Part shown: positions 1 to 64,000 of the stretch, piece by piece
Position numbering within the stretch: position 1 is the stretch's first letter
Layout: each line of letters opens with the position of its first letter
Source of the DNA: Paramoeba atlantica
Taxonomy: Eukaryota; Protista; Discosea
Direction of reading: 5' to 3'
DNA length: 64,000 nucleotides
Assembly: GCA_977017575.1 (NCBI GenBank)
Contig: CDRNVI010000007.1
Location: forward strand, 186,001 to 250,000
Position numbers and translations under genes: made by a program
Notes under the pieces: generated by a model
The model's database searches: none
What the model was told of the DNA's origin: nothing
What the model saw: only the letters and a program-made list of their open reading frames with translations

Positions 1-348
1 ACGGACATTTCAAATCCGAAAAAAACGCAAAGATCCTCGATTATGTTCCCAAAATTGACAGACTACAGCTGTTTCAAAGTTTGGGGAATATTTTTGAGCT
101 CCTTAACTAACTTCCAGAAATATCTTTTTTTTGAAACGCATTTCACTCGCCGACGGCATAACAAATGAACGAAAAAAAGGTACGATTTTATCGGCCATGA
201 AAAACTGGCCAGCTGGCCACTCCCTGAAACAATTTTGAGCTAGTCACTTCCTGGAAAACTGGCCAGATGGCTACCAAAAACTGCAGTTTGCATTTCGTAT
301 ACGTAAGATGAATCGCGACGTCCAAAAAAAGTCGCAAGCTGCCCACCT

Positions 349-700
349 CCTGCATGAAAGGGAAGCTGGTCACTTTTTCAGGGGGTGGCCAGGTGGCCAC
401 TTTTTCAAGGGGTGGCCAGCTGGCCACTTTTTCAAGGGGTGGCCAATTGGCCACTTTTTCAAGGGGTGGTCAGCCGGGCACTTTTTCAGGTGGTGGCAAG
501 CTGGCCACTTTTTCAAGGGGTGGCCAGCTGGCCACTTTTTCAGGGGGTGGCCAGCTGGCCACTTTTCAAGGGGTGGCCAGCTGGCCACTTTTTCAGGGGG
601 TGGCCAGGTGGCCACTTTCTCAAGGGGTGGCCAGCTGGCCACTTTTTCAGGGGTTGGCCAGCTGGCCACTTTTTCAAGGGGTAGTCAGCTGACTACTTTT
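349..700. repeat. 27-bp minisatellite (about 13 units, consensus GGGGTGGCCAGCTGGCCACTTTTTCAA) with a 16-bp palindromic core GTGGCCAGCTGGCCAC
   Basis: Tandem units are directly visible, and the 9-aa periodicity of the ORFs (FKGWPAGHF) matches 27 bp. Opposite-orientation units lie at about 197-275. Confidence 0.95.
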
Positions 701-788
701 TAGAAGAAGATTGGCATTGTTTTGTCAATTCTTACTGCCATGATGCCCACGAATTTTCCTGATTGATACGACGAAACTATTTTTGTAG

Positions 789-999
789 AATCCAGGTATA
801 TAGAGTCGAGGGAGATACGAAGCAACAGATGTAGCAAATTCCCACTGAAAAGAAATCGTATCTCCCTGCACGAAGTTGGCTCCAAGCTAGCAAGCGCATA
901 GGTAGGCAGTTCTCGTGCAGGGAGATACGATTTCTTTTCGGTGGGAATCTGCTACATATGTTGCTTCGTATCTCCCTCGCCCCTTTATGGACCTGGATT
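789..999. mobile_element. Foldback/MITE-like element with about 85-bp inverted arms
   Basis: The arm at 789-873 (aatccaggt...gagggagatacgaagcaac...cgtatctccctgcacga) is the near-perfect reverse complement of about 912-999. Confidence 0.8.
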
Positions 1000-1294
1000 T
1001 GTAAAACAAAAATTAGTAAATTTTTAATTAGTTAAACACTTTGGAAAATTCACGTTTTACACCTTACATTATTTTTTTTCTTTGTTTCGGAATTCTATTC
1101 TTTTTTACGAAAAGTTTTCAGAGTCCTTAACAGATTAGCAAAAGAATTGGTTATTCGAATACTCATGTAGAATGTTCATGTAGGGACACTGTATGGGAGG
1201 GGGCAAAAGTCAATCCCTTTTGGGGGCATTTTCTTCGAGGTAAAGATACCGTTTACATAAAATACGCTTCACTGAAGCCTGACACACTCAGCAT

Positions 1295-1367
1295 GGGAAA
1301 GCATGGTCGGGACCTCCTCCCGGTCTTCCTTAGCATTACCATTTTGTAGATGATACTAACGCCGACC
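1295..1367 (+). ncRNA. Candidate (degenerate) HDV-like self-cleaving ribozyme
   Basis: P1 GGGAAAG/CTTCCTT (one A-C mismatch), P2 GGTCGGG/C(G)CCGACC, P3 ACC/GGT, L3 TCCTCCC, a short P4 and J4/2 CTAA occur in the correct nested double-pseudoknot order. P1.1 is AG rather than GG. Confidence 0.45.
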
Positions 1368-1586
1368 TTAGAGTAGACAACCTACTCAAATGATAGAAAT
1401 ACCGTTTCTGTAAAAATTGATTTTATCAAGTTGGCAATTTTTTCGGGGGCAGTGCAAAAAATAGTAAAACAAAAATTAGTGAATTTTTAATTAGTAGAAC
1501 TTTTTGACTATTTTACAATAAAAGTTTTACTAATTTTTGCGAGCACTGTAATTCGTGTCTTACCTTTCTTGCTCACCCCTTACCTC

Positions 1587-2681
1587 ATGACATTCAGAGC
1601 CTCAGAGACACCGAAAAAACCTCCTTGTCCCCCACCTCGAACTCCACTGCCGGAGGATCTGAAATTCGGAGCCATTCTGACGCCTAATGTGCTCCAGGTA
1701 GACTGGACCGCAAGCCAGGGCTGGGGAAAGCCCTACTTTCGGAAAACACAGAAGAAACTTCTTCTGTCCTACAGCTGCAGTGGGCTTCACTACGCGCTGT
1801 CTTGCTTTGAGGGGATGAAAGTGTATCGCGACCCCACAGGGGGACTGCGCCTGTTCCGTCCTGACATGCACGCTGCCCGGTTTCTTCGCAGCGCTCTACG
1901 TCTCACGCTACCGGGGTTTGACGAGACTGAGCTGGTGGAGCTGATCAAAATCGCTGTCCGCCGGGACCAGTCCTGGATGCCACAGCGTGAGGGCTGCACG
2001 CTGTACGTGCGCCCGACACTGATCAGCACCGACCCCACGCTCGGGCTAGGGATCCCGTCCAGCGCGAAGCTCTTCCTGCTGCTGAGCCCCGTGGGGCCGT
2101 ACTATAACTCCGGTACGCGTCCGATTTCTCTTCTGGTGGCCGAGGAGCATATTCGGTCCTGGCCCGGGGGCGCGGGAAGTCACAAACTCGCGGCCAACTA
2201 CGGACCGACGATTTATGTGCAAAAACTGGCAGAACGTAACGGTTGCAGCCAAGTACTGTGGCTTGGCCCGAATCGTACCTGCACAGAAGCCGGCTCGATG
2301 AATTTGTTGTTTGTTCTTCGTGAAGGAGAGCACGGCTCGAATCGTATTGTGGTGACCTCCCCGATACTAGACACGATTGTTCCTGGGGTTACCCGGGACT
2401 CCATTCTCCAGTTACTGTCTTCTTTTCCTAGTGTACTCGTCGAGGAGCGCAGTATTACCATTGAAGAACTTCTCGCACACCATCGCTCAGGTGTCCTTCG
2501 AGAAGTCATTGGGTGTGGAACAGCCGCACTGATTACTTCCGTCGATTGTATATGCTACAACGATGAAAGGTACACGATAGCTCCCTGTCACGAGGGAGGG
2601 CTTGCCTTGGAACTCTTAGAAAGGCTTGATGCCATTCAACGTGGTGTTGTAAAGAACAGCTGGTCAGTTCTCATAGAGTAG
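1587..2681 (+). CDS. BCAT: Branched-chain amino acid aminotransferase (PLP fold IV)
   Basis: Motifs LHYA..CFEGMK, LFRPD..A.R..RSA.RL, YVRPT, HKLAANYGP (PLP lysine), EAGSMNL, PGVTRDS and GCGTAA. First ATG is at 1587. Confidence 0.95.
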   Translation: MTFRASETPKKPPCPPPRTPLPEDLKFGAILTPNVLQVDWTASQGWGKPYFRKTQKKLLLSYSCSGLHYALSCFEGMKVYRDPTGGLRLFRPDMHAARFLRSALRLTLPGFDETELVELIKIAVRRDQSWMPQREGCTLYVRPTLISTDPTLGLGIPSSAKLFLLLSPVGPYYNSGTRPISLLVAEEHIRSWPGGAGSHKLAANYGPTIYVQKLAERNGCSQVLWLGPNRTCTEAGSMNLLFVLREGEHGSNRIVVTSPILDTIVPGVTRDSILQLLSSFPSVLVEERSITIEELLAHHRSGVLREVIGCGTAALITSVDCICYNDERYTIAPCHEGGLALELLERLDAIQRGVVKNSWSVLIE

Positions 2682-3044
2682 AATTTGCGTTTGGGCTTAT
2701 TGGGCAACTATATTTTATCGTTTTTATCCACGAGATCAGTCAGAAAATTTGATGGACAGAAAATGAGGCGAGCCAACGTTTGACGCAAGGTGTTCTTGCC
2801 AGTGATATCCTGATATTTCTCCTCCACGTACAAGACGTTTTTGTCACTTCTTTTATTAGGAAGTGTTTCATCTTTTTGGGGAACTGTTACCCCGGAACAG
2901 GATACTGAATAGGAAATGTTGGGTGGAATGTTACGTTAAGTAAAATGTATGTTGCCTGACTTTTGTCTACAGACCAAACAAATGTAGCTGCTTTTATTCA
3001 ATATTAAATAAAATGTATTTTTTTCAAATCGTCATGTAGAGTAA

Positions 3045-4391
3045 ATGGGTTCTCCTTCTAAAGATTGTGTTTGCATATCCGTGAGATATTCCCTAGGTGC
3101 ACTAATTACATTTTTAATCATTATTATTTTTATAATGACTGTAGTTTTCTATCCCGCAACGCCAAGGGTTAACGTCGGAGAAACTTCAGCGAAACGTCAA
3201 AGGAAAGAAATGGAATCAGGTAATATTGGTTCAGGGTATGTAGAGGAAAAGGGAAGTAAGTCAATAGTTCAGATGGCGTCTGATATCACGTTCACTACGC
3301 CTCTGCAAACAGCGCACTCATCTTCACTTCCCGTGGGAAGCAGTTCAAAAAAAGTGGTGGATATATACGCACCCGAGCACAACGGCTTTCTGTCGAATTC
3401 GGAGCGGCAACTTCTTTCTTTGAGAAATTCACTTTCGGAAAGAATTTCTCAGCATCTAGCGAGCGAGGTTGCAGGTATTATCAGGGAAAAAGTTGGAATA
3501 AATGCGAAACAAGAAGCTCCCAACGAGGTAAAGTGTTTAACTCCTGATTTAGACCAGGAATCAAGTCTACTTGAATGCATACGCGGAGAGCTTGGAAAAC
3601 AAATAACTCCTCTTGTAAAGAAAATTGATGAGTTGAAGGACAATGTCAGCGAGATGCGTTCGATGATTGGTGCACTTACCCAGAAATCCACAGTAAAAGA
3701 AAATGCTTCGAAGGCGTCCACTCCTGATCATTCATTAGAATCCACCAATAATAAATTACCGGATACTAAGCCATTTTCCATTTGCTCTACGCAACACGAT
3801 GTTAAACAAGGTGCAGTCGTGCGGAACCCTGACGTAGATTTACAGCTGTCAAATAATATCACCACCAAGGAATATACTTTGCCCGCTGGAAATGCGTGGG
3901 AATCTCTTTCCGAAGCTACAGAAAAAAAATCTGGCAACAATTCCTTAAAAACAGATACGCCAAAATCAACTTTTGGTATCACTGAGAGTAAAACTTGGAC
4001 TTCCGACACTAGGCGTGGGTTCAGAGAAACTTTCGAAGCACAGAAAACGAATTCCACTGTTCTTCCTTTCGCTGCAAGTGATAGTATCCGGCCACCCCTT
4101 GCAACGGAAAACCAAAGTGAAGTCGTATCAACTACATTTGCGTTCGGACAAACCGCTCCGCAGCCTACCACTTTTTCGGAAGCAACCGGTCAAAACTTTG
4201 CTTCCACGTCCTTTGAATTAGCCGCGACACCCGCACCCGCCACATTGGACAACCCTTTTATGAGTACAACTGCTTCACCATCTGGCTTCGGAAGTTCCAC
4301 ATTCGGTGAGGCAGCCAGTATAGGGACAGATGGTGGCGGATTTTCCTTTGGAGCTCCATCAAAAAGACGACCGTCCTTCAAAAGGAGGTAA
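3045..4391 (+). CDS. Putative FG-nucleoporin-like protein with N-terminal transmembrane helix
   Basis: Hydrophobic segment LGALITFLIIIIFIMTVVFY, a coiled-coil-like middle, an S/T-rich tail with FG/FSFG motifs, and a basic C-terminus (KRRPSFKRR). Confidence 0.55.
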   Translation: MGSPSKDCVCISVRYSLGALITFLIIIIFIMTVVFYPATPRVNVGETSAKRQRKEMESGNIGSGYVEEKGSKSIVQMASDITFTTPLQTAHSSSLPVGSSSKKVVDIYAPEHNGFLSNSERQLLSLRNSLSERISQHLASEVAGIIREKVGINAKQEAPNEVKCLTPDLDQESSLLECIRGELGKQITPLVKKIDELKDNVSEMRSMIGALTQKSTVKENASKASTPDHSLESTNNKLPDTKPFSICSTQHDVKQGAVVRNPDVDLQLSNNITTKEYTLPAGNAWESLSEATEKKSGNNSLKTDTPKSTFGITESKTWTSDTRRGFRETFEAQKTNSTVLPFAASDSIRPPLATENQSEVVSTTFAFGQTAPQPTTFSEATGQNFASTSFELAATPAPATLDNPFMSTTASPSGFGSSTFGEAASIGTDGGGFSFGAPSKRRPSFKRR

Positions 4392-4636
4392 ATTTTGGCA
4401 CCTACAATGTGTGTACATACAATGTGTTTTGTCCGAACATCCTGACTTCCGGTTATGATGTACAATCTATTTGCACACATATTTTCATGAATACGGAGAG
4501 ATTGAAGAAAAATAGACTCATAACGGAATTTTTATTTTAAAAACCGTATAAACCTTTTCTGGACACGGTGAAATACACTTGTATCGTCGACTTCCTAGGT
4601 TTTTTATTTCCACATCCATAATTTTCTATTTTCTTG

Positions 4637-5773
4637 ATGCTATTCCATAAGTCCCTTTTGTGGTGCCGGGAACCGTTATTTCGCAGTTGGCTCTTGAAAC
4701 AACAAATGGTCGCAAGGGTAAACTACGCACAGTCATCCCCAGATATGGATACAAGCTATTTCATCTCCGGGCCGACACTAAGTGAAAAGGATCGCCTTTT
4801 TGATCCTGTGATGAGCAAATTAGAACATGATAGAAAGAAATCTCAAGATTTTTCAAGGAAGAGTTACATGAATCAAAAAGAGTTGAAAAGGTGGATGAAA
4901 GTTAAGCATGCAGCCCAAATATTGAAAATTAAGCTAGAAAATGTTTATGGCATGACAGCTGATGAGGCAAAGGATCATTATCATCGACTTGTCTTAAACG
5001 AGGGATTCATGCTTGGCGAGGCAGGAAGGCAGGATGCGTACACAGCTGCTGAGTGTTTGACGGAATTCTGTACTTCGAAGCTACACAGCAATACTTCGAA
5101 ACAATACTTCCTAAAAAGACTTGTTGAGGAGCGCCAAAAAACAAGAGATGAACTTGCACAACTGACAGACGGGTATCGTATGTATTTCTTTTGGGCTTTA
5201 GCGTTTTTCTTTACTGTGTGTTGCGTAATGTTTTTACTTGGTGGAGCATTGATCATGAAGCAGAATCCTGATCTTTTCTACGGGATTTTTAAGCAAGCGG
5301 CTCATATGTCAAGAGCGACCGTTGGGTTAATGGAAAAAAGAGAATTTAATCTACCGAAAGCACTGTGCGTCCCTCGTGCCGAGGATATGGAGCTGGACTC
5401 CAACATTCTGGGATCGAATTTCACCTACGCGGGTGGATCGCAAAGTGCGCAGACTTTGAGCAATATTTCGCTTCTCCCTTCAGAACAGGAGACAGCATCC
5501 CGTTCTGAATATCATACTGGTTTTATAGAAATGATACCGCAGGTTTGGAATTTCTTCACAAGAAAAAGTAGTACACCCTCAGAGCAACAATCTTATACGA
5601 ATGACAATGTAACTTCACAACACGGTTCGTTTCTCGCTATCGGAAACTGCGGAATTCAGAGCGCTGATCCTCTTTATGAAGAACTCATGGATGAAGCAGC
5701 CATTGTCAAACAGAGGGAACGAAACATAATCCAACAACTAATAGGAAAAGTTGACTCTTTGAACGTAAATTGA
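4637..5773 (+). CDS. Hypothetical single-pass membrane protein, possibly mitochondrial
   Basis: Long ORF on the gene-cluster strand, with an Arg/Leu-rich N-terminus and one strong hydrophobic segment (YFFWALAFFFTVCCVMFLLGGALI). Confidence 0.65.
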   Translation: MLFHKSLLWCREPLFRSWLLKQQMVARVNYAQSSPDMDTSYFISGPTLSEKDRLFDPVMSKLEHDRKKSQDFSRKSYMNQKELKRWMKVKHAAQILKIKLENVYGMTADEAKDHYHRLVLNEGFMLGEAGRQDAYTAAECLTEFCTSKLHSNTSKQYFLKRLVEERQKTRDELAQLTDGYRMYFFWALAFFFTVCCVMFLLGGALIMKQNPDLFYGIFKQAAHMSRATVGLMEKREFNLPKALCVPRAEDMELDSNILGSNFTYAGGSQSAQTLSNISLLPSEQETASRSEYHTGFIEMIPQVWNFFTRKSSTPSEQQSYTNDNVTSQHGSFLAIGNCGIQSADPLYEELMDEAAIVKQRERNIIQQLIGKVDSLNVN

Positions 5774-6418
5774 CTATTCTTCGTTGTCGTTCTCCCAAAA
5801 AATGATTACATGTGGAACTATACTATTTGAAATTAAGTTTTGAACCTGTAGTTAGCACTGGTCAATAGCATTTACAACCTATGCGGTTGCAATCAAAGGT
5901 GCATAACCGTACATGAGTTAACGGCGTACATGACATGTACCCTACTCGCGGGAAGGCTACGTACTGTACTCGCGGGAAGGCTACGTAGAAACGTCGTTTT
6001 GGTTTACTGCTGAACAGGTATTTTGTGGATAGGAAATTCCACAGTATTCCTACATATTCTCAGGGTATTCAGGCGACGGTTAGAATGTTTGATATGCCCA
6101 CTCATTCGTTAAGGAACGTGGGAATGGAATGCGAGACCCCGAAGACGAGGGCGCTGATGAACTTATGCATGGTTCCGTCGCACACCACGATTTCCGATTC
6201 ATCAGTCGCCTCGGAGTTACATGCCTGGAGAGAAAGATGAATCGAAAAGCGGGCGCTCCATCTCTTCCATGTCTACAATTGGAGACATTCTCGGTTTCTT
6301 AAGTTGGTTTGAATATTTTCTACTGTACGGGGCCCCCTAACAAAGCCACCCAACAAAGCCAAGGTGTCCCGTAATAGGTGTCTCGGTTTTTCTAGCGCTC
6401 TGCTATGCCATGTACGTA

Positions 6419-8145
6419 CTGTGACCCCCCCCTTTAATATGGACAGGGGGTATCCCCCCCCTTTATTATGGACAAATCCGACCGGGCGCCGCGCAGCGGC
6501 GCCAATTTTTTTTTTTGACATACCCTTTTTTTTGTCTCTTTTTTTCTGTTTTTTAGGGTATCTGTAGCTAGGTAATTTTATCAGCTTTCACATAGTTCGT
6601 CATGTTCATATATTTCAGTCATTTTTCAACCTAATGAATTCCGTGGAAGGACCCTTAACCTCTTGGATTAAGGCAACACCCCCAAAGCCACAGGTAGGTA
6701 ATCCAACAATGTTGATTACAAATGAGCGCAATGTCCACGCTTCTTTAGATATCCACGTAAAGGAGAAAAGGGGACGAACTGAGCTTAATATATACGAGAA
6801 GCGCGAAATCTGCCGATCGACTCTCTCGGTAAAAAGAATCCGAGAAAAATACGGAATTTCGCGAAGCGGAGTATATGAAATCCGTAGCCACGGTATGAGC
6901 TACTTTCAAAAACTCATTGATCGTTCCATGGGGAGCAACCACAGGAATCGTGCTTTTAACGTTCGAGGAGGCGACTACAATGATCCCGAAGCAGTTTGCT
7001 ACAATAAGTCTGAGGCAATGGAACGGGTACACCGCTCCTGCGTTCAAGCCTCCTCGTTATGGTGTCCCCTCACCAGAAATATCGTCATCGACATGATACG
7101 ACAAAATACGGGATTGACTTCAATTAGTGCTTTGGAAGACACTTATGCGAAGTTCAGACGGTACTATGGTTGGGTGAAGAGGAATCCCTCTGCTCGATCT
7201 GATTTTCTGAACAGCATCATGATTCACATGCGTCCGCTGATAGGTTTCTCTGCGGAGATGAAGATTAAATACGCCGCAGTGCCGCAACAGCAACCAATGA
7301 CGAATGAATGCGGGCTCCATTTGGTAAACAATCTGTGTAACTTGCTTTTTTTAGTTCCCGTGGAGAACAAGCTCACACGCAAAAATATCTCAAAAACATG
7401 GCCACCATGCGTTCCCGGTGCTCTGTCTCATCGTCCTGCCCTCACTGAAGAGCTTCACGATGAGGAAATAATTGACACTCAAGATTGTTTAGGGCAACTA
7501 ATACTTCATCCAGACAACGACCGCGGGGACATGGACACAGAGGGGTGGGATCAGTCAGTAGCGTATGATGATACTTTTGAATTGTAAAAGGGCTGTTATT
7601 TTATTTTGTTGTGATAAGTTTACGTGGGTTTTTTTACGTGAGCTCTTAACGTTGGTCTTGTTTTTTCCCGTCGTGAACGTAAGTTCTTTCTTTCCACCTT
7701 TAGTTCATTTGTGTGAAACTTTGTATGAGTAGGAAGTTTGGGCTCGATTTTTACGTTAGAACATCTACAATTTAACTGAATGGAACCTTTATAGCTACAC
7801 GGAATATAGAGCTGAATGTGAGCATGCATGATTTTTTGCTTGTTGTTAATTTTTTATTCCTAATTATAGTGTACATCAATAATGTATATCCTCCATGTAC
7901 CCTTCACCCTTATGAAGAAGTGCCCCTTCACCCCTCATTGACGCCCTCCTCCCCCGCCCTCTTCCTCTGCTCTCCTCGCCCTCTCTCCTGGACATGGATT
8001 TTACAAATTTGATTTTTTGTCGTATTATAAGTAAAAAAGGTGCCGCGAAGCGGCGCCGAATTTTTTTTCACACCCCTTTCATCGCCCCTCCCTTTATTAT
8101 GGACAAAAGCCGAAAAAGTGTCCATATTAAAGGGGGGGGTCACAG
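6419..8145. mobile_element. Non-autonomous pogo/Tc1-superfamily DNA transposon, 27-bp perfect TIRs, TA TSD
   Basis: CTGTGACCCCCCCCTTTAATATGGACA at 6419-6445 and its exact reverse complement at 8119-8145, with TA at 6417-6418 and 8146-8147. Confidence 0.9.
6634..7587 (+). CDS. Transposon-borne protein: CENP-B/pogo-like HTH region plus Ulp1-like protease motif, no DDE domain
   Basis: LNIYEKREICR..SVKRIREKYGISRSGVYEIR resembles a CENP-B N-terminal HTH. VPQQQPMTNECGLHL resembles the PQQ.N..DCG Ulp1/C48 catalytic-Cys motif. Confidence 0.55.
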   Translation: MNSVEGPLTSWIKATPPKPQVGNPTMLITNERNVHASLDIHVKEKRGRTELNIYEKREICRSTLSVKRIREKYGISRSGVYEIRSHGMSYFQKLIDRSMGSNHRNRAFNVRGGDYNDPEAVCYNKSEAMERVHRSCVQASSLWCPLTRNIVIDMIRQNTGLTSISALEDTYAKFRRYYGWVKRNPSARSDFLNSIMIHMRPLIGFSAEMKIKYAAVPQQQPMTNECGLHLVNNLCNLLFLVPVENKLTRKNISKTWPPCVPGALSHRPALTEELHDEEIIDTQDCLGQLILHPDNDRGDMDTEGWDQSVAYDDTFEL

Positions 8146-8430
8146 TAACACGAAACGCTCTGTGAAACCTCGCTACCCGCAGCCCCTCAAGTGTACCATA
8201 GAGAGACATTCCTTTTCATTCAATCATCTTACGAATTACATTTTTAAGTGTGCCTGATTAACCCCTTCACAACAGGATGACCCCACCCCTGTATTGCCCC
8301 TTAAATACCCGTCCCATAAATACCCGTCCCGTAATAACACCAGACACTGTAATTGGAAGTTTGAAACATAAATTAGAGGATCAATACTTATCAACGTTTT
8401 TACCAACTTTTTTACCAACTAGTAAAGAAA

Positions 8431-9171
8431 ATGCTCAGGAGGAAATTTTTGCAGAAAATCTCTTCAAACAGATCTGATTCGGAAGGATCCGAAAAAGTAC
8501 TGCATATGCCTTTGAAACGAAGTGGGTGTTCAAGTAACAGGAATGAAAGTTTACACCTCGCAATGTGGAATTTGGGCCAGTGTGATGCTCGTCGTTGTTC
8601 TGGATTAAAGCTTGTGAGGCAGAAGAAGCTACAATTATTAAGATTAAAGCAAGGTTTTCCTGGTGTTGTTCTCACTCCAACGGCACAAAGGTTTCTTTCA
8701 CCAAACGATCGAGATATCGTCGAACGGCAAGGATTGGCTGTCGTAGACTGCAGTTGGAACGAGATTGAAAACATCAATTGGAAGAAAATTAAAATGGGAC
8801 ACCCACGAGTATTACCGTTTCTAGTGACAGCAAACCCAACCCATTATGGCCAATCGAGCGAAATGAATTGCGCTGAAGCGATTGCAGCAGCTCTCTATAT
8901 TTTAGGGTTTGAAGAAAAGGCGCACACTGTCCTTAGTTCCTTTAACTGGGGAGAGGAATTCTTTCGTTTGAACGCGGAGCTTTTAGATAGATACATCAGG
9001 TGCAATGATGAGAGTGACATTGAAAAGGTTCAGTCTGATTGGATTGCACTTTTAGATTGCGAAAGAGAAACTAGAGCAAGGCGCGCTGCTGCAGACGAAT
9101 CTACACAACAGTCCGCATTCGGTTTGGATACTTACGTGCCCTTCGATGATCTAAGTTCTTCGGAAAGTTGA
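8431..9171 (+). CDS. TSR3: 18S rRNA aminocarboxypropyltransferase Tsr3
   Basis: Motifs MWNLGQCDARRCSGLKL, VVDCSW, RVLPFLVTANPTHYG, NCAEAIAAAL and FNWGEEFFRLN. Confidence 0.95.
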   Translation: MLRRKFLQKISSNRSDSEGSEKVLHMPLKRSGCSSNRNESLHLAMWNLGQCDARRCSGLKLVRQKKLQLLRLKQGFPGVVLTPTAQRFLSPNDRDIVERQGLAVVDCSWNEIENINWKKIKMGHPRVLPFLVTANPTHYGQSSEMNCAEAIAAALYILGFEEKAHTVLSSFNWGEEFFRLNAELLDRYIRCNDESDIEKVQSDWIALLDCERETRARRAAADESTQQSAFGLDTYVPFDDLSSSES

Positions 9172-9418
9172 TTCACCTGATTCTATTGCTTTGACTAAGA
9201 CGTGGATACTATCAACTACTGTAAACGTTACTCAGATAGATGTGAGCCCAAATAAGACTCCCCTCATACAGTGTACGTAAGTACAGTGCTTCGCCCCCAC
9301 CCCACTTATAGTGCCTATTTTCCGGTCTTATTTAGAGTGGTCGTCTATCTTGTTTTATTTAATGCGTATGCTATATTTAAGATTCATGCCTATTTTTCAT
9401 GATTGCGTGACGTGAACT

Positions 9419-12400
9419 ATGGGAATTCATTGTCTATGGTCGATTTTGGAACCCGCCGGGGTTCCTGTCCCTTTGGAGGAACTCCGCGGCATGCGAGTCG
9501 CAATCGACGCTAGCATTTGGGCCTACAAGGTGTCCAGTTATACGCGAATACGAGAGGACGATCCCGAATTAGGAACAGCAACACCGTCGGGTTTGCACGT
9601 TGAAAGGTTTGTTCGGAGAATTTTAAAGCTACTCTATTATGGAATTCGTCCTATTTTTGTCTTTGACGGTGCCGCTCCCGCATTAAAAGCAGATGTCTTG
9701 CGCAATCGCCGGGCGGCCAGAGATCGAACTGACGATGACATAACTCATGCTGCACAAAAACTTTTCCTAGCGCAAGTAGCCCGCAAGGCTGTGAAACGGG
9801 TGAAATCTGAGATAAAACAAGAGGTAATACAGGACACTGAAAAAGTGGCAGTAAGGGAGATTGAAGACGCAAGCAAAAAAGGAGAAGAATTGATGAGCAT
9901 TGCCACGCTTCGCAGCGTTGCTAGTTTACGACATCAATACAATAAAGCTGGATACGAAATTTCTCCAGCAATAAGTGAATTTGGTGACACGAACAATGAA
10001 TCAAGCCACTGCGCACTCAGTGCAAGTATGGACTATGAAGATAAAGAATCTGTCTTACGTAGTGCTTATAAGACTCCGAATTGGAATAGAGAAGATTACT
10101 ATAAGAAGAGTCTACGTAACAGTGAGGACCCAAATTCTTTTTCAGGGATACAGCTCTCATCGTACATTAAGAAAGTACAGTATTGTGAAACTTTGCGTGA
10201 ATCTAAGGAGCAGGAACAAGATGAATACTGTAGAAAGAATGCTCCTCAAGATATGGGAAGAGGGAAGGAGGTCTGCAACGAAGATGAGAAGGGGAACCTG
10301 GATTGGATTTCGCGAAAAACTTTGGGTTCGGTCAGATCCCAAGCGAAGACGTTCTACTATCTGGGACCTGCCACATCTCGAGCTTCGAAGACTATTACGC
10401 GTGATCCAGAAATATACTCTACGAATCAGCTCATGAATACTGAAAATGTGCCACATACCAGTGACAACAATGCCAATATCACTGTTTCCTCATGCAAAAC
10501 TAGTTTGACGAAACTACACGCTGACTTACCTCTTGATCTGCATTCAGCTTCTGAATTTCTCACGCAAGATATCACAAGTGAGGAAGCTCGAGAGCGAAAA
10601 CCTTCTTTCACCGACTCTTGCGAAGGTACATTGTCAGATTGTTCATCTACTACAGTCGTCGGCGAGGAGAGTGTGGATAAAGTTATTTTGGGTTCTTGTG
10701 TTTCAACTGCCGAGAAAGAAACTAAATCTATATGCTCCGCTGGACTTGCTGATTCTCCGACTAAATCCTTAACAATTAGTCAAAGCAATGTCGATGCACT
10801 GAATGAGCATGACCTAAAACGAGCGATTCCACGGAATGGTGAACAGAGGGCACTCCTTTCCAAGGATTTATGTTCGGATTCTGATGATGATAGTGAATGT
10901 TATGAGCTGATCGATCAATCAGAAAATAGAGTATCAGGAACCATGACCGCTATTGATTTTTTACTGGAAACACACGATGATAAAGATAATATATCGCTGG
11001 GAGACATAAATAAATCGAAAGGCGAAGCATTATCAATGAACATTTTAGATTCCGATACGATGGCTATGAATCAAAAATTAGACACGAAGTCAACAAAGCA
11101 AGAATCTCCCAGTCTTCCAGCAATTGACGTAGCAGTACTTTCATCATCAGACAAGAAATTTTCTGCTCAACCCCCTGATCGCTTGCAGTTGGAAAATATA
11201 TTACAAGAAGCTGAGATGCGCGCCAAAAATGAGTACGAAGCACTAAAGCAAGAAAACGTATCAGTTCCCCTTCACGCACAAATACGTTCTATTCTTCTAG
11301 ATCTCCGGAATTTACTTGTACTCTTCGGAATACCGTACGTTGAGAGCCCCTCAGAGGCCGACGCGCAGTGTGCGGTGCTTAATAGTGAAGGAGTGGTGGA
11401 CGCTGTTGTGAGTGATGATAGTGATGTATTTCTTTTCGGGGCTAAATGTGTAATTCGAAGATTTTTTGATCACTCGTACGTAAGACCTCACGTATTTCAC
11501 GTTGATAAGATTAAGAGAGATTTGTGTCTCGATCGCAGCGACTTTTTAGCGTTGGGTATTCTGCTTGGTGGGGATTATTTTGAAGGGGTAAAGGGCATTG
11601 GACCTTCGTCTGCGGTTCGAGTTCTCAGCGCCTTTTGCCCTTCTTTTATTACAACAAACGATTGCAATGCATCTGTCGATCGCGCCTGTGCCTGCCTTAG
11701 CCGTTTTTGGAAATTTCACGTTCATACTGATAAAGAAGGTGAGAAATCCGTATCCTTTGGAAGAAACATGACTTCTCGAAGCACAGAAAATGTTGAAGAA
11801 TCTTTGCGTTCGGATGAGAAAGATAATATCGAACATTCCCTGAATCAAGTGAGTTACGGAGATGCTATGGCTGTACTACAGGATGACGTTTACAAGAAAA
11901 CGAGATCTTGTATGCGGGATTTTTTTCGTTTCTGGATGATATTTTTTAAGAAACATCATGGAAAAGCCGGAGAATCCTTTGCTTTTAGTAAAGATGAGAT
12001 GGTTGCATCTTTTCCCCCTGTCGTTGTACTAAACGCTTACGCGAAACCGAATGTTCATCGAAATATGCGTGATTTTATCTGGAATCCACCTGATTGGGAG
12101 TCTGTTAACAGTTGCCTACGAGAAAAATGTTCAGATAGATACGAAATTCTTAAAACATTACTTGGGAAAGCGGCAGAAACATATGGACGTTCGTTCTTCA
12201 TAAGAACTGAAGATAATACTATGAATGAATTGAAAGCAAGAACATTGCTGACACACAAAAGAAAGACTGCAATTAATTCTCTCTCGACATGGTGGAACAA
12301 AATTACTACTGTTCTGGAAAAGCCGTTGTCATCTGATATCGGGCCCCGAGATCTCACACAGGAGATAAATATTGGATCGGTTTTACTGAAATTCGCTGAT

Positions 12401-12574
12401 TTACCAACTCTGAAACCTAATAACATTGGTATTCATGTCAGCATACGGTTACATCCAGAGGACGAAAATGTTTCGACTGAACTATTCCGCTTTTGGATGA
12501 AAAAGAGATGCAAGCTGTGTAATAGAGAACCTAAAGCGATATCGAAACGCAGGGTAACTTCGAATAAGAAATAA
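9419..12574 (+). CDS. RAD2: XPG/Rad2 structure-specific endonuclease
   Basis: N-domain MGIHCLW...VAIDASIW...PIFVFDG, a long spacer, and I-domain FGIPYVESPSEADAQCA...DAVVSDDSDVFLFG followed by H3TH LLGGDY..GVKGIG. Confidence 0.95.
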   Translation: MGIHCLWSILEPAGVPVPLEELRGMRVAIDASIWAYKVSSYTRIREDDPELGTATPSGLHVERFVRRILKLLYYGIRPIFVFDGAAPALKADVLRNRRAARDRTDDDITHAAQKLFLAQVARKAVKRVKSEIKQEVIQDTEKVAVREIEDASKKGEELMSIATLRSVASLRHQYNKAGYEISPAISEFGDTNNESSHCALSASMDYEDKESVLRSAYKTPNWNREDYYKKSLRNSEDPNSFSGIQLSSYIKKVQYCETLRESKEQEQDEYCRKNAPQDMGRGKEVCNEDEKGNLDWISRKTLGSVRSQAKTFYYLGPATSRASKTITRDPEIYSTNQLMNTENVPHTSDNNANITVSSCKTSLTKLHADLPLDLHSASEFLTQDITSEEARERKPSFTDSCEGTLSDCSSTTVVGEESVDKVILGSCVSTAEKETKSICSAGLADSPTKSLTISQSNVDALNEHDLKRAIPRNGEQRALLSKDLCSDSDDDSECYELIDQSENRVSGTMTAIDFLLETHDDKDNISLGDINKSKGEALSMNILDSDTMAMNQKLDTKSTKQESPSLPAIDVAVLSSSDKKFSAQPPDRLQLENILQEAEMRAKNEYEALKQENVSVPLHAQIRSILLDLRNLLVLFGIPYVESPSEADAQCAVLNSEGVVDAVVSDDSDVFLFGAKCVIRRFFDHSYVRPHVFHVDKIKRDLCLDRSDFLALGILLGGDYFEGVKGIGPSSAVRVLSAFCPSFITTNDCNASVDRACACLSRFWKFHVHTDKEGEKSVSFGRNMTSRSTENVEESLRSDEKDNIEHSLNQVSYGDAMAVLQDDVYKKTRSCMRDFFRFWMIFFKKHHGKAGESFAFSKDEMVASFPPVVVLNAYAKPNVHRNMRDFIWNPPDWESVNSCLREKCSDRYEILKTLLGKAAETYGRSFFIRTEDNTMNELKARTLLTHKRKTAINSLSTWWNKITTVLEKPLSSDIGPRDLTQEINIGSVLLKFADLPTLKPNNIGIHVSIRLHPEDENVSTELFRFWMKKRCKLCNREPKAISKRRVTSNKK

Positions 12575-13068
12575 CTCTTCCATATCTTCCGTATTTCCTA
12601 GAAAGCGCACAAAAAGAAAGCAGTAGTATGTACTAGTATGTAACATACTAGCCCGCTTTTATACTTTATCGTTCTACTATAGAACGATAAAGAATTATGA
12701 AAAGGGGAGTATTTTCATGGTGCCTCTGATGACTAGCTGTGCATCTCAGCTTTTTATTCTTAACACCCGCAACCTTGTGATGGTTCCTCATCATCAGCAG
12801 TTATCATCCCTCAGCAGCAGTTCTCGAGCAGCAGTTATCATTCCTCTCTCAGTTATCTCCACTCCCCTCTAAAAGAAGAGCTCCACGTCGACCGTGATAA
12901 TACTCGCAAATGTCCTCCATACTGTACTATGCCCATGCAAAAGAGTTGTCGCGTCTGTTTCGATCAAACGTTTGCCAAATAGAAGTGCCCCAATACCTGA
13001 GAAAAAAATCCTTACATTCCAAAGAAGTAGTATCTCATAGTACATGCAATAATACGGACTAGTCGATT

Positions 13069-13100
13069 ACTAGTATTTTAGTACGTACTAAAATACTAGT
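13069..13100. repeat. Perfect 32-bp palindrome abutting a transposon end
   Basis: ACTAGTATTTTAGTAC|GTACTAAAATACTAGT lies directly before the TA at 13101. Confidence 0.9.
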
Positions 13101-13921
13101 TACAGTGGTGGGCAACGATATCTACCCCCCCCCTACAGGTTTTGTATTTAGGCCGATTTTGGAAATATTTGGTATACCACCATTTTTCGACCCAATCGTT
13201 CCGAATCCGAGGTCCGTTTCACTCGAGCGACCCCCTACCCCCCTTGTCCAGGTAGAGGCCAAAATGTAGGCGAACACGATTTTCGAGGCAAATTTTTGGA
13301 TAATTTTTGTAAAATAGTTTGAAATCCAGATAAGAAGCATGTAAGCAGGCAGAAAGCTCATGATTAGTGCTCAGTTAAGTGTCCCCTTGCCTTCACGCCC
13401 GCCAAAAATTCTTGGGATGGCTGCACAAAACGTTTTCAGGCAATTCTGGTTCATATTTAAAATTATTCAGGATAATGGGGGGATTGTGAAAAAAAATGGA
13501 CAAAATATTAAGAAAATTATTTATCGATAATGATAGCGCTTCTAATATTTGACAAAAGCTGTGCACATCTCACGACGTACGTGTTGTACAGGAAGACACG
13601 CGGGACGAGATAGTTCCGTCGTGTAAAAGCGAAGAAGCGCGAAAAATGACGCAATATAGGGGTGTTCTGTAAAACTCATGGTTTTTTGCACATTTTTTTG
13701 AGGTTACAACATGAACCAGCTTTCAACGAGTGAAAAGGACACACACTGGATTCAATTTGTAGTAATTTACTACAAATTGATACACATTGCTACATTTTTA
13801 TCTCAATACATTTACATTTTTCTTTTTAAGAAATTTTCTTTTTTTTGCTTCTAACTTAAAAAAATGCTTTTTAAGAGTATTGAAATATCCCCAGCCGCAC
13901 CCACCCGCACCCAGTGCATCT

Positions 13922-15462
13922 TCAACGGGAAAGACTTAGCGAAATTTGGGAGATCCAGAAGGAACACGTTCGGGGTACTACTCCCCGAGAGGGATGACTT
14001 TTTTCAGTCAATTTGTACGAGTGCTTCACCATACGCGTTTTTTTTGCAGAATGCAACCCAAAATGAGCTGCATTTTCAGAGGAAAGAGGTCGGTGCTTAA
14101 ATCGGGCGTGTACGCGATTCGATCGTGTGAGGAAATCCTTAGTGGGATTTATTTCATGTGCAATTTCATAGGCCGCCACCGCCATAGAGGCCCCCAAGAG
14201 TTCTGCGTTTTTGACGGCGATTTCCGGGGTGTCTACTATGGGATATAAACCCTGTTCCGGGTTATTGTGCCCCCCCTGCACAATAACTGGCTCTAGGCAT
14301 AATAACTGGCTCTAGGCACAATAACTAAATATTGGAAAACCAAAAAAAGGGTTAAAAAAAAATTGGCGCCGCTTCGCGGCGCCTTTTTTATGGACAAGCA
14401 CGTTCATGTGCAGAATAAGTTCTATTTAAGGGATGCGTTGTTGAACAAACTACGTTATTTTCGAGAAAATGGGAATAAAAAACAACCAAAAAATTACGGC
14501 ACCGACTGGCGGCGCCATATTTTGGAGTGGGGGGCACAATAATAGTGGTTGTTTCCACTTATTGTGCCCCCCCTGCACAATAAGTAGCTCTAGGCACAAT
14601 AACCCGGAACAGGGTTTAGTAGTCTTCGGCATGTATCGTATACCTTATTTTCGACGGCTTTCCATTGGTCGTCGTTAAGCTTTAGACACATTTTCCCTCC
14701 TGCTATGGATTTGTGTTGTTCAAGCAGACGAAGGCGTTGGTTTTCGTTTGTTTCATCCCACGATGGAACTCGATCTTCCACAGTGTGCGAAACAGGGGGG
14801 AGAGGAGAAGATCGGACGAGGGGTTCATTGCACCTGAGCGGTCCATATATTTTGCAACAGTTATGCAGACAGCACAACTTGGCGGAGCATCGGTGACGGC
14901 ATGGTTCTACTCGTGCGGTGTTCAGTGAGTGAAGTGTTGCATTTCTAGGAGTTGCGCCAGAGGGTGGCACATAACTAGCGCTATCTTTGTTGTCACCATT
15001 CGTCGCACCCACAATTGGCGCAGTACGTTGGCCCCCGTTTGTTGGCCCGTTTTCGCTAGCACTACTGGCAGGAATACGGTAAAAAATTATGACATTGCTC
15101 ACGGCCCAGCCAGCCAAATTGGCAGCCTTTCGTAGAAAGTCACTGTCGTTGTCGTTGAGGTTTGGTGTTGTGGAATTCTTGTTGGTGTCGGTCCCATTTA
15201 TTTCGGTTCCCTCGGAAGATGGGGCCGCTGGGATTGTACCAGGTAGGGGTTGTGTTGACGGCCTCGGACCGCGTCCTAGAGTTGTGTAGACACTCTCCAG
15301 TGATATTATGTTACATGGTTCGGTTTGTGGGTTTTCGTTTGTAGAAGTCGCGGAGACTGGAATGTCCACATGCGAAGATTGAATACCTCTTTTACAACAG
15401 AGGTGTCCGCACGTACTTTTGCTCTTGCACGAGTGACGGCATGGATGCAAGACGTTATTCAC
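13922..15462 (-). pseudogene. 5' fragment of an RLE-retrotransposon ORF (relative of the 43286-47416 element), split by a MITE
   Basis: Two PCxHxC...CxHxCCK zinc-finger motifs. GGKMCLKLNDDQWKAVENKVYDTCRRLL|YPIVDTPEIAVKNAELLGASMAVAAYEIAHEINPTKDF aligns with GGRVMASLSHEQWQRAIKKSFERCEKYLKPAATPTEALRHADLLTACIAVSAYEIAREADPTKGF. Confidence 0.85.
14248..14616. mobile_element. 369-bp MITE, 24-bp TIRs (AACCCTGTTCCGGGTTATTGTGCC), TA TSD
   Basis: Perfect TIRs. Removing the element and one TA restores the host frame (RRLL-YPIVD). It has internal 20-bp tandem repeats and a GGCGCCGCTTCGCGGCGCC hairpin. Confidence 0.9.
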
Positions 15463-16240
15463 CCCATGATAAGTTTACAAGGTGCGCAAAGTCTATTTAC
15501 TGAGATCTGCAAAGAATTAGACCACAAGAATTAGCTCAAACGGACTTAACCTACTGATTTTAGAGGGGTGCCTTATCGTGTCGAGGGATTTATAAGTCAC
15601 ATCATACTACGGCAGATGTAGTAATGTTCAATTCAAATGTAGTAATTTACTACACCAATTACTCATGTAGTAAATTACTACAAATTGAATCCAGAGTGTG
15701 AAAGGACCTCGGATTCGGAACGATTGGGTCGAAAAACGGTGGCACACCAAATATGTCCAAAATCGGAGAAAATACAAGATCTGTAGGGGGGTACATGTCG
15801 TTGCCCACCACTGTAGACTATGTCTTTAGTAGTAGTAAGTAACCGTAAGTACCTTGTCACACAAATGATCAAGTTTGTGTGAAGGAATCATGACCCCCTT
15901 ACGACTTGTCGAAACATGTCACAATTGGTTGTCAAATTTGATATGCGGTGTCATGTACTAGTTGTATACTAGTTGTAACTTTACGCAGCAAAATCAGTTT
16001 GACGTGCAATGTTGATATCATAAGAACTCACACAAGGGCTAGCTCACAGTTGGGCCTTGCTCCCAAACGGGGGCTAAGCTCACAGTTGGGTTTAGCCTCC
16101 AGACACGTAAATTAGGCGTCGTAGGATAGAAAATAACACGCGTACTCATATAGAGACCTGAATGTTTTTGGACGAAATTTTTTGGGGGGTGGAATGTTTT
16201 TCGATTTTTGTCGTCTTTTTTCGAAAAAGCACCTCTAAAC

Positions 16241-16330
16241 CCTTCGATGAATGATTCATCGAAGGTGCCGCACTTTCGATGAACGGTCATTGAAGGTGCC
16301 GCACTTTCGATGAATATTTATCGAAGGTGC
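16241..16330. repeat. Stacked short hairpin repeats (TCATCGAAGGTGC-C-GCACTTTCGATGA)
   Basis: Two full copies and one partial copy, preceded by CCTTCGATGAATGATTCATCGAAGG. Confidence 0.8.
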
Positions 16331-16529
16331 TACATAGCCAAAAAATGTGTTCGGAGTTAAAACGTATGAACAAGTTGTTGGAGAACGGGGGTGAAATGTA
16401 AGCTTTGCGTTATTAATTTGAATTGTGTATATAGTTGGAATTACGAATTATCCAACCTTATATTTATGTGTAGTATAATTATTTCTTGTTTTGTTTATCC
16501 GCGATAAAAATTGTAAGTAGTTATGAAAA

Positions 16530-17535
16530 GGATCGCATCAACATGTAATATATTCGCGTGATGACGCAACCTAGTTCCGTTATTGATAAATGCATGATAC
16601 GAAAACAACACTTACCGAAGGAGACTAAAAAACCCTCTTTTCTTTAGATTTAGTAATTTGTTTCATCAAAAAATAATTTGTATTCACATAGCGTCAACAA
16701 CATGTGATACAATTGTGAATACTCGCATGATGACGCAACCTAGTTCCGCTATTGATAAATGCATGATACGAAAACAAATATGCTTACCGAAAGAGACTGA
16801 AAAACTCCTGTACCTGTTCTTTAAATTCATTCATTTACTTCATCAAAAAAGAGTTTGCTCAAAATACTCACATCGCATCAAGATCATGTGATTTACCTGT
16901 ATATACTTGCATGATGATGCAACCTAGTTCCGCTTTTGATAGATTCATGATACGAAAACAAATATGCTTACCGAAAGAGACTGAAAAACTCCTGTACCTG
17001 TTCTTTAAATTTATTCATTTGCTTCATCAAAAAAGATTTTGTTCAAATTACTCACATCGCATCAAGATCATATCCAAATCATTCCAGATTGCTCAGGACG
17101 GTCACTGGCAAGACAGGCCCTTCACAGACAGATTTGGAAGTTCCGAGGCCGACATCCTCTACCAGTTTCCGCTTGTCCAAGTCGGCACCAACGTGCTGTT
17201 ACCACCCACGTGCTACCACCAACATGCTGTCGCTGCGTCGACGATTTGTACTTCAACACGGCTTATCCACCTGTAATCCGGATAAGGGAGCTGGTTCCCT
17301 GAGGGGAGGGTCCGGGACGGTCCTCCGAGTACATCAAAAAAGAGTTCGCTCAAATTACTCACATCGCATCAAGATCATGTAATATACTACTGATCATGTG
17401 ATATACTAGTACCTGTATATGTACTTGCATGATGATGCAACCTAGTTCCGCTTTTGATAGATGCATGATACGAAAACGAATATGCTTACCGAAAGAGACT
17501 GAAAAACTACTATACCTGTTCTTTAGATTTATTCT
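16530..17535. repeat. About 184-bp tandem repeat (about 4 copies), interrupted by an insertion
   Basis: gcatgatga(c/t)gcaacctagttccg...cttaccgaaagagactgaaaaact recurs at about 16556, 16725, 16908 and 17426. Confidence 0.9.
17072..17331. mobile_element. 260-bp GC-richer insertion flanked by a 47-bp direct duplication
   Basis: 17025-17071 and 17332-17378 match at 44 of 47 positions, and the insert is unrelated to the tandem unit. Confidence 0.55.
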
Positions 17536-17649
17536 TTTGCTGTGTGAAAGGAGTTTAGATAAGAAAAATAGTCATACTAACTATACTATGATTGTACTAA
17601 CCACTCTATATTCTTAGGTTTCAGACGAATTTTTCTACTTCAAAAGCTA

Positions 17650-19194
17650 ATGCTGTGCCACCTTACCGGGGCTCTTGCGACCGAACCCGTCGCATCCAAG
17701 ACAACGGGTCATATCTATGACCGTAAAAATTTGGAAAATTATTTGTCTACAAAGGGCACTTGTCCCGTGACAGGCCAAGCCATGTCCGCTAATGATGTAC
17801 TATCTCTTCACCTAAGTTCGTCGCCCTACACGCCTGTTTCTACTCAGGGATCCATACCAGATCTCCTTTCCGCTTTAAGTCGTGAGTGGGATTTATTTCT
17901 TGTTGATCATCATCATATACGTCAAGAGCTCGACAATTGCAAAATCGAGCTCTGTAAGACCAAACATCAACTCGAAGCTTCCCTTCGAGTCATTACTCGG
18001 CTGTCTGAAGGGCAGATAGAGGGCGAGATAGCCACAGGACTATCCACGTTGGACCAGTCAACGGCGAGCTCTGAAACTACACGAAATGTGGAGGAACTCA
18101 ATACCTTTGTTCGAAATATTGATGAACGTTTCTCGACTCTTTCTGCAGCGCGTAGAACTCGGCCAATACGAAAGCCGGCTTTGTCGCTGCTAAGAAATTT
18201 TTCCAATGTCACCAAGGTAAAAGTCGGTGAGGCAGCCATTGCTGCTGTATTACCCATTGGTTCTGATGGCGTGTTTTCCGGTTCTTGTGATGGAATAATT
18301 ACTGTATCTTACGTCAATGAAAAGGAAGAACTCATTCAAAAAACTCAATTCTCTAGCTTGGTGACCTCGCTAAATTGTGTCGCACATTACCCAATCCCGG
18401 GATCCGATACTTTTGCTACCGCCGGCTCGGGAGGGCCAGTGTGTCTCTGGGACCTTTCTGTAATGAGGGCTGATAACAAAATGGACCCTGTTAGGCAGTT
18501 CACCATTAGTAAAGAGCCGGTAACAGGTCTTGTGCTATGCCCGAGTGCCCACGGTTATGGAACGGTTGTCTTGACAAGTGATGCAACAGGCTTTGTGGCC
18601 GCGACACAGATTGAAACTCAAGAAACATTTATTCGTTTTCCAGTAGTAGAAAATCCATCCAAGGTTAGTTTGTGTGCTCATCCAGATGGCGTTGTTCTTG
18701 GCGTTGTGCCAGACTCTCCCGTCGCGCAACTCTATGATCTTCGACTTTTAGGCAAGGGGGGATCAAAAAATGCGTTAATAGGCAAACTTGGGAATGATTC
18801 GAGCGCGTCGAATCTTGCTGCTTTGACGTTTTCACAGAACGGATACCAAGCAGCAACTGCAGCTCGATCTGGTGATGTTATGCTGTGGGATTTACGAAGA
18901 ACCCCAACAAGTGTGACGTGTAATACTACAGTACCTAGTGTTCCTTCTTCTCTTTCTTTTGACAGCAGTGGGCTCTTTTTGGCCATAGGAACAGAGGAGC
19001 AAAGTTATCTTGTCGCCGCGAAAACCATGGAAGAAAATATACTTTTATCTGATTCGAATGGCACAACCACCCTTCGCTTTTCAGACGCTGAAGATATGAT
19101 ATCCAAAGTGGGCAACAATCATACAAAATTAAAGCTATACAGTGGTAGTAAAAACGGTTCTGTTCGGGTTCATTCTCTATTACCTGTTCATTGA
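17650..19194 (+). CDS. PRP19: Pre-mRNA processing factor 19 (U-box, Prp19 coiled coil, WD40)
   Basis: U-box C.LTG....EPV.S..TGHIYDRKNLE.YL...GTCPVTG; SIPDLLSALSREWD...RQEL...LEASLRVITRL; C-terminal WD repeats. Confidence 0.92.
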   Translation: MLCHLTGALATEPVASKTTGHIYDRKNLENYLSTKGTCPVTGQAMSANDVLSLHLSSSPYTPVSTQGSIPDLLSALSREWDLFLVDHHHIRQELDNCKIELCKTKHQLEASLRVITRLSEGQIEGEIATGLSTLDQSTASSETTRNVEELNTFVRNIDERFSTLSAARRTRPIRKPALSLLRNFSNVTKVKVGEAAIAAVLPIGSDGVFSGSCDGIITVSYVNEKEELIQKTQFSSLVTSLNCVAHYPIPGSDTFATAGSGGPVCLWDLSVMRADNKMDPVRQFTISKEPVTGLVLCPSAHGYGTVVLTSDATGFVAATQIETQETFIRFPVVENPSKVSLCAHPDGVVLGVVPDSPVAQLYDLRLLGKGGSKNALIGKLGNDSSASNLAALTFSQNGYQAATAARSGDVMLWDLRRTPTSVTCNTTVPSVPSSLSFDSSGLFLAIGTEEQSYLVAAKTMEENILLSDSNGTTTLRFSDAEDMISKVGNNHTKLKLYSGSKNGSVRVHSLLPVH

Positions 19195-19590
19195 TTATCA
19201 ACTCTTTGAAGCGAAAAGGATTACGCTGCGTAATTTACGCATTGAATCAGAACGATTCGATTTTCTTTAGTAATGCCTCGCACACTACGTAGAATAAACT
19301 GAACTGAAAAGAAGTCTTGGGCCTGCTTTTCTTTGTGTTCGAGATTCGGAGTACGTTTAGCAGAACACACGTATGTTGTAGGAACATACCATATTCGTCA
19401 TACTGTATGGAAATACAGAGAGAAGTATGAGGATGCCTGATATTCTTTGCCAAATTTACAGTCCTGAGATCCAGGGTAATTCTGCTTTTGCTTACCTTGT
19501 ATTCACCATTAATGTAATTTATGAGTTTGCGCTGATATAAGAAAGGTTGTCTTTTTTGAGGGTGACTTTTATTTCGTTTCTTTATAGTGA

Positions 19591-21138
19591 ATGGAGGGGT
19601 ATGTTGCACTCTGTGGATCGTCTCGTCAGATTCTCGTTCGGGCATGTAGGCACTGGTTGCTACGAACTCTACCTTTGAACATACTGAAACACGTATGCTA
19701 TCGCTTGCTTGCAGCACTCTGCAACCGCCTGTTTCCAGGAATTCTCTTTTCACACCTAATTAGAACATTGTGTCCGAGAGGGACACTTGCGCATCCATTG
19801 CTGAAATTGTTTACGCCTTACTACGGACTCGCAAGCCTGTTGCTTTGTTCTTCGAGCTACGCATTATTTCGTTTCCTTCAGCCCTGGCTGTGTGAATACC
19901 TTTCGAATGCTGTTCCGCATCACAGAGGTATGGGAATTCGTATTCGTACTTTTCCTCCTCTTCTGCCGTTACTCACCTCAACGGATTTACCACCCTCGAC
20001 ATCTAGCGGTTCGATCTCCGCGCGTGCTGTGATCGGTCTTCCCACATTTCTTCATCTGTTCTCGTACTTAGATGACAACTACCGCTACTGGTTTGAGTCC
20101 TGTGTTTGTAACTGGAGGTGGGTAACCCAATTTCTGCCAGGTCGAGCTCCCAGTGAGACGGAATCCGCACTCCGTCAGTACCACGCCTCCCTCACTCCAC
20201 AACAAATTGTTTCCGTAGAAATAGCCTCCGAGGCCCCACAACTCGCCGCACAGCACGTCATGCTCCTCTTCCACTCCCTTTACTACCGCGTCCCGTTCGC
20301 CATCTGCCTCTCCACAATCTCCATCATGTACGCGGAGGCCCATGTCTACTACCTCGCCCTCTCTCTTGGCGCCCAGTGGGCCCAGGGTACCCTGAACGCC
20401 TCCCCTCCCCCCACGGGGTCGTTCCCCCCCACCTTTGTGTACGACCGCGCCCACGAGCTCGCCTACTTAGGTTACCACGCGGCCTACATGCTCTGGACCA
20501 TTCTGCTACGCCTCCCTGCCCTCCAACAGCTGTCGTTTCTCCAGTACCGCGTGATCCCCCACGCGTTGCGTGAGCAGGAGGAATTCATGGCCGCGCTCCA
20601 TCGGCTCAACACCGAGGAGATGACCCAAGTCCGGGAGGGGTTACGGAATTTCGTAGCCCTCCACGCCCAGGCCTCCGAGGACGAACCCCTTCCCGTGCCC
20701 GTGCTCTTCGGTACGGAGGACACGATTTCGAAACGAAAGGCACGGCGTATTCTCCAGCTTCTGGAGGATTATCAACTTCGTGTGCACCGACGAAACACAC
20801 TGTTCCGGATGTGTGCGAAGGGACACGAGGTGGGGCGCAGAGAGGAGGCCGAGCTCAAGGTTGCGGATCGCGGATGTTCCGTGTGCCTGTCGCCGTTTCG
20901 GGAAGGGGAGCAGGTGTTGACCCTGCGCTGTGGCCACACGTTTCATGACAGTGAGATTATGAAATGGTTGGAGACGAGTAGGGAGTGTCCGTTGTGTCGT
21001 CAACCCGCACAGTTTCCTCTGGTGCAGTGGCTGGAGATGGCAGCCCATGCTGCACTGGCGTTGCCCACGGCTCTTCAGATACTGAAGGTAATACGTCCGG
21101 ACTCGGGGCTTTCTGGTGGAATCCTAAGGTTTATTTAA
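19591..21138 (+). CDS. Membrane-associated RING-H2 finger protein (putative E3 ligase)
   Basis: CSVCLSPFREGEQVLTLRCGHTFHDSEIMKWLETSRECPLCR near the C-terminus, with hydrophobic segments upstream. Confidence 0.8.
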   Translation: MEGYVALCGSSRQILVRACRHWLLRTLPLNILKHVCYRLLAALCNRLFPGILFSHLIRTLCPRGTLAHPLLKLFTPYYGLASLLLCSSSYALFRFLQPWLCEYLSNAVPHHRGMGIRIRTFPPLLPLLTSTDLPPSTSSGSISARAVIGLPTFLHLFSYLDDNYRYWFESCVCNWRWVTQFLPGRAPSETESALRQYHASLTPQQIVSVEIASEAPQLAAQHVMLLFHSLYYRVPFAICLSTISIMYAEAHVYYLALSLGAQWAQGTLNASPPPTGSFPPTFVYDRAHELAYLGYHAAYMLWTILLRLPALQQLSFLQYRVIPHALREQEEFMAALHRLNTEEMTQVREGLRNFVALHAQASEDEPLPVPVLFGTEDTISKRKARRILQLLEDYQLRVHRRNTLFRMCAKGHEVGRREEAELKVADRGCSVCLSPFREGEQVLTLRCGHTFHDSEIMKWLETSRECPLCRQPAQFPLVQWLEMAAHAALALPTALQILKVIRPDSGLSGGILRFI

Positions 21139-22037
21139 AGTATTGAGGTTGTTGTGTGGTCCGAGTGGAGCCAGACGTTTGTTTTGCTAGCCGATTTTCT
21201 ATTGGATATATCATCGATATTATCCTTCGTTAAAATATCGAGGCACAGGGACGAAAACGCTGGGTGCTCTAAGGGATACGAAATGAAGCGCGCTGAGAAT
21301 ACTGGACTAAAGAGCTGTTGCGAATTTTTAGGGAGAAAAATTCCCTCGATTTTTTTAAACTGTACGTAGGTTAAATTGTAGTTTTCGCAATGTCCAACTT
21401 AGTCCCTTGTTTTGGTCGGCATTTCTACTCCTTGTCTACAACTACTGCAGGAGGACTACAAGAATATACAATACACCTTTATTTACTCACTTATTTTTCA
21501 CTAGACTTGAGAGATTTATGACGAATAACTAACCCATCTGGCTGTTGGACGGTCTCGTTCGCGAGACTGCCGGCAGCGTCTGACGCATAAAGTGCAGAAC
21601 GTACGCGTAGCTTTCATACTGCAGCGAGAGAAAGGTTTTCAGTTCCTAGATGGGGGGCATCAAAATTCCTGGAGCTTGAAAATTCCGATGCGTCATGGAC
21701 AAAGCGCTAAAAACTGAAATAGCGTCACAATCCAGCCTTCTGGGTGTCCTATTTGCGCTTAACCTCCGACACATCATTATGTTCGCTCAAATACTAAGAG
21801 GGGTGACTCCTATCCAGGCGCTTCCAGTGAGCTTCTATGGAGTTCGGACTTGGTAATTTGAGGATAAGCAACGTCAACCTCCCTACGAGGGGGACATTTG
21901 AAGTAGGGTAACTAGCAAGTTGTACACGCATGTGTGGAGTGTAAAAAGGGTATACAAGTAGTACAAGTGTACGTCTTATTCTGCCCTTTCATCTATTTGA
22001 CACCGAAGAAAGGGACCACTCACCCTCCCCTGGTGCC

Positions 22038-24132
22038 TTGGCAGAACTGCTGGGGCGAAAATCTTTGCGTAAACTGTACGCGATACAATGCCCGGCATGG
22101 CGGGACTATGTCGCAGGCATCTGCTTTGGCTTCCTCAGCAAGTCGGCTGACGAGAAAGAGGAGATCGCTTGGAACCTCCTCTTGGCTGTCAAACGTTTTC
22201 TGTACCTCCCCGAGGACAAGCTTTCGCAGCGCCAACTGGCACGCGAATTGCGAATGAGGGCCCATTTGGAAGATTCTGAGACCTTGGCCCCATCTCCAAG
22301 TCAGGCCAACGATTCCCCCAGGTCCATAAATAAGAGGGTGGAGGAGATGTGCAGGGCGTCGTGTTTCTCGAGGGCCGCGGCCACCCTTGAGACGCCTCTC
22401 AACCCGCCAGCCAACCCCACGGTGGCCCTCGAACAAGCAAAGCGCCTGCACCCCACCGGGGGACCCTATACGGCGGGGAAATACCAGTATGACGCGCAGA
22501 GGCACGGCACCCTTTCCTCCCCAGCCGACGTGGCCAGAAAGGCACAAAGCCTGGCCCCCATCCGCGCCCCAGGTCCCACGGGGTGGACCAAAGAACTCTT
22601 GGTCCCAGTCCTTCTGGAGGACGGACCCCGGGATTGTGTCACATGGCTGATCCACGGTATCATGTCTAACTCCCTCCCCCCCTCTATGAGGGAGATCCTA
22701 ACTGGGGCGTCCCTTAAACTCTTCTCCAAGCCGGACGCTCCGGCCGGACACCACTCGTCATACAGGCCCATCGCCATGGGGGAGTGCATTCTGAAGGTGG
22801 CGGGCCTTCTTGCCTTGGAAAAAATCAGGGACCACCTCCCCACCTACTTCCAAGGTATACAATTCGGCGCCCAATACACCCAGGGGTGCGAGCACATAAT
22901 ATATAACGTACGACAGCACTTTAGGGACAGGCCTAAGGAGGTAGTTGTCGCAGCCGATCTCGAGAATGCTTTCAATAGCATTTCGAGGTCGGCCATCTTC
23001 CGGGCCGTAAGGCGGAACACGAGGCTTCTCCCCATAGAGGGCATAACCCTATTCAGCTATGGGACCACAAGCTCCCTCCATCTAGGGGAAGGGGCGACCA
23101 TCACGAGCTCAAGGGGGGTAAAACAAGGGGACCCCATGGCCCCCATCCTCTTTGCCATTGGGATTCAGGGGGCGATCGCCCGAGTGGCTGCCAAATTCAC
23201 AGGCGCACTCAAGGTCTGGCATACCTTGATGACGTCACCTTCACGGGTGAACCAAAGGTATGCGCGGAAGCCCTGGAGGCCCTCAGCGAGGAGTTAAAAT
23301 ACCTCGGACTACGGCTGAACGGCGCCAAGTGTAAAGTTGCCACAAGGCACGAAAAATTCTTCACGGAGTTCTCTGGGACTCGGATGATACATTCCCCAGG
23401 GGGGTTAAAACTCCTGGGGGCGTACATCGGGGAGTCCGAGGACAAGGAGGAGGATTGGGTTCTTTCCAGGACCCCCAAGGTGATCTCCTTCCTCGAGAAA
23501 TTGAAGGAGATCAGCAGGCAATGCGCCTTGCCCCTCCTAGGCTCTGCGGAAGCCCCAGATAGAACTTCATTGTGAGGACGCATGGGCCTCCGGTAACCAA
23601 AAGGGCCAACGACCAGGTCGATAAGGCCGTCATGGCATGTGCCGAGGCCCTGCTCGGGGGGATGGGTTCCCTGGGGAAAACGCCGCTTACTAATAACCTT
23701 TTTACGGCAGATTTCCTGGGGAGCATCCCCTTCGAGCACAAGGCCCAGGATATGCAGGTTAAGGCGAAAAACGCCCTTCATGGCATAGCACCTGGAATTT
23801 CTGCCAAGGATCTACGACGCAACCTTTGTGCGGCAGCCCTGGGGAACGCCCCAACGGCAACCCAACTGGTCTGCATGCGACAGATCCAGAATGTGCACTC
23901 CACCAAGTGGATGAGTATCCTGCCGAACAGGCCGGAGTACTACATGCGGGATCCGCAGTGGGAGACTGCGGCCCGCCTCCGGTACCTGGTCGCCCCGACC
24001 TCGGAGCCTGAGCTCCAGTGCGTGTGCGGTGCAACCCTCAGCAATGAGGAGTTTTGCGTACACGCACTGGACTGCAAGAAGGTGGAGGGGAAAACTCAGG
24101 CCCAAGAACCGGGGCCGTTGCAAGTCGTATGA
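22038..24132 (+). mobile_element. Frameshifted CRE/SLACS-clade-like non-LTR retrotransposon (RT plus CCHC finger; RLE not seen)
   Basis: APGPTGW, YRPIAMGE, QFG, DLENAFNSISR and GVKQGDPMAP motifs. A frameshift at about 23219 breaks (A)YLDDV (tggcataccttgatgac), and a second lies near 23540 (LLRLCGSPR). CVCG..H..DC zinc finger at about 24020-24080. Confidence 0.85.
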
Positions 24133-24824
24133 ATTCTTTTCCAGTCTCAGCAACGGTACCCTTTCCACTGAAGGCAAGCGAGGCAACGCTAGGATAGGGG
24201 GGAGTAATATTAGGTATAAAGAAGAAGTGCAGAAGCTGTATGGAACTTTTTTGGCCATTCTCATTTTTGGTGCTCAAATGAAGTTGCACGTTGACATGGT
24301 CATTCAGAGACGCATTCTCATTTTTAAAATTGCATTCTCATTTTTCCTAGTTGCACGTTGACAGCCCAATTCTCATTTTTAGTGATTCTCAGAATTGTGA
24401 CTTTTACCGTATCGTATGCGTGAGGGGCATTACATTCCTGAAGTGCGATAATATCTGAGCCATCGGCCTAAGCAAGATTCACAAGAGCGATACGACCCCC
24501 GAGAAAATGCGCTTTATCTTAAATTTTATGAGCTGACGCGAAATAGAAATAGAAATACTTAAAACCACGATTTAACCGATATCATTCGAGTTATCTTCCA
24601 CAAACACTGTAAACCTTCCAAAAGGCATGTGAATCGTGTACTCATATCCATCTAGAATAAGTTATGCATCCGGTATGTCATTTTTTTATGATTTGTACTC
24701 TACATACTATGTTGAACAAAAGAAGATTTTTTAGGACGTAATATCATTTTTTTCGATTTGATAGTGTTGACACAAATTAAGCCCAAAAACAGCTTCCTGA
24801 ATTATTGATTGAGGTTTGTAAATA

Positions 24825-25186
24825 CAGGGGTTTCAATTGAACTTCCCCCCCCCCGCATGAATTTTGAGTTTTTTGTTCGTTTTTGCTCATTTTTGTTGCA
24901 AACGAGAGATTTCCCCTAGTGAAGCGCTTTGGCACCTTTTTTTCACAGGAACCCCCTAGTGCTCATATGATGACCCGAAAAACAGCCAAAACAAGATTTT
25001 TGATAAATACGAACCTTGGAAGGAAGTCTAAAACCATGTGTTTTGAACCCAGGGGGTACCCGGGGGTCCCTACAAAAAAAAGGGCAGCAAAGCGCTTCAC
25101 CAGAGAAACGAGATGCTGCGAAAATGAGGAAAAACAGATAAAAAAACTTAAAATTCCGCGGGGGGGAAGATATCTTGAAACCACTG
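24825..25186. mobile_element. 362-bp Tc1-like MITE, about 38-bp imperfect TIRs, TA TSD
   Basis: TA-CAGGGGTTTCAATTGAACTTCCCCCCCCCGC at the left end matches the reverse complement of GCGGGGGGGAAGATATCTTGAAACCACTG-TA at the right end. Confidence 0.75.
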
Positions 25187-25962
25187 TATGAACCTAAAAG
25201 TGCTAGAAAATAGATTTATTATTTTTTGTGTTTGACGAAAAAACATTTATTACGTACCTCTTCTTAAAATTCGAAAGCTTATAATAGCACAATGAAATTC
25301 CAAACAAAACTACGAAGCATAGAGAGAGCTATACAATGGTAAGGAGTAAAGCAGAAATAAGAAAAAGTGAATAGACTTATAGGTCAAACAATAAACCAAT
25401 ATGAGCCCATCATTAAGAGTCCGAAATAGTCGTAGACATTATTTCATTTCAGTATCATACCGGGCGAGCCGGTAGAGAATTTAATTCGGTTTGCACGCAT
25501 ACAACGTGTCTACCGAAAGTCTAATCAGTCTTGGCCTGGTTCATCGGACCACGCCATTCATCATTTAGCGATTTTGGACGTGGCGTTTGCGCGAGGTCGG
25601 AATAGGTGTCCCCTTTTCGATGCAATCAAAATATTTTAGAAAGACTTTGTAAAATTTTAAATAATGCACTAATTTAAGTACCCCCCACTTACAGTGCCTT
25701 TTCGCGAATGCAGGCCCTATCGGTCGGACTATAAGACTTTCAGGGGGGGCGCGATACTGTTGGGGTCTAAAATTCGTAAAGTTTGTCCAATTTTGGGAAG
25801 CAATTGTACATTCGAGAGCTCTCGGAAGGTCTGATGTTTTGTTTATGATTTTTTGACGACACAATATGAAAAATGAATACACACTAAAACTACACAAACA
25901 CACTTTTCCTTATACGATAAACTCCAACATAGACGTTGATATGTGACTCAATCTCTCACGTA

Positions 25963-27294
25963 ATGCAAAAGCGATCACTCAACGTAGGCATCGTGGGACT
26001 TTCGACTCTCGGCAGTCTGATTGCGAAAAACCTTGCCTTCAAATCTCGCTCCGCACTCTACCTCCAGCTCTACAATCCCATTAACACCGCCAAGATGCGT
26101 CGTGTCTGTGACGAGCTCTGGGAGGACGGCGCTCAATGCGCCATGCGTCTTCACACCGAGAAATCCACCCTTATGAAATGGAGTGAGGTCATCATTATCG
26201 CCACCCCAGAACCCCTCACCCATGAGTTATTCGGACTCGATGAATCCCCTCTCATGAACGCCCCCGCCTCCTCCTCCCCCCAACCCACCGCCTACCCCGG
26301 CTCCTCCACCCCCTCCGACCGCAACGCAACCCTGCTCCAGCACCTCCGTCCCGGGCACCTCCTCCTCGACCACTCCGCGTTCGCCCACGACCCCACGGTG
26401 CGTCTCGGGGAGGCCGTGCGCGCCCGCGGCGGTCTCTACCTCGACGCCCCGTTCAGCGGTAACGCCGCGCAGGTGAAGTCCGGCGCCCTCACGCTCATGG
26501 TCGGGGGGGACGTCGCCGCGTTCGAGCGCCTCCTGCCGCTGCTCCGCCTCTACGGGGACTCGATTACGCACATGGGGGAGGTCGGGGCGGGGGCCGCGAC
26601 GAAGCAGCTGGTGCAGCAGCTCACCGCGGTGCACACCGTCGCGGCCGCGGAGGCGATAGCGGTGGCGCACCGCCGGGGGGTCGCGGACCACGGGAAGCTC
26701 ACCTCCGTGTTGGATGCCTCCTGGGGGAGTAGTGTGATGCTACGGAGGAGTGCGCCGATGTTGGAGAAATTGTTAAGGAATCCGGAGGAGCCCCCGCCAC
26801 AGGTGCCGTTTAATGTGGCCACGCTGCAGCGGGATCTGGGGCAGGTGCTGGGGGAGGGGGAGGAGGTCGGCGACACGCCTCGGGTTCCATTGACACAGTT
26901 GTGTCATGAGATTTTGTCGAAAACGGTACAGGGAGGGATGGGGGAATCCGACCCCGCAGCGGTGGTGCACTTTCTTGATGCTATGCATGCGGAAAGACAA
27001 GCAGAGAAAAGCCAAACCTCCGGTGTCGCTCCTCGTCGAACTCTGCGCAGGCGGAAATTACGTAGGAGAAAGGGGGTCGAAGCTCCATTCCAGTCTCCAG
27101 TTGACTCCCACGAAAATCAAAGCATCCCGACTCACGCGGAAGGTGAAGAAAGTGGTGCAGCTGTAACACCAACGAAACCTCTTGCTTCGAAACTTAAGAA
27201 AGCAACAAGTAAAGGTAGAAAAACATCTGCAAAACGCGATCTTATTACGTTACAAGACCAGCCTTATGAAACCAAACCTACGGAATCGTATTGA
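25963..27294 (+). CDS. 3-hydroxyisobutyrate dehydrogenase / 6PGD-NAD-binding family protein (divergent)
   Basis: VGIVGLSTLG..IAKNL, YLDAPFSG, GALTLMVGGD, HMGEVGAGAATKQL and ASWGSS motifs, followed by a low-complexity basic tail. Confidence 0.85.
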   Translation: MQKRSLNVGIVGLSTLGSLIAKNLAFKSRSALYLQLYNPINTAKMRRVCDELWEDGAQCAMRLHTEKSTLMKWSEVIIIATPEPLTHELFGLDESPLMNAPASSSPQPTAYPGSSTPSDRNATLLQHLRPGHLLLDHSAFAHDPTVRLGEAVRARGGLYLDAPFSGNAAQVKSGALTLMVGGDVAAFERLLPLLRLYGDSITHMGEVGAGAATKQLVQQLTAVHTVAAAEAIAVAHRRGVADHGKLTSVLDASWGSSVMLRRSAPMLEKLLRNPEEPPPQVPFNVATLQRDLGQVLGEGEEVGDTPRVPLTQLCHEILSKTVQGGMGESDPAAVVHFLDAMHAERQAEKSQTSGVAPRRTLRRRKLRRRKGVEAPFQSPVDSHENQSIPTHAEGEESGAAVTPTKPLASKLKKATSKGRKTSAKRDLITLQDQPYETKPTESY

Positions 27295-27511
27295 GACAAC
27301 GAAAATGTAACTCTACCGGAAAAGGGCTAACGTACGCTGTTCGTTTACGACCACGAATTATTTCGATGCTTCGGGGAATTGTTTGCACAAAGCGTTTCGC
27401 AAAGGATTATGAAATGTACTTCCTTGTATAGCGATCCTTTGAAAAATATATATTACAATCATTTGTAGGAAACGGTTTCCGTGTTGAACATTGATAAATA
27501 CCCATAGTTCG

Positions 27512-28183
27512 ATGAATACGCAAGAAAAAGCAAACAGTTTTGTCGAAAGGTGTAGAATCGCTTTCTTAGAAACGGGGATACTTTTTTATTGTTTTAGACT
27601 GATGACTGATCTTAACATTGGTGACGATGTTGAGGAACTTTTAAAGAAAAGTGTTTTAGCAGATCCTTCTTTTTATACCAAGAAAGTGGTGCCGAACGTG
27701 ATGGATGAAGCGAATGTAAAGAAAATGCGCAGGGAAAGGCGGAAAAATACATTGTCTCAGTGGTATGGGATGCGCAAGATTAATCCAGAGAGAGATACGG
27801 CGCTAATTCGGGACCTGGAGCTCTTGCGCTATCGACCCTTTATTACAGAAGACCGAATTTATCGCCGGCCTACGAAAGATAACTTACCGGAATACGCAGA
27901 AATAGGAACTGTAATTGATGATCATGTAAATACCACCGAGCGTAGCGGAAAGCGAAAGAAAAGCCTCTTCGACCAATGGATGAACAGTGAAAAATTGTAC
28001 GAATATGCGGAGGAGACGGATGAGCCCGTAATTCTCGAAGGTTCATCTGCGCTATCAAGGCCAAAAATGCCTGGTGACATCAAGAGAACGATACTATCAA
28101 CTCATTTGCGCGGGAAGAAGAAAGAAAAATCTCGTACTGCTATGCAACACAAGTCAAAGAGAAAGAAGATTGCATCATCCTAA
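27512..28183 (+). CDS. FCF2: rRNA-processing protein Fcf2/DNTTIP2-like
   Basis: WYGM...DLELLRYR...Y......LPEYAEIGTVID matches the Fcf2 pre-rRNA-processing domain pattern. Confidence 0.75.
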   Translation: MNTQEKANSFVERCRIAFLETGILFYCFRLMTDLNIGDDVEELLKKSVLADPSFYTKKVVPNVMDEANVKKMRRERRKNTLSQWYGMRKINPERDTALIRDLELLRYRPFITEDRIYRRPTKDNLPEYAEIGTVIDDHVNTTERSGKRKKSLFDQWMNSEKLYEYAEETDEPVILEGSSALSRPKMPGDIKRTILSTHLRGKKKEKSRTAMQHKSKRKKIASS

Positions 28184-28462
28184 CGTCATGTCAGTACCAA
28201 CGTGACGTTATTCTAATGGGTTTTGTCTAATACTTGAGCTATTCGTAGTATATTTTTTGGTTTGATTTTTGGGATATCTTTTTCACAAACTATTCAATCA
28301 GTCCTCTTAATTTATATCTTAATAGCTTTGTGAAAGGGGGATTAGAATACTTCATGGGAGTCCAGAGTCCTCCAATTATTTTTCAAAAAAAAATATTATA
28401 GTGAAATTCAAATGCAAACCTGCCCAATCTTATTCTGATTTCATAGCAAAAATAAGGAAAGA

Positions 28463-29407
28463 ATGTTCGATCATGACACTAAGGATCTGGTAGAATACGA
28501 CATCAACCAGGAAACGGAATTAGTTACTCTTCTTAATAAATATAGGTTCTCGCCGTCAGGGAAAGTACCCAAGTACTCATACAATTGTGGGGTCGATTTA
28601 GTACTGAATTTAACATCCTCCGGAAAACTGCCGATACATTTTTCATACTCGTGCACATGCAAATTGAAGGATTTTGGATCCCCACCATCCTATATTGCTA
28701 AATGTCACGTAGGCACTCGAACTTTTGTAGGCATTCCCCACAACAAAAAAGCATTTTCTATGTTAAGCGCGACAAAGACTGCCATACATAAAATAAATCG
28801 GATATTCAAATACTGGACGAAAATAGAACACGTACAGTACCTGACCACAGCAACTGTAGAAATTTATTCACTACCTACACCGACTCCTGATCGAATTCTT
28901 GATCGGAGACCGTATCGAAAACTTGCCTATTTCGTCGAGAACCTTCTTCTGCAGGCTGACATATTTTATGAGGTCACCACTCACAATGACTCTTGCAATG
29001 AAATTCAGCAAAAGCAATACACTGCGCTTTGCTACGTTGTTAATCGTTGCTTTATTGGACGTTCTACTCCCTGCAGTGCCTCGGCGGAGCTCAGCGCAGC
29101 ACGCAGGGCTCTTCTTTGCCTAACCAACGACAGCAATTTTGTAGGGAATCTTTCCTCTCATCGCCGGCTTGTGCATTATCTTAAACGTTCTTGCAGTACT
29201 GAGCAATTGGTTGTTAAATACAATTTTTGTACACCGGGAACACATTTTCTACGCGAATCGAAGTCCCACATGAGCTACAAAGCAATATGCACCATACATG
29301 AGTCCGATTTCGAAGGGGAGATCTCTTTCACCCCAAGTCGAGCACTTGTTACAGCGGGCATGGCAGCTTTGCGACGCATTCGTGGTAAGTGTTTTGGGTT
29401 GGGATAG
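28463..29407 (+). CDS. Hypothetical protein with three divergent dsRBD-like repeats
   Basis: Three repeats of Y.A.C.....F.G......A...A...AL/AI (YIAKCHVGTRTFVG, YTALCYVVNRCFIG, YKAICTIHESDFEG). Confidence 0.6.
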   Translation: MFDHDTKDLVEYDINQETELVTLLNKYRFSPSGKVPKYSYNCGVDLVLNLTSSGKLPIHFSYSCTCKLKDFGSPPSYIAKCHVGTRTFVGIPHNKKAFSMLSATKTAIHKINRIFKYWTKIEHVQYLTTATVEIYSLPTPTPDRILDRRPYRKLAYFVENLLLQADIFYEVTTHNDSCNEIQQKQYTALCYVVNRCFIGRSTPCSASAELSAARRALLCLTNDSNFVGNLSSHRRLVHYLKRSCSTEQLVVKYNFCTPGTHFLRESKSHMSYKAICTIHESDFEGEISFTPSRALVTAGMAALRRIRGKCFGLG

Positions 29408-29748
29408 AAAATATAATCCGTTTTCTTTTTCATACTTTTTTATGCATTGAGCTATCTTTTTTCTGGACTTTCCTTGTGTCTTCTGGATGTTTTGTCGATT
29501 TGTTTTCCTTTTTATACTTTTTTACCTCTTTTACTTTTTTGCCTTCTGGATTATAGGTTCTAATACTTTATTTTGTGCTTTCTTGCTTCTATGATTTTTC
29601 TAATGCCTTTTTGTTATTTTGATAGGAGTTCTTATGACTTGGTTGCTCCACTAATAATTCATTTCTTGTTTTTCTAGTGGAATACTTTTAAAGAAATTAT
29701 GTTAGATAAACTAAAGAAGCCTTTGTTCGCTGGTTGCTTACCCATATA

Positions 29749-30057
29749 CCGTATACCCCCCCAGTAATAGACCCCCCCCCGAGTAACAGAGATTTGGCCA
29801 TTTTTGAGCTGACCCCCAGTAACAGAGATTTGGTTCGGGAGGGTGGTTGGAGGGCGGAGGGGGTGTTTGAGCGGGTGGGGGTCGCTGGGCTGGGTGAGGG
29901 TGGTTGCGCAGGAGCGAATGGCGCAGTTGCGGGGTTGTCTGGACATAAAATCAACGCACCCATGAACAAAAAAGGCCTTTTCCCACCAAAAAAGCATACC
30001 CCACAGAGATTTGGCCATTTTGGCCCAAAATCGATTCTATAACTGGGGAGTATACGG
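29749..30057. mobile_element. 309-bp MITE with CCGTATA ends (Tc2/pogo-like), TA TSD
   Basis: CCGTATACCCCCCAGTAATAG matches the reverse complement of CTATAACTGGGGAGTATACGG at 19 of 21 positions. TA flanks both ends, and ACAGAGATTTGG occurs three times internally. Confidence 0.8.
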
Positions 30058-30264
30058 TATCAACGTATTTTTTAATTTTCCTCTTGTAGTAGATATTTTG
30101 CAGAAAATTTAATTATGTAGTAATTCTGCTGTAGTAGTACGCTACTTTCTATTTTCTATTCCATATTTACCTCCACCGATTGGTCCATTTTCAACAACGA
30201 ATCCACATCCTTTACAAGAAACCCCCTAACGCAGAGTCCTTTTTTACCTTCACTTCTATCACCT

Positions 30265-31491
30265 ATGGTCAAAGAGACAAAATTCTATGAACTCCTCGGG
30301 GTTCCCCCCACCGCAGACGAGGACACCCTGAAACGTGCCTACCGCAAGCTCGCGCTCAAGTACCACCCGGACAAAAACAAGGAGCCTGGGGCCCAGGAAA
30401 AGTTCAAAGAGATCTCCGTGGCCTACGAAGTCCTCTCCGACCCGGAGAAACGAAAGCGGTACGACCAGTACGGGGAGAAAGGCATTGACAACGAGATGCA
30501 GGGCATGGACCCCTCCGATATCTTTTCCCACTTCTTCGGGGGTGGGCGACGTCCTCGTGGGGAGCCCAAGCCCAAGGATATTGTCCATGAGCTCCCGATC
30601 GCCCTCGAGGCCTTCTATACGGGAAAAGTCTCCAAACTGGCCATCACCCGGGACCGGTTTTGTGCCTCCTGTGGGGGTCGAGGCACCAACAAGGAAGGGG
30701 TCGAGGGCACGTGCCGCCCCTGTGGGGGTCGTGGGGTCCAGATGGTTACCCGACAGCTCGGACCGATGTTTATGCAGCAAATGCAGGTCCAGTGCAGCAC
30801 TTGCAACGGGAGCGGGTTTGCGTGCCGCCCCGAGGACCGGTGCAAAGGGTGTGGGGGGAAACAGGTGGTGAAGGAGAAGAAGGTGTTTGAGGTGCACATT
30901 GATAAAGGGGCGAAGAGAGGCGACCACGTCACGTTTACGGGGGAGGGAGACCAGATTGCCGGGGTACGGCTCGCGGGGGACATTATTATTGTGTTTGACC
31001 AAAAACCCCATGATCGATTTCAGCGAAAGGGCTCGCATCTACTGATGGATAAAACGATCTCATTGGTCCAGGCGCTTACGGGGTTCCAGCTGGTTGTGGA
31101 ACACCTGGACGGGAGGAAACTATTGATACAGCCCCCCGCAGGAGTGGTGCTGGACCCGGACCACTTATGGGCCGTCGACAGGGAGGGAATGCCCGTCCCA
31201 GGCACAGGTGGGATAGAGAAGGGACAGCTTGTGATACAGTTTAAAGTGCAGTACCCGAAATCCGTCACAGAAAAAGAAGCGACAGCCCTACGTTCTGTGT
31301 TTGGGTCTCCGAGCAAGCCGAAGCCCAACCCTGACTATGAGGAATGTTTCCTTGCCCCTACAATGGTAGACCTTAACAAGGGAGCCAAGGAAGGTTCACG
31401 GCGAGGCTCTGGGATGCCATTCTTTGCTACGGACGACGAAGACGACGATGACGGCCCTCGCGGACAGACAGCTACATGTGCCCAGCAATGA
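30265..31491 (+). CDS. DNAJA: Type I DnaJ/Hsp40 chaperone (Ydj1/DNAJA-like), prenylated
   Basis: J-domain with HPD, G/F region, four CxxCxGxG motifs and a C-terminal CaaX (CAQQ). Confidence 0.97.
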
Positions 31492-31915
31492 TTTTTGCGC
31501 AAGAACGGATATGTTTTTAACATCAGGTCTTCCTGATTTTAACTTTACTTTTTGACTACGAACGTGATGCTCAGCATGATAATTTTTGCTTTTTTTATGG
31601 TCATCATTCTTCTGCACTTGCAAATAACAGTTATTACAATGAGTAACAGCTTTACAAGTAGTCTATCTCTTTATTAATCGGTATTTTACAACTGGGAATT
31701 TAATTTGCGTCTTTCACTACATGGGCTTTGCTAATACGATCCAGTTCTATACTTCGCAGTTGACAGATACTTTTTTGATACGTAACCATGAAATGATGTC
31801 CCCGTATATGCGTATCTGTAGGCATCTATTTGTATACTACTGGACGTGAACCATACCTTTACATTTTTACCATACTGTAGGTTACTACGTGCTATATTAT
31901 TTTTCGGTACTACAA

Positions 31916-32893
31916 ATGGTTACTCTTCTAAGGCGCATGCATAGCTTTGGAAATCACGACCTGTTCTCGTTGTTTCGAAGAAGGCTTTCTACAGAATCAA
32001 AAAGCCTTATTCGAGAACTGCGCCACCTTACAAGTGCTTCACTAAATGATGTCATGAAAAGCGTTCAGACTTGCGGAATCGATAAGGACGAATGCATTAA
32101 TTGGTTGATCAAGAACGGAGGGGCTTCTGTTCGATCGCGTAGAACCGATTGCAAGTCACGGCATGGATTATTACTTTGTGGATCTCTTCCCAAATATGGT
32201 TGGATGATGGAAATAAACTTTGAAACTGACTTTGCCGCACGAAGTTCCCTTTTTCAATCTGCACTGCAGAACGTGACAGAGTATTTGTCATCGCACGAGT
32301 GGAAATTTGACCAACAAGATATTTCACAAGAGGGTATAATCACTGATTTAAATACTTACCTTGCAAAGTATCATAAATTTCTTGGTCCCCATTTTGAACA
32401 TCTAAGCACGCGCCTCAAGGAACGAGTCATCATGTCTCATTTTCAAATCCTTCACGAAGGATTACCCGTAATTTCTGTAACGGGGGGATACGCGCATCTA
32501 CCAGAAAATGTTGTCTTCAACAAGAAATACTCCCATGTAGCTGAGGTAGGAAAGCACACGGCAGTAGGTTTTTATGTACACAGCTTGAATGGATTTCTTC
32601 CCTCAGGTATGGGACATATGGCTTCTGTTGTACTTTTGCGGGGAAATGACACAAATTGTGAAAAATTTAACGAAAGTGCACGTTATATTGCGCAACACCG
32701 TGTTGCGACGATCGGCATGTATGGAGCTGACATGAAAGATCCTGAAAGCAACAACGATCAGGCTGCCAATATCGCACTGTGCAATCAAAAGTATATGGGA
32801 GCCGATAATATGGTTCAAGATTGGCTTAATGACAGGCATCCAGCGGGTGTCACAATACATACAAGTGTGCTCCGTGCTTTGGCTAGTAAGTGA
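31916..32893 (+). CDS. TSFM: Mitochondrial elongation factor Ts
   Basis: Targeting-peptide-like N-terminus, LIRELRHLTSASLNDV...INWL (EF-Ts N-domain) and EINFETDFAAR (E.N.ETDFVA motif). Confidence 0.85.
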   Translation: MVTLLRRMHSFGNHDLFSLFRRRLSTESKSLIRELRHLTSASLNDVMKSVQTCGIDKDECINWLIKNGGASVRSRRTDCKSRHGLLLCGSLPKYGWMMEINFETDFAARSSLFQSALQNVTEYLSSHEWKFDQQDISQEGIITDLNTYLAKYHKFLGPHFEHLSTRLKERVIMSHFQILHEGLPVISVTGGYAHLPENVVFNKKYSHVAEVGKHTAVGFYVHSLNGFLPSGMGHMASVVLLRGNDTNCEKFNESARYIAQHRVATIGMYGADMKDPESNNDQAANIALCNQKYMGADNMVQDWLNDRHPAGVTIHTSVLRALASK

Positions 32894-33825
32894 AAAATTT
32901 TGTCCACCATACATCTTGCGAACGTGTTTCATGCGGGTACTTGGTACATTACTTAGTATACAGGGGTATACTTAGGGTATTGTACCCTAAGGTATGTACT
33001 AAGGGTGTTAGGGATTTGCACCCTAAGTACCCTTAGGGTGTATACTTAGAGGGGTAACTCTGGGTGGGAGCGCCTGGAAGCGCCAAGGACCTTTGTCTTA
33101 ATATTTCTTTTCTTTTTCTTAATCTTTTTTGCTTCAGTTAGAGGATGTGGTAATCATGTTGTTGGAAAAATTTAACCTACAAGACTTTATCATGGTTTCG
33201 AGTGCATAAAATATTTTAGAATGTACCAGGGCGGTCATCCCCAGGTGTGGCGACCCCCCATTTTTTGATTTTTGTTTTCAATTTTGTACCAACGGAGCCG
33301 TTTTTTATCTTTTTTACACATGGCAGGCTAACTATGGAGTGTTCATTGTCACTGGTGAGCCTGCCCACACATCGCTCTTCTTTCTCAGAGGGTTGAAACT
33401 GGGTGGGAGCGCCTGGGAGCGTACCTCGTCCTTTGAGTTGAGAGTAGCCCGTACCCAGGAGGTCCACAAAAGTATGTTCGAACGTCCACCCACCAAGGGA
33501 AATACCCTTGGTACCGACCAAAGAGAATACCCCACTTCATTAATTTTAACAATTATAATAAATATTTATATTTATATAAATTTGATTTTTTGTTATAATT
33601 TATATTTATAGAAATTAATGGAGGGGGGAGTAACTCTATGATGAAAAATTCTTATCTGTCAATCCATTGATCAAATCTTATGATATCAACATTGCACGTC
33701 AAACTGATTTTGCCGCGTAAAGTTACAACTAGTATTATTATAGCCAAGAAGTGAATAAAATCTTGTATATAAACTCTTGTGTAAAAACATTTGTTGCAAT
33801 ATCTCCTAATAAGGTTTTGATATCA

Positions 33826-34494
33826 ATGATTAACGCTGTTTCGTTATTCGGTGCGCTACGTGCATCGGACGTACAATCTTCAGGCAATGCCCGTGCAGCT
33901 AAAATAAGCTCCGTTTCCGTACCACAGGAATACGATTTGATAAGACTGATTCAAAATGTGCAGAACAGACATCCTAGCTGGGATACCAACACGCCTGCCG
34001 GTGCGTGGGCTGGAGTTGTATGTGACGAAAGAAATCAAGCTACACATATTACTTGGTCGAATTACAAATTAAGTTCGTTAGTTTGGAAATATTTGCCTTC
34101 AAATTTACTTACTCTTCACGTACTGAGTTCTGAGCTTTGTGGGGAACTTCCCTTTGTGTTGTTTCCTCCGAGTTTAGAGGTGATTAATCTGTATAACAAT
34201 AAATTAACCGGTAATCTTGACCTGCTCCGGCTGCCGCCGTTACTGGAGAACTTGGATGTGGAAAAGAATATGTTTTTCGGGGTCGTCGATTTCTCATCAC
34301 TTCCGTCAACTTTGGCTGACGTAAGGCTGTCTCGGAACAGTGAACTCAAAGGTGTGTTCGATGTGGCACTGCACAGTCCGAATTTGACCTATGACTTTCG
34401 GCAAACGAACATTACGGTCTCGAACGGATGTCTATTTCGAGAATGTTCCGACGACGACAATGATCCGGTTTTCGACTTTGCGGTTTTCGATTGA
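33826..34494 (+). CDS. Leucine-rich repeat protein with plant-type LRR N-cap
   Basis: WAGVVCDE...ITW cap followed by LPx.L..L.L..N.L.G.LDL repeats. Confidence 0.85.
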   Translation: MINAVSLFGALRASDVQSSGNARAAKISSVSVPQEYDLIRLIQNVQNRHPSWDTNTPAGAWAGVVCDERNQATHITWSNYKLSSLVWKYLPSNLLTLHVLSSELCGELPFVLFPPSLEVINLYNNKLTGNLDLLRLPPLLENLDVEKNMFFGVVDFSSLPSTLADVRLSRNSELKGVFDVALHSPNLTYDFRQTNITVSNGCLFRECSDDDNDPVFDFAVFD

Positions 34495-36357
34495 TATACT
34501 GAGTATTGCGGTACACGGTCTATCAATGTATTGTATCACCATACAAGAGGTAACGCGCAGGTGATAGGGGCAATTTTAGAACTGGTGGCCTAGAAGGTGA
34601 GACAATCTGCGCCTGGAGATGTAAAGAAATTTGCTTTATTTGACTCTTTTACTTTATTCGCTCGTTTTTCTAATAGTTTTAGAAGTTCAAATAAGTTTTA
34701 GAAGTTCAAATAAGTTTTAGAAAAATTATTCGCTTGTTTTCAAAAAGATATTTAAAGAAAATACAGTATTTTCAAAATACGAATTGTGGGTTAAACTGAA
34801 CCAATATGCGCAATTTTGCAAATTTTCAAAAAAAAATCCTTTTTTTCTCGTATTTTAATCTTTTTTCAACTTGTACATGCTTACTTCTTACAAATGAACG
34901 CATGCACGGCATTGCTTCAAATTTACTAAAACTTGAAACAATGCATCACCCCCGTTACACTTTAAACTTCCGGTGCATACCTCTGCTTATGCTTGTATTC
35001 GGTACCCTTCTTTTCCAGCTTCCTACCTGTCCCGCTTCAGACGCTTTTTGGCCATAGAGTTAGCGCACTCCATAGTGCTCGTGTACACACCTTCAGTTGT
35101 AATCCACTATCTTTCGTGGCGAACACTTTCGCGTAGAGATAAATCGTGACGGGTGTCAGATAGAATTTTTATGCGACTTCCTGAAGCAAGATTCTCGATG
35201 TTTGGAGAAGAGGATTCTGGAACGTTCTATTCGGAACAGAGTCCATATAGATAATTTGCGGTTCTTCTATTCTCTCGATGGTTCTTGTTACAAATCACTT
35301 TCTGCGCCACTGGAGAGTGCTTTCGCATCCTTTTAAGACATTGATTCTCACTCCTGGAGAACTTTTTTCTAATGATACTTCTTGAACGACACGAGAATCT
35401 TAACGCATCCAGTGCGCGCCATTAAAAGGTGAGAAGGTTGATAAAGAAGTATAAACGAATTCAAAAAACACACCGTTTATATAAAATTAATGTACAAAAA
35501 CAAAATTCATCATAAAAAAGGGGCGGAAAAATGTTCAAGTAAACTTTTTTCTACCAGAAATGAGAAAAGTGCGAATATTGGTTCAGTTTCACCGAATTGT
35601 GTCTACACATCATTTTTGGTACGAGACATGAAACAATCTCGGATCCGAAGAACTCAGCACTCCCAAGAACTCCACTCGGATCCGAAGAACTCCCAAAATG
35701 TTTGCGAACCTCGTGCTCCAACCGACCCACCAAGTTCTCCCGATACAAATCGCTGCAAACGTGGCGGTGCTCCCATTCGCGAGGCTTAAGCAAATGTTCT
35801 TGTGGTAAATCATAGGCACTCGGATCGTAGCCTCCGGCGCCGCGGTACGCATTTCCAGTTTCATGGCTTCTGTAGTTTGAGTCGCGATTCGTTCGATGAT
35901 ACTCTCTAGGGAGGTTAATCTTGCCTCACTCGTTCCAGGTGCTCTTCCATCTTTCGCATGACTCTATTGTTTTCCACGAGTTGCAGGGCGAAGGCGACAA
36001 GAGGGGCCTGACCGTCGGACATTCGATGTACGATTTTTGTTGTTAGTTTCCAGGAAACGTAATCTCTCAAATGTATACATATTTACAAAGAAAGCCCAAG
36101 AGAAATACATGATTTTTATGCTATAAAAAATCTTCTGCTGAAAATTTCTTTTTTAAGTAGAACCTAGTTTTAGAAAAGCTTGTTCGTTTGTTTTCAAAAA
36201 AATGTTTGAAGAAAATACGAATTGTGTCTACACATCATTTTTGGTACAATTGAGGTTTTACGAGCCATGAAACAATCTTTCATCGTCAAATCCCATCAAG
36301 GGATAAGACGGATATTCCGGACAAATACCCTCTAGAAGCGGGTCCGTAACCGACCGC

Positions 36358-39300
36358 ATGGAAAATCCAAATCCGCAGCTCGCGTCCCACGATCACAATG
36401 AGCGCATAGAGAGTACCTCCACTTCCTCCTCCATCCTCTCCGCGCGAAGTTTTGACCCCACCCCAGGGGGTCCCCTCTCCGGGGAACCCTACGCCATCTC
36501 CCTCTCCAGCACCCTACGCGTCTCCTACGCCAAAACCGTCCAAAAGGAGCTACGCATCCTCTCCTTCACCACCACCGCGAACCAAGCCTGTGGTTTCTGT
36601 TCCAACCTGATCCACACCGCGCGGTACGGACTGAACCCACTCCGTCTCGACTTCCTCCTGTGGAAGAACCTCTACGAGCAGTTCCACCGGCTCACCAACG
36701 TGTACTTTCTGTTCATTGCGGTGCTGCAGCTGATTCCGCATCTCAGCCCAACGGGGCGGTTCACGACGCTGGTCCCTCTAACCTGTGTGCTTGCGTTGAC
36801 GCTGGCCAAGGACAGTTACGAGGACTGGCAACGGCGGGTACGGGACCGGGAGTTGAACCACCGCCCGGCCACGGTATTTCGCGACGCCCAGTGGCGCCAT
36901 GTGCGGTGGCAGGATGTGCAGGTCGGGGATGTGGTCAAATGCGTCCCGGGGAGGGCCTTCCCGGTGGATATGGTGGTGCTGTGGAGCAGTAACCCCCATG
37001 GGGTGTGTTACATGGAGACCGCGAGCCTGGATGGGGAGAGTTCGTTAAAGGTACGTAGCGCGCCATCGGGGGTTCGTGAGGTTTTTGATCCTCTAGGTGT
37101 TCATACGTTTCAAGGTACACTGGTGTGTGAGCCCCCGAATGAGAGAATTTTTCATTTCGAGGGAACGCTTTTCCATAGCAGCGCGAACAGTGAGGTGCTG
37201 GAGACTCCTCTTGGGGATGAAAATTTTGTTCCCAGAGGAGCTGCCCTGCGAAATACGCGTGAAGCTTATGGGGTGGCTGTGTATACGGGTTCCGATACAA
37301 AGCTGATGCGCAATACCAAAAAGAAGAGGCATAAAGTATCTACTTTGGAGAAAAAGGCCAATTACCAAGTTCGATTTATGCTCCTCCTGGTGTGCCTTCT
37401 GAGTGTTGTGTGTACTGTGTGCTCGTTTATTGCGGAAGCAAGCGGTACTACACCCTGGTACTTGGAAGAGGTAACAAATAGTAGCTTATTGGGGCACGCA
37501 TTCGCGTCGTTCTTTAGTTTCATCATTCTTTTTAACACTCTGATCCCAATTTCCCTTTACGTATCGTTGGAAGTGGTGAAGATTCTACAGGCCAAACGCA
37601 TACAAAATGACCCCGAGCTTTATGACGCCGATCAAAATATACCCACCGTTGTGCAAACATGTTCGCTGAATGAAGAATTGGGCCAAGTATCGCAGATTTT
37701 CACCGACAAAACTGGCACTCTGACGCGAAATCGGATGGAGTTCATTAAATTCGCCTACCTGGCCAGCGTTGGTGGAGAAACGGAAGTTATTATCAGGCCT
37801 CTTCCTAAAGATGGGCAATCTTTGGTGTCCACGAAAGATGGTCCTGCGGAATCTTGTTCTAACGTTGATCATCCGCAACTACCCACTCTGCAACCTGACT
37901 TGTGGGTGGGTTCCATAAGAAATTGTACTCCGTTTCTTATCTGTGCGTCATTGTGCCACACAGTCCTCGCCGAAGTTGATCCTAAATCAGGAAGTTCTGT
38001 GTACAGTGCATCTTCACCTGATGAAGAATGTCTTGTTCATGGTCTCACTGCATGTGGAATAAAGCTTCTGTGGAGAACAGAAAATAGAATGGTGATTTTT
38101 TCTGGCAAACAAGAACAACAGTGGGAAATACTTCACGTTTTAGAATTTACCTCGGAACGGAAACGTATGAGTATTATACTTCGAGGCAAGGACCAAAGGA
38201 TCTTTCTTTTTTGTAAGGGGGCAGATGATGTGATATTGTCTAGAGTTACATCTCCGCCTTCGGTAATTGAAAAACTACAAAAAACAATTTGTCACTTTTC
38301 GGAAGAGGGATTGCGAACGCTGGTTTTCGCTTTTCGGGTACTAGACCATAAACAGTACCAAAATTGGAGTTTGCGCTACCATTCTGCTTGTGCGTCTCTG
38401 CAAAATCGGAAAAAAATGGTAGAAAAGCTAACCGATGAGATGGAATGTTCTATGTCTCTCCTAGGGGCTAGTGCACTAGAAGACGAATTACAACAATCTG
38501 TTCCTGAAACAATCCAACTCTTGAAACGAGCGGGAATCGAATTTTGGATGCTCACGGGAGATAAACGAGAGACCGCGGTGAGTATTGCGCACTCATGCGG
38601 CCTTCTCAATTCGAATATGCAGCTTCTTGAAATAAAGAGCGTGCGACCTCGATGTGTCATAGAAAGCACCATAAATTCACATATTGCGCATATTATGAAG
38701 GAAAATAATGCCTGTGGGTTATTGCTGGAAGGCTCTGCATTGGAATGTCTTTTAAAAAAGGATATCAAATATCATTATCGAGCCTCCCTACTATACGAGT
38801 TATGCACTCTCTGCAGGTCAATTGTGTGCTATCGCATCTCACCGCTTCAAAAAGCACAAGTTGTGGATCTTGCTAAGTCCTACAGCAACAATATTACGTT
38901 ATCCATAGGTGACGGAGGAAACGATGTCAGTATGATTCGAACGGCGCATGTGGGAGTGGGCATATGCGGTCATGAGGGACTACAAGCCGCTCGGTCAGCG
39001 GACTACAGTGTGGCCCAATTTCGATTTCTTTCAAGGCTACTACTGGTTCACGGACATTGGAACTATCGCCGCATTAGCAAATTGGTGCTATACAGCTTCT
39101 ATAAAAACATTGTGCTCCAATTTGCCCAATTTTTGTATTGCTTCAGTAATGCTTTTACGGGTCAAAGTTTGTATGAGCCATGGGCTCTTGCACTTTACAA
39201 CGTTGCGTTCGCTGCTTTTCCGATTATGGTTTTGGGTATATTTGATGAGAACTGCACCGATCGTGTGCTTTTGCAAGAGGTGGAGAGGTACTACCCACGT

Positions 39301-39897
39301 GGACCTCAAAATAAATATTTCAACCCAAGGATATTTTGGTCATACACGCTAAATGGGATTTACCACTGCTTGTTTTTGCACTTTCTTGTTCATTACTCGG
39401 CGTTTGGCACTATTTCCGCCCCCGACGGAAGAATCCTATCTTTACATGCGTGTGGTTTCATTGCGTACTCGTGTTCTGTTTTTCTTATTACTGCAAAAGT
39501 GGCGTTAGAGACACGAAATTTTGGGTTACCGAGCCTTTTTGCTGTTTTTGGCAGTCTTGCTGCATGGTATATTTTTTGGTTTCTCTACGGCAGCGCCTTG
39601 GGTGCATTTTCGAGCCCACGAGTTCAAGCGGTGGGTTTTGATGCTTACTACATTCCGCACAATACTCTCTCATTTCCCTTGCCTTGGCTACTTACTTTAC
39701 TCATAGTCACGGTGGTGCCTATGCGAGACATTTTGTGGAAGTGTCGATCTCGTTCATTTGCTTCTACTGTCGGCCTAGGCATCGGGAAATTCTTCGAAAA
39801 AACTTGGACAATTTGTATTCGGACGCTGAAACGTACCTGTAAGCCCTTCTATTGGTCGACTAAAGAGCCTATATTTCGCCTAGACGTCAGGGGCTAA
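36358..39897 (+). CDS. P4-type ATPase (phospholipid flippase)
   Basis: DKTGTLT phosphorylation site, LDGES, PISLYVS, WMLTGDKRETA and IGDGGNDVSMI motifs, with multiple TM helices. Confidence 0.97.
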   Translation: MENPNPQLASHDHNERIESTSTSSSILSARSFDPTPGGPLSGEPYAISLSSTLRVSYAKTVQKELRILSFTTTANQACGFCSNLIHTARYGLNPLRLDFLLWKNLYEQFHRLTNVYFLFIAVLQLIPHLSPTGRFTTLVPLTCVLALTLAKDSYEDWQRRVRDRELNHRPATVFRDAQWRHVRWQDVQVGDVVKCVPGRAFPVDMVVLWSSNPHGVCYMETASLDGESSLKVRSAPSGVREVFDPLGVHTFQGTLVCEPPNERIFHFEGTLFHSSANSEVLETPLGDENFVPRGAALRNTREAYGVAVYTGSDTKLMRNTKKKRHKVSTLEKKANYQVRFMLLLVCLLSVVCTVCSFIAEASGTTPWYLEEVTNSSLLGHAFASFFSFIILFNTLIPISLYVSLEVVKILQAKRIQNDPELYDADQNIPTVVQTCSLNEELGQVSQIFTDKTGTLTRNRMEFIKFAYLASVGGETEVIIRPLPKDGQSLVSTKDGPAESCSNVDHPQLPTLQPDLWVGSIRNCTPFLICASLCHTVLAEVDPKSGSSVYSASSPDEECLVHGLTACGIKLLWRTENRMVIFSGKQEQQWEILHVLEFTSERKRMSIILRGKDQRIFLFCKGADDVILSRVTSPPSVIEKLQKTICHFSEEGLRTLVFAFRVLDHKQYQNWSLRYHSACASLQNRKKMVEKLTDEMECSMSLLGASALEDELQQSVPETIQLLKRAGIEFWMLTGDKRETAVSIAHSCGLLNSNMQLLEIKSVRPRCVIESTINSHIAHIMKENNACGLLLEGSALECLLKKDIKYHYRASLLYELCTLCRSIVCYRISPLQKAQVVDLAKSYSNNITLSIGDGGNDVSMIRTAHVGVGICGHEGLQAARSADYSVAQFRFLSRLLLVHGHWNYRRISKLVLYSFYKNIVLQFAQFLYCFSNAFTGQSLYEPWALALYNVAFAAFPIMVLGIFDENCTDRVLLQEVERYYPRGPQNKYFNPRIFWSYTLNGIYHCLFLHFLVHYSAFGTISAPDGRILSLHACGFIAYSCSVFLITAKVALETRNFGLPSLFAVFGSLAAWYIFWFLYGSALGAFSSPRVQAVGFDAYYIPHNTLSFPLPWLLTLLIVTVVPMRDILWKCRSRSFASTVGLGIGKFFEKTWTICIRTLKRTCKPFYWSTKEPIFRLDVRG

Positions 39898-40056
39898 TTA
39901 TCATTTTCTCGTTTTAGTATTCGCTGTATTTCAATTAATATTCAAATTCTTATCCCTTATTCTTGCTATCACTTTGACTTCATACATAGTAGCTCTCATT
40001 GTGTTAGCGTTTAATTTGTATTTTACGTGTAACTTACAACACACAGGTAACTGTAA

Positions 40057-40899
40057 ATGTCAGAGAAATCCTACGAGTGCGACGCTTCTGTGACTTTTGG
40101 TATGCCCACGAAAGCGCTCTGTTCCGTGAACTACTCGCTTCGCGACACCAAGCTATATGTATCCCTCAGAGGCCCTAGTTATGATCGTGTACAAGCAAAA
40201 CCAAACGAGGGTGTGTTCCAGGTACATATTACTCGGTCTAGCACCGCCTTAGCGGCCGGAGGGGGAGGAAGAATTACCACCAACATTCTACGACGACAAC
40301 ACAAAATGGAAGACTGCCTTTTATGCGAACGCATACAGGAAACGCTGGGGCGCATCTTGCACCACGTTGTGTACTCACGAATGGTGTTCTCCTTTGCCAT
40401 TCATGTTCTTGACGATCAGGGTTGTCTCATGAGCGCAATGCTGAATGGCTGTATGGCGTGTCTCCTGGAGGCAGGAATTGCGTGCACGACTACTTTAGTC
40501 TCTCACACGCTAATGGTCCAACGAAGTGGCTCGTTAAACAAGTCGTCATGCAAGACCTCACGAGATGCAAATCGTACTCTTCGAAATGTGATTATCAATC
40601 CAACGAAATCGGAACTCGAAGTCCTGGCGTCTGGAAATGAAGATATTTCAGGATTGAATGATTTGAATACGGTTTTACATTTTTTTATTGTAGCGCACAC
40701 GCACGACGGTGCGCTTATTTATTCTGAGTGCCAGAGCGAAACTTCTAAAGTCGATGAAAAAGGCTTTGCAGAAGAATCTTCCTTGTTCAAGGACCTAGAA
40801 GATGAAATACGACCTAGGGTTCCCGAGTACTCGCGCTGGATCAGACATGAACTCTCGAAATATTACAGCAGTGGAATTTTGGGGCTTTCTGTTTCGTAA
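40057..40899 (+). CDS. RRP46: Exosome RNase PH-like subunit, most similar to Rrp46
   Basis: RNase PH-fold pattern: AS.TFG..KALCSV...GP and VYSR..FSFAIHVLDDQG.LMSA.LNG.M..LLEAGI. Confidence 0.7.
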   Translation: MSEKSYECDASVTFGMPTKALCSVNYSLRDTKLYVSLRGPSYDRVQAKPNEGVFQVHITRSSTALAAGGGGRITTNILRRQHKMEDCLLCERIQETLGRILHHVVYSRMVFSFAIHVLDDQGCLMSAMLNGCMACLLEAGIACTTTLVSHTLMVQRSGSLNKSSCKTSRDANRTLRNVIINPTKSELEVLASGNEDISGLNDLNTVLHFFIVAHTHDGALIYSECQSETSKVDEKGFAEESSLFKDLEDEIRPRVPEYSRWIRHELSKYYSSGILGLSVS

Positions 40900-42553
40900 A
40901 AAACAATATGTATTTCGAGTAGTATGATCTTATTCATATAAAATTAATCTTTCGTTTCAGTCTTTGTACCCCATATAACACTTGCAATCGGGGTAAAAGG
41001 TTTCTGAATGTAAAAGAGTCCCTTTTGCGTGCAAATTTTTCATCATGAAACTTTATACAAAGCATGAAGATTCACAGAGCATGAAGCCAGCGGTATCATC
41101 TGCAATTTTCTTACATGTTAAATCCTTTTTCGTTTAATTTTTTTGTAATTAATTTCTTTAACTCTTTTAATTTAGCTAATGCATGTAATGCTTTGCATGC
41201 TGAATATGTTCACTTGAGGGGTATTGAAGCCTCGCGAAATTTCGCCCCACTTTCCTCACTCGGAATGTCGCACATGAGAATTCTTCCGTGAAAGACCTTG
41301 TGCACTCTGACGATTTTATCCAGAGGCTCTACTTCAGAAAAACCTTTACAAAAAGAGCGATCTGTTACCGTGCTGTCGCTGCCTGCACTGAATAATAATG
41401 TTGAAAATTCCCCATTTTATTGCCACTTAAATTGCTTCTGATCTACAGAAGTGTAGCTTGTAGCTGTTGCCTCGGCCGGAACCATCCCCCTTTGACATGT
41501 TTGCTCGATAATTTTGACTATTTATTAGTTTGGAAAAATAGCGCTTAAACGGGGGGGACAGTATATTAATATTCATTGTTCGACAGTGTCGACTATATAG
41601 TGCTGACGTCCTTTTCCTCCTCGAATATCAATCAATGCGTCACAGGAATTCGCTTCAATATCTGTCTTCTTGAGATTCACTGCTCCTCTTCTCATTGATT
41701 TCTATAAATGCCATTCCCGAACTTTTCAGAAAAAAAATATAGATTTTCGAAAAATTATGTTTTTGAAGAAAAAAACAGGAAAAACTACGATAGAGGGGAG
41801 AACACGGCAGAAAGATCTGACCCTCACCCCCGACAAGGACCTTGGATCTCACGTTCTGCGATAGCTTATCGCAGAAAATTAGCGTTTTTCCACCAGGGAG
41901 GATCACTAATCAGGACTTTTTGCCTAGCCATTCCCAGTAAAGTATTTCTATAAATAAATATAAATTTTCTTTTTTGTTATAAGCTATATTTATAGAAATT
42001 AATGAGAGGAGTAGTAGTTCGCTGTGATGCTGAAGTCCGAAATACGCAACGGCGAAGCCTTGACCATACGTGAGTTCGCCTTGGTCTTTACAGTAATTTA
42101 GTCATAGACCGCATTTTCGTGAGTGTGATCGAGCCTCGAGGTTTGGGCTGGAGACAGATATTTAGGACGCCTTTGAATCGTCTGCGGAAGCGCAAGGTCT
42201 GCGACCAAATTGATCTTCCCATTGCCGCCAAACTACAGCGGCATGGTAGGATTCCAAGTAGATCCTCGATAGAAGCGTGACAAGCTGAGATACAGCGCTA
42301 AGAGCGGCGTTGAGAAGGCATGCTATTGTAAACGAAATTTATAGAATATTCCTATTGATGGAAACAACATGTTTTACACCCTTTCGTCTAGTGTTACAAC
42401 TACGACCCGTGTGGGTCAAGAGAGTCCCGAGACTTCTGAATGTTTTTTGTTTATCATGCAGTATGACTGCACAGATTGTCACCTAAGAGAAATACACGTA
42501 GATCATGCATAAACCCCGCACAAAACGGGTTTCCCTTAAGCTTTTCATCATCG

Positions 42554-43276
42554 CTATATGCTGGCTTCCGTCCAGCTCGGGTTATCGCGGTTTTGAAAAA
42601 TCGCGAAACTTCCTCGTATTGCTCTTTTGACAAGCTTCTGTCGACATTGCGAGGCGGTGGCCTTGCTACCTCCGAAAAGTGAGTTGAGCGCTCGCGTAGA
42701 GGAGTTGAGCTTCCCTCTGGCCCCCACTTCGATGACAAGAAGAAAGGTTGCCGGGTTAGTCATTTTCCTTTCGAGAAACAGATTCCCGTACTTCCGCACT
42801 TTCCGCTCATGTGAGGATAAAAAGTTTTCCTCCCACGGAGAAGTGAGCTCAAGTATGAACTCAGTACCATTATGTAGCTTGATCCACCCATCAGGTCTAA
42901 GGGCCGTGTCCTGTTGACTTAGCCATGTTGGGGGGTTTCGGTAAAGAGAAAGATCAAAGTGGTACTGCGCTGTTTCTGGGGATGCTCTTACGGCATCTGC
43001 GATAGCGTGGAGTATAAGATCATGGCGGAACGTGTAGCGGCCCTGTTCAAGGGCCACCTTGCACCCTGTGAGGACATGTCGAACTGTCTGCACCTCCTCA
43101 TTGCAAATGGGACACTTTGTGTCCGTGTGCGTACTTAGACCCCAACGACGCAGTGCTGAACGAGTAGGTAGTGGTGTTTGGGCCAACACAGATGCAGTAA
43201 ACCGGGAGAGTGCCTCACTGTTGATGTTACATACCGCAGCAGCAAAGTCTTTCGCAAGTTCGTCCTCAGTGGCCAT
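42554..43276 (-). CDS. CCHC finger plus restriction-like endonuclease, in frame with the upstream RT ORF past a single TAG
   Basis: LPTRSALRRWG..CPIC..TVRHVLTGC..GRYTFRHD..RPDG..ELTSP..K.RKY..EVGARG. Confidence 0.9.
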   Translation of the reverse strand: MATEDELAKDFAAAVCNINSEALSRFTASVLAQTPLPTRSALRRWGLSTHTDTKCPICNEEVQTVRHVLTGCKVALEQGRYTFRHDLILHAIADAVRASPETAQYHFDLSLYRNPPTWLSQQDTALRPDGWIKLHNGTEFILELTSPWEENFLSSHERKVRKYGNLFLERKMTNPATFLLVIEVGARGKLNSSTRALNSLFGGSKATASQCRQKLVKRAIRGSFAIFQNRDNPSWTEASI

Positions 43277-43285
43277 ACGGAACCA

Positions 43286-46200
43286 CTATGCCGCTATGGG
43301 AGCCCGTCGTTGCACGGATTCGGAAAGGTGTCGCTCGTATTCACTCTCAATGAACCGCCGTGTCGCCACACGGTCTTCTCGTCGGTCGTACAGTTCAACT
43401 ACTGGTTGGACGTGTCCCGTTGAGCGCTTGTGCAGTTCCCTGCGGATGCGGTGTCTTAAAGCCTGTTGCACAGCCGGGTCACGAGATTTCTGCATTTGCT
43501 CGACCAGTGTACTCGTGCAGAGTATCCACAGCTTTGAGAAACTAGTTAAGGCCCACCACCGCTCAGAATAGAGAAGTTCGCTGGTTGCAGTTTTGGCCAT
43601 ATTCACCCATTTCCGAATGTGTGTAGTCGCAAGCTTTTGCAGCCGCAGGATGAAATTCAGTGTGATTCCCGGATTTACCGTCAGAACGTAGCGTAGACGG
43701 GAAATAATGACGTTATTGTAGACCCAGAGGCAGGCGGGCGTATCCATGGCACTTTCAGATACGTTGGTAAGCCAGTGGCGTAGTTGTGTACGGAGACTCT
43801 TGAACAACACTTTCCCTTGTTGGGCTCCAGGCGCTAGCGTCAGAAACTGGCTGCCTTTGTCCTGGCCCAGAAACTGGCTGCCTTTGTCGCAAACGTGGGG
43901 TATGCTTTCGCCGCCGGCACGGATGCGCGGTCTGTGGGTTTTGTATCCTCCATCCGCTACAGCCATATACTGAAGCCGACATTTCTGTACATTTAGCCGC
44001 ATGCCTAATCTGGCGAGCACCTTTACCAGGGCGTTAGTAACATGCTGCATTTCTTCGGGTGATTTGGTAATGACGGCAAGGTCGTCCGCAAACGCCTTAA
44101 GGAATGATTCTTGCCCGCCCCATGTGATGCCATATCCTGGAAAGCTGGATCGAAGGTACCTTAAAACTACCTCCATCGCAAGGTTGAATAGCACAGGAGA
44201 TAGGGTGTCGCCTTGAAGAACGCCTCGTTCAACGGGAATGTGGTTAGTCAACCCCTCAGCACACTTGACTCGGAGAGAAGCACTGGTATAGAGGGAGTGA
44301 ACATATTCGATGATAATCGGCGACACCTTTGCCCATTGTAATACTTGGAAGAGGATCGAGTGTGGAAGAGAACCAAAGGCGTTTTTCAGGTCGAATTGAC
44401 CCAAGCAGTATTGCCGTTTGTGCTGCCTCTGAAAATCCAGCAGTTCACAAAGCGCTTGCGTGTGTTCGATGGTTCCATTGACATTGGGGAGAAAGCCTTT
44501 TTGTATGGTCGTGTCGATGATCCCTGTGCTGACAGCGTGACTCAGAAGTTTGTGTCCTATGATTGAGTGGAGTAGCTTCCCCAGACAGCTGGTCAGGCTG
44601 ATAGGGCGCCAGTTCGACAGTTTATCCGTAGCCCCCCCTTTGTGGATGAGTCGAGTCACCGCTTGTTTCCAGTGGGTTGGACCTACGGAGTGTTTGAGTA
44701 GGTCGTTGAATACTTGGGCGATGAAGGGGTACAGCTCAGTGCAGCGTCGGAGGAAGGCGTTACTTATGGTGTCAGGACCTGGTGCAGCGGACGGTCGCTT
44801 GGAGGAGATAGCCGCGGCTATGGTTTGCACGTCAATATCTTCCCACTTCATTTCGCTTTCGTTTCCAGCGCCAAGAAGATCAGTGGGGGGTAGAGTGTGG
44901 GTTTCGTTGCCAATGCTTAGTGTGTCCTTGAAGAACGTTTCAATAACTGCCTGTGGACAATTCGGGAAAATCGTTGGCTGTTTTCGCATCTTCTCGTTAT
45001 TGTCGAGGCATTCCCCTCCTGCGGTCCAGGGGTTCCGTTGAAATCTGTCCGTCACCCATCTTTTCTCCCTTTCACGTCGCAGGAGATTTGCTTCTTCTGT
45101 GTAGAGGTTGCGGGCTTTCGTGGCTTCTTTTATGTTGCGTATCAGGCGATCTCTTTCCGAGCGGCCGTGTGTGTAAGAGAGGGTACGTTTTAATTGGCGG
45201 ATATGTCCAGAAAGTTCCTTTGCTGAGCGATCGTAGCTGAGAGGTCGTGAAGCACGTTTGGTGTGGCCAGTCGTCGAACGCAGCTTGAATCCTTTCGTTG
45301 GGTCAGCCTCCCGCGCGATTTCATAAGCCGAGACTGCTATGCAGGCAGTTAACAAATCGGCATGTCGCAGTGCTTCAGTTGGGGTTGCAGCTGGTTTAAG
45401 GTATTTCTCACATCGTTCGAACGACTTCTTGATTGCGCGTTGCCATTGCTCATGAGAAAGACTAGCCATTACTCGCCCTCCTTCAATCGTACGCAAGGTA
45501 CTCAGCAAGTCTTCCGCAGTTTCTGGGCTTCCTGAACGATCGTTGCACGTTCTCATCCGTTGTGATTGCAGAATCGTGCGTACATTCGGTATACTATTTG
45601 GTTGCGTGTCATGATGTGGTAAATCCTGCTGTGTTGTACCCTGCACCTGTGTCTCGGTTTCTTCAATCACATCTATTCGGGCCTGTGTGTGATGTGCGGT
45701 CGTTTCGGCTTGCTGTTGGTCCTGTGGCATGTTCCTGTGCGTCTCGGGGTAACGTTGCGCTGCGGATCCGGTTGCATGGCCATCCCTTGTGCGTGCAGGG
45801 GCTGTGTTTTCGTTGGTACGCGTGCTCCCTGTGGTGAAGCCCCATGAAAGAAGATTGCGCAGGCTCCAGCGACTCGAGCCCGATCGGGTATCTTTAACTG
45901 GGCTTTGGACACCTTCCTTACAACACTTGTGCTTACATTCTTCCTTGTTGTGGCACAGGTGTTTGTAGGGTTTGTGCGAGGATTTTTCCCCCTCCGGTAC
46001 CGTAGATGTGTCAGAAATTTTCCTTGCAGATGTTGGCTGTATGTGCTGCGCGTGCAGATCACGAGTGGAGGCAACATAGGTTTCATTATGTGGAATTCCA
46101 GGTCTACTGGGGTCGGTGGGTGTGGAACTATCGACCAGCACGCCAACTTTGCAACATCCATGTTTGCAATTCTGTTTGTCCCGACAGACATGCTTGCATG

Positions 46201-47416
46201 GCCGCCTTGTTGTGCTGTACATAGTCTGGTGTGGCTCATCTCGTAGTTGTGTCGAGTGGGTGTGGGGACTCTGAATCGTTCCCGTGGGTCGGTGCGTGCC
46301 TGCTTGAGAGGCCGGATCACATTCACCGCCTATTTTGCAACATGGGTGAAGGCATGTTAGTTTGTTTAGACAACGATACGCGCAGGGCTGTGAAAGCGTA
46401 TACCCAGGTCTGGAGGCTGTTTGCTGCACTGCTACTAGAGCAGTAGGAGCCGCTTCAACGAGCTGACGAGCATTCAGATCGGAGGCAGGGTCGGTAATAG
46501 GCTCGGGTTCAATGCCCACTTTACAGCACGGATGTAGACATGTTCGTTTGCTTAGGCATCGGTGTGCGCACGGCTGCGAACGCGTGGACTCAGGTCGTCT
46601 GCACGCTGTTGAATGTGGCGAAGCGTCAACCATGGAACCTGCTTCACCGAGCTGGCGCGCGTTCGGATCGGAGGCAGGGTCGGGAATGGGTTCGGATTCA
46701 ATGCCCACTTTACAGCATGGATGGAGACATGTTAGTTTGTTTAGGCATCGGTGCGCGCACGGCTGCGTACGTAACGACCGTGTTCCTCGAGAATCATTCG
46801 GTTGCCTCGGCGCGCGAATTGCGAGTGGCTCATCATACGAGATCTTGGGATTTTCCCAAGGGATTTCGTCGGACGTCTGTTCCCTCTGCGATACGTGGGT
46901 TATGTCGAAGGATGCCAATCCTGGGATATCGTGACCAGCCAGTTTCTTCTTAATCGCCCTACCGAGTGTGCCAGGGCAAGAGTATTGTTGGCTGAGATTC
47001 AGGACTTCGTCTGCGTGCGCCGCGGTCCAGCTGGCGTGTCGAAAAATGCGGTGGGGCGGCGCAATTTCTTTGAACACAAAGTGTTCACAAGCTTCTTCGT
47101 CCATCACTTCTTGTAAGGTACATTTCTCGATTAGATTACCATCGGTTCTCTTCGCTCCAGTATCCAAAGTGCGTGCCAAGGAAAGCTCCGCTGTGATTTC
47201 TGTATTAAAGTGTTTCTTTTCAGTAAGGAAGGAGGCCGCCGCGTGAATATCGGAGAAGTATATCCAAAGCGAGGAAGTCGAGTGTCTGATTTTAATCGGT
47301 ATTGCGCGCTGCTGAGTGAAGTGGAAGCTGTGCTTACGCGATGATTTTGCGCCAGCAGATCCTCGAGGGAGGTCGCCTTGCGCTTGGGGGGCAGAGGTGG
47401 AGGGGGGAAGTGCCAT
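43286..47416 (-). CDS. Retrotransposon ORF: five Mer3/HFM1-like zinc-finger repeats plus reverse transcriptase
   Basis: PCAHRCLNKLTCLHPCCKVG-type repeats; APGPD, NWRPISL, QKGF, DLKNAFGS, GVLQGDTLSP and AFADD motifs. Confidence 0.92.
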   Translation of the reverse strand: MALPPSTSAPQAQGDLPRGSAGAKSSRKHSFHFTQQRAIPIKIRHSTSSLWIYFSDIHAAASFLTEKKHFNTEITAELSLARTLDTGAKRTDGNLIEKCTLQEVMDEEACEHFVFKEIAPPHRIFRHASWTAAHADEVLNLSQQYSCPGTLGRAIKKKLAGHDIPGLASFDITHVSQREQTSDEIPWENPKISYDEPLAIRAPRQPNDSRGTRSLRTQPCAHRCLNKLTCLHPCCKVGIESEPIPDPASDPNARQLGEAGSMVDASPHSTACRRPESTRSQPCAHRCLSKRTCLHPCCKVGIEPEPITDPASDLNARQLVEAAPTALVAVQQTASRPGYTLSQPCAYRCLNKLTCLHPCCKIGGECDPASQAGTHRPTGTIQSPHTHSTQLRDEPHQTMYSTTRRPCKHVCRDKQNCKHGCCKVGVLVDSSTPTDPSRPGIPHNETYVASTRDLHAQHIQPTSARKISDTSTVPEGEKSSHKPYKHLCHNKEECKHKCCKEGVQSPVKDTRSGSSRWSLRNLLSWGFTTGSTRTNENTAPARTRDGHATGSAAQRYPETHRNMPQDQQQAETTAHHTQARIDVIEETETQVQGTTQQDLPHHDTQPNSIPNVRTILQSQRMRTCNDRSGSPETAEDLLSTLRTIEGGRVMASLSHEQWQRAIKKSFERCEKYLKPAATPTEALRHADLLTACIAVSAYEIAREADPTKGFKLRSTTGHTKRASRPLSYDRSAKELSGHIRQLKRTLSYTHGRSERDRLIRNIKEATKARNLYTEEANLLRREREKRWVTDRFQRNPWTAGGECLDNNEKMRKQPTIFPNCPQAVIETFFKDTLSIGNETHTLPPTDLLGAGNESEMKWEDIDVQTIAAAISSKRPSAAPGPDTISNAFLRRCTELYPFIAQVFNDLLKHSVGPTHWKQAVTRLIHKGGATDKLSNWRPISLTSCLGKLLHSIIGHKLLSHAVSTGIIDTTIQKGFLPNVNGTIEHTQALCELLDFQRQHKRQYCLGQFDLKNAFGSLPHSILFQVLQWAKVSPIIIEYVHSLYTSASLRVKCAEGLTNHIPVERGVLQGDTLSPVLFNLAMEVVLRYLRSSFPGYGITWGGQESFLKAFADDLAVITKSPEEMQHVTNALVKVLARLGMRLNVQKCRLQYMAVADGGYKTHRPRIRAGGESIPHVCDKGSQFLGQDKGSQFLTLAPGAQQGKVLFKSLRTQLRHWLTNVSESAMDTPACLWVYNNVIISRLRYVLTVNPGITLNFILRLQKLATTHIRKWVNMAKTATSELLYSERWWALTSFSKLWILCTSTLVEQMQKSRDPAVQQALRHRIRRELHKRSTGHVQPVVELYDRREDRVATRRFIESEYERHLSESVQRRAPIAA

Positions 47417-47952
47417 GCCCCAGTAGGGGAGGATAACAGTTAGTACAAATGATGAAATAATTCAACAAGGTACAGAAACTTTAGTCCACTAGGATAAAGT
47501 ACCAATGTAATATTCTCATAACTTTCTACAGTTATTATGAGTTGTTGAAGTAAAGCATAAAGAAGAATAGCATAACTTTTGCTTTGTAAATGCAAAAGTA
47601 GCCGTATCATTCCACCCCGTTAAAAGGAAGCATATATAAAAAGGAAGCATTCAGTCAGAATAGCTCAGTCCCTGTGAGCAGTATACTACTCTACATGTGT
47701 ATTTCCATACGTTTTTGAAAACGTTAAGCAGTTCGATCATTTTGAAGAATAAGCAATGCAGCAAATTTGTAGTAAAAATCTGCGCACATACATGTATTAA
47801 TATGTAACAGCATTTCAGAAGTAAAGCACATTGAGTATTTTCTCCGCTAAGCACAAGTTTCTTTCTCTATGCGTAAAAAGAAATGTTAAGCAAATATCCA
47901 TTTCGAAAGCACATTCGAGCCTCTAAAGCTACTATTTCAAAAAGTGGGAAGT

Positions 47953-49077
47953 CTATTCACGACCGCGCTGGTACCCCGGCTTTTTACTAGGGGTTTTCAT
48001 TTTGAGACGAACCTGTTCGTCGATCAATCGACCATTCTTCAGCTCATGACCGCGTATCCCGCGATGCTTGCATGAACCACGTGGTGCATTGGGATACAGC
48101 GGCTGTATACAGCCACGTTTTCCAGTTACGCCCCCGTATGGCAGGCGAACGGGGCTTATGTCCCGAACCTGACGTACTTTTACGAGGACCAATCAACTTC
48201 TTACACAACAATATTCTTATTTCCGCGATCCTTGGAGTCGTCGAGCATAAGCTGCTCGAGAGTTTCCGTGTCCACCTGCGCCGCGTCGTGCGTGAGGCGA
48301 TGGGAGAGGAGTTCGGCCTCTACCTTGCACAGTATGGTCCATAAGGAGATGCGGACCGCCTCGTTTTTAACGCCAGGTATCGGCGTCCCCGCTGCGAGCT
48401 CGGTTAGCACCCGGGCGCAGTTGACCGTCTCAGGCCAAGGCTGTCACGGACCTTCTTGGTCGCTGCTGTCAGCCACGGTTCGGAGCTAAAACCCGACTGC
48501 GTCAAGCAGTCAAGAAGCGGGTCATCGCGCGTACCGATGATGTCACGGAACGCCCCACGCACATCCTTGTGGTTCTTTTCTTCAGTTGGTACATCTTCAG
48601 TACGTGACGTAGCTTCAGTACCGACAAGACTGCGCTTCACCACCGACAAGAAGGCTTCACGCAACTCCTTTGCATTGTGTTCCCCGCGATTAGCAGTCTT
48701 TCGGTCTTGATGCTCTTGGTCTGTTCTCCCGCGGTCAAGCTTCCTTCCAGTAAACTGTGTTCGTCTCGCAGAGCGACTAATACAGAGTTCGGTATATCTG
48801 GCGAGAAAAAAGCACCGCGGATCAGCGCACTCAACGCTTTGCGAATAGCAAGGATACCACGCGCTGTAGCTCCAGACGCGGCACTTGCAGCCGCGATTTC
48901 CAAGAGCGGTTCGGTCGTTATTTTTGTTCTTATGAACTCCGTGGCTTGCGGGAGTAGCTGGAGAAGGTCCTCCCGAACAGTCACTCCCAAGCGCTTTAGG
49001 GAACATACTCCGCGAAAGGCAGACTCAAGAGATGCAGCTGTGTTGTCTGGTTTAAGTTCGGGAAGAGCTTCGCCCAT
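47953..49077 (-). pseudogene. Frameshifted gag-like ORF with a decayed CCHC zinc knuckle
   Basis: Overlapping ORF pieces end in CKH[R]GIRGHELKN[G], which fits CX2CX4HX4C with two single-base Cys losses (CGC, GGT). Confidence 0.45.
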
Positions 49078-49322
49078 AAGATAAGGTTAACAGATGGTAT
49101 ATCATTTAACAGATGGTACATACGTATTAGAAGCTACGCATAAGTTCAAGTCTCGCTTTTGTAGACGTATATACAGTAGAAGTCGAGATGCTCATGTGAT
49201 TATTGTGTAACAGTATGAAACGTTTTGTTAACGTTCTAAATTATAGGCTTCTGAAACGTTTTTCTCACATTGGAGATACCAGTATCTAGTTTGGATCTTT
49301 TAACATTCCGGAAGGCATGTTT

Positions 49323-49460
49323 TAAGGAGTCTTTGCTCCACGCGCCCCGTGGCGCACCTTCTTCGCTCGTATTCAGTGAGAGGCATATTCTAAGGAGTCT
49401 GTGCTCCACGCGCTCCGTGGAGCACCTTCTTCACTCCTATTCAGTGAGTGAGGCATATTC
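49323..49460. repeat. Two-copy tandem repeat of about 69 bp with an internal hairpin
   Basis: taaggagtct(t/g)tgctccacgcgc(c/t)ccgtgg(c/a)gcaccttc...gaggcatattc occurs twice. Confidence 0.85.
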
Positions 49461-49606
49461 CGAGGATTCTCCGCTGTACACGCCCGGTAAAAATTCAACG
49501 TATAGCAAAAAAGGAAGACGTATCGCGCATGCGCTGCGTCACCAGGACTCACATCCGACCTTTGCCCGTTGCAGGAAGTGCGCGTGACTGCCCGGAGCCG
49601 GTACTA

Positions 49607-50235
49607 GTCAAGCACTACTTCCTATTACGAGCCGCGGTCTCATTTAACCCTGCAGGGACTAAGACCTATGGTCGGGCACCCCCCCTCCTCCTTTTTCTTT
49701 TACGAATTACATGTTGCGCACTATACATAGTGACCTACTATACATACACCTACTATACCTACTATACATACTATGTATGTAGGTGTCCAAGGATTATCGT
49801 TTATATGAGATTATGTACGTGTATCCATATAAACCCCTGATTCATAAATCGTCCCTAATGTTAAAGTGGTAAAATATTTTTTTATTTTCTTAGTTTTCAT
49901 GAGCTAAAAACAGCGGGAATGTACAGTTCTAAAAATTTTGAACGAAGACATGGTATGATAACCCTACCATGTCCCTTCATGCAAAAAATAAGGGGGGGGG
50001 CGCCTTATTGGTGGCCAGGGGTTTATTACTTACATATTATATACTTACATATTACAAACGTATATACCTCTTTAATGGAATTCTGTATTATTAATAATAT
50101 TTATATTGGTACGCTGCGCTGCGTGGCTCTAGGTTCATTCCATCACTATTTCCACAATAATATTGCGGCCCCGGGTTTTGGACCGGAATTGCAGGGTTAA
50201 ATGAGCCCGGCTCGTAATAGGAAGTTCAACTTGAC
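49607..50235. mobile_element. 629-bp MITE, about 47-bp imperfect TIRs, TA TSD
   Basis: TA-GTCAAG...cttcctattacgagcc..ctcatttaaccctgca matches the reverse complement of tgcagggttaaatgag..ggctcgtaataggaag...CTTGAC-TA. Confidence 0.8.
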
Positions 50236-50652
50236 TAAAAAATTGATTATTTTTCCGAATCGTTTTTCCTATTGTATTTTGAGAGTTTGGGACCTCTACT
50301 AGATTTCTACGCCGATGTTTTCGCAAGATACCTCTTCTTGTAGTCGTGGTACGCCTCAAAAAATGACCCATTTTTGACTAAAAAATGCTAAAAAGTAATT
50401 TTCGAAGTGGTCCTTTTGCGTCGGAATAATGGTGTGGTTGGAGTTGCAATCTCGACCCATTACGTTATTCAGGCTTTTATTCATGCCTACCAGTGATTTC
50501 CCACAAGCAAATGTCGGATTTAGTGCTCTGAGGGAGAAAATATGCCCCTGTTTTTACCCGAAAATCGGCTATTTTTGTCTCAAATCCTTCCTGTTTCTTC
50601 CACTTTCGAAGCCAATTTTTCCAGTTTCTTCGGCTTTCCTGGCCAAATTTAC

Positions 50653-50761
50653 TTTTTTAGGCCCTTCGTTAAACGCGGAGGTAGTTTTTAACGCGAAGAG
50701 CGCAGCACGAGTGACTTCTAAGTTGAAAACAACCACCGCGTTTAACGAAGGGCCTAAAAAA
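50653..50761. repeat. About 109-bp foldback (26-bp perfect arms), probably a mini-MITE
   Basis: TTTTTTAGGCCCTTCGTTAAACGCGG ... CCGCGTTTAACGAAGGGCCTAAAAAA. Confidence 0.8.
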
Positions 50762-51539
50762 CTATGCACAGCTGCTTGCGTTGGCCCTTCTCGAAGTCTT
50801 TCTTCGAGCTCTACGTAAGCTTCCCTGCGCGCTTTACGTGTTTGCAAGTCATCACTTTGGACCGCTCCTTCGTTCTGCGAAGGTTCATCAGCTGTATGCT
50901 CATTTTCTGCAATACTATTACGCGATTTGCGTGATCGTCTAGAACGTGCACTAGGCATTAAACTGTAAAGTTATCAATTCCCGGAATTCCAAAAAAAAAT
51001 GAATTGTAAAGTAAATCAATTGCCACCACTAGTCTCACGAAAACAACAAAGTACAAAATACTGATAATGTAGGCAAAATAGTCACAAAATAGCAATCTGA
51101 CGATCTAGTGATACGAGAAAACCACGCCACGCAAAAAACATCCGAATTAGAATGCTGCTAAACATAAGCACGTGTTATTCCTTACTCTGAGTTAACGGTA
51201 AATTACCTAGTTAATTAACTGTTAATTAGTTAATTAACTGCTAGGCTGTGGATGAACTTTTCATCTATTATTAACAATCGACCTTTTAGGCTTGTTTCTT
51301 ACCCTAGTCACCACGAATAACCACACTTTTACGAAACAAAAAGCTCCATGAAAGTTGGTTTTAGCGAATTTTCCTTTAGGGAAGCTGCGAAAAATGAAGG
51401 AAATTAATTTTTATTAATAATAGATGAATGTTAATAAATAAATTTAATAGATGAAATAATACCATTGTTAATAATAGACGAATCCCCCCTTTACAATACA
51501 ACTGTATGTACATACTTATGCACATATGAAATTATTCTA

Positions 51540-52595
51540 ATGGTATTAATGCGGAGCGTTGTCCATGTGTTAGGGTATGAACACCAGAAGCGACCCTCTA
51601 AGATACATAGGGCTGTGCTTGCTCCGGAATTTCATTTGGCCCGTCTCGTGGCAAATCTAACCAATCCACATGTAACTTGGGTAGTAGACAATCCTGCTTG
51701 TAAGTGGGATGGAATCAATGTACTCGAAAGCGGGGAAATTGACGAAATAGAATGGGAACACCGTGCTCTGCAAGGACGTATGAATTTTGCATATCTTCCT
51801 AAAACAGTAAAATGGGTAGATGTAAACAACAATCTTCTTACCGGATCTATAAATCTGGGGCACGAAGCGGAAAAACTTGAAACCATATACCTAGATGACA
51901 ATCGGCTAGATGGAGAACTTGCTCTAGGAGAACTTCCGCGCACTTTACTGAGTCTATGGGGAAGATTTAATCAGTGTCACGGGGAACTCAACTTGATCGC
52001 CTTACCTCCCACAATAATAGATCTTTTGTTAGACTGGAATAGATTTTCCGGTGTCGTATTTTTTGAGTCCTTGCCTTCGACCTTATCACAACTGTTTCTG
52101 GATCATAATATGCTCGAAGGAAACCTTGACTTAAGTGTCCTTCCCAATTCAATGAACATATTATCGCTGCACAATAACTCCTTTACCGGACGGTTAGATT
52201 TTTCACGTGTTCCCTCGTCAATGGAGCAGCTAGCCCTGGCAAGAAATAAATTTGAGGGCGAAGTTGACATCTCTCAGATGCCAGACTCGACCTACTTCGT
52301 ATCCATTTTTGATAATCATGTCACGCTTTACGTTGACAAAGAACGGGTCCCGCACGACCTTAAAAAGATTTGTGTCTATGATCCTCCTAGAAAGAACTTA
52401 AAAATCGGTAGCCTTCCGACACGGTTTGCAAAATGGGACACAGAAAAACATGTGTGGTACGCTTATCGTAAAAACGTTTCCGACCAAATGCCTTTCGAAC
52501 GCAACAAGAAAATTAAACAAACCGATAAATTGGTGTCGAGTGATCGATGGTGGGAATCTCTTGACATCAGTCACTGGGAAAAATTTACTGTGTGA
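51540..52595 (+). CDS. Leucine-rich repeat protein (paralog family of 33826-34494)
   Basis: CKWDGINV...EIEW cap and about 8 LP..L..L.L..N.F.G.LDL repeats. Confidence 0.88.
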
Positions 52596-52822
52596 GAGCA
52601 AAGTTAAAGGAAATAAAAACAAAAGCATGTCAAATATTCTTACATGTATTCTTACATCTTGTATGCTATCGTATGTTATATGTTTACTAATAGAAAATTT
52701 CTATCGTATACAGTTCAGTCATAGAACTCCGAGAGCAATGTACTATAGCCAAAATTTTGTGTTTACCGAGGTATTGGCTATTTTTATAATTTTTAAAATT
52801 ATATTTTGTATACGCGCATGCT

Positions 52823-52998
52823 ATGTCCTCCGAAACGGACCCCACTTTTCACGAAGGTACGAGTTGCTGCATCAACTCGGTAACGGTGCATATGATGTGG
52901 TTTGGAAGACAGTCGATCGTCATACCCGACGTTTGGTAGCGGCAAAGAAGATCTTCGACGCTTTTCAAAACTCTACCGATGCTCAACGCACGTTTCGA
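52823..52998 (+). pseudogene. N-terminal fragment of an ERK7/MAPK15-type MAP kinase
   Basis: MSSETDP(-1 nt)[52 protein letters not shown], which then breaks off. Confidence 0.85.
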
Positions 52999-53181
52999 AG
53001 TAATGTTTCTACCGGGGATCCGAATAACTAAACTTATGTATTTATTATTGAGGGAGATACCGTATCTCCCTCAACCGTATCATACGGTCAGTATCTAACT
53101 CGCTTACTAAGGTTAATTCCGCGATCCCAAAATGGGCATAAAACGAGCACAAAAACAACTTTGTGCATGAAAGGACTCTTT

Positions 53182-53685
53182 CTGCATGAAAGGACAGCTC
53201 GCCACTTTTTCAGGTGGTGGCCAGCTGGCCACTTTTTCAAGAGGTGGTCAGACTGCCACTTTTTCAAGGGGTGGCCAGCTGGCCACTTTTTCAGGTGGTG
53301 GCCAGCTGGCCACTTTTTCAAGGGGTGGTCAGCTGGCCACTTTTTCAAGGTGTGGCCAGCTGGCCACTTTTTCAAGGGGTGGCCAGCTGGCCAGTTTTTC
53401 AGAGGGTGGCCAGGTGGCCACTTTTTCAGAGTGTGGCCAGGTAGCCACTTTTTCGGAGGGTGGCCAGGTGGCCACTTTTTCGGAGGGTGGCCACCTGGCC
53501 ACCTTTTCAAGGGGCGGACAGGTGGCAAGTTTTTCAGAGGGTGGCGAGCTGGCCAGTTTTTCAGAGGGTGGTCAGGTGGCCACTGTTTCTTAGGGTGGCC
53601 AGGTGGTCACTCTTTCAGGAGGTGGCCAGCTGGCCACTGTTTCAGGGGGTGGCCAGCTGACCACTTTGTCAGAAGCCACTTTTTT
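53182..53685. repeat. Second 27-bp palindromic minisatellite array (about 18 units)
   Basis: Same unit as 349-700. It shares the 5' boundary ctgcatgaaagg and an approximately 95-bp 3' flank (attggcattgtttt...agaatccaggtat). Confidence 0.95.
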
Positions 53686-53780
53686 GAAGACTATTGGCAT
53701 TGTTTTATCAATTCTTACTGCGAGAACGCCCACGAATTTTACTGATTGATACGACGAAACTGTTTTTCTAGAATCCAGGT

Positions 53781-54420
53781 ATGATGATGATGATGATCTG
53801 GATACCCATTTGGCCTTTGCGGGCTGTGGGCTCTCTACCGCCCACGCGAGGTTGGCCCGACGGCTTGGATGTTAATCTGATGCGTACGACCGGTCCTTGC
53901 GGACCGGTGGGCGAGCCAGCCGTAGCAAGCCACGTCTGGCACTTCACAAAGGACGGGAGTCGGAGACGCAGTGAGGCTAGGCCACACACTGACCAGCGGT
54001 CCCTACGAGAGGGGCAACCAGTCCTCCGCGCGCCTTCAGAGAAGGTGGGAAGGAGTGCTACCCTAGTTGTTTGACACCTTGTTATATTGGTGCTAGGCAG
54101 GTCTTCCACAAAAAATTTCAGACACCCTAGGCATGTAGCGTCTTGTTTTATTGGCGCCGGGTGCTGAAATTTCGAAGTGCCCGATGATGCGGGCGGCGAA
54201 GAGGGCGGTGAAAGGGGTGTCCAACAGGACGGCGAGGAGGGAGGAGGCGAGGAGGGGAACCTCCTCCTGAGTCTTGGCGAGCGAGAAGGGCGGCAGAGAA
54301 AAGGGGTGGCGGGGAGAGCGGCGGTGAGCGCGGTGTGGAGAGTGGTGAATTGCACTTCGGGGAGAAAACCATATTGCCAAAAAGATAACATCTAGTAAAA
54401 CATACGTTTCAAAAAGGTAC
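53781..54420 (-). mobile_element. Retroposed insertion with (ATC)n 3' tail and structured 3' region; candidate 12-bp TSD
   Basis: The minus strand ends ...ccagATCATCATCATCATCAT. It has two GCAA-capped hairpins. AGAATCCAGGTA (53770) and AGAATCTAGGTA (54421) flank it. Confidence 0.55.
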
Positions 54421-54432
54421 AGAATCTAGGTA

Positions 54433-54600
54433 CTGTCACCCCCCCTTTATACTTTCGCCGGTTTCGGTACTTTTGGAACTGTAAAGGGGGGGGTCTGACT
54501 TTCGTAAGTATAAAGGGGGGGTCTTATTTCTTGAAAAATCCGCGAAACAAATGTATTTGAAAAAGGGGCAAAAAACGTTCACCGCTTCGCGGCGCTGGTT
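54433..54600. mobile_element. Left end of a TA-flanked TIR element related to the 6419-8145 family (partner end not found)
   Basis: TA-CTGTCACCCCCCCTTTATAC followed by the same CCGCTTCGCGG hairpin seen near the ends of the other elements. Confidence 0.5.
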
Positions 54601-55940
54601 TTCTATTATTCTTTATTAGGTACTTTAAAGTAACTATTTTTCCCTACCTTTATCTACCTCTATTTTTTTGTCAATGATATGTATGCACTGTAATCGCACT
54701 ATTTCGTTGAAAATTTTCAATGTCTAGACGCTCGGATTGTAATACAGAAAGTCGCGCTAATTTTGTCCAGTCTTATTAGTAATAAGACCTCGTACTAATT
54801 ACCAGGACGTGGAGGCCGGAAAGCGATTCATGAATGCCGGCTCTGTAGTTCACCGGAAATGCGGAACTTTATTTGCGAAAAAAGGCGTTCGGGCCGCACA
54901 CTTTTCTGCCCTGGGCCATATTGAACGAGAAGAGAGTCAGATAGCGCGAGACGGAAAATGCTGTTGCAAATACAGCTTGATACCAAGTCCTATAAGGCGT
55001 TCAAAGGTGTTCGAAACCATGATAAAATGGAAGGGGGTCACGGGGTATCAAACGCGGCCATTCAGGGTCCATTGTTGCAGACACTGGTAATTCCCATGGT
55101 CGAACAATATGTTCAGTACGCGTCTTGTGTTCTGCAAACATTACAAGCTGCAGTCAAGTGGTTGGAGGAAAATTTAGAAGCAGAAACAGGTACATTATAA
55201 CATTGTTCAACAATGTAATCGTTGATATTGCATGGCTTATCAACGACGATTAGGGAAGACCTGGCAGATGTGTTTTCCACGTCTGATGCTGATGAAGCTT
55301 GTTCCTATCTATAACTGCCTGAAAACTATACCTGTGCAAGATTGTTTCCGATGTATTTTACGTAATCAGAAAAACTATTCCCTCCAACAAGGCCTACACT
55401 CCGCGACCCGAACACCCAGACTGCACAGATTCCCTCCCCAAATTGCACTAAAAGTCGACCTCTAAAATTATAGGTACATAAAGTTTTGAAGGTAGTGTAG
55501 GTACTTTATAGTACCTTTATTCTGTTTTCACCTTTGAATCACCACTCCAAGTGGAAGCAAAATCAACTCTTCTTTCCTTTTAGCGAGCACTTAAAGCCAC
55601 AGTAATAGGTCGTGGGGAAGACGTGTGCTTCATAGCTACTAAGTCATGCCTTACGGTCCTTTTGCTAACAAAAATACCTTTTCTTTTCAATTTACCTGCT
55701 ATCTTTCTAGCGCTGCTGTGTATGGGCACTCAAGCAATATCTTTAGGAGAAATAATATCAACTATTTTTTTCCTACGTTTTCTGACTTTTTTTGGGGGTG
55801 TCACATTTTGAATCACATTTTCGTTGGGTATGAACAATTTTGATAGAAACATTGAAATCTCGTGCTAGTCGCTTCTTTGGAATGCCCTCTTGAAAGCGCA
55901 AATGTAACAAGACTTTTCCCACCTGCGTTAATCACCCTTT

Positions 55941-58900
55941 ATAGGGTGACCCGGAGTTTATAGGCGAAGTAACTCGGTCATGTCGCGGAGTAGATTACAA
56001 AGCAAAACAGCGCCCCTTGTTGGTTATTGGAGATTTTAATGCACCTCTAACTTTAGTTACGAACAAGGTTATGGACCCTGCGGCCATATCTCAACTAAAA
56101 GGATTAATGTGTTCCATTGGATGTAAATCTGCGCACTCACTCTGTCCGAGTCGGCGAAAATGGACATGCGAGCTACCATGTCGAGAAAAATCAAGCCAAA
56201 AGAACGGCACATCTGTGGAAGGAAAAAATTTATACAAGAAAGTGAATGAAAATGCACAACAAAAGAAGACAGAAAATGAAGATAAAACCTCAACTAGTAG
56301 CACTACGCTTCAACAAATGCGAATGAAGAACAAAGGAAACCGAATCAAGAGGCAGCTCGATCATATTTTAGTTAGCGATCGGTTTTCTTCAAGCGTTTGT
56401 GCTCATAAAGTTCTTAAAGCACCCATTCCTACAACGCATTGCCTTGTCGTGGCAAATGTTCATATCAAGTGGCGCTCTGGAGGACGAAAAGGGCCAGAAA
56501 GGGTTCCTTGGGCCCAATTGAGGGATGAGAAACGGAGGCTGATGTTTAAACAAAAGGTTTGGGAGACTACTGAAAAGGAATCATCTATAACGTGGGATAA
56601 CTTATCCGATGCGATGATAAGCACATGCAAATCAATTTCACGAATGAGAACGGAAGACGCAAAAGAGGCGGACACAGTGCAGAGCCACGAAAACAAACCA
56701 GACGACGAACAAGCTCTGCCTAGGAGTGTACGAGATCTTTTTCTACAAAGTCGTAAACCACAACATTTCGAGAAAATGATTCAGACTCATAGGCACGAAA
56801 TAGAGGACGAAATATCACGGGAATGTAATGAAATTGAGTCTGGACTTCGTAGTAACAGATCCAATCCATGGCGTACACTACGACGAATTTGTGGATTATA
56901 CAGGAAAGCGTTCAGTATCGACACTTCCTCGACACGAGAAACGTTAAAAATTGTACGAGACTTTTTCGCCAGAATGGGTGACGGCGATCGCGGAAATTCG
57001 ACAATCAAATTCGATGATGCTCCTCATTCACCGATTGAAGTAAATGACTCACCGTTCAGTGAAGAAGAGCTTACATCTTGTGTACAGAGACTGGCCCGCA
57101 ACAAAGCCCCGGGAATGGATCAAATACCAGCGGAAGTGCTCATAATCATGGTTGAGCACGATGAGCTTAGAAGAACCCTTCTCAATATTATCAACAGCGT
57201 ACATGAAACGGGTGTTTCACCTGATTGCTGGAAATTTATCCTACAGGTACCTATACCAAAGAAGGGTGATTTATCACAAATCGCGAACTGGCGCCCTATC
57301 TGCCTAGCCAATAGTATTGTAAAGCTCATGAACTGCATGATACTGCAGCGGATTCGCCCCTCGATTGAACCGATACTCCGTGATAGCCAATTTGGGTTTC
57401 GCCCTGAACGCTCCACTGCAGGGGCGCAGATTTTCCTTAACGAGACGAAGGTTAGGGCGTGCAGGGATAAGTCTGGAGTTGCAGTCGCGTTCCTTGACTT
57501 TGCGAAGGCGTTTCCATCTGTTTCTTTCAATGCTTTACATGCTGCGCTGGTAGCTTTTCGCGTAGGGAAAAACTTAATTCGCATGATAATGTCGCTCTAC
57601 AGTGGGCTGCGAGGGATCGTTCGAACACCTTTTGGAGACACGGCATCATTTTCAATCCATACGGGTATTCTTCAAGGAGATGTTTTAGCCCCGTATCTAT
57701 TCGTTCTCGTGGTGGATCGTATTTTTCATCGCGCTCTGGATAATAAACCTTTCGGTGTTCTTCTGAAGAGCAAGGGAACTAAAAGCAGGGGTCTTCAGGA
57801 GACTCGGCTCACGGACATTAATTATGCAGATGACATTGCTCTTCTCGCCACGACGAAGGGGGATCTATCCCGGATGATAGAAGCAACATCGGATGAGTCT
57901 AAGCAGGCTAATCTTAGAATCGCCGTAGGGCCTACCAAAACTGCCTGGATGGCCTTCGGTAAGGTTCCAGGGGGGACTCGTGATCTTCGGGCGGGCCAAA
58001 TGGGAAAAATTCCTCTTGTTGACTCTTACCGCTATCTGGGAAACATTCAGGATTCAGGCGTTTCTTCGCCAGTAAAAGACCGCTTAAGGCTCACCTGGGC
58101 CGCATTTCGGAAGCTCAAGGGCATTTGGGACTCGCCACTGAGTGCATCAACAAAACTGCGTTTGTTTGATTGCCTCGTTTATCCAATCATGACCTTTGGT
58201 GCCGCTTCGCTTTCCATATCCAACAAAATGCTTCGGCAAACAGAAGTTGAGCTCAATATGATGCGAAGATTTTGCTGTAATTGTGCTAAATTGGACGAGT
58301 TTGGACACTGCTACCCTATCGAGTCACTTTATTGCGGCACTCCTCGTTTCTCCACCGTACATCGCGTTAGTCGGGCTAAAATTGTTGGTCACATTCTAAG
58401 GCACTCATTCATGTTTCGAGATCTTATCCAGTGGAAATGCAGCGATAGGAAACGAAATCTCTCACCAAGCGAAGCTTGCTTTCACGATCTGGACATTACC
58501 GAAGAACAAGCCCTCGTATACGCTCAGGATCGAGATCACTGGAAAAAGTTATGTGAAGATTTAAAGGTAGCACTCGAACCGCTTCCGGATTACGAAAGAC
58601 TCTCTTCTCCTAGATGGAAAAGTAAACATGCCCACGCCTTGAAGCAAGATACGCCTTACGATTTGCAATTTGTCGAAGAAAGTTCTGATCCTTTTCCATT
58701 AAAAGATGATGAGGTTCACTTCTATATTGATGGTTCAGTCCGTGCCTTGCGGGTGACAAACGAGATCAGAGCAGGTGCTGGAATTGTTGTGCTTCAACGA
58801 TGGACAACCGATAAATGTTTTTCCTTAACACTAGATGTTGATAGTGCCGAGCAAGCTGAGGCTGAATCTTTTCGAGAGGCGCTTAAAAGAATACCGGACG

Positions 58901-59560
58901 GAGCAAAAGATATCGTAGTACACACAGATTCGTTCTATGTGTGGAACTTCTTTCATCATGTTCGCATTCGGAGACGGGTAATAGGGTATGACCGCGTCGT
59001 CAACAGAAACATTCTACAAGATATAGATCATCAGGTGCGGAAACTAAAATCTCAGAATGTTAATTTGTATGTGTGCAAAGTTAAATCTCATAATGGGAAC
59101 GAATATAACGACAAAGCTGATGTCTTGGCTCTTTCGGCGTCACGAAGGCCGTTAAAATCACAAGAGGCAAAGAGGTTGAAGACGACAAAAGCTCCTTCTT
59201 CTTCTTCTTCTGACCCAATATCCTCGCCAGAAGCGACACTCATATTGCGCCCAAGAAGGAATGTTGACACTATTTCATCCAAACGCAAGAATAACACTAC
59301 TGCAAGTGGGGCTCTATCCAAAAAGGGTAGCTTACTGTCTGGAGAGCCTGGAGTGAAACCGTCTGAAAAAACGAATGCTATGATCCTGAATAGGCCTGAT
59401 GTCGGTAAAGAAAAAAGTTGCAAGGGAAATAGGGAGTCTGATAAGATCGTGGAAACAAAGGGAAAGAAGTCTCCCAAGAGAAAGAAGGCTTCACGAAAAT
59501 TAGAACAGTAGTATCTTTAATCGGTTTTTAACCGATCTATTAGGATAGGATAGGATAGGA
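55941..59560 (+). mobile_element. 5'-truncated APE-RT-RNase H non-LTR retrotransposon with (TAGGA)4 tail and 10-11-bp TSD
   Basis: ATCACCCTTT at 55931-55940 and 59561-59570 flanks the element. The tail is at 59541-59560. Confidence 0.92.
56017..59511 (+). CDS. Retrotransposon ORF: C-terminal half of APE, RT (YADD) and RNase H
   Basis: VIGDFNA, QLDHILV, KAPGMDQI, NWRPICL, QFGFR, DFAKAFPSV, GILQGDVLAP, YADDI, YRYLG and AQDRDHW motifs. RNase H: YIDGS, AEQAE, HTDS, KVKSHNGNEYNDKAD. Confidence 0.93.
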   Translation: MLVIGDFNAPLTLVTNKVMDPAAISQLKGLMCSIGCKSAHSLCPSRRKWTCELPCREKSSQKNGTSVEGKNLYKKVNENAQQKKTENEDKTSTSSTTLQQMRMKNKGNRIKRQLDHILVSDRFSSSVCAHKVLKAPIPTTHCLVVANVHIKWRSGGRKGPERVPWAQLRDEKRRLMFKQKVWETTEKESSITWDNLSDAMISTCKSISRMRTEDAKEADTVQSHENKPDDEQALPRSVRDLFLQSRKPQHFEKMIQTHRHEIEDEISRECNEIESGLRSNRSNPWRTLRRICGLYRKAFSIDTSSTRETLKIVRDFFARMGDGDRGNSTIKFDDAPHSPIEVNDSPFSEEELTSCVQRLARNKAPGMDQIPAEVLIIMVEHDELRRTLLNIINSVHETGVSPDCWKFILQVPIPKKGDLSQIANWRPICLANSIVKLMNCMILQRIRPSIEPILRDSQFGFRPERSTAGAQIFLNETKVRACRDKSGVAVAFLDFAKAFPSVSFNALHAALVAFRVGKNLIRMIMSLYSGLRGIVRTPFGDTASFSIHTGILQGDVLAPYLFVLVVDRIFHRALDNKPFGVLLKSKGTKSRGLQETRLTDINYADDIALLATTKGDLSRMIEATSDESKQANLRIAVGPTKTAWMAFGKVPGGTRDLRAGQMGKIPLVDSYRYLGNIQDSGVSSPVKDRLRLTWAAFRKLKGIWDSPLSASTKLRLFDCLVYPIMTFGAASLSISNKMLRQTEVELNMMRRFCCNCAKLDEFGHCYPIESLYCGTPRFSTVHRVSRAKIVGHILRHSFMFRDLIQWKCSDRKRNLSPSEACFHDLDITEEQALVYAQDRDHWKKLCEDLKVALEPLPDYERLSSPRWKSKHAHALKQDTPYDLQFVEESSDPFPLKDDEVHFYIDGSVRALRVTNEIRAGAGIVVLQRWTTDKCFSLTLDVDSAEQAEAESFREALKRIPDGAKDIVVHTDSFYVWNFFHHVRIRRRVIGYDRVVNRNILQDIDHQVRKLKSQNVNLYVCKVKSHNGNEYNDKADVLALSASRRPLKSQEAKRLKTTKAPSSSSSDPISSPEATLILRPRRNVDTISSKRKNNTTASGALSKKGSLLSGEPGVKPSEKTNAMILNRPDVGKEKSCKGNRESDKIVETKGKKSPKRKKASRKLEQ

Positions 59561-59725
59561 ATCACCCTTTTGGAAGACGGTACTTGGATTTCATCATGGA
59601 AAAAAAAATTGTGTCAGGTTATTTTTGAAAAAACATACTTTTTATACTTTGAAAGTAGCTAGAAACAGCGGGAACGTGTAGATATTAAAATTGTGAAAGT
59701 GGTGTCATAAACCCCCTAGGCCCCT

Positions 59726-60973
59726 TCATGAAAAAAGTGAGAGGGCATACTTGTTCGTGTCCCGATGTTTATATAAACTATATAAAGTTATTCGGACCCC
59801 TGGCTTGAGCCCCCCGAGCGCTGTCGCCACTCCCACCATGCGCTGAAGCGCGCTCAAAAATCTCATCAATGCCATGCTTCTCCTTAACATGGCAGACTGC
59901 GCCGGAAATCGCATCAAGGTTCTCGGACCGCAAGGTGACCCCCATACGTTTCATTAAACAGGGGCTTAGAAACGCTTGGTGAGCGTGTCCGATTCCTGAA
60001 ATTGAGTCAGGGACCAAGTTCGGAAGACCGTCGGGCATAGGTAATCAAAAGTAAAATAGGATAATAACTTTCAGCCTCCTTGAAAACAAAACCATTTCAT
60101 TTTGTTGGCTGCGTGCTTAGCTTTTATTCACTTGATGATCACAATGAATTATGTGATTGTCCTTTTCTATTGACGAACGATAGACAAAATGATGCAGCGA
60201 CCATGAAATCGTCGCAAACCACGGAGTACTGAAAAGCGCACATCAAATCAAAATACATGACAAAATCTCCAGCTCCATGGAGGCTGGGTTGCTCATTTTT
60301 TAACAACACGTGGCGGGAAGCGCGAATGCACTGTCGCACATGACTGCTTACCTCGTGTGTTTCTAGATATCACGTATGACTATGCCATAAATATTTGCAC
60401 CTTTATGAGCCCACAGGCTCCTTGTCTTGTACCTGATGAGCCCAAAGGCTACACATGCAGCGTTATGTGCAGAATCCACTAATGTTAGAACCTTATGAGC
60501 CTCTTGTCTATGTTCGTTGCGATGTTCGAAATCGCACCGAAACACCCCTCAAATGATGGGCAAAGTGATACAGCGACCACGAAAACAACTCCGAACAAAA
60601 GCATATTATTTTTCACATCTATAATTTTTAGTCGAAAAATTCGGGAAGGCATTTATAGAAACGAATAAAGGGGAGTACAAAGTGGTTTCCGTGAAATTTA
60701 TGTAAAAAAGTCACAAATGTTGGATCCTTAGAGCTTTATCCAGTGCTTCTACCCTCCGTCGCCAGCAATAGCATCCCAAATCATTACTTTCGTTGGGTGA
60801 TGCGTCCTTGATTTATGCACAATGTCAGTCGGACTTTGCCAAGCACCTCTGGACATGTCCCCCGCTTCCATAAGAATAATCTTCCAAAAGAATAACCACC
60901 GTAGTAGAGCAAAGCACGCAATCGAAAACGTGGAATTATCAGTCGGCCGTTGCTCATTTCTACGAAAGGGCAC
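59726..60973 (-). pseudogene. Highly degenerate Tc1/mariner-like transposase remnant
   Basis: FWKIIL...HPTKVMIWDAIAGDG resembles the Tc1 HP.KVMVWG.I...G motif, and ..RM...ATALGG is a possible C-terminal motif. Many stops and frameshifts. Confidence 0.35.
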
Positions 60974-61947
60974 CCCAGACAGTTAAGAATCTTCTCAGAC
61001 TGAGAAGAAAGACTATTGCTAATCAATTCTTCAACCACTAGATCATAATTTTTTTGGGGTGAGATTTTCTCGTAGGGGATAGAGCTCGCGCGAGATGAAA
61101 CATCCCCTTTTATTCGTGAGATAAAATCTAAAGAACTTTCATCTTCACCGCGTTCGATGTTACATGCTACTTGGCCATATGCTACAAGACCCTCCCCATC
61201 ACTCCACTCATCTTCACTAATAAGAGATTTATCGCTTGAATCTACCGAGAAATCACTCAAAGTCCAATCCGGGTCATCACCGAGTGAGCATGGTGTTGAT
61301 ATGCTCAGATCTGAAATTGAGCTAGCATCAGAGCGAGGGGAAATACAGTAACTTGACTCCTCGTCCCATTGCAATGACATGTTCCAAGAAAGTAAAGAAA
61401 AAAACGAAATTTGGCAATTCTACAACAAAACACATTTTGCGTTTGATGGTATCAATTTCTTACTCTATCGGATGCTTCAAATACATATGAACGCATGCTT
61501 CAAATACGTATGAGTAAAGACAAGCTTTTCTTTCACGATTCGAAGAGTTTTAAAAAAATCGTTTTTTAGCCGTTCATCTGGACGAAAGGCGTCATATAAG
61601 TAAATATAACAAAGTAAATATAATAGTGTAAATATTTATTACCAAAAAAAATTATTAGTATCTTAACCGCGCTTGGCGACAAACTCATCGTATTTTTCCT
61701 TTCTAGAGGAGGCTCGCGCCTATCCTTTGAGGTACGTGTATAAATAATTAAACAAAACATACACTTGTAAGAATGGTTCAAAAAATGCTGAACGACCCTG
61801 TACGCGAAATTGCTTCTCATAACAAGTATACAAGTTCGTCTTCGTACACGTCCTCAACTCTAACCCTTCTACTCCGTCCTATTTCTATTCCTCTACAAGC
61901 TTTTTTTTTCATTTCCTCATACTCCATGCTTACCCCCATCCCCCACA

Positions 61948-63480
61948 ATGTCCCGCACAACTAACCCCCCTCCTCCCCTCCTCCCCCTCCTCCTCCTCCT
62001 CCTCTCCCCCTTCTTCTTCTCCTTCTTCTTCTTCTTCTCCCCCCACCCCTCCCCTCCCCCCCTCCCCCCCTGCCACGCCCTCGACAGCCCCCCGGACCCC
62101 TGGATCGCCCAGCCCTCCCCGTTCCGCGCCGACACCCTCTCCCCGAGCTTCGTGGCCTACCGCAGCGGGGGCCGGCGCCAGACGCCGCTGCCGGTGATCC
62201 GGTCCCACCGGCACCCCCCGGCCCCCCCGGGGCTCCACGGGGGCCCCCCCGAGGGGGCCGGGACCCTCGAGGAGTCCTACGTCCCCGCGGCCCCCCTGGA
62301 GCGGCACTACGTGTTCGCGCTGGAGGGGGGCGCCGGGGCCGCGGGGGGGCTGCCGGGGCTGCGCGGGGAGGGCTCCAAGCCCCCGTGGGTGTGTGCCGCG
62401 ACCCCGGAGTACCGGATCTGCCCCGAGGGGGGGCCGATGGGGTCGTTTTATGCGTTTGAGCGCCCGGGGAGGTATGGTGAAGGGGGGGAGAGGGGGGGTG
62501 AAAAGGCAAGGGCGTGGCCAGGGGAGGTGCGTAGGTATGTGGAGGAAGTGGGGAAATATCGGGAGAGGCGTGGTGGGGGGGAGTTGGTAAAGGAGGATGA
62601 GGGGTGGAGCTCAGGGTATGGGTTTTCGTTGTTGAATGCGTTGGGTAAGAGGGAAGAAATAGAGCCATTAGACGATAGTAGAGAGAAAGATCTTCCCGAG
62701 GTACCGAAAGGTCGGGTAGCACAAGTTGATACGAAGGCGTGTGTGTTGCACCTGCGACATCATGGATACGCAACCCCCCTTAAGTATCCCAGGTTACAGA
62801 ACGAGGTGGTAACTCAGTTTCTGGCTCGCAGAAAGCCTCACTTGCTTCAAAACGCGGAGAAATACGGGTACGACTCCTGGGACGAATGGTTGTCGCTGAC
62901 TGCACGTGATCAGGATTACAATGCGCAATACTCACAATTGGTTCCTAATGATAATTACGAGAGTGATAAACTTTTGGAGGAGATGACTCAACTCAGAATG
63001 TACTATGGAGATGCGGTAGTGCGCGATGCGAGCAAGTTCGAAATTCACGCTGGTGGTTACCTTTCTATGCCGTTTGATGAGTCCGAATTCACAGATTCTG
63101 ACATGAATGAGGTAGGGCGTTTACTTGACGAATATGGCGGTAATGGAATATTGCTTCCTTGTGTGCCCTCCTATACTCGCAAAATGAAAATGCGTCACGC
63201 AAGGGCAAAGAACCCAGGTGTGATTGTCTCTTCTTCAAACCAACCTTTGCGAGAAACACAACATTCTGCAAGTTTTGAGCTTGCTTTTGGTTCTTACGAA
63301 AGCAGCTATGAACATTTGCTCGATGAAGTTGAGATGTGCCAACCAGCTTTTTACGAAATCGTCGATAGGATGCAGGAGCGAAAATTTGGAACAAGGAACG
63401 GAGCTGACCAAAAGAAGAGTATTCGAGAAATACTTCGTACAGGAGTTTGGTGTCCATGTCATGATTCTAGGAGTGAGTAA
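61948..63480 (+). CDS. Hypothetical protein with N-terminal hydrophobic anchor, Pro/Gly-rich region and globular C-terminal domain
   Basis: 510-aa ORF on the cluster strand, with LLPLLLLLLSPFFFSFFFFF near the N-terminus and a complex-composition C-terminal half. Confidence 0.75.
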   Translation: MSRTTNPPPPLLPLLLLLLSPFFFSFFFFFSPHPSPPPLPPCHALDSPPDPWIAQPSPFRADTLSPSFVAYRSGGRRQTPLPVIRSHRHPPAPPGLHGGPPEGAGTLEESYVPAAPLERHYVFALEGGAGAAGGLPGLRGEGSKPPWVCAATPEYRICPEGGPMGSFYAFERPGRYGEGGERGGEKARAWPGEVRRYVEEVGKYRERRGGGELVKEDEGWSSGYGFSLLNALGKREEIEPLDDSREKDLPEVPKGRVAQVDTKACVLHLRHHGYATPLKYPRLQNEVVTQFLARRKPHLLQNAEKYGYDSWDEWLSLTARDQDYNAQYSQLVPNDNYESDKLLEEMTQLRMYYGDAVVRDASKFEIHAGGYLSMPFDESEFTDSDMNEVGRLLDEYGGNGILLPCVPSYTRKMKMRHARAKNPGVIVSSSNQPLRETQHSASFELAFGSYESSYEHLLDEVEMCQPAFYEIVDRMQERKFGTRNGADQKKSIREILRTGVWCPCHDSRSE

Positions 63481-64000
63481 ACTACGTGTCCTTACGCATA
63501 ATCGATATGGGCAGTACGCATGACCATGATGTAGTATAGTATGGCCATGATTACATACACAAGTATCTGATGGGCAATGTGTCGGGGGTACGTATTGCGA
63601 GCTTCCACGTGTGGGTACGTCCGTATCTTATTTCACGGATTTCTTGCACTCATTTTTGTACATAGGATACTATTCGATGTCGTTTTTCGCAGTCGACTCA
63701 CTGTAGCATAAAATATGCACCGTACTTCAGCTGCACTGGACTTTAATGATCAAGCATACTCTTTTTTCCTCACTGAGGAATTCTACGACAACTAGTCGAA
63801 CGTTTCCGCGTCAACCCCAAGTGAAGGTTTACTGTATAGAAGTAAGAATCGGTAGAACAGTTCATAAAAGTTTTGTGGTAAAACTTATTTGAGTTCTTGC
63901 TGATTTCTCAAGTAGAATGAAGCAGATGATAAATATTGTATGCTTTCGTGCGACTTCTTGAGCGTACCTAATGTACGCCCTTTTGTGAGATGTGAATTAA

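Follow-up and report, generated by a model that had tools for sequence, protein, structure and literature searches.

Mer3/HFM1-type zinc fingers ahead of the reverse transcriptase in a probable R2-like retrotransposon of a spliced-leader protist

Where a LINE with a restriction-like endonuclease (RLE) lands is decided by its N-terminal DNA-binding modules, and such LINEs are under development for gene insertion. In R2-type elements, the N-terminal region equivalent in position to the finger array described here binds target DNA. R2 (R2Bm; PDB 8gh6, 8ibw, 9dou) encodes in a single ORF an N-terminal nucleic-acid-binding region, a reverse transcriptase (RT), a CCHC motif, and a PD-(D/E)xK endonuclease, and causes little or no target duplication upon insertion. 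Elements of the CRE clade (SLACS, CZAR, CRE1/2), which inhabit trypanosomatids, combine the RLE type with poly(A) and N-terminal zinc-finger-like motifs (PMC12278014), and occupy one fixed position in spliced-leader RNA genes. The element reported here shares the listed features with R2 and, in a kinetoplastid-like host, those of the CRE clade other than the fixed position. The element type is known, and what appears to be new is the array of Mer3/HFM1-type fingers ahead of the RT. The clade bearing these fingers, so far found only in one spliced-leader (kinetoplastid-like) protist, combines a different N-terminal module with integration without a fixed site.

The locus lies in a window of 64,000 nucleotides, the whole stretch of DNA analysed (Table 1), and is likely to be a nearly intact single-ORF non-LTR retrotransposon of RLE (R2-like) architecture, in which the fingers would form a nucleic-acid-binding array. 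Two minus-strand ORFs share one frame, running from 47416 to 43286 (1376 aa) and from 43276 to 42554 (240 aa). Contigs of other copies have G at 43288, giving CAG instead of the TAG of the window copy, and sister copies possess an uninterrupted frame of 1624 to 1632 aa. An RT of the LINE type was recognized by Pfam (RVT_1 at aa 925-1150 of the main ORF, E 5e-31), by its FADD motif, and by its similarity to L1 ORF2p and R2 proteins in PDB sequence searches (E 1e-27 to 1e-25), with R2 alignments at E about 1e-25 reaching into the thumb. The endonuclease reads C-x2-C-x8-H-x4-C-x11-RHD ... RPD-x13-E ... K, and its motif order is that of the published REL consensus (CCHC, then RHD/N ... E ... R/KPD ... 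D/E; Yang et al., quoted in PMC12857005), with two spacings slightly off the quoted ranges, including 11 versus 9-10 residues ahead of RHD. A PDB sequence search with this C-terminal piece gave no significant match. The earlier note had described an RLE retrotransposon with an N-terminal finger array and seemingly intact RT and RLE motifs; this description holds, and the frame of the window copy is split by a single TAG. Unlike R2, the element has no N-terminal C2H2 or Myb domain: Pfam detected nothing in the N-terminal 900 aa at E<=1, and no C2H2 pattern occurs in the clade proteins (P0001, P0122-P0125). A Gag-like ORF1 is absent.

Table 1. Features of the element and of a related fragment, in window coordinates
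Feature	Position	Strand	Remarks
Whole retrotransposon copy	42444-47478	(-)	~5035 bp; ends set by at least 6 near-identical copies (98-99%) and empty-site paralogues on C84 and C12
5' spliced-leader remnant (TTTCTGTACCTTGTTG)	47463-47478	(-)	other copies reach ATAAAGATACAGTTTCTGTACCTTGTTG
Main ORF, 1376 aa	43289-47416	(-)	N-terminal domain, finger array, RT
N-terminal alpha/beta domain, ~190 aa	46784-47374	(-)	from alignment; found in 7/11 families aligned
Finger 1 core, CAHRCLNKLTCLHPCC	46712-46759	(-)	
Finger 2 core, CAHRCLSKRTCLHPCC	46523-46570	(-)	unit DNA 89% identical to unit 1
Finger 3 core, CAYRCLNKLTCLHPCC	46337-46384	(-)	Tyr for first His in all family copies; family-specific extra unit
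Finger 4 core, CKHVCRDKQNCKHGCC	46151-46198	(-)	
Finger 5 core, YKHLCHNKEECKHKCC	45920-45967	(-)	Tyr for first Cys, only in window copy and its allele
RT domain (Pfam RVT_1; FADD)	43967-44644	(-)	PDB sequence matches to L1 ORF2p and R2
In-frame TAG splitting the polyprotein of the window copy	43286-43288	(-)	other copies open
C-terminal 240-aa piece, restriction-like endonuclease	42554-43276	(-)	motifs read; zf-RVT (Pfam)
CCHC knuckle, C-x2-C-x8-H-x4-C	43061-43114	(-)	read from sequence
RHD	43019-43027	(-)	read from sequence
RPD	42890-42898	(-)	read from sequence
E of endonuclease motif	42848-42850	(-)	read from sequence
K-rich KVRKY	42788-42802	(-)	read from sequence
3' UTR, ending GATAAAC(A)n	42444-42553	(-)	A-run of 4 to about 25 among copies
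Internal fragment, related family	13979-15474	(-)	two fingers, no RT; 67-90% aa identity

Copies of the family carry the marks of target-primed reverse transcription, namely A-runs of variable length and 5' truncation, represented by one 2.2-kb 5'-truncated copy; in addition, 333-bp 3' fragments were found. Insertion was not accompanied by target duplication, and at the single empty site compared 2 bp were lost. Alignment of the flanks, suggested in the earlier note as a test for target preference, disclosed none: the flanks of at least seven independent insertions are unrelated, and their junctions have no motif in common at either end. Hence, the element is not site-specific, which sets it apart from the single-target clades R2, R4, NeSL, and CRE, and it does not reside in 28S rDNA as R2 does. 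Copies begin with part of the spliced leader because the element RNA is apparently trans-spliced. A genome-wide count gave 459 occurrences of the leader 19-mer with GT directly behind it, some of them in a tandem array resembling spliced-leader genes. Insertion into spliced-leader genes was considered and rejected, since the leader piece belongs to the RNA of the element and not to the target, and the flanks are not spliced-leader genes. The 5' end also differs from that of R2, in that it would derive from trans-splicing and no 5' ribozyme is present; an Rfam search of positions 42000-48000 returned neither a ribozyme nor any other RNA family.

Assignment to the CRE clade is contradicted by the unrelated insertion sites and the RNA-derived leader remnant, and none of the 120 closest RT-RLE matches listed, most of which lack names, is called CRE, SLACS, or CZAR, nor did these matches include any labelled reference for NeSL, R4, or HERO. 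The nearest RT-RLE relatives outside this genome among the matches listed are environmental RLE elements (P0126-P0140; 30-33% identical across 89-98% of the RT-RLE region), which in the RT tree form the group neighbouring the clade of the element; they lack both these fingers and any C2H2 pattern. Sequences named R2DM are separate from the element in this tree. The proposal that no described clade has such an architecture still stands for the literature and the proteins searched (Repbase and Dfam not included): the literature search found no pairing of Mer3-type fingers with an RT, and protein searches retrieved N-terminal fingers and an RT in one protein only from this organism.

Mer3 is a DNA helicase, and Mer3/HFM1 is required for meiotic crossovers. 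A profile built solely from the fingers of the element, run against 1.84 billion proteins, yielded 86 matches at E<=1e-3, for a subset of which Pfam scans or names were available. All six matches of at least 1000 aa from other organisms (Mactra, named MER3; Strigamia; Spizellomyces; Quaeritorhiza; Pichia; and one further) are helicases composed of DEAD, Helicase_C, wHTH, and a single Sec63 domain, with the motif directly after Sec63; this retrieval is a one-way test, from the element profile to the helicases. Profile-profile comparison (hhalign) of 43 element fingers with 11 helicase fingers resulted in a probability of 98.9% and an E value of 1.9e-17, and the two sets have an identical consensus, sharing the spacing C-x-H-x-C-x5-C-x-H-x-CC and the flanking P, [N/D]K, and K-x-G-[V/I/L]. 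Judged by sequence, the module of the element is homologous to the zinc finger behind Sec63 in animal and fungal Mer3/HFM1 helicases. This bears out the suggestion in the earlier note that the repeat is of the Mer3/HFM1 type, and the profile search that it recommended did align the repeat to that finger. In the helicases, the finger is present once (twice in some yeasts) and follows Sec63, whereas the element has two to six before the RT. Further occurrences of the finger were seen in an RNase_T exonuclease, a Gag-like protein with three CCHC knuckles, and another LINE-like RT; in the named or Pfam-scanned subset of the 86 matches, no trypanosomatid element was recognized. Pfam contains no model of the module. 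Neither the array nor the finger profile matched any PDB sequence, an ESM Atlas feature search with the array yielded no usable match, and a word-indexed protein search with the array region found one protein only, from the same organism, at an E cut-off of 0.01 that is too strict for single-finger helicases. The motif was absent from all 120 Sec63 helicases retrieved via the host Mer3 (kinetoplastid Mer3 and many ASCC3); therefore, this route was unable to test the Mer3 relationship, which the exhaustive profile search did.

In the window copy, the array lies between the N-terminal domain and the RT and consists of five Cys5-His2 units of the pattern P-C-x-H-x-C-x2-K-x2-C-x-H-x-C-C-K-x-G, separated by long, disordered linkers. 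A six-frame motif scan of the whole window found matches only in this array (five) and at 14854-15441 (two), compared with none in 50 shuffles. The latter belong to the diverged two-finger relative announced before, now delimited as an internal fragment. Likewise, the count of five repeats, two of them partly degenerate, was confirmed, the degeneracy being the Tyr changes in fingers 3 and 5; contigs of other copies have C at 45966, which restores Cys in finger 5. The supposed recent DNA duplication was upheld in part. Identity is 89% over 131 nt between units 1 and 2 and 71-78% between either of them and unit 3, which is missing from the two nearest families; because of these identities and this absence, the unit duplication is real and family-specific, but it is older than the present copies and hence not recent. 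Zinc binding by the fingers is assumed from the pattern of their ligands. An AF2 model of one finger, computed without metal, was of moderate quality (pLDDT 77), and Foldseek retrieved no structural match for it.

At least 12 families in this genome, monophyletic by RT and with RT identity down to about 40%, bear two to six such fingers each; at least 88 RT matches represent the 12 families. In an alignment of 43 distinct units, drawn from the 12 families, the positions C, C, C, H, C, and C are invariant. Between families, identity amounts to 67-90% in the finger cores, 11-41% in the linkers, and 79% in the RT; the cores, but not the linkers, are under purifying selection. The distribution of the array bears on its origin. 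Tandem DNA duplication of the unit would suit a recently captured host exon without function in the element. However, 12 families of one RT clade share the array, its ligands are invariant while the linkers decay, and the host Mer3 contains no such exon, which makes this explanation extremely improbable; recent capture from the host Mer3 in particular was rejected because that protein lacks the finger. Convergence on a short Cys/His pattern, instead of homology, would be favored by a motif of merely ~22 residues and by the modest E values (1e-5 to 8e-4) of the single-copy helicase matches. Yet positions other than the ligands agree as well (P before the first Cys, the middle [N/D]K, and K-x-G-[V/I/L] after CC), and the profile-profile E value and the single helicase architecture common to all six long matches from other organisms speak against it, so that we regard convergence as very unlikely.

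Regarding function, we propose that the finger array might act as a multivalent nucleic-acid-binding module that replaces the C2H2/Myb domains of R2. In target-primed reverse transcription, it would keep the RT-endonuclease attached to DNA, or to its own RNA, and would do so without recognition of a defined sequence. Because insertion has no fixed site, any part of the fingers in targeting can only be inferred. A possibility to be taken seriously, although we rather doubt it, is that the fingers bind RNA or act as a chaperone and, as an inbuilt stand-in for the missing ORF1/Gag, grip the transcript of the element and not the DNA target. The single ORF without Gag-like ORF1, the insertion without sequence specificity, and the one outside protein that couples the finger to three CCHC knuckles of Gag type are in line with this, while the DNA-binding role of the equivalent region in R2 and the nature of Mer3 as a DNA helicase point the other way. 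Tethering to a host factor, such as RPA or recombination proteins, at replication or recombination intermediates would leave the guidance of integration to DNA structure or chromatin. In Mer3/HFM1 an RPA-binding helix adjoins the finger (PMC13003030), and long disordered linkers would be suited to multivalent tethering, but neither the host Mer3 nor any euglenozoan Mer3 homologue seen has the finger; therefore, no conserved host partner is implied, and we consider tethering unlikely. Rather speculatively, the Mer3/HFM1 finger may be an autonomous module for DNA structure (ss/ds junctions, D-loops, nicked DNA) that loads the RT-endonuclease onto replication or recombination intermediates. If true, this would constitute structure-directed integration, a mode undescribed for LINEs, and would also reveal the job of the finger in the meiotic helicase.

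The N-terminal domain ahead of the array, and not the fingers, could be the real DNA binder. Its AF2 model (pLDDT 74) resembles, weakly, the DNA-binding domains of the homing endonucleases I-HmuI and I-TevI and NUMOD modules, with no Foldseek match under E 0.4.

The finger is scarcely mentioned in recent Mer3 papers. The module is common to the element and Mer3/HFM1, and the human HFM1 variants C1157Y and Q1164X, associated with infertility, are reported within the finger (PMC8383409). The multi-copy, strongly conserved arrays of this abundant element represent a natural and easily expressed source for finger-binding tests, and the 43-unit alignment defines the invariant finger residues.

The element combines a reverse transcriptase (RT), a restriction-like endonuclease (RLE), and five finger repeats, as the earlier note had read it (see the table). 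RVT_1 lies at aa 925-1150 of the first ORF piece (Pfam, E 5e-31), and the second piece carries zf-RVT (Pfam). The motifs of this C-terminal piece, C-x2-C-x8-H-x4-C, RHD, RPD, an E after 13 residues, and a K-rich stretch, follow the CCHC/RHD/RPD/E order of the published RLE consensus C..C..H..C..RHD/N..E..R/KPD..D/E (quoted in PMC12857005). In a six-frame scan, the finger motif occurred elsewhere in the 64-kb window only twice, near 14.9-15.4 kb, in the two-finger relative that had also been reported, and never in 50 shuffles of the window.

Features of the window copy of the element
Feature	Position	Strand	Basis
Main ORF, 1376 aa	window 47416->43286	-	ORF reading
In-frame single TAG between the two ORF pieces	window 43286-43288	-	
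C-terminal piece, 240 aa, in frame with the main ORF, beyond the TAG	window 43276->42554	-	
Five units P-C-x-H-x-C-x2-K-x2-C-x-H-x-C-C-K-x-G	aa 220, 283, 345, 407, 484	-	motif scan
Conserved domain of about 190 aa, N-terminal to the fingers	window 46784-47374	-	alignment A3

The finger is covered by no Pfam model, and PDB sequence and profile searches with it gave no match. The profile A1, built from ten fingers of this family, was searched against 1.84 billion representative proteins and matched 86 of them at E<=1e-3. The six matches of at least 1000 aa from other organisms all consist of DEAD, Helicase_C, SNRNP200_wHTH, and one Sec63 domain, with one or two fingers 40-180 residues past Sec63. 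One is annotated as 'ATP-dependent DNA helicase MER3' (Mactra antiquata) and the others as DNA 3'-5' helicase or 'Sec63' (Strigamia, Spizellomyces, Quaeritorhiza, Pichia, and one more); three shorter matches are fragments with Sec63 and the finger. The alignment of 43 distinct element fingers (A2; consensus P-C-K-H-x-C-x-N-K-x2-C-x-H-x-C-C-K) matched that of 11 helicase fingers (A4; consensus P-C-x-H-x-C-x-D-K-x2-C-x-H-x-C-C-K-x-G-V) at 98.9% probability and E 1.9e-17 in hhalign. This unbiased profile search and the hhalign comparison thus confirm the Mer3/HFM1 identity, which the earlier note had proposed. The literature bears out a zinc finger in this region of Mer3/HFM1; it adjoins the RPA-binding helix (PMC13003030), and two human variants, C1157Y and Q1164X, reportedly fall inside it (PMC8383409). 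No statement of its function was found in the papers searched. Neither the Mer3 homologue of the host (1516 aa) nor any of those retrieved from prokinetoplastid, Trypanosoma, and Leishmania sources has the finger.

The array, homologous to the Mer3/HFM1 finger, is conserved within the element group. All five Cys and the second His never vary across the 43 units, and conservation reaches at least 90% for the first His and two Lys. Compared with one of its two nearest families, finger cores of the window family are 67-90% and the RT 79% identical; compared with the other, the values are 57-67% and 62%, and one finger could not be paired cleanly. Linkers reach only 11-41% identity in these comparisons, and finger 3 is an extra unit specific to the window family. 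In DNA sequence, unit 1 matches unit 2 at 89% identity, and both match unit 3 at 71-78%. The array grew by tandem duplication, as the earlier note had claimed, although 'recent' is only partly right, since this growth predates the divergence of the present copies.

Whereas R2 has C2H2/Myb target-binding domains in its N-terminal region, the element carries the finger array at this position. The array is probably a multivalent nucleic-acid-binding module, which would engage DNA (or the RNA template) irrespective of sequence. An RNA chaperone and a protein tether are rival roles for it. Convergence on the Mer3/HFM1 finger is poorly supported given the hhalign match, and so is a captured, functionless exon in view of the invariant ligands.

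In the organism's own genome, the finger profile matched at least 150 places, with open frames up to about 1850 aa, and at least 88 copies bear an RT; these counts are to be halved, because near-identical locus pairs across contigs are common in the assembly (C7/C65, C2/C52, C15/C53, C3/C30), as expected of a haplotype-resolved or duplicated assembly. Twelve extracted families have two to six fingers N-terminal to RT and RLE and form one clade in the RT tree (SH-aLRT 98), adjoining environmental RLE elements without fingers and separate from R2DM-named sequences. All database proteins combining N-terminal fingers with an RT came from this organism, and no published description of the element was found in the literature (Repbase/Dfam lay outside the search), in agreement with the claim that no described non-LTR clade has this module. 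The RLE LINE chassis is known; the N-terminal module, the meiotic helicase link, and the non-specific integration together make the element a new version of it.

In other organisms, the finger occurs in an RNase_T-type exonuclease, a Gag-like protein with three CCHC knuckles, and coiled-coil proteins. From these varied contexts we conclude that it is a rare, mobile module, mostly on nucleic-acid-handling proteins. The metagenomic protein P0262 has two E-C-K-H-x-C...CCKRHL fingers and an RNase_T (DEDD) exonuclease domain; P0250, P0264, and P0266-P0268 share this finger variant. On a metagenome contig (JGI 3300045502; L043, 954-3524, +), an unrelated LINE-like RT (YADD, 29% identical to the element's RT) has two CCKRHL-variant fingers at its C-terminal end and no visible RLE; here finger and retroelement seem to have been joined a second time, independently.

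A DNA search of the 45.7-Mb assembly found an allelic copy on C65, near-identical copies (98-99%) on C2, C52, C46, and C45, a 5'-truncated copy of 2.2 kb on C20, and 333-bp 3' fragments on C44 and C59; from these copies, the element's bounds were placed at about 42444 and 47478 of the window. One uninterrupted frame of 1624-1632 aa is found in sister copies, and the window copy is thus damaged twice: by a CAG-to-TAG change (contigs of the other copies have G at 43288) and by replacement of the first ligand of finger 5, a Cys, with Tyr, which only its allele shares. On C44 (23229-39672), the 333-bp fragment repeats at 5370-bp spacing, which looks like one insertion amplified inside a 5.37-kb tandem repeat.

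At their 3' ends, the copies have GATAAAC followed by a run of 4 to about 25 A; at their 5' ends, they have 16-28 nt of ...ATAAAGATACAGTTTCTGTACCTTGTTG, which is the 3' portion of the cellular spliced leader. Its 19-mer plus GT is present 459 times in the genome, in part as a tandem gene-like array. This leader remnant indicates that the copies were made from trans-spliced RNA, which was polyadenylated. In the window copy (47437-47478) and on C45, the junction reads leader-AATTATTTCATC-ATTTG; on C2, C52, and C46, the leader runs directly into ATTTG, a difference that stems either from two acceptor sites for trans-splicing or from an indel of 12 nt. Another dispersed repeat surrounds the element (flanks, window 47479-48400 and 41800-42443), and copies of this repeat, 81-87% identical, lie on C84, C12, C30, and C56. 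Compared with the empty site in uninterrupted paralogues (C84:57486-58542 and C12:43009-44058), 2 bp were replaced and no target duplication was present. The flanks, which the earlier note had named as a check for target preference, shared no motif across at least seven independent insertions; thus, the element is not site-specific and inserts at unrelated sites.

The N-terminal domain was found in 7 of 11 aligned families, including that of the window. Its AF2 model (pLDDT 74) had no Foldseek match; the top four in VIA-align include the I-HmuI DNA-binding domain (Z 6.1), a Paulinella DNA-binding protein (Z 5.5), and the I-TevI DNA-binding domain (Z 5.1), and an ESM Atlas search independently listed NUMOD1/NUMOD4/I-HmuI-NUMOD homing-endonuclease clusters. 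As these scores are in the range of chance matches, the homing-endonuclease likeness is a lead rather than a finding, and the modeled domain may be the real DNA binder.

Just upstream of the two-finger relative, an XPG/Rad2-family nuclease gene (window 9419-12574, +) is an intronless 1051-aa ORF with XPG_N and XPG_I. Two other RT-like stretches, at window 22755-23338 (+) and 57031-58020 (+), 25-27% identical to the element's RT, probably belong to other retroelement classes. Within the window, GC content peaks (0.58) in the 22-24 kb bin.
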